Origin: Catajapyx aquilonaris
Taxonomy: Eukaryota
Direction: 5' to 3'
Length of the DNA: 32,717 nucleotides
Assembly: GCA_000934665.2 (NCBI GenBank)
Contig: JYFJ02004351.1
Coordinates: forward strand, 1 to 32,717
Below the pieces are notes generated by a model. The model was not told the DNA's origin and searched no databases. It saw only the letters and a program-made list of their open reading frames with translations. Numbering within the stretch: the first letter of the stretch is position 1; each line of letters opens with the position of its first letter. Of this stretch, positions 1-32,717 are shown one piece after another. A program made the position numbers and the translations under genes.

Positions 1-188
1 AGTATGTTATCCGAAACCATAATTTTCCCGGCTTTTCCAGTTTCCCCCGCCACTTCTTCCACCCTTTTCTCCCAGTCTGACATCTTTTCTCCAACTGCAC
101 CTGCGTTATTGAGCTAGTCAGGGTGTGACCGGAGGTCAGGGGTCACACAATGGATTGTACTGTATATAAGCATAATTATACGATATAC

Positions 189-358
189 ATGTTAGGCTCA
201 AACCCCGAAAACGACCATTGCGCGAAAAAACCGTCCATTCTGCAGAATGATCTGTGCCAAACCATCCATTCTGCAGAATGGATGGTTTGGCACAAATCAT
301 TCTGCAGAATGGACGGTTTTTTCGCGCAATGGCCGTTTTCGGGGTTTGAGCCTAACAT
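189..358. mobile_element. 170-bp near-perfect palindromic (foldback) MITE
   Basis: ATGTTAGGCTCAAACCCCGAAAACG...CGTTTTCGGGGTTTGAGCCTAACAT, centre 273/274, three CATTCTGCAGAATG units; an isolated copy of the right end lies at 9634-9658. Confidence 0.85.
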
Positions 359-971
359 ACATACCAGTATATAGGCCTACGATATATATCCTATACCTAC
401 CAGCTGTGTCCTTCTTTCTGAAGATTTGGAAATGCGGCCACCCTAACTGCTACAGAAGGCCTAAAAAGGGAAATGTCCACCAAAAGAAAATAATAGCGGA
501 TTCCCACACATGAAGAGCATCGACTCTCACACCCGTTAAATATAAAACAAAAAAGGAGAAGACACTGCCTATGTTCACAAATTATTCCGTCTGCAGTACA
601 CCCTACTCGTTCTATACTACTTATCATCTGACTTATCTTTTTTTCATATCCATATTTTAAACAATCAAGTCGATCGAGGTTTACATGCTATCAGGCTCAA
701 CAGGAAGAACTAGGAGGAGGGGGCCAGACAGATTTTATTAATTTGTTGCATTAAAAAAAAACGCTTCCCCACCAGCACGCATTGTCACAGCGATAAGCAT
801 CACATTATGGAAATGGTCAGTTACAGGCAATCATAACTACTAACGTCCACACTTGTTTTTTTTTCTTCTCTCTTTTGAAAATTGGGGGTTGGGGGGTTCT
901 GGGGGGGGGGGGGNGGGGGGGGGGCGTGAAAGGTTGTACAGAAACGCAACACACCTCTTTAAACATGGCCA

Positions 972-2220
972 ACTCCTGGGTACTCCTTGAATTTGGTACT
1001 CCGGTGTACACTTTACAGTCGAATGAGTACCCCCTCGGTGTGTAACTTATTTTTTATGCTTATCACGGTACAGTACTCCGAGTGATAGATAACTATTGTG
1101 ATCGCGTTAAACTAGGATAATGTATAAACTTACTTATCAAAGATGAGATGGTTACAAGATACGTGCATTCACTATAATGCGAAATATTGTCAATTCAATT
1201 CAATTCCATTCCATTCCATTTATTTTAACCTCACTGCATTTACACAGTGAGGGGCTTCACACGCGCTATAATGTCAAATTCAGTATGTGCCTGTAATCAG
1301 CTTTAAACCTGCACTGTACTTTAACACAGAGGAAGTTGTGCCAATTTTGGTCATTAATACATCATTTCAGTTCTATCACAATTAGTGCATGCGAGGATCG
1401 TAGTTATAAATTACGGAAGCTTCCCATGTACTGTACCTGCAGTATATTCGGCTCGTACTTGAACTTTCTACGAGACACACGAGAGGAGCAATTTATTGTC
1501 AGGCGCAAGTCAGGAAGAGATGAATTTGATCATAACCTCCACTGAAAGGCAAGTAAAGGCCTGGAATATCAGAATAACGCTTTGGTCAAAAACGTTGCTA
1601 TGTGTAATGTACAGTAGACTATTGGTACCGGCGCCGGTGCGGTGGTCTGGTGGTTATAGCGCGCTCGCCTCTAGTCCCAAAGTTGTGGGTGTGTGACTTT
1701 TCTCCGGGTGGTAGAAAAGTGAGAGTGCGCCTTCTTTCGGAGGGGAAGTAAAGCCGTCGGTCCCGTGTGCTTGGGACATTGCGTGAGTGCACGTTAAAGA
1801 TCCCCAGAGTGGCCAAATTTCAAGGAGGAGGACCAACCCCTGGCGTCGGTGTTGAGCCTTGAGGCAGAATTAGGCCGACGTTAAGCTCCCACTGATAAAA
1901 AAAGTAGACTATACTGGTGGAGAGTAGGTAGGGAGGAATGGGCGATTTTTCATGTAAATTTTTTTTACGGTATGTTGTGTTGGAAGTATAACACTCATGA
2001 TTGTAGGCCTTCTGTACGGTACAGTACGTACAGCACATACCAGATGTTGGCGCAACCTTGGTTTCTCAGCCAAGTTTTAAAAATTCTCTTAACTTTGTGC
2101 CGCTTTGGATATTAATTCAGGAAGGATGTTAATATGGATATGATAGGCTACTCTTCAGTACTCCTTGGTACTCCCAGGTACTCCTTGAATTTGGTACTCC
2201 AGTGTACACTTTACAGTCGA
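972..2220 (+). repeat. About 50-bp dispersed direct repeat (972-1022 and 2170-2220)
   Basis: GGTACTCCTTGAATTTGGTACTCC(G/A)GTGTACACTTTACAGTCGA present twice. Confidence 0.85.
1623..1902 (+). mobile_element. tRNA-derived SINE with Deu/Nin-like core
   Basis: TSD AGTAGACTAT (1613-1622, 1903-1912), A-box-like TGGTCTGGTGG, core TTCGGAGGGGAAGTAAAGCCGTCGGTCCCG...GCACGTTAAAGATCCC, A-rich tail; no intact B box. Confidence 0.75.
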
Positions 2221-5200
2221 GTGAATCTGATCCTCCTGCATTTCCGTGTCATGTGTAACTGCTTAATATACGCCGCGATTTAGCCAAACTTAATAATTTT
2301 ATTCTGTAACATAATTACAGGAAGGGCGGGGAAAAATGTACTGTGAGATTCCTAAGGTTCAAGTAACATGTATACTATTCATTGAACTACTTGTAAATAT
2401 CAGCACCATTGCCATCCATCCTCTTCAGGTCTGAAGCAAAGAGCAGCTTCTGATAGCAAATAGACTTGCTATACAATAATTCTGTAGCTCTTGCTTTCTT
2501 ACGTTCTTGTCGGTAGCTCAACATGATGGGCGAATACCCCTTCATAACATCCCTCACGCCAACTGTTATCTCAATTTGGAAGGGAAAAAATTAGACTTGG
2601 GACCTTTAACCCATATTGTGCGTAAACATAGGTAGTGGTGTAGATTAATATAGAGTGAGCTGTGTACCGAGTAATATTTAGAGATCATGCACTGTATATA
2701 CTTTGATTGGCAGGTGCGGGGTAAATCCGCAACACTTATCCTGCCCTACATGATGCAGATCGGATCCATGGCAACGTTCGCCAAGTGTTATCAGACGAGT
2801 GATACTGAAATCGGATCAAAAAACAATAGGTTGAAGCTGATCCTGACTCTTCCCGGGCGACGGCGTCATGGATTGTCCCTCAAAGAGCCATACCACGGAT
2901 AGGTCACCTGCTGCTGCATCACTGGTTTAATATATGTAGGCCATCGTATTTGAACAACAACATGATGCCTGAACGTGTGGTTGTGTACACTTCTATTTGT
3001 GACCCTTTTTTGCACTTAGGACATGTGACCTTAAGTGTTGTCGACTTCGCACAACTGAGCTCCTGACTGACGGATTCGCAGACCGAAGAAGGCAACAGAC
3101 GGGGTCGGATTATCTGACGTAACATGTAAGTATGTTTCTCTTGTTTATATGTATACAGTACAACATGATTGTATTATTGCATTATTTATGTGAAGACCCA
3201 AAATGCAGAACGATCAGTCAAAATTTAAATCATAGTTTAATCACAGGTTAATCCTGGAAAAAATACTGACTGATAGTCAGGTCAGGTGTCTTATAAAATT
3301 ATTTCAACCCCCTAAGGTAAGTTGCGAAAAAATTTATTTCTTCAATCTTCAATCTCCAAACCCTCATGTCTCAAAATCAGCCCGGCTGTAAAGAACGATC
3401 AGATCACATTTGGCAAACGATGTGATCTGATAGTTCTTTACATTTTTTGGTCGTATAGACTTGATTCTTGTCTATCAGTGTTACGATCCGTTTTTCTTCT
3501 CATTGACCAATAACGTTGCATTTAGCTTGCAACATAGTGCACTGCCCAAGTCCACAATACAAGCTGGGTGGCTTGTTTAGTCCTACAACCAGTTGAAAAG
3601 GAAGTAACAATAAGCACAAATGAAATGTGGCCCTGAATGTTGCTTTCTGTGAGTTGCATTGTTAGTGTGCATTATCTAAACATATTTCTACCCTCCTCCT
3701 GAATTGTGGACTTGAGCAATATAACACGATACAACAATGAAATGGGCAGCTCGGTGACGTAGTGGCCATCCTGAGTTTTTCCTCCTTTTAGGGCAGAGGA
3801 TTTTCTCAGATGGCTCGGATCACTGCCTAATCATCAGGACAGTACTAATCAAGTAGTATAGGGCATGTAAATGAATACCTCCAAAGAGATCGCACGCCTA
3901 TGACGAGATCGAACTTTAAAATTGATGTCTTGTAAATGGCATTATTGCAAGTAAGGTATAATTCCTGAACGACATCATGCATAAAAGTTCTAAACTACAA
4001 AACACTTCCGAACTTTATACATCATAACCATGAAGTAGGTCTATACTATATTGTCGATCTGCCTTCTTGCCATGTGTCATTAAAATAGTATAACATTGAC
4101 ACATTTTCATATTTAAAGAGGAGCAGATCACTCTGTAAGTACGTTCTACATGTTATGTACCAGCTTCCCGAGCTAGTTGGAGACGGCAGACCCTCTCCTT
4201 CGTCAGCGTGCTCTGCCAATCCCCGCCATTACGGTATCAATACGGTTGTAAATACACGAACACACGCCTAAAGCACTAAAGCAGCTAACTCGGCCCAAGA
4301 GGAGTCCATTAATTTGAGTCGGATAAAGGATGGTCAGAGAAGGCCCGCAGCGTCTCCAATTTATGCTCGGGGCTGGTACACATTCAAGTACCAAGTGATT
4401 CATTTCTCATGAGACAGTTTCTGCTGAACTATTAACTTTTTTGCACATTATTTTAGTAAGTTAATACTATATGCTCAGGTAGAGAGTATTCCAAGAGGTT
4501 CTGGCCGTGTTCAGGTGGATTTATTTATCGGGATTCTCCCGCTTCCTTCCATTGTAGTCTCTTCCCCTGATGGAGTACAAAATACCTCATATCCTCCTTG
4601 CCTGATCCGTCTATGCTTGGTCATGATTACGTAGAAGATTACGCAGATGCATTGAAAGATCACTTTTTTGGGTTTTCATTATGATCTATAGATTTTATTG
4701 TTTGTATTCTTGACTTACAGTCTGCTTCTCGCAGATATATAAATTACCCTTCGCTACACTGGAGTTGATGGATGACATTGGAAATAAATACAACTGGCTG
4801 AGAAGAGTATATGATGCAATTTGTGACAGATCATACTGTAGAGATATCAGGCGCTTGATCAGGCGTCATCCCAAGTGGCTATGCAAGCATATGCAATCCA
4901 TAATCCACGGCTATTAATGGTAGTGTGGTATAGGCGCCGATAGGCGCAAAGTGGCCTTCGAATCCCGGATACTCAATATTATCTACAGTATATTCTATAG
5001 TCTGAGTCAGCACGTGATTAGGATATCACACGTGCCCCCACACAAAAAAGGACGCGAACAATTAATCCGAGATTACTGACTGATTGCTTGCTGCCTTCAC
5101 TGACAAGTGACAACACGATTAATTCCTCCTTCTTGTTGCCATATTATAGGCTTACTGTCGTAGTAGTAGTAGTGCCAACAACGACATGACGGTGCGACGG

Positions 5201-6161
5201 TTCTTTCGGCTTTCGGTTTCTAAACCCATAGTTAAAAAACCCATAGGTTGATTTTGATAATTATATCTGCTTCATTACGACCGTGATTACGACGCGCGAT
5301 GTAAGTAATGGGGGTCATCCTTTGCATCTGGCGATCCACTGTGGAAGGAAGATTGTGGGTTGGCATAACCTGCAGGATGACTCCTCATGTTAGTTAATAG
5401 CCTACGAGTCCATTTCATTCCAATAATGAAGTCGAAAATAGCCGAAAATCATAGAGTAATTATGTCTGAGAAATTCTCATGAGGCGTAAATCCGAGATCA
5501 AGTGCACACTATTGATACCACCCTATCTAATATAGCACTTAGCTTTTTAGCAAGAGTAAAGCAAAAATATTATAATTAGTATAGATGTAACTGCGAAATA
5601 CAAGCAAAGAACAGTATACTATAATTATACGGGGTGATCCAATTGAAATTCCCTTTACTTAGCTGTTAGAGACATTTTGGCACCAAGCTGATTATTATGT
5701 TTAGCAGTTACTTCAATGCAAAACATATCCGAGGCCCGGTTTCACGGAGTGAAATATAATCCGGGGTAGTGCTTAGAGGCTTAGACCCCTCTTGGGGAGT
5801 TGGGGTATTTCACGGACCTTTATTTATTAACTTGTACAACTTGTACACAACTGGAACCTTTGACGAAGCGCCCGGGCCCACGGGCAGGATGACAGGAGGG
5901 GATGTGTAAAGTGCAATGGAATGTCGTTGCTTTGGTCATTTTGTGAACTCCCCCGGGTGGATTAGTCTAGCGGAGATTCCACCCGAGACGAAGCCAGAGA
6001 TGGCCCAACTCTGCACGAGATGAAGGGGGGAACCCCAGGCTGGGTGGGCGCATACGTTACCACAGCGCCACTTCGCCTCCCTGGTTTCACGGAGTGTTTT
6101 CTGGACCGGCACGTGAAAATGACCCTAAATCTGTGGCACGCATTGTCACCCTCTGGGTTTA

Positions 6162-6554
6162 GATTTTTTCTCGTCATCGAAAGAAAGGTCTTATAGAACG
6201 GCACTGTGTCTGTCCGTCCGTCCGTCCGTGTCTGGACAGGTATCAAGGCCTAAACCGCAAAAGATAGCGACAAACGGTTTTCATATTCGGATTAAGCGTG
6301 ACCTAAATAGGTGTCATGGTCAACTTCCGGTGACCCGCTACTTCCTGTTTTCCGGGTTCACTCTATCCGCACAAGTCTACTTTGCAGGCGGATTATCGTT
6401 GGATTTCGAAATTAGTTTCCCTGGATTCCTGACCGTGTGTGTCGCGGAATTAGCCGAGCCAGGTTTTACCTGGCGCTCTGGCACAGGGACTGTGCGACTA
6501 ACTCCTGACGTTGGACATGTTTGCGATGCGCGTCCTCGGCCGCCATGAAAAAAA
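6162..6554 (+). mobile_element. Possible DINE-1/Helentron-like non-autonomous element
   Basis: T-run start followed by a (GTCC)n microsatellite at 6208-6234; boundaries approximate. Confidence 0.4.
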
Positions 6555-6578
6555 AGTATACTATAATCACACTCACGT

Positions 6579-6984
6579 CAGGGAGCATATACTACATAAG
6601 AGACGCAAACTTCTGTCGGCGCCTTTGATGTTCGCGTCTCTCTGTTTATAGGGCGTTGCCAAGGCTGGCGGCCATCTTGAAGTGTGTGGTGCGCCAACGA
6701 GGTATGAATAGTGTACAGGCAAAAATAGGGTCCGCCATCTATTCGGTAGGCTATTGGAATGGGTAAGTAAATTGTTATTGCCGTGTATTGCCATGGCAGC
6801 CAAAACCATCAAAGATGGCGGACCCCCGCGGACCTTGACGGCCTGCCTGTACCCTATTTATACCTCGTTGGCGCACCACACACTTCAAGATGGCCGCCAG
6901 CCTTGGCAACGCCCTATAAACAGAGAGACGTAAAAATCGAATGTTTGCGCCTCTTATGTAGGCCTAGTATAATTATGCTCCCTG
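6579..6984. mobile_element. MITE-like inverted repeat
   Basis: 71-bp perfect arms 6635-6705 / 6860-6930, with imperfect extension outward and inward. Confidence 0.8.
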
Positions 6985-8112
6985 CTCACGTGATTTGCCA
7001 GTCTTGTTTGTTTATATTCTCCTCAGAAAGCACACAAGAACCTGGCAACCTCAACAACACTGGTCACAACAATGGCCGCTAATCGGTTTCTGCACACTAA
7101 TTATTGTCTTCATAATTCACGATTTTCAGCCTGAAAGACCAAAATAATATTCCCTTCCCTAGTGCTCTGACCACAAAAGTTGTATTTTCAAAAATGTAAT
7201 TAACTCATTTTAGAGGATATGAGCAACAAACATCTAACTTGTGAGCCAATATATTTTATCATGAGTAACCTTGCAACATTTATGTTCCTGGGATCATTGA
7301 TACTGAAAATAACCAAACACGCCCCACCTTTGCAAATAGTGGATTTCTGATATCATGCTATATGACGCGTTTCTCTTATTACCAATCGTTGCCAGTATGC
7401 GCATTTCTCTCTACAATAATATATAAGTTATACTTCTCTCAGGGTGGTCGACAAAATAATGTTCCAATCTGTTAACAGATAATACTTTTGATAACCCCTA
7501 AAAGTAAACATTCCACAAAAACTTCTTTGAAATAAGCAGCTTATAGTAACCAACAATGGCTAAATCACGAAGGCCATCTCAATTACAACACCCTGTATAG
7601 TAGTGTGCATTGTCATCCAATCATAGATGAATACTATCTAGCGGTGGTGACGGATATTAAATCGAGTTCAAAAATTCTATTTATCTACATGTGTATACAC
7701 ATACATAATATTATAGGCCCTACTGTATATTTCATTACAGACCCCAGGTAAATGCATAAGTGCTTGAGAAGAAAAATAATTCATTGCTCTAACTATCTGC
7801 TTCTCTCCATACAGCAAAGATTGATATGAAATGGCGGCAATGGTAGTTACGGACCTGATGGTTTTTCAAATGGCACATCAAGAGACATCATGGAGTAGCA
7901 TCGACAGGTCGTATGGCAAGTTTACATTTTTTTTACTTTCCTCATTCTCCTCTGCAGGATAGACTGCTCTGAATGGAAGGCACAGTAGTTGTCTCGTTGG
8001 TGTGGGCACAATGAAATGAAAATATCATAAGACATTGCGAATAATTACACTGAATTATGAGCATAATCGCAACAGATTTATCATTTCATTCCTTATTCAT
8101 ATTCACTTGCAG

Positions 8113-8633
8113 GACTTGCGAATCGACGTCGAACTCTTCGTAAGGACGATGTGTCAATAGACAGCGGTTTTCAGACCGACCCTGGAGAAGAGTCAGAAGT
8201 CGAGAGTCCGGTCCTGAAAAAACATCTGACAGAATTGTCACAGGAGAGGCATCCCAATGACTGTCACATTGCCGCGTATTCAGCCTCATTAGCACCTGAC
8301 GTCACGAGTCATCATGAGGCACATGGCGTGGAGAAGGTTGAACAACAAAACCTACTACTGAAGAGCAACATGAAGAAGCTGCGGAAGGGACAGATGTATC
8401 TGAGGAATCGCCTGAGGGCCCTATCCAAGGCCTTTGAGGAAGACGAAAGAAGGTTGTCAGACCTAAGCATCCAGATTAAGATCATGCAATCGGATCTGGA
8501 GCAAAGACACTTCCTAGACGACCTCCTCCACTTGCTGGATGGCCACTTGGATCGAATTCAGAAGAGAATGTGGCCCTTCAAACTGGGCAGGATCGTCACT
8601 CCAGATCACATCGAGCCTAACCTCATAGTGTAA
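8113..8633 (+). CDS. Probable terminal coding exon of an unidentified coiled-coil protein (about 172 codons, ends ...HIEPNLIV*)
   Basis: Pyrimidine-rich acceptor ...CACTTGCAG ending at 8112, longest ORF in the window, higher GC than flanks, heptad-like Leu spacing. Upstream coding exons could not be assembled. Confidence 0.7.
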
Positions 8634-9889
8634 GGGCTTCGTTATACGAGCTCACTGCTACAAAGTGCCGACCTAAGCAGTTTGTGACAAGGATTCTGTT
8701 GGATGTCAGTGGCACTCGCAGACGAACAATAATGCAGATCTGATATGTTACGTCCTTTATCAACTTGCACGATCAAAGTAATTAATGATAAGTATTAATG
8801 TGCACATACTGTACAGTGCGTACTACATGTACAGTACAGTACTGTACTGTACGTAAACATGATATAAATTCTCCTCCTGTAAGTCAGACTGACCTGCGAA
8901 CATCAGTGTAACATGGGTCGCTCTGATTAGTTAGGATAAATACCGCACTATACAATCATCATGAGTTGAGACGGTGAAAATGAAAATGCCACAGGTCCAA
9001 CATTTTCCAAATGGAAATACCGGTATTTGTTCAAAATGTTCTGCTCCTGAAGAGGCATTAGAGAGTTTTATGATGACATAGGCCTACCCTACTACGGTAC
9101 AGTAATTCCTACTGGATCTTATGGAAACATCCGCTTCAAAAGGGGGGCTCTATTAAGCAGAATAGCTCGGCAACTTAAATACGTTCATCACTTTAAGAAT
9201 TTGCTGAAGAAAGCATCAGATGACTGGTGATCAGATCTGAAGGTAATATCTAATTTAATGGAAAATTTGGAAGTATACTCTGCATCCATCCATTTAGCGT
9301 ATAAAAAACGTCTCTTTTTTGCCTGTCCTATCAAATTGAAAGGAGTGGACTAGGGCCCTTCTCATTCACACCGATTCGGGTTTACATTGAATAAGTCATT
9401 AATTGGAGCCCTTGTCCAGGTAGGTCTCCATCATTATGTTACGACTTCACTGCCAGAGCCACCGTGCTACTTCGCCGGTCAAGACAGTCTAGGTGATTAG
9501 AAATACTGAGAAGCGAATCAAGGGCATCCAATAGTGCGTCATGTGTGACCAGGCGGACAATCAGGCAAGACTCAGAGAAAAAAATTGCAGTGAACGAATA
9601 TAAGCAATATATTGTAACAATTGACTCAATGAGCGTTTTCGGGGTTTGAGCCTAACATATATTTTGTACTGATGTCACAAGCCTATCATTGTTAGTTGCA
9701 TTTTCTCACTAATATGGACGATTCGACTGCCGAATACCTGCAGTCTGAACACGGCGTAATTCGTAAATGCATTTTTCCTCTATGGCTGCAGACGGGTAGG
9801 TAGAAAAAGAAGCAGTGGCCCAAACTGCCTCGCCGCACATTTTGACAGGGAAACTTTTTAAATACTTAATAATCATAATCATAATCATA

Positions 9890-10039
9890 AAAATGTGGTG
9901 CATCCACATTATATACTCTGGGTCATACACTCCTGCGGCGCACCCCGGCCGCCAGATTTGTGGCGTAGTGTATACCACACTGTACACCACAGGGCTGTAC
10001 GTATGGCCCAGAGTATGTATTGTGGATGCACCACATTTT
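9890..10039. mobile_element. 150-bp MITE
   Basis: 19-bp perfect terminal inverted repeat (TIR) AAAATGTGGTGCATCCACA, with further imperfect pairing. Confidence 0.7.
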
Positions 10040-10330
10040 AATACAATACAATTACAATTTTAATAATTATTATGATTAGCCTGTGATTATTAATTACACT
10101 AGTCAACAAGGTTTTTGGTACATGAACAATTTTAGCTGTTTCTAATATCTAATGCGTCCACAAGCGCTGATTCCGAATATGAAGTCAGAAAGTGTCCATC
10201 ACCCTCAATTTTTTTTTGTAACAGCCATACCTTATTTTGTGGAAAGTACACTGCACATTGCTCAATATGACTAATATACTGTCAACAATGGTCTTGTTAA
10301 ATGCGCCATGGAAAGAGTAACCCTTTAATA

Positions 10331-10556
10331 CTGGCGTTCGGGAGGCGGCAGGGTGAGTGGTGGCTGGGGGCTGCTTGGCTATGTCGCAAAAGAGGATGCA
10401 AAGACTGATTTTTTGGATTTTGGAAGGGGTATGCTGTACCAACCTAACCTATAACCAAGCCTAACCTGAAGGTACTTCCTTGCGGATACAGACCTATCTT
10501 TGCGACACAGCCCGCTGCCCCCACCGACTACTACCGTCCCGCCTTCCGCACGCCAG
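10331..10556. mobile_element. Degenerate MITE with internal AACCT repeats
   Basis: TA-CTGGCGT...ACGCCAG-TA, imperfect arms of about 60 bp. Confidence 0.6.
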
Positions 10557-12228
10557 TAAGGGCAACTAACTTATATCCTTTTCTTGTAACAGGCCTTACT
10601 CTCCCGAGAGTATGCCTATTTTGAATAGCTCAATATTATTAATTTATTGGGCAACATTAGGGTTTGTTTAAGGCACCATTTTTGGCTCTCTCATGAAGTC
10701 TATTAGTAGGCTCTAATTGTGAATATGAAGTCAGAATTTTAATATCGGCATCCATTTTCTTGTAACAAGAGTAGGCCTATACCTTGTTTTCTAGAATTAC
10801 TGAACATTTATTAACATTTATAATTGCTCATTGTCACTTTATATGCATATTTTGTGTAAACATTATTCCATATGAGGATTTTGGTATATCTACAATGGGG
10901 GCATCCTCTTAACTAATGCATACCAAGCCCATACCAAGCCCTATTAGTCATTACTTACTCTGAAATTTATTTCAGTGTATGACTCTAGCCTATACATTAA
11001 GACATAGGTTTTTTAATACCTTAAAATTGCCAATTACTCAAAAACTATAGGTGATATAATCAAATGGTTAACAGATTTGAAATCAGGACAGAGAGCACTA
11101 TAGGAATCGCACATTCATGTATCGATACCTGGCGGTCGAGTTCTCAGGGCCTAGATTCTAGGCGTCTGGGGCTCAAGGGGTTAAAACGTTAAATAGTATT
11201 TCACAGGATGCCTTAGGTTCCAAACTGCTCGAATCTTGATAGAAAGTGAAACATTTTTCAGGATAAAATAAGGTCTGCAGTGAAAAACTGCACCTGGGTG
11301 CACTCCATTATCAGATAAATATACACTATACTAGTACGTACAGTATGGTACGTCGACTTCTCTGTAAAGTTAGTTATAAGACTTACCTTTTGATATAATG
11401 CTGTAAAATTTTGCACTTATCAATAAATAAATTCTCATATACTGTACGTGAATGTGCCTTTAGTTTAGATATAAGGCGGACAAATTTTGGAGGCATCTAG
11501 GCCTACCTCTCTTGACAAACGCTCATGTCACTACAAGCATTCAAAGGCTACAAACCAGTGTTTGACAAGTTCAGCATCATTAATTCTACTGGAATAACTG
11601 ACAATGTGTTGCTTCAAAGTTGGCATTCAATTCCGAAGTCTTTGGCCATATCTTGGTGTGCCCCCCCCCCCCCNNNNNAAAAAAAAAAAAAAAAAAAAAA
11701 AACCTTCCCAAGCATAATTAACCTGAAAGAGAAGTATATGTCTGAAATAAAAGACGGACTTATTTCTCATATTACGAATTGAAAATCTCTTGTTGACATC
11801 AACAACGGAAAAGTCCAAATTACATACAGAATCAAAACGTATATAAGAGTGAGGGCACCTTTGCGCCAATGACGCTGGGCGGAGGAGCACTCATTAGGAG
11901 TATTTCTTATGGATACACAGCTTACAACAAGTGCACCAATTTTCTCCTCCGGTGGTTACCAGGCGGCCGCGGAATGGATAGGGGATTCGTTCATTAATAT
12001 TTACTATTGGGCTTACTTATATGTGCACTTGGTGAACGACACTTGCTTGTCGCCATGCGAGGGTTGGGGCACAATTATTATAGACAAGTGAGGTGGCCAG
12101 GAGAGACTGGGGAGTGGATGATTTGTGGGGATGCCATGCTAAGAAGGCCCCATCTGACATGCCCAGTGTATAAGCACAATTTTACAGGTGATTAGCGGGG
12201 AAATGAATATTATCCCTCCAAATAGAAA

Positions 12229-12584
12229 GGCCTGTTTACAAAGGAGGGAGGTCGCGCCAAATTGAGCAGCGCTGCCTCCGGCAAAAATTGACATCGCTTC
12301 ATGTGAATCGCGTGTGTAATAATTACAAAAAAGCAACGGGGTTTCCGTCCTTCAAGCGGCAAGCCGCAATGCAAAAATCCAATAATTTACAGAGTGATGC
12401 CAACAGAAAAAAACAGAAGTCAACATTTCTCTCCACCAATCGCCGCGCCGGATGGTGAGGAGCGACGGGGGACTCTCCCCACGGTCCCCAGAGACAAATC
12501 GTTTTGATGTGAGGAAATGAATCAACTGTCGCGAGTGGCCATGTTGTTCAATTTGTTATGGTGTCGCTTCTTTGTAAACAGGCC
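12229..12584. mobile_element. PIF/Harbinger (Tourist)-like MITE
   Basis: TIR GGCCTGTTTACAAAG / CTTTGTAAACAGGCC; superfamily inferred from TIR style only. Confidence 0.65.
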
Positions 12585-14526
12585 TTTAGGTCGCCAGGTA
12601 ACAGGGCTCCTGAACGTTTGGCAAATCCTGCTTTTGACTCGAGTCTAATCTTCATAGCACAGTTTCTTAGCACGGCATAGACAGGCATTCCCACGGCAGA
12701 GAGATGTAATGTGGGTTGATGGCTGGCCACTTAATAGCAGGCCTACTGCTTAGGCAGATTGTACTTGGACACCCCCAAAAATAAAATTATCAAATTATTA
12801 CAATCAAGCTTTCATAATGACAGTTAACATCTGGCATGTCTTTGAAACCACGACATTATCTTCTCAAGAAATCATGAGACTTGGTTATTTTTCATGTCCT
12901 GTACGTTGGCTTGCCTTCCCTGTCATTAACTCCTGCGGCCCCTGTCATTAATCTTTGAAGACTGGGCTGACATGCCATATAACGTTGCATGAATATAACC
13001 ATACGAATAGGTGATAATGCAAACTCAGCTTAGTTACCCAATCGAACAAGTTGCAGGATGACCCAAATGCAAGAGAGAACCAGTAAGTACAACTTCATAC
13101 GAGACGCAATAGTGACTGAAAATAGGCCTATACAGTATATTTATCCACGTAAAAAAACGCGAAATGTTTTTAGAAAATTAAAAAATCTCTTCAATTACTT
13201 TAAATACCATTCACCAGATGGGAAGCGCTACGTACTGTAAATACAGCTCTAACGTTATTTGGCCACTGATTACGTAAAGATTCACGTAAAGTTCAGAAAC
13301 TTACTGTACACAGCAATATAGCACTGATTGTCATCACAAAGTCATGCGTTTCCTGAATACTGGACTACCTATTCTCGTTTGGGGCATCCTGCACCAGGCA
13401 ATATTGTCGAGTGAAAATGAAATATCCGAGTCAGTTATGCCCTGTCAATATCCACAAGGCAGGGAGCATGTTTAATAATTGTTCACAGTCTAAATGATGT
13501 AGATTTCTAATGTACATGAAAGTACATACAGCAATGCAGAAGGATGACATATAACATGCTAATTGTGAACTCCATTTCATTTCAACTACATGCAATATTG
13601 CCACACTCAACACAGGAGCTTATTTGTTAATTAGGAGAAGTAGGTCACCCAGTCAAAATGAGGTTTCCCTGATCACATGGGACACTACGCCAAGAGAATT
13701 TAAATTCATAAGCCCAAAATGTACAAACATTTACTGAGAAAAATTCACCAACAGTTGAAGTATCTGAATAACCAAAACATCAAAATACTACACTGACTGC
13801 AACCTTGTCTTGAAATTCTGGTATTTACGAGGATAATCTTTAACTTTTTTTTTCCACCTGATTCTACTTGTAATGAAAAACCCTAGGGTCAGTAGGTGCC
13901 ATCCCCTTCCAGGTGGCCTTACCTTAGTCGAAACAAAATGCAACAATGGGACACAAAAGGTCCATTTCAGAGGGACTCCTCCAGTCAATGTCATGTTTTA
14001 GTTCGTATATGATTCCTATTCTATGCATTATGCTTTCCTTTTTGGCAATATAATTACTTATACGCACACACAGGCTCCCTATTGGCTGCCTAGAAACTGT
14101 GATAGTATATGTGGTGTAGAGGTTGTCTCATTGACAAGTCCATCCAGGTGTGAGCACGAGACTCTATACCAAGGTAGCAGGCATTTGCGGTGCAAACAAC
14201 TAACAATATAAGGGCGGGATGGGAGGAGGGGGAGTGGAATACTAGTTATTCTCAAAATTTACAGAATTTAAAATAGGAATGAGTTGGCTTTTCTCGTGGG
14301 CAAACAATGGCACCTCACTCAATTTCTCACACACTCTCTTTTACTATCTCCTGGCGGCAACTAAAAATTAGAACACATATATAAATTGGGGAGGGATATG
14401 GGATATGTGGTGACTACGACAGCAAATAACAAAAAGGAGATAAATGAATGAAGGAAGGAGCATTTTGATCCCTCGTTAGTTGAGCTTTCTCGGGGCAGTT
14501 GGCTGCTCAAAGACCGGCTCTTAGGC

Positions 14527-14634
14527 TCACTTGCTGGGGCGCAGAAATGAAGATATTATGTCGATGGGAATGGGGAAGATGATGGTCGAATTCTTCTCAG
14601 CAGAAATAGTATTCAGCGTCTGCAGGTAGCGCAA
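14527..14634 (-). CDS. Stomatin last coding exon F ([35 protein letters not shown])
   Basis: 108 nt including TGA, TACCTTCCAG| acceptor; conserved STIIFP oligomerisation motif. Confidence 0.95.
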
Positions 14635-15913
14635 CTGGAAGGTACAAGATTATATTGCATTATTATTTGCATGCCATTTACACAATCTCCCTGTGGAATA
14701 TGTTCAAAGTAGAATTCTCTAACACCATGGCCGTGGGTGACGTCACAGCACTGGTGGTGGCCTACTATATTACTATAGTATCTCCTTTTCGGGATTCTAA
14801 CGTCACTCGATACGTGAAATCAGATCAAGGTTACAGAATTCTGCCTGTGCATACAACACTATCAGTTTTTCGAATGACCAAGACACTGAAACTACTGACC
14901 ACAGAACTGGTCAATCATGATTGGTTGCTGATATACTTGGCATATTAAGATATACCAGGTTACCTCGATTGAAATTTTTCATGGGAATGCTGCTCTGGAA
15001 CTGGTTAATTCACATCAGGTCCAGACATGAAAGAACATTTTGGTTTGGCCTCGAGACACGTATACGGTATACCGGTCTGAAAATTTGATCCAATTTCCAC
15101 TGGACTCAATGATTGTCACCATTCTCCCGAATAATGCATCACATCAAGAGATGCCAATATTGACTCCGGTCCCCTTACCTCACGCTGGCTTATGACTGTT
15201 TTACCTCCTGAAGTCTGACGCGAGATTCTCTGATTCTATTATCGTAGGCATACAACAGTTCTGGAGTGAACAAAAGGAAGTCAGTTTTCACAAGGGAAAG
15301 AGCTTTTTTGGCCAAACGTATATTGCAAATGTTGATTTTATTGGCATACTATGTTGTATGTCGCAAAATCCATACTGTCCATAAATGAGTCATTTTCATT
15401 TACAGGTGGTAAGTTAGCAAACGGTGGGCATTTCTCTGATTTAGGTTCTTTGCCAATTTCTAAGACGAATTACCCAAGTTCAATTTGGTAACTTAGGTTC
15501 CATTACACGGAAAGCATCGCTTGCTAAATGTTTCCCGGCACACATTTGCAATGTGTCAACTTGCGCGCGACACGACCCTCTGAACACCCCAGTAAATGGG
15601 TAGCCTGACGAGCAGGATGACCAGCTTTCACCAGCATGTGACGAAGCAAAACTTTACATGCAAGCATTTAATTAATGGTATAGAAATCTCCAAGATCAAG
15701 CAGTGTATTTTGTCATTGAAATTTTGCAAAAACCTAAGTCAGAAAGGAGGATTTGCAGGATCCTGTTACAGGTATATTGAGCCTGTGCTCTCCTTGTCAC
15801 CATTAGTGATATCAACTGAAGTGAAATATTCCTAAATTATGCGAATATCTATTTCGATTCAAATGAATAATACGGCTGCCAATCGACATAAGGAAATACA
15901 TGTGAAATTGTAC

Positions 15914-16079
15914 CTGTAGGGCGGCCGGGCTCTCCCCGATGACTTCTGAGGCCTCCTTGAGCGCCCTGGAAGCCTTCATCTCTCCTTCAGCAGCGATGAC
16001 CTTTGCCCTGGCTTCTCTAGCAGCTTCGGCCTCGGCAGCCATGGCCCTCTGAAGCTGCACCGGCAACCTCACATCCTTA
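15914..16079 (-). CDS. Stomatin exon E, coiled coil (KDVRLPVQLQRAMAAEAEAAREARAKVIAAEGEMKASRALKEASEVIGESPAALQ)
   Basis: 166 nt, phase 2/0, GTGCAG| acceptor, CAG|GTACAA donor; band-7 signature region. Confidence 0.97.
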
Positions 16080-16187
16080 CTGCACGCAAAAGATTTATGC
16101 ATTATTTCCCAGTCACAGACACTTACAAGCATATAGGGTAATGAACACGCTCTAGTTCTGACATTTCAAATGGAGAAAAAAACTCAC

Positions 16188-16349
16188 ATCTCAACTCGCT
16201 CGACCTTGACCCCCCAAGGATCAGTGGCCTCGTCCAGGGCAGTCTGCATCGTGTGAGAGATTGATTCCCGTTCAGACAGGATCTCCGCCAGGTTCTTCGT
16301 GCCAAGAACATTCCTCAGAGTGGTTGCTGCCAAAAGCCGGGTAGAATGG
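16188..16349 (-). CDS. Stomatin exon D (S-HSTRLLAATTLRNVLGTKNLAEILSERESISHTMQTALDEATDPWGVKVERVE-I)
   Basis: 162 nt, phase 2/2, CATCACCTAG| acceptor, AT|GTGAGT donor; TTLRNVLG and WGVKVERVEI motifs. Confidence 0.97.
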
Positions 16350-17292
16350 CTAGGTGATGAAGGAAGGTGGAGTGGGGAAGGGAGAAAAAAAAATGCAAAG
16401 TTATGAATGTGATTGGAAACTGTTACGTAGTCTACTGTACTTGGCTAGCTACACATGTGCTCACCAATATCTCGGTTCTGACTCAAAAGCGCAACAAAGA
16501 TTGAAAGCATTCACGTCACATATATACATACATCAACCAGATAAATGTCTGCAATTATACAAGGCACCCACCTGTAAGGGCTTATTACCCAAGTCAGTTT
16601 AATTAGTTCGCTCCTGAGAATCTATTCAAGCTCAAGTTGGAAGGCTTTCCTGCTATTACTATTTCATTCTCAGTAATCCTGGCCCTGACCCTTTCACAAT
16701 ATGCTCTAAATAACCCCCCACGTCAAACAGCTGCCTTCTAATATAAATGTTGGAAACTGAACATAACTTTACACGTTGATCTCTCTTTCCTTGGTAATGT
16801 GTTTACACGAATGAAACGTAAAACGAATACCCCTTTGATGCTACACCATTAACTAGCACAAAGCTACCTGAAATTCCCTCACCATATTGCGCCAATCGCA
16901 CGAATGAGGGCTGTACGTCGCAGTCTGTTATGCAACGCTCATTTCAAACACTGATCTCATCTAGAACGGAGTGACTACTGTTTACGCAGGCCAAGGATAT
17001 TACACGGTGCACACAAAGAGGTTAATTTGGAATTTCTGAGCCAAATGACAACTCTGCCGTCTCAAGGAAAAAAGGCATATCTGCAAAACCGGTAAGGACG
17101 AAGGTCTCATGCGCCACAAGGAGGGGCATAGGTGACCTATTATTCCTGTGAAATGTAATCAGTACACATTCTGAAAAACATTATTACGCAGTTGCTGCAT
17201 AAGCTTTACATAATTAAACTGATTTAAGGTAAAACGGTGCAGGTTAGAGGGGGGGGGGCAGGGGGGGTATGCGTTCGGGTGGGAGGTTCTAC

Positions 17293-17390
17293 CTGAAGTC
17301 CTCGACGTTGGAGATGCTGATACAGGGATTGCTGACTCGGTAGAAGATGACGGCATCCACGCACACCGTCACAGAGTCCTTGCTGAGGAT
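17293..17390 (-). CDS. Stomatin alternative exon C3 (ILSKDSVTVCVDAVIFYRVSNPCISISNVEDF)
   Basis: 98 nt, TCCCTCCCATCCAG| acceptor, AG|GTAGAA donor, phase 0/2, open frame. Confidence 0.9.
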
Positions 17391-18006
17391 CTGGATGGGA
17401 GGGACTTACTCTATATGTTCTTTACTCTCCCCTCCCCCCACATGATTGTTATCAACAAATGGATTGGCAGGGATGGTTAGTTTGGGTGATTGGAGGGAAT
17501 ACGGACTTCTGCCTTGGCTCTACAAGGTTATCTATATACTCTTCTGCGTCGACTATTGTCCTCAAAGCCGAGAAATAACACTGTCACGCTCTTGGTATTG
17601 GAAACGGTTCCAGTACGCATATCTGCAGCCTGACTGGCGTTCTGAACATGACAATACCAACCAAATCGTTTGACCCTGCACATGTCGCCTCATGCTAACA
17701 AAGCACCAACACAGAATAGGCGTATATAAAGAAGAGAAGATGAAGCAGGCATGAACAGAGAGGCAAGTCAAGTCACCCTCGAAATCAGGGAGTAGTATTG
17801 CCCTCGGGGACCGGGCAGCTGCCCGGGCACCGAGTGCAAGCTGGGCCACGCACAAATACGCAGTCAGCACGCCAAGTACACATGTGTCGTGTTTCTGGTC
17901 CAGGTGTCACGTTGGAAATGATCAAGAGAGCGCCCCTCCCTTATTGACTGGTTGACTGACTGATCAGAGTGCGTGCATCATCGTGCGTGCGCTGGACATG
18001 ACTCAC

Positions 18007-18104
18007 CTGTAGGCCGAGACCCGCACGATGGCTCGCAGAGGGTCCTCCACCCGGAAATAGATGACCGCGTCCACCATCACCGTCACAGAGTCCTTGCTCA
18101 GCAC
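18007..18104 (-). CDS. Stomatin alternative exon C2 (VLSKDSVTVMVDAVIYFRVEDPLRAIVRVSAY)
   Basis: 98 nt, CCTTTTCATCAG| acceptor, AG|GTGAGT donor, phase 0/2, open frame. Confidence 0.9.
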
Positions 18105-19226
18105 CTGATGAAAAGGACGAAGGACCTTGATGGCTACGTGTCACCCACCTACGCGGTCCTACACTGTGTGTTGTCATGTCGGGTACAGTACACGCGGCGC
18201 TTGCCTGACGAGTTCTTGGCCGACCACTACTCCCTGACCACCGTGATTTGTCGACAGTTATGTTATGACACTTGCTAAGAGGTGTTAATTGCTACTTATA
18301 CTAATATATCTGTGGCTCAGTGCATGAAGCAGATAGCCCACACGAAAGTAGCACAAAATCAAGGGGATCAGATAATTAAAAATTGCAAAGGATCATTCGT
18401 GAATTAAGTGACTCCGTCTATATGGGTTTTTTATGTAACAGTCTCTGACACCACTGAAATGTAGGGAGGGGCTAGTAATATGGCAAATGCTCATCACATT
18501 AGGTAAAAATGCTTAGAAAGGTTTATAAATCTCTCCATGCGATAATAAAACGAGTTTGAAGCACGAAGAGGAAACTATGCGAATAATGCTAATCATAAAA
18601 CATCAAGCGAATCACGCATTGTTTTGTAATCAGCAATGTAATGAAGTCTTATGTCTACTTACATGTCAAGCCCCCGACCACCAAGTACTCGTCCACTCTG
18701 ATAAGTTCAAAAAACGACAAGTTTGAGTTTAAATTATCACGTAATAAGCTTGTTATCTCATTACATAGGCTTTATCCCAAATCGTGTGGATTCCTAATGC
18801 TTCATAACCTGTCTAGGATGTGCGTACAGCACTGTACAAGATTGATTGGTGATTAAGGGTTGTTCCTACAAATCTCTTAATTACATGCTATACAGAACGA
18901 CAAAACGCATAGTTTTGTGAGATTGTACTAACTGTGCATCACATTGCATACAGTTGATGAATTATTTTAAGGCAGCGCGCATGCGCGGAGGATAATAACT
19001 GAAGAGTACCTGCAGCACCTATTCGGATGCTCATAGCATTTGCATTATGTTTACCAGCGGCACCATTTTGAACATTTTCATAGCACATCAAAGACCTTCT
19101 TATGCACCGGTAAGAGTCCAGCATGACAATAATCATGTGTTGCTACTGTAATTGACAAGCTATGCATTTTCGGAATATAGCACATATCATGTGGACGAGA
19201 AATATGGGGTTCGGGGTTATAAAATA

Positions 19227-19752
19227 CAGGGTGTCCGCAATGAACCTCCCTAATTTCAAAGAGCAGTAAAAAATAGAAATGCGGAGGTATATTATAAGGT
19301 TTTGGTTGTTTAAACGGTCTGGAGACTCAACAAGTTTCATCCTGAATTTTTGGAACAGCCTATGTGATGCGGTGGCGCTCATCCTGTGGGGGATGCTGTC
19401 GGAAGATGCAAACATAGCATATACAGAGCTGAAGTCGATCGCAAAAGTTCTGGACATGCTGGACATTTCACCTTTCCACAACTCCAAGACAGAATCTATG
19501 CAACTAAAGCGGACAGTCCAAATAATGACGTGTCTTCCATCACCCCTGACATGCTGGAGAGAACCTCAGGGGAGAGAGATTATCGGCTTATAATTGTGCT
19601 TGCTACTAAAGGAGCACACGAGGAAGGCTACTTAATTTTTTACATAAACTTGACGAGTCTCCCTTCTCATTTGTACAATTTCCACACCATGGTCCAGTAA
19701 CTTGTGTAATAGTGACCAGTTAAAACTAGGGAGGTTTATTGTGGACACCCTG
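19227..19752. mobile_element. Tc1/mariner-type deletion derivative
   Basis: TA flanks, TIR CAGGGTGTCC(G/A)CAAT(G/A)AACCTCCCTA; the interior has a degenerate LWG-L stretch reminiscent of a transposase C-terminus. Confidence 0.8.
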
Positions 19753-19891
19753 TATACAGTATATAGCATATTGAAATTCAGTCTGCTCATGTACAGGACA
19801 TTAAATAATATGAGAGAGTATAAAATCAACATTTTTCAATCAAGGTTCCACCGAATGGCTTCAGGTAACTCGCCAGATTTTGCGACATATA

Positions 19892-20101
19892 CAGGGTGTT
19901 TCAACTTTTTTTGTCCCAACAGTTATCGGAAATATTGCACTAAGCTGCTACTTTGTAAGCAGTGTATGCCACTTCAACCTAAGATTCGCAGGGCATATTC
20001 CCCATTCCTCCGACAAACCGGTTGCAAGTCACTGCTTACAAAGTAGCAGCTTAGTGCAATATTTCCGATAACTGTTGGGACAAAAAGGTTGAAACACCCT
20101 G
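19892..20101. mobile_element. 210-bp Tc1/mariner-type MITE
   Basis: TA flanks, about 72-bp near-perfect TIRs starting CAGGGTGTTTCAAC. Confidence 0.9.
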
Positions 20102-20298
20102 TATACACGAGGAAATGGGGTAATCCTAATAAGTACATAAGACGCAGGGGCATAAAATACCCATAAGTCACATTAGGCAAGGAAATAATGTTTGTGTCGA
20201 AATGTTAACTGTCGACAGTCAAACGCGTGTCAAGCTTGCCCTCCATCATATGGTTATTATCGTATCACAACAAATAAGCCAATCCAACACATGTTTAA

Positions 20299-21355
20299 CC
20301 CCTTCGCTACCAGATAGGCCCGAACCACGTAGATTTTGGATTACGCGTACTCCGAAGATACGGAATAGATATTTTACAAATAATAACAGCTCTACTTATC
20401 ACGTTCAAGGAAAACACTATGAATGTGTCTGGTTCCTAAATTAAAATTTTTAAAGGGTATAAAAACTGGGAATCTGAGTACCGGTACTGACAATGTGCCG
20501 ACCAACTGTTAGGATGATTTAAATATGAAATGCGTGATGATATGCGGAATATCAACCTTGAGAACCGTGCCAGACGAATTTTCTGAACTCGTCGTACTTT
20601 GCGAGAAATAAATTAATACTTATTTGCGACTTTCTGGTACTTCGGAAAATAGCTAATAAATGGGAGTTTTCCGAAGTACCAGAAAGTCGCAAATACGTAT
20701 TAATTTATTTCTCGCAAAGTACGACGAGTTCAGAAAATTCGTCTGGTATGGTACTCAAGGTTGTTATTCCGCATATAATAATAATAATTTGATACCCCAT
20801 TATCAGCCTACGGGCCTCCCTAGGGGGGGGATTTCTCCCATTTTTTTTTGTCTGGAACTCTTCCATTTTTTACTATTTTCTCATCATCTGAAATGAAGCA
20901 GGGAAAGGGAAGGAAGGAAGCGGCTGTGGCCTATATTACGGTAACGACCCCGGAATTATCCTGCAAGGACCATGGGAAACCACAGAAAACCATGGTCAGG
21001 GTCGCCGGCCTCCGGGATTCGAACCCAGGACCTCCCGATTAGCAGTCGGATACCCTATCCACTCCACCACTACTGCTTCGGTTATTCCGCATATTATCAC
21101 GCATTTCATATTTCAATCAGCCTAACAGTACTGTTGGTTGGCAGTACTCGGATTTCCAGTTTTATAGCCTTTTTTGGAAATTAATTTAGGGACTTCTAGA
21201 GAAGTAAAATAGTTCCAGACACATTCATAGTGTTTTCCCTGAATGTGGTAAGTATAAGTTAGCTGTTATTATTTGTAAAATATCTTGTCCGTATCTTCGG
21301 AGTACGCTTAAGCCAAATACTACGTTGTTCGGGCCTATCTGGTATAGCGAAGCGG
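20299..21355. mobile_element. TTAA-flanked (piggyBac-like) foldback element, interrupted by a SINE
   Basis: TTAA at 20295-20298 and 21356-21359; long inverted arms; central near-perfect hairpin at about 20570-20746. Confidence 0.85.
20777..21080 (-). mobile_element. Full-length tRNA-derived SINE (304 bp)
   Basis: 14-bp TSD GTTATTCCGCATAT (20763-20776, 21081-21094); A box TGGTGGAGTGG, B box GGTTCGAATCC, (TTA)n tail. Confidence 0.9.
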
Positions 21356-21673
21356 TTAAGATACACATAACTATGAAAAATACACACTGAATACAGTTCA
21401 GATATAATGTAGGAAAGAGACAGAAATGAGCAAGATGAAGACACCGTACAGAAAAGAAGGCAGCGATTAAGCCTTCGTCTTTATATGCAGCAATAACTAC
21501 ACCTGTGCAGATCTACCCTAGATGTGAAATAGTATCATCATAATCTTTGACGTGGAGCATCGAAAGCAAGCCATTCATTCTTCATGCCCAGCAGACAAGG
21601 TACAGTACAAGGCGACTCTACGTACTACTTTAGTGAGATACACAGATGTCAAGTAAGAAGCCAGTAGCCTATA

Positions 21674-22225
21674 CAGGGTGTTTATTACTAGTAGGTCAAG
21701 CCGCAAGTGTCATATTCCTTGGCCCAAGCCAAGTTTAAAATGCAGGAAGGAGAAAATAATGTCGAGAGACCATATATCCTGTAACGAGGTAGACGACCCG
21801 AAGCATTGACCTACTCCTAGACACATGCTGCAACACACACGACGCGACGCCTCTTTGTAAGGAGGTCCCCTGACATGTGGACCCCGCGCCTTACAGAGGT
21901 TGCCTAGAGAGCAGGAGATAAGCGTGATAATCATGACCGATAGGATTTTGCGAGATCACCTCTTTCGCAGAAGCGATTATCATGCCCATATCCTGCTCCC
22001 TAGGCAACCCCTGTAAGGCGCGCGAGTCCATCTGCCAGGAGATCTCCTTACAAAGAGGCGTAGTGTGTGTTGCCGCCTGCGTCTAGGGGTAGGCCAATGT
22101 TTCGGGTCGTCTACCTTGTTACAGGGTGGTCCCTCGACTTTATTTTCTCCTCCCTACACTTTAGACTTGGTTTGGGCCAAGGAATACACCACTTGCGGAT
22201 TGACCTACTAGTAAGCAACACCCTG
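21674..22225. mobile_element. 552-bp Tc1/mariner-type foldback MITE
   Basis: TA flanks, CAGGGTGTT termini, imperfect inverted arms over nearly the whole length. Confidence 0.88.
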
Positions 22226-22250
22226 TATATGTCACTACTGAAGTGTCTAC

Positions 22251-22348
22251 CTGTAGTCCTGTACGTTGTTGGTGGCCATGATGGGCTTGCTGACACGGTA
22301 GTAAACCACAGCATCCACGCTCGCTGTTACAGAGTCGTGGGTCAGCAT
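22251..22348 (-). CDS. Stomatin alternative exon C1 (MLTHDSVTASVDAVVYYRVSKPIMATNNVQDY)
   Basis: 98 nt, CTTTGCAG| acceptor, AG|GTAGAC donor, phase 0/2, open frame, SPFH motif DSVT.VDAV.Y.RV. Confidence 0.9.
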
Positions 22349-25300
22349 CTGCAAAGCCCGCTCTTTCCTCAATATCATTCGGCCTCTCTCTGTACTGTGC
22401 ACAACACTATACGTTTTACCCACTATTCTTTTTCCTACAGTGCAGCTATCCTTATCTTTAGTGTTCTCGGCCACTAATCGCAGGCAGTTAGCTTATTTTC
22501 CTACAGACTCCAACATTATAGCTTTATATGATTCCGAGTGTTCTCATATTATGACAATTCCCATAAACCATAACAAAATAGATCAACAAAGGTCATATCA
22601 GTAAGTTAGGAAGAGAATTCCAAAACCTACGCGAATATCTTCCTCTCTATACCCGGCTACATACGTATAGCACATTCATCACATATGCATACTGAGACAT
22701 GCGTGCTGGCGTCCTAAACAGACTATTTTGCACTATACACAACCTACTTTTCCCCGTGTCATAAACTCGTAATTCACTCGCTACTGCCCATAACAGTAAA
22801 CATAGCATTGTGCTCCTTTTTGCTCCTGTTCATTAATGAATTTGTACGGTTGCATAATGCAAGCATCGCAAACTCTTTTACTAGCCCATTTCATCGACTC
22901 AATGGGTGTCATAACTCAGAATACCGCTAACCCATGGAGTGACCTTCATAATACCATGAATTCTCGTGTGCAAAGAAAAATAGCCTGACGGTATTATTAG
23001 TATGTGTCATAATCCATTTATCGATTAAATCCAACAGGAGTCCAATAGGAGCAAAATTCATTGATAAAGTTCGATAAAAAGGAAGTGTCTAAGGATTGTT
23101 TTCATGTTGCCTCTGTTTTTAGTCGAGGTTGTTCCTGTAACATGTTATGCGTGAATAAGTGAAATTCAATTATTTCTACCTGACTATTTCTAAAGTAGTG
23201 AAATCCGGATTGTCAAATTGTTCACTTGGGATTTCAAACGTCCGCAAAAGACTCAGTAAACCTTCGATAATTAACATTTCATTTTTCATAGTAACTGGGG
23301 ATGAAGTCTGATAAATTTTCGAAGGTGCATCTGTTCATTAAAAGTTGAATGGAGCTTAATGATAGTTATGATACTAATGTGTGTGCATTTCAGGCTGTGC
23401 TTAGTCTGTTGCAATTTGAAGGAATCTCAAATCATTTTAATTACTGCCACTTTTAATGACCTGGCTATGGAACTCTGAATGTTGGGTATCATCTATACCA
23501 ATGAAAAATTGGACATTAAAAATTTCAAACAGGTATTTCACAACCTGCAGGAACTGAGAGGATCTTAGTTTCGCTATTTCATATAGACTAATATTAATAT
23601 TGTTAGAAACAATTTGCACATACTGATAATACCGTTATTCAATTTGTAGTGTGGACAACACCCAAGATGATGATGGAGACCTATTCGCTGCACTTCGCTT
23701 CTCATTTGCAACCATTGTAAGAACATAACACAAATAAGTATGCAAATTCGGAGTAATCGGGTAATTTTTGCTATTTTTCACCCTGTCATATAATATAACT
23801 TAGAGAACTAATGCGAGCTATTGCATTAGTCAGTACTATAGGGATCGTTTTCCAGATTCCCACAGGCCAGCAGGCCCTCAGAATTTTTGTGCTACATATA
23901 TGGCAATCGTACAGCTGATTCACAAAAGCACAGGAATTTCCAGTTCAATGTTAAATAGTAATAATTATTATACCATTAAGTAATTAAAAGTATTTCTACC
24001 AATGCATGTTCAAGTTTGAAGAAAAGATGGATATAAATGCAAATGAAATTCTGAGATAATACAACCATAAAAAGGCGTACCGTCGGGACGTGCACTATGA
24101 TAAAATAAGATATATGGGCCATTGGGCCTATGACTTCTTTCGTAAGTGACGCACGTAGATCTTACAGATAACAGTCACACTGGTTTACTGAAAGCGGAAA
24201 GAGATTATACACTACCGGGAAATAAATTTCAATTTTGCTACCTCCGTAATTTCAGAGGAGCTCATTGCAAAAAACACTTCCAAAAGTTTAGCAAATTAAG
24301 TATAGCCTGGCGTGGTCTGAAAAAAATTGCTCTTAAGCAGTGTCGTATCATGACTAAGGGCCGATTGTATGAACATTTGTTAAGGTTAAGGTATAAATTC
24401 CGTATAGTTAACCTTAACTCATGTTCATACAACTGGCACTTAATGCGATTAACTCCTAATGCTCGTAAGCAGAAGACGTTATGTGAGCATCACATTCATC
24501 GCAAGACATAGTATATCGTATTATTCTGCCGGCTGATTACTTTCCATTGCGCGCCATACACAACATAATAAAACAAATATTTATTAGCTTTATTAGAAAT
24601 AACAAATCGTTCGCATAAGTGTCCTTATCATGACAATTGTGAGCTATCACTTTACACCTCGTATGACTTTGATGTAGCAGCAAATATGATGTGATACGAT
24701 ATTTTCAGTAACTTTTTAATATTACGCTGGTGTAATCAACGAAGAAGTGGTCGGCTAACTCTACGCTTTCTACACTTTCTGTGCTTTAGTTCCAATCGCA
24801 TTGGTAACAAGTACGGTCTTGTACCCACCTCCCGCTCATGATTTAATACATCTGGCTCTTGCTCTTTCTGAACAAACACCCATTGAAAATCAGGTAGCTA
24901 AAACAACAGTCCACGTCTTAAATAGATTCACATCCTGGTAGTAATTACAATGAAAGACAACAACCAGGGAGAACCGCTGATTCTCCCCACACTGGTAAAC
25001 TAGAACAAGGACTTTACCATAAACATGGCACATTCATCATTCATGCAGAGGAAATTGTGATTGGCCTGAAGCGTGGTGTCCAAAAAGGAGAAAGGAATCC
25101 TTCTCCGAGCCGCCTACCACGAGCAGCCATATAAATTCAATTGGCAATTCCAGCTAGTCATTTTTCTTTTGCTCTCTGAAATGGAATGGCAGAAGCCGAG
25201 AACAAATGAACATTTCTGGTGAAGTGATGATAGACTTTGCGATGCGAAGAGGTAGCCGAGATGCTGCATCTTTCTTTCACTTCCTTTTGATAATAATTAA

Positions 25301-26104
25301 TGAGTCCGTTAAGTCTGTCAGAAGCTTTTTAGGAAACCGTTGAAAGGTACTTGTATACGTGACGAGACTTCTAAGAAATGCTCTTTCTCTTTTCCAGATT
25401 CACTTTCATTTGGTAGTTGAAGAAGAAGAAAGGGTGACGTGGGAGGAGGAGGTTGAGAGGTCTCTCGTAATTCTCTTTTTTTACTGTCATACACATGTTA
25501 TACATGCTGGATATCAGAGTAACAATTAGGACTCGCACAATAAGCAGCACAACGGTAACAATTTATACCAAAGGAAAAAAAGCTAATTTCTTCACAGCGA
25601 ATGGATTTTATGCGACTTTTACGACTAGACGAAAGTGGTTTTATTACTTTGCTTTATAGTAGTAATGTGCGCTACAGTTAGCAGGAAAAATGCGCGTATT
25701 CATTGGTACACGGACGAGGGTTGGCCTAAAGCAAGCCCTACATTTACGGTTAAAAGCTGGAGGTAATTTCTATTGGTTATTATATCGCGCCAATAGTATA
25801 TAGTCTACTTGTATAGTATTTATCCTGGATATGAAGAAATAACTTCACATTTAGTGCTACAGAGTAGCATCAAAGGTATTTTCCACGGAAGCTTCCTTTT
25901 ACCATAATGACAATCCTGTTTTTCTAACCTGCTGGTATTTTTTTACAGTAGGCCTATATTTACGCAAATACAAAGTCAACTCATTTCGAAAGGCATGATA
26001 AACCCATAAAATAATGACCTACACGTGAAAAAGAAACATTAGAAGCAACAGGTATTGAAACAACTTGTCTGCAGCATATACAAACCCCCTCATGTGAAGT
26101 GTAA

Positions 26105-26940
26105 AAATTTTCGAGTGGTTTTCCGCTCTATTGGAGCGGTTTTTCACTCTTTCTCCCACTTGAAATGCAACCCAGTCTTTTTGAGTGAAAACCACTCCTT
26201 CTAAGGAGTGAAAATTTTTAACTCAAATATAGTGGTAATTTCCACTCCTTACCACTGAAATCGCCAGTGTATTTGAGTGAAACCACTACTCTTTCAGAGC
26301 ATTCCATATTCACTCAAAATGAGTTATTCCAATTAGTGACCTCCTCCCCCTCCCCAGGCAACCCCTTCTCCTGACATACTTCAAATATAGTGGCATAACA
26401 ATTTCAACAGCAACATATTTATTGCAAAATTGCATCATTACATACAAAAAAATTATATCAGTATCTGAATAATTGTCACACTTTTGTGTTAGATCCTTAA
26501 GGATCTAACACAAAAGTGTATAAGTGTACCATCAGATCTGCACAAAATTCGGTGATTATCTTCAGGTCCATCACGACGCACTGCATGTAGTGAGCCACTG
26601 CTGACCTTCCTGCTTGGTTCCTGCTATACTGTATTGCGCATGATCACGCGACACCCCCGCCACAATCCACACCACCTCTGCCTGTGTCTGTTTGCCTACC
26701 TTCATCCATCCAATGGACGCAGTGTAACGGACCAGAGGGGAAATCCCTCCAGTCACTCTATCTGAGCGTTTTGATTTAGAGTGAATTTTCACTCAATTTG
26801 AGCATAAAAACCACTCAAATTGAGTGTTCACCTATATTGTGTCGATTCACTCACTGAAAGAGTACTTTTCACTCCTTGCTTCAGTAATCCTTCACTCCAT
26901 TTGAGCTATTTCCACTCTTTTTGGAGAATAACCCACTCAT
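26105..26940. repeat. Element with clustered GAGTG/CACTC subterminal motifs, probably a non-autonomous DNA transposon
   Basis: Dense GAGTGAAAA / CCACTC motifs at about 26105-26325 and 26760-26940. Confidence 0.5.
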
Positions 26941-27055
26941 AAGCACTATTTTTGAAATACACTATTATTGTGTTAAAATATAGTACTTGTGTTTATATGG
27001 CATGGGCTGACCGGAACCTGCCATGCAGTAACTGTATTTAAACCAATCTCCAACA

Positions 27056-27285
27056 ATATAATATAATATATAATATGCATAATATATAATATAATAAATA
27101 ATATATTATATATAATATATAATATGCATAATATATAATATAATAAATAATATATTATATATAATATATAATATGCATAATATATAATATAATAAATAAT
27201 ATATTATATATAATATATAATATGCATAATATATAATATAATAAATAATATATTATATAATATATAATATGCATAAATATAATAA
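27056..27285. repeat. AT-rich minisatellite, 49-bp unit, about 4.7 copies
   Basis: TGCAT anchor recurs at 27076, 27125, 27174, 27223 and 27270. Confidence 0.95.
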
Positions 27286-27656
27286 AAAGGAGCGTATACT
27301 GTACAAGGCGAGTCACATCTTCTGGAAGGGTATTGATAAATGTTTGAGAATTTGTCATTTTTTATGTTAATGGACGGGGGAACCGCAAGTTTTATACATT
27401 ACACACAAGGCAAGCCACAATTAATTTTTGTCTGCTATACGTTTCTTGCTAATTACTAATGTATCGCCTCAATTTATTATTCCAAGCAACTAGCTACCCA
27501 AAATTCCCAAGCCAAAATGCTATCTAACCTAAATACAATACAAAAACTTATGAGAAACAGTTATTAAAGCACAGTGTCTAAGCAAAAAGGTTCACGTAGC
27601 AATAAATGGATAACAGGATGCTGTAAAATTGACTTGCTTCTCTACTATCAAATGGC

Positions 27657-28320
27657 CATAGTATAGAAACCACGGCCGAGGAGTGTTGTATATATAGTAC
27701 AGGTCTGGAAAGTAGTCCCCTTATCACGTGAATCTCCAGAGTCCCACCCGCCAGCTTCTACGCCGGAGTACATGGAGCGACACCCCTCACTGCGACGAAA
27801 ATGATTACTAATTGAGAACGGAGAGGGAAACCAGCCCCCGGACACTTATTATTCTGATGTTATCACCTGCCGGTGCGTTTTGCAGAAGGTGCTCACTTGA
27901 GAGACATTTCACTCTCCGGATAAGTGGCGACCCTACCGGACTAGGCTGAACTTTATAGGTACAAAAGGGCAGGGCTACATTGGGGGACCCAACATGGGCC
28001 CCGGCGGCCATTTTGGGCCCGCTTTAGCGCTTCCCTTTTGTACATATAAAGTTCAGCCTAGTCCGGTAGGGTCGCCACTTATCCGGAGAGTAAAATGTCT
28101 CATGGCGCTCTCAAGTGAGCACCTTCTGCAAAACGCCCCGGCAGGGGGTAGGCGGGAGTGTCCAGACCTTACTTTCTATGACCATGGGGGAAACGGAGGG
28201 GGAAACGAATCGGAACGAACGGACCATGCCTACTAGTAGTACCAGGGTAGTACTAGATTTGAATTGGCGGTTTGGGAGTCTTGGTTCGTCGCCTTCCCCC
28301 ACCAGGTTTTCTGTATATGG
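27657..28320. mobile_element. Foldback/MITE with long internal inverted arms
   Basis: Arms at about 27865-27977 / 28025-28146; degenerate outer termini CCATA...TATGG. Confidence 0.7.
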
Positions 28321-28484
28321 TCCGGCGGAGAGCACTAATAAAAACGGGACAAAAGCGCCCCAAACTCAAGCGATGCGGCACGCTACCTAACTACTGATAA
28401 GCCTCTACTTGGCTCTCGAAAGTCACGGGGGTCGGAGGGGGAAACCTATGTGAAAAAAAACGTAGTTGCACTGGGGTGGTAGAA

Positions 28485-28695
28485 GGGCAATTCCACGAAA
28501 GGCGGCCATATTGTCCGTACGTAACGCAGGTTTTGCAGACATGTACTAGCGTATTTTATTGTAACAATACCCACACATTACATGTAATGGATTAAGCATG
28601 CAGTGCATGCATCCTGGCATTGTTATAATAAAATACTCTTGTGCACGTAGGCAACACTTGCGTTACGTACGGACGGCTGCGCCATGGAATTGCCC
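28485..28695. mobile_element. 211-bp MITE with 4-bp TSD
   Basis: AGAA-GGGCAATTCCA...TGGAATTGCCC-AGAA, imperfect internal arms. Confidence 0.8.
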
Positions 28696-29177
28696 AGAAG
28701 CAATGTCAGGGTGGGAAAATGGCCAGGTCTCATTTTACTTTTAGCAACAGCCTTCTTTTCTCAGGCATCATCAAATTCTCCTGTAATTTACACTGACGGC
28801 TTCCTTGGTGTAATGCCATTTGTGACAGCACATTAGGAACAATTCACCATTGCAACATGCAATGGCCTCCGATGTCATGAAGTCCATAAATTATTATCAG
28901 ACCTAACGCGTTAAAAAGGCACTGGACACCACGCTTCCCTGAGCCTGTAATATATATACCGCTGAAGCGTGTAGTTTGACCAACTATGCAGCCCGAGTGT
29001 GTAACCATCCCGGATTCTGCAGGTTGGCCCGTGGTTTGGCCTTATCTGTAGTGAACATCCTTGTGAAAAGAGCGCAACGTCGCCCTATATGAGCCGTCCA
29101 ATGATTGCAGCATAGATGGGTTAGGAGGTGGGTCGGTTGAGGGGAAAGGTGAGTGGGTAAGCAATGACTTGACTGAC

Positions 29178-29333
29178 CTCTTGTGGTGGCACATCAAAGG
29201 AGACGGTACGCAGGTCGACCTTACGATAGGAGTCGATACAGGGCAGCACGAAGAAGATACCAGGTCCTCTGGCGCCTCCCTTTCGCAGTCTTCCAAGTCG
29301 AAATATCACGGCTCGCTCGTACTCCTGCACAAC
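29178..29333 (-). CDS. Stomatin exon B ([52 protein letters not shown])
   Basis: 156 nt, phase 0/0, GGCAG| acceptor, GAG|GTCAGT donor; classic stomatin motifs. Confidence 0.97.
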
Positions 29334-30210
29334 CTGCCCATACACGTAATAACGATCACAATTCAGGTTTCAACTTGGTCGAGCAATGCTACTCGCGTGT
29401 CTGGAGTTGACATCTATTTTTGCCCATTGTTTGTGTGCATCACTGTAAGAGTGTGCCATGCTTCATTTCGACATTTAAAATAGTCGGTTCTTCAGCAATG
29501 AATAGGTATATATTTACATAACCTGTAGGCTAAATATCCTATTCAGACTATTACTAAATCCAGCTATTCTGCGTTTCACGACGTAAATTTATGTGATAGA
29601 TGTCATTCCAGTGTTCGCAAGGCCACCCCTCTAGCCACATTATGCTGGGAAATTATTTACTAGCTGCCCAGCACACATGATATACGTAGGCTACTGTACT
29701 GTATGAGTGGCACGCCCCGAGTCCACCAGCCAATAGTGGGATAGTACTGTATATATTGTCAGCCTAAGGTTCCCATGGTATATATAGGAGCTTTTCACGG
29801 TGTCAATTTCCTATTATTTTGCATTTTCCCATGCCAGGGTTCGACATCCCAAAATTTGCAAGCATATTTTCTACTATACACATTCCGCGATCAAGTAATG
29901 TACATTACAATAAAAAAATTTCATCAGCTTCACGTAACGGCTTATACGAGATAAGTCGTCACAAACTGCTAAAAATATTTGACACATAATAGCTTTGACT
30001 CCATGTACAGTACAGTACAGGAAGCTACCACAAGGACAGCTCTTCCGAGAACTCGACTATGTCAGCTGACTTTCCTATCTTGGGCAGCAGTCTTCTCGAG
30101 AAGTCCTCAATAAATGATTACAGTCTCACCAACTAAGAATGCGAGTGTCAGGTATGTGAAGCAGTTGTGTCTAATGAATTATTGATGACCCTTCCCATGC
30201 AGCCACTTAC

Positions 30211-30314
30211 CTTGAAGCACATGAACACGGAGACGGGCAGCGTGATTATAAGCAGAAGAATGGAGCCCACTGTTGCAATCACCTCCACCAGGGTGTTCTC
30301 GTGCGGCTCTTCTG
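30211..30314 (-). CDS. Stomatin exon A: hydrophobic membrane hairpin (EEPHENTLVEVIATVGSILLLIITLPVSVFMCFK)
   Basis: Acceptor TTGTTTTCAG (tandem CAGCAG), donor AAG|GTAAGT. Hydrophobic stretch with the stomatin proline and the C-x-K preceding VVQEYER. Confidence 0.92.
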
Positions 30315-32717
30315 CTGAAAACAACGCACAGTTAGGAAAGAATTACTACCCTATTACAAAGTCCACAAGTAAGTTACATTAAAATGGACAGGAAGATGCA
30401 ATGCGTATTTTTGGCTTAAATGAAGCTGCACCAGGTGAAAACAAGTACAGAAAACATATACGGTATTTTTAGTTGCTTTGTTTGGATACGGTCAATGGTT
30501 AACCGGTTAACGATGATAAGAGATTATAAACTAAGTCTGAGTAAATGAGTGAATTATAACTACCGCTATTGATTGTGAGAAAGTGATAACTTACATCGAA
30601 GGCACCTGCTGTGGAGAGGATGGACAGTTATAGGGTAAGCTACGGCCGGCCATTTTTGGGTTGTCCTAATATGTTTCACATAATTGACATCTTACAATTG
30701 CTCCTAGATAATAGTCCTTGCTTTTTGCCAAAGTGTGTCCTCAAGTGACTTAGAACCTTATGTCCTAAGTGACGCAATACAAAAACTAAGCAAAAAAAGA
30801 ATCAGATATTTAACATTAAAACTGACCCCAAAATATTCTTAATTTGCAGTAATGCTCCTGAACTTCATATAATGCAACTGGTAGCTGGCAGTTATTATTA
30901 AGCACGCTAGAAATGCCAACATGCATATTAACATATATGATTGATATCACGCAATAACCGTACGGTATCTAATTTAGCAGATCCACTATATAGGTAAATG
31001 AATATATAGCTAATTAATAATGTTAGACCTCGTTACATAGCTAACTGATTTTATTGCTCTTGTCTCAATTGTTTACATTGCACAGCATAGAATCTCGGCT
31101 CAAATCTCCGAACGTTGAGTGGCAATCTCTATATATATACAGTACATGCGTGTTGATAACGCAGAGCAAATCGGATGAGCTACAGGAGGTGTGCCGATCA
31201 GCGATATTCCAAGAAAATTCAGTAAAAGCATTCAGGTTCTTTTTAAGCTTATAGGGAAAAAAGGCAGACGAGAACTTGGAAAAAATATTACCTCGTTAGA
31301 CAGGAGAAAAAAATCATGTAATGTTCAATAATATTTTATGCCAGAATATACTGGACCATCCCTTGGAAACTAAATTAGAAAATGCAGACCATGCCCTACG
31401 AACATGCTGAAAATGGTACCCACTCGTGCATGTTACTCAAAAAGTTACCAGCCTATTCAGAAATGTAAGCCAAATATCATTATACACTATATACGTTTCC
31501 ATGGACCTCGCTTACTCCCAAGTCCTACCTCCCAATAATGTTTGTTCTTCCATGGCCCACGAAAACGCACGTAGGTTTAAGTTGGGCAAGACCTTTTTAA
31601 CTGCGCATACGCAAAAGGTGAAAACTGTTCCCCTGTCCAATTGGCCACATGGGACTGGGTATATGGGTTTCATAAACAACAAATCAATAAGTGTTGTACC
31701 CCCGTTTCGAAAATAATTTGGCTTGATGTAAATGTTTCGTTTCTTATATTACAAAAATAATAATGAAACGCACGACTGACATTTTCGAATAAGGGAAAAG
31801 AGTGAAAGACTAAAAATCCCTGCACAGCATCATTTGGAGAAGCAAGTCAATTTAACGAAATCCAATCCCCGAATATAATGAACAGTATGTTAATTCTTAT
31901 CCCATGTTAGACCCAAGTCAGTAACGTGCGTTATGTGCTAACACACGGTTGACATGCACGTTTTTGTATGTATAAGACCTAAAAGAGTCACATAACATTT
32001 ATTTTTAAATCCCTATTCTAATATAACTTATTATTCATAGCAAAGGGAATAGGACATCATAACTGTTTGCAACTTGGAAACTTTCACCGATACTAATATT
32101 CTAGAGTCAAGACACCTAATTATATAATGTATACGTACGAGCGTATTTTGTCATTAATATTAATGCTGGGAGGCATATTGCTCTCTTCAATTTCACAAAT
32201 TCGAATCATTTGCTGAAAATTTTTCTAAACTGTAACATTACAGATATCACGCGAGTTCGTGAAATCCGTGAACTTGTCCCCATAACTTGTTATAAATAAT
32301 CAATGTGAAAAACGTTTCGTCCTTAGCTATACTGTAATGTACTGTAAATTGCGTTGCAGTAGTTGGGCCAGATAGTAGCTCTGATCTGAAAACGGTTTCA
32401 TTTACGTACCAAAAGTTAATCTAGTTTTTCTGTTTATGGTGGATTTCCATATCTGATGGGCAGAAAATCCAAAAGGACATAAATATTACACCTGTGCATA
32501 TACTGTAGGCTATACGGTACGGTACATCCGTAGCAATTCTTATGCGGCTACTTGACCTTTTTCGGCATTAAAATTTTCGTTACCACCACACTTTCATAAC
32601 ATGTAGCTCTGAACTACCTCTTTAAGGTGGAAATGAAGCTAGAGTCACTCAATGAGAATTTTATGAAAAAAACATATGTTACGCAGTTTTGTGTCCTCTT
32701 ATCAATGGTGCAAAGAA

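Follow-up and report, generated by a model that had tools for sequence, protein, structure and literature searches.

Three candidate mutually exclusive exons in the SPFH domain of an arthropod stomatin gene

Results

A stomatin gene with three alternative exons in one slot

The window, by which we mean the whole stretch of DNA that was analysed (32.7 kb; 32,717 nucleotides from Catajapyx aquilonaris), carries what is by its predicted product an arthropod stomatin gene, of the kind annotated by NCBI as 'band 7 protein AGAP004871-like' or 'mechanosensory protein 2'. The gene and all features described here lie on the minus strand. Exon A (30211..30314) encodes the membrane hairpin segment EEPHENTLVEVIATVGSILLLIITLPVSVFMCFK and was placed by tblastn with relatives, its AG/GT boundaries and its frame. 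It opens mid-codon, so that at least one further 5' exon, carrying the start codon, must precede it; this exon was searched for upstream of exon A in the 32.7-kb window and not found. Exon B (29178..29333; 156 nt) and exon D (16188..16349; 162 nt) are constitutive, single-copy exons defined by their boundaries and by matches to the Pfam family Band_7 (PF01145). The frame holding exon B scores 36.9 bits over profile positions 2-52 and the frame holding exon D scores 32.7 bits over positions 93-141, both above the gathering cut-off of 23.6 bits. The last codon of exon B is whole (GAG, ...FDVPPQE), and the first base of exon D completes a split codon, AG/C, for serine (S-HSTRLLAATTLRNVLG...). Exon E (15914..16079), also constitutive and single copy, encodes the coiled-coil part (KDVRLPVQLQRAMAAEAEAAREARAKVIAAEGE...), and the coding part of exon F (14527..14634) supplies 35 residues followed by a TGA stop; both were placed by tblastn with relatives, boundaries and frame.

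When exons A-B-C-D-E-F are spliced in order, C being any one of the three exons described below, the frame is laid out like a stomatin: a proline-containing hydrophobic hairpin at the N-terminus is followed by an SPFH domain, a coiled-coil and a conserved C-terminal ...STIIFP.P... strand. Human stomatin chains align with a close relative of the window protein at E = 7e-115 (HMMER). On this sequence evidence, the window protein is a member of the stomatin subfamily of SPFH / Band 7 proteins. As to other genes in the window, 27 frames from a list of 69 long frames gave no Pfam match, and neither tRNA genes nor Rfam families were found in it. No alternative last exon was found in the 32.7-kb window; isoforms of Portunus apparently have one.

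Three neighbouring exons, with no other exon between them, lie between exons B and D. C3 (22251..22348) encodes MLTHDSVTASVDAVVYYRVSKPIMATNNVQDY followed by the two bases AG, C2 (18007..18104) encodes VLSKDSVTVMVDAVIYFRVEDPLRAIVRVSAY followed by AG, and C1 (17293..17390) encodes ILSKDSVTVCVDAVIFYRVSNPCISISNVEDF followed by AG; they match segment types that we call T3, T2 and T1, respectively. Each is 98 nt long, with AG before and GT after, and holds 32 open codons plus 2 nt, entered in phase 0 and left with 2 nt over. The donors are gtagac (C3), gtgagt (C2) and gtagaa (C1), and the acceptors read ...gggctttgcag (C3), ...cgtccttttcatcag (C2) and ...gtccctcccatccag (C1), that of C3 being purine-rich with a poor pyrimidine tract. 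The frame holding C3 covers Band_7 profile positions 50-81, between the matches of B and D, at 15.8 bits, which is expected of a 32-residue piece.

The initial annotation had reported three homologous 98-nt exons with AG/GT sites and open frames at these positions and had described their protein sequences as diverged. Both statements hold, on the minus strand: the copies share 50-56% of their residues (16-18 of 32) and 58-70 of 98 nucleotides with each other, at a dN/dS of 0.44-0.52 and a dS of 0.6-1.1. Neither a fourth nor a degenerate copy was found in the window by tblastn with the three peptides, or again with 58 queries (the three window exons and 55 distinct segments of relatives), all other matches having E > 0.04.

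A frame rule that admits one copy

Since 98 is 2 mod 3, a message with no C exon or with more than one is shifted out of frame. The initial annotation had argued from this that one copy only gives a stomatin, and the computed forms agree: B-C1-D, B-C2-D and B-C3-D each yield one open frame of 263 residues that ends at the exon F TGA, and forms with 0, 2 or 3 copies meet their first stop at codons 112-126. Because such an early stop stands several exon junctions before the last exon, nonsense-mediated decay of these messages would be expected. Each message would take one 98-nt exon, with B followed by C3, C2 or C1 and then by D, and the three resulting proteins would be identical outside the slot.

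Choice among the three exons might instead depend on selector sequences that compete to pair with a docking site in the RNA, as happens in Dscam1 and 14-3-3 xi, with the frame rule as a backstop; this would be a rival account of the mechanism, not of what the cluster is. Such pairing is a known mechanism of several arthropod clusters, according to the accessible part of PMC6071210, and the window offers some complementarity: 12 bp, including 2 G-U pairs, join the start of the intron after exon B (29163-29174) to the C2-C1 intron (17766-17777), and the pyrimidine tract before exon D is complementary to purine runs near C3 and C1. However, all complementary matches span 11-15 bp, which is chance level for the search space (a stem search, and blastn of 400-nt flanks with E of 0.05-0.7), and none of the sites serves as a common hub; the one longer match arose where two flank windows cut from a single intron overlapped. 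A G-rich/C-rich pair flanking C1 shows no folding advantage over shuffled sequences (z -0.48). We regard control by docking and selector pairing as possible but less likely than not in this gene.

The C3-C2 intron contains a foldback repeat of ~575 nt (21650..22250), recognised by repeat search and folding, that starts 14 nt downstream of the C3 donor. Its RNA would form one long hairpin (-432.8 kcal/mol, z -28, with 0 of 20 shuffles as low), and in the minimum-energy fold the outermost hairpin helix includes the C3 5' splice site. The repeat is probably a mobile element.

The same slot is swapped in other arthropods

Isoforms of relatives were sampled as the best 120 of 4622 matches to an exon B query, with at most 15 listed members per cluster; homology searches with the 45-residue frame around C2 and with the exon A frame gave no matches. 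Among the matches listed, all 19 of 19 species/gene groups of orthologues have NCBI isoforms, from automatic models, that swap exactly this 32-residue slot, and every isoform examined in these models has exactly one segment in it. Within each of 18 of the 19 groups, all sampled isoforms agree fully over the 55 residues that precede the slot and the 110 that follow it, and the slot itself holds 2 to 6 different segments; in the 19th, Daphnia pulex, 6 of 7 isoforms combine identical flanks with a swapped slot. The sample includes decapods, branchiopods, copepods, locusts, a cockroach, termites and a stick insect. Throughout these pancrustacean sets the slot lies, as in the window, after ...FDVPPQE and before SHSTRLLA, is 32 residues long and is filled by the same exon types. 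Examples are the isoform pairs X6 and X1 of Penaeus vannamei, X1 and X2 of Homarus americanus, X2 and X1 of Bacillus rossius, of Zootermopsis nevadensis and of Daphnia pulex, and X3 and X4 of Lepeophtheirus salmonis. A second gene of Cherax quadricarinatus has six slot variants. Because the swap is already present in models generated automatically for many insects and crustaceans, we take it to be a real and old splice switch in arthropods, of a kind of system already known.

In principle each C copy could come from a stomatin gene of its own, the paralogues being nested or arrayed in tandem, and arthropod stomatin genes are indeed multi-copy: Cherax has two, and the NCBI models include fused tandem proteins. 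Yet exons A, B, D, E and F each occur once in the 32.7-kb window, with no duplicate at E values up to 5, as the initial annotation had said of the flanking exons, and flanking exons that are not duplicated argue against a tandem gene array. A lone 98-nt exon is, moreover, insufficient for a stomatin, and the flanks are identical among the isoforms of relatives. Separate paralogous genes are thus very improbable, and a shared slot in one gene is the reading that we carry forward.

Three exon types and their ancestry

The segments of relatives were sorted by motifs that were set after inspecting the data: PIMATNNVEDY for T3, EPL for T2 and NP..AVSNVENF for T1. T3 is the most widely conserved type, occurring in insects, branchiopods, decapods and copepods; T2 occurs in insects, and T1 in Daphnia and decapods. 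Across the slot, C3 is identical at 21-25 of 32 residues to all 13 distinct T3 segments and is the best-matching window exon in 13 of 13. C2 matches the 14 distinct T2 segments at 19-24 of 32 residues (the best, 24 of 32, from a termite) and is the highest or tied window exon for 14 of 14, with 2 ties. For the 8 distinct T1 segments the figure is 19-23 of 32, and C1 is the best-matching window exon in 8 of 8. Each window exon is thus nearer to its own conserved type than to its neighbours in the window. The spliced product from exon B onward is 85-89% identical to 11 T3-bearing orthologues and 80-84% identical to four other relatives.

A tree of the segments, weak because it has only 32 columns, places C3 inside a T3 clade with strong support (SH-aLRT 97) and groups C2 with all T2 rows with fair support (SH-aLRT 93). 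It gives no resolved placement of C1, and the AU test rejects neither C1 and C2 as sisters (p = 0.21) nor C1 and C3 as sisters (p = 0.22). A single clade of the three window exons is disfavoured by the same test (p = 0.04). C1, C2 and C3 would be old paralogues, and their match to three types kept in other arthropod lineages suggests that purifying selection acts on each of them separately.

The sampled species have two types in the orthologous gene, and the window holds T1, T2 and T3. Among the matches listed, insects have T2 and T3, decapods and Daphnia have T1 and T3, and copepods have T3 with a divergent type; outside the window, none of these matches comes from a species with all three. 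One of C1, C2 and C3 could consequently be unused here, and the cluster could be mutually exclusive with only two (or one) of its exons still spliced in this species, the remaining copy being an unspliced relic. That every listed relative has just two of the three types in the orthologous gene fits such a relic, as do the weak acceptor tract of C3 and the ~575-nt hairpin 14 nt after its donor, and the assignment of C1 to a type, which is the weakest of the three; an open frame of 32 codons is also not rare by chance (~0.2, from (61/64)^32). All three exons, however, keep AG/GT, exact length and frame. All three also remain 72-78% identical to the closest segment of the same type from distant lineages, type-specific tail residues included, which is unexpected of a neutral copy as old as the exon types. 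C3, whose splice signals are the weakest, belongs to the most widely conserved type. We consider an unspliced relic unlikely and favour use of all three exons.

Strand beta2 and helix alpha1 lie in the slot

In an HMMER alignment of a relative with stomatin chains, from which the numbering is taken, the slot corresponds to residues 108-139 of mouse stomatin and encodes strand beta2 and helix alpha1. Its first 19 residues form the strand, which carries pocket residues Tyr124 and Val126, and are mostly conserved among the C exons; its last 13 form the loop and alpha1, where pocket residue Ile136 lies, and vary by type. The AlphaFold model of a relative likewise gives the slot a strand and a short helix, at low confidence (mean pLDDT 59) and read for secondary structure only. 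A close relative of the window protein is ~70-75% alike over 244 aligned residues to the SPFH domain of mammalian stomatin (mouse crystal structures 4FVF, 4FVG and 4FVJ of Brand et al. 2012), in which the same slot covers beta2 and alpha1 with Tyr124, Val126 and Ile136. Residue 140 is Ser in the window gene and Asp in mammalian stomatin.

The accessible portion of Brand et al. 2012 (PMC3433786) describes a stomatin hydrophobic pocket formed by Phe101, Tyr124, Val126, Ile136, Leu178 and Thr182, which closes through movements of alpha1, alpha2 and beta2; when the pocket is closed, ASIC3 inhibition is lost. Exon choice would, we infer, tune the SPFH domain at the surface of alpha1 and in its movable hydrophobic pocket. 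Human stomatin forms 16-subunit cages (cryo-EM structures 9OH9, 9WKZ and others), and a tuned slot might alter either the modulation of partners and channels or the mixing of subunits in such a cage, in different cells. The excerpts of the structural literature consulted describe no alternative exons in the vertebrate stomatin gene, and the excerpts of the stomatin cryo-EM literature searched make no mention of residues 124-138.

Discussion

We estimate at roughly 0.75 the probability that the C exons of this gene form a mutually exclusive cluster of three, one per message. The core proposal of the initial annotation, that a single gene has three exons for one slot of its SPFH domain and uses them in mutually exclusive fashion, is well, if indirectly, supported by the isoform swaps in relatives and the type matches, all of which are comparisons of sequence. 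A tentative extension is that the three types make up an ancient module dating back at least to the insect/crustacean split, which most lineages have trimmed to two and this one keeps whole. The types might then give stomatin cages different alpha1 and pocket surfaces, such that one gene supplied sensory and non-sensory cells of different kinds with distinct regulators for different channels (of DEG/ENaC/ASIC type or Piezo type) or with 16-subunit assemblies of distinct mixed composition.

Stomatin-family proteins such as MEC-2, STOML3 and podocin set the sensitivity of mechanosensitive and acid-sensing channels. In this gene, as in many arthropods, alternative versions have been kept of the beta2-alpha1 piece that lines a movable hydrophobic pocket, a pocket that is necessary for ASIC inhibition according to the part of Brand et al. 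2012 (PMC3433786) at hand. The exons thus offer a natural variant set for asking what the alpha1 and pocket surface does, a question that bears on how one scaffold serves different channels. In the searches run, the cluster is seen only in automatic annotation, and no paper describing it was found in the literature searched; no stomatin gene is named in the accessible text supplements of PMC3228551. We regard it as a modest but usable lead that adds no new principle.

Another stomatin-family gene, mec-2 of C. elegans, likewise has isoforms, and these differ by neuron type and function. Its neuron-specific splicing, in the available sections of PMC12084633 and of Liang, Calovich-Benne and Norris 2022 (PMC8934639), consists of 3' splice site choice, under MEC-8, that yields a long or a short C-terminus, plus a cassette exon, unlike the SPFH exon swap in the window. 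The initial annotation had named a pair of mutually exclusive SPFH exons in mec-2; those sections describe none, and papers that mention both mec-2 and mutually exclusive exons use the latter term for other genes only. As mec-2 splicing is described there, it is no SPFH exon pair, and the proposal that the window extends the mec-2 scheme to a triple cassette is not supported.

The arrangement resembles the clusters defined by Pillmann et al. 2011 (PMC3228551, in its accessible part), since C1-C3 agree in length, splice-site pattern, reading phase and homology. They are also conserved, each C exon being the highest or tied for its type in other species. Hatje and Kollmar reportedly use the same definition of mutually exclusive tandem-duplicated exon clusters. 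In the clusters of Dscam1, muscle myosin heavy chain and 14-3-3 xi, too, adjacent homologous exons agree in length, phase and splice sites and share a single intron slot of one gene. Whereas Dscam1 and 14-3-3 xi have docking and selector pairing, for which the window holds matches at chance level only, the exon length of 2 mod 3 in the window cluster would make the reading frame itself enforce the use of one exon only.

Three alternative exons occupy one slot of a stomatin gene

The exons of the minus-strand stomatin gene were mapped by tblastn of full-length relatives, which had been fetched with the exon B frame, and by inspection of splice sites. The constitutive exons comprise exon A (30211-30314), which encodes the membrane hairpin; exon B (29178-29333), which ends on a whole codon; exon D (16188-16349), whose first base completes a split codon; exon E (15914-16079), placed like exon A by tblastn and splice sites; and exon F (14527-14634), which ends in TGA. 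Every internal exon boundary is of the ordinary GT-AG kind. Frames with exon B and exon D score above the Pfam Band_7 cut-off, and the frame with C3, one of the alternative exons, matches Band_7 profile positions between those of B and D. No start-codon exon was found upstream of exon A; as exon A begins mid-codon, the first exon is still missing from this set.

Between exons B and D, the initial annotation had placed three homologous exons, and we confirmed all three at the positions it had given. Exon C3 (22251-22348) is the 5′-most in the gene, followed by C2 (18007-18104) and C1 (17293-17390), all on the minus strand. Each is 98 nt long, has an AG just before it and a GT just after it, and comprises 32 open codons and the two bases AG. 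They are identical at 58-70 of 98 nucleotides and 50-56% identical as peptides. Residues 1-19 of the slot are well kept (12-15 of 19 identical), and the final 13 are poorly kept (3-5 of 13). No fourth copy emerged from searches of the entire window, either with the three peptides or with 58 queries (the three exons plus 55 distinct segments from relatives); in both searches the remaining matches had E > 0.04.

The exon lengths impose a frame rule, and the earlier claim that only the inclusion of one copy gives stomatin was borne out by computed splices. Joined as A-B-Cx-D-E-F with a single copy, whether C3, C2 or C1, the exons form one frame that stays open over 263 residues; with zero, two or three copies, the first stop falls at codon 112-126, well ahead of the last junction. 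Messages mis-spliced in this way would presumably be removed by nonsense-mediated decay. Three similar exons could also belong to tandem genes. We rejected this reading because the flanking exons are single-copy: even with the E limit relaxed to 5, the window showed no second copy of exons A, B, D, E or F.

Annotated isoforms of arthropod relatives swap the same slot

The proposed mutually exclusive use of the three exons was compared with the isoforms of relatives. These relatives are NCBI proteins that carry the name 'band 7 protein AGAP004871-like' or 'mechanosensory protein 2', and many have numbered isoforms. These isoforms are automatic NCBI models, and the segment between ...FDVPPQE and SHSTRLLA was taken from two sets of cluster members. 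In 18 of 19 species or gene groups, all the sampled isoforms are identical over 55 residues before and 110 residues after the slot, and carry at least two different 32-residue segments within it. In the nineteenth, Daphnia pulex, six of seven isoforms show identical flanks and a swapped segment; the seventh differs outside the slot as well and is probably from another gene copy. The swap is plain in pairwise alignments from shrimp, crab, stick insect, crayfish and brine shrimp. Sampling covered the best 120 of 4622 matches and no more than 15 members of each cluster; these species may have further variants. The comparison agrees with the mutually exclusive arrangement first proposed, and a putative cluster of this kind in Catajapyx aquilonaris is well supported, though indirectly, by these sequence comparisons.

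The number of segments can be higher elsewhere. In a second stomatin gene of Cherax quadricarinatus, the slot holds any of six different 32-residue segments between flanks that are identical (isoforms X1-X6, X8 and X9; proteins P0075, P0169, P0172, P0166, P0171, P0167, P0168 and P0170), a cluster much larger than the three exons here. Separately, Portunus trituberculatus isoforms X4 and X7 (P0101 and P0096) differ also over the last ~30 residues, which points to an alternative last exon in crabs. A search of the window for a second copy of exon F had no match.

The three exons correspond to three segment types

The 55 distinct segments, drawn from 191 of 239 relatives' proteins, fall largely into three groups, with tail motifs that we defined after inspecting the data. 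Type T1 (N-P-x-x-A-V-S/C-N-V/I-E/S-D/N-F) occurs in Daphnia and decapods; T2 (E/D-P-L-x-A-...-V-x-x-Y) in insects, including beetles, moths and a louse; and T3 (P-I/T/V-M-A-x-x-N-V/I-x-D-Y/F) in locusts, cockroach, termites, stick insect, Daphnia, Artemia, decapods and copepods. C3 fits T3, C2 fits T2 and C1 fits T1. C3 is the closest window exon for all 13 T3 segments (21-25 of 32 residues identical), C1 for all eight T1 segments (19-23 of 32), and C2 is closest or tied for all 14 T2 segments (19-24 of 32; two ties).

A quick maximum-likelihood analysis of the 32 columns, covering the three window exons together with 52 of the 55 segments, placed C3 within a T3 clade (SH-aLRT 97) and joined C2 to all T2 rows (SH-aLRT 93, below the star threshold). 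C1 took no firm placement, its neighbours being the T1 rows from Daphnia and generic stomatin forms. An AU test with 54 of the 55 segments disfavoured a single clade of the three window exons (p = 0.04); groupings of C1 with C2 (p = 0.21) and of C1 with C3 (p = 0.22) were not rejected.

In the sample, T3 was accompanied by T2 in insects, by T1 in Daphnia and decapods, and by a divergent type in copepods; the full set of three appeared in no species among the isoforms sampled from the best 120 of 4622 matches (at most 15 members per cluster). From exon B on, the window protein shares 88-89% identity with each of three groups, polyneopteran insects, branchiopods and decapods, which are themselves 88-91% identical to one another. 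It is about as far from each group as they are from one another, and none of the three is therefore a close relative of its lineage. These patterns fit, and do not prove, an origin of the three types before the split of polyneopteran insects, branchiopods and decapods.

The slot lies at the stomatin pocket

Aligning a close relative to human and mouse stomatin chains placed the slot at mouse residues 108-139, with codon 140 as the split one. Crystallographic work describes a hydrophobic pocket with Phe101, Tyr124, Val126, Ile136, Leu178 and Thr182 as its lining; the pocket closes via movements of alpha1, alpha2 and beta2, and closure abolishes ASIC3 inhibition (Brand et al. 2012, PMC3433786). 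Three of these six residues fall inside the slot. All three exons have Val at positions 126 and 136, and positions 123/124 read YY in C3, YF in C2 and FY in C1. Type-specific variation lies mostly at 127-135 and 137-139, the loop and short helix alpha1. For a relative, the AlphaFold model has a strand and then a short helix in the slot, at low confidence (mean pLDDT 59). The slot residues are not discussed in the cryo-EM literature examined on the 16-subunit stomatin cage. The exon variants may tune partner choice or pocket behaviour.

Introns carry foldback repeats

Searching the intron stretches nearest the exons for a docking site and selectors gave only chance-level matches of 11-15 bp with no common hub. 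Read as RNA, a C-rich run (17249-17270) lies just past the C1 donor and a G-rich run (17425-17437) 35-47 nt before the acceptor; a stem between them, bracketing C1, was rejected, being no more stable than shuffles (z -0.48).

Nested foldback repeats abound in the introns. One of ~575 nt (21650-22250) begins 14 nt past the C3 donor and, as RNA, would form a single long near-perfect hairpin (-432.8 kcal/mol, z -28). This element and further MITE-like foldbacks at 19890-20105 and about 19228-19760 have a common terminal motif, TATACAGGGTG...CACCCTGTATA, and 19908-20086 holds a perfect inverted repeat of 57 nt. In the C3-C2 intron, nested inverted repeats span 20308-21344 (arms 20308-20391 with 21261-21344, and 20505-20551 with 21083-21129) around an inner palindrome at 20537-20779 with 113-nt arms, 95% complementary, which suggests that one foldback element inserted in another. 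The B-C3 intron contains an AT-rich, self-complementary, low-complexity tract at 27061-27270 (ATAATATATAAT...). Six N bases, either assembly gaps or masked letters, lie at 914 and 11674-11678, outside the described gene parts.

Comparison with known systems

Among the full texts searched, no paper on this cluster came up, and the text supplements searched of a 2011 method paper (PMC3228551) do not name any stomatin gene. The initial annotation had likened the cluster to C. elegans mec-2, a precedent that fails. As described in two papers, touch neurons in that species use 3′ splice-site choice, which yields another C-terminus, together with a cassette exon (PMC12084633, PMC8934639), and not a pair of SPFH exons. 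The system is of a known kind, and the same slot swap is already visible in the public annotation of many arthropods; particular to this gene are the set of three types in one gene and its location at the stomatin pocket.
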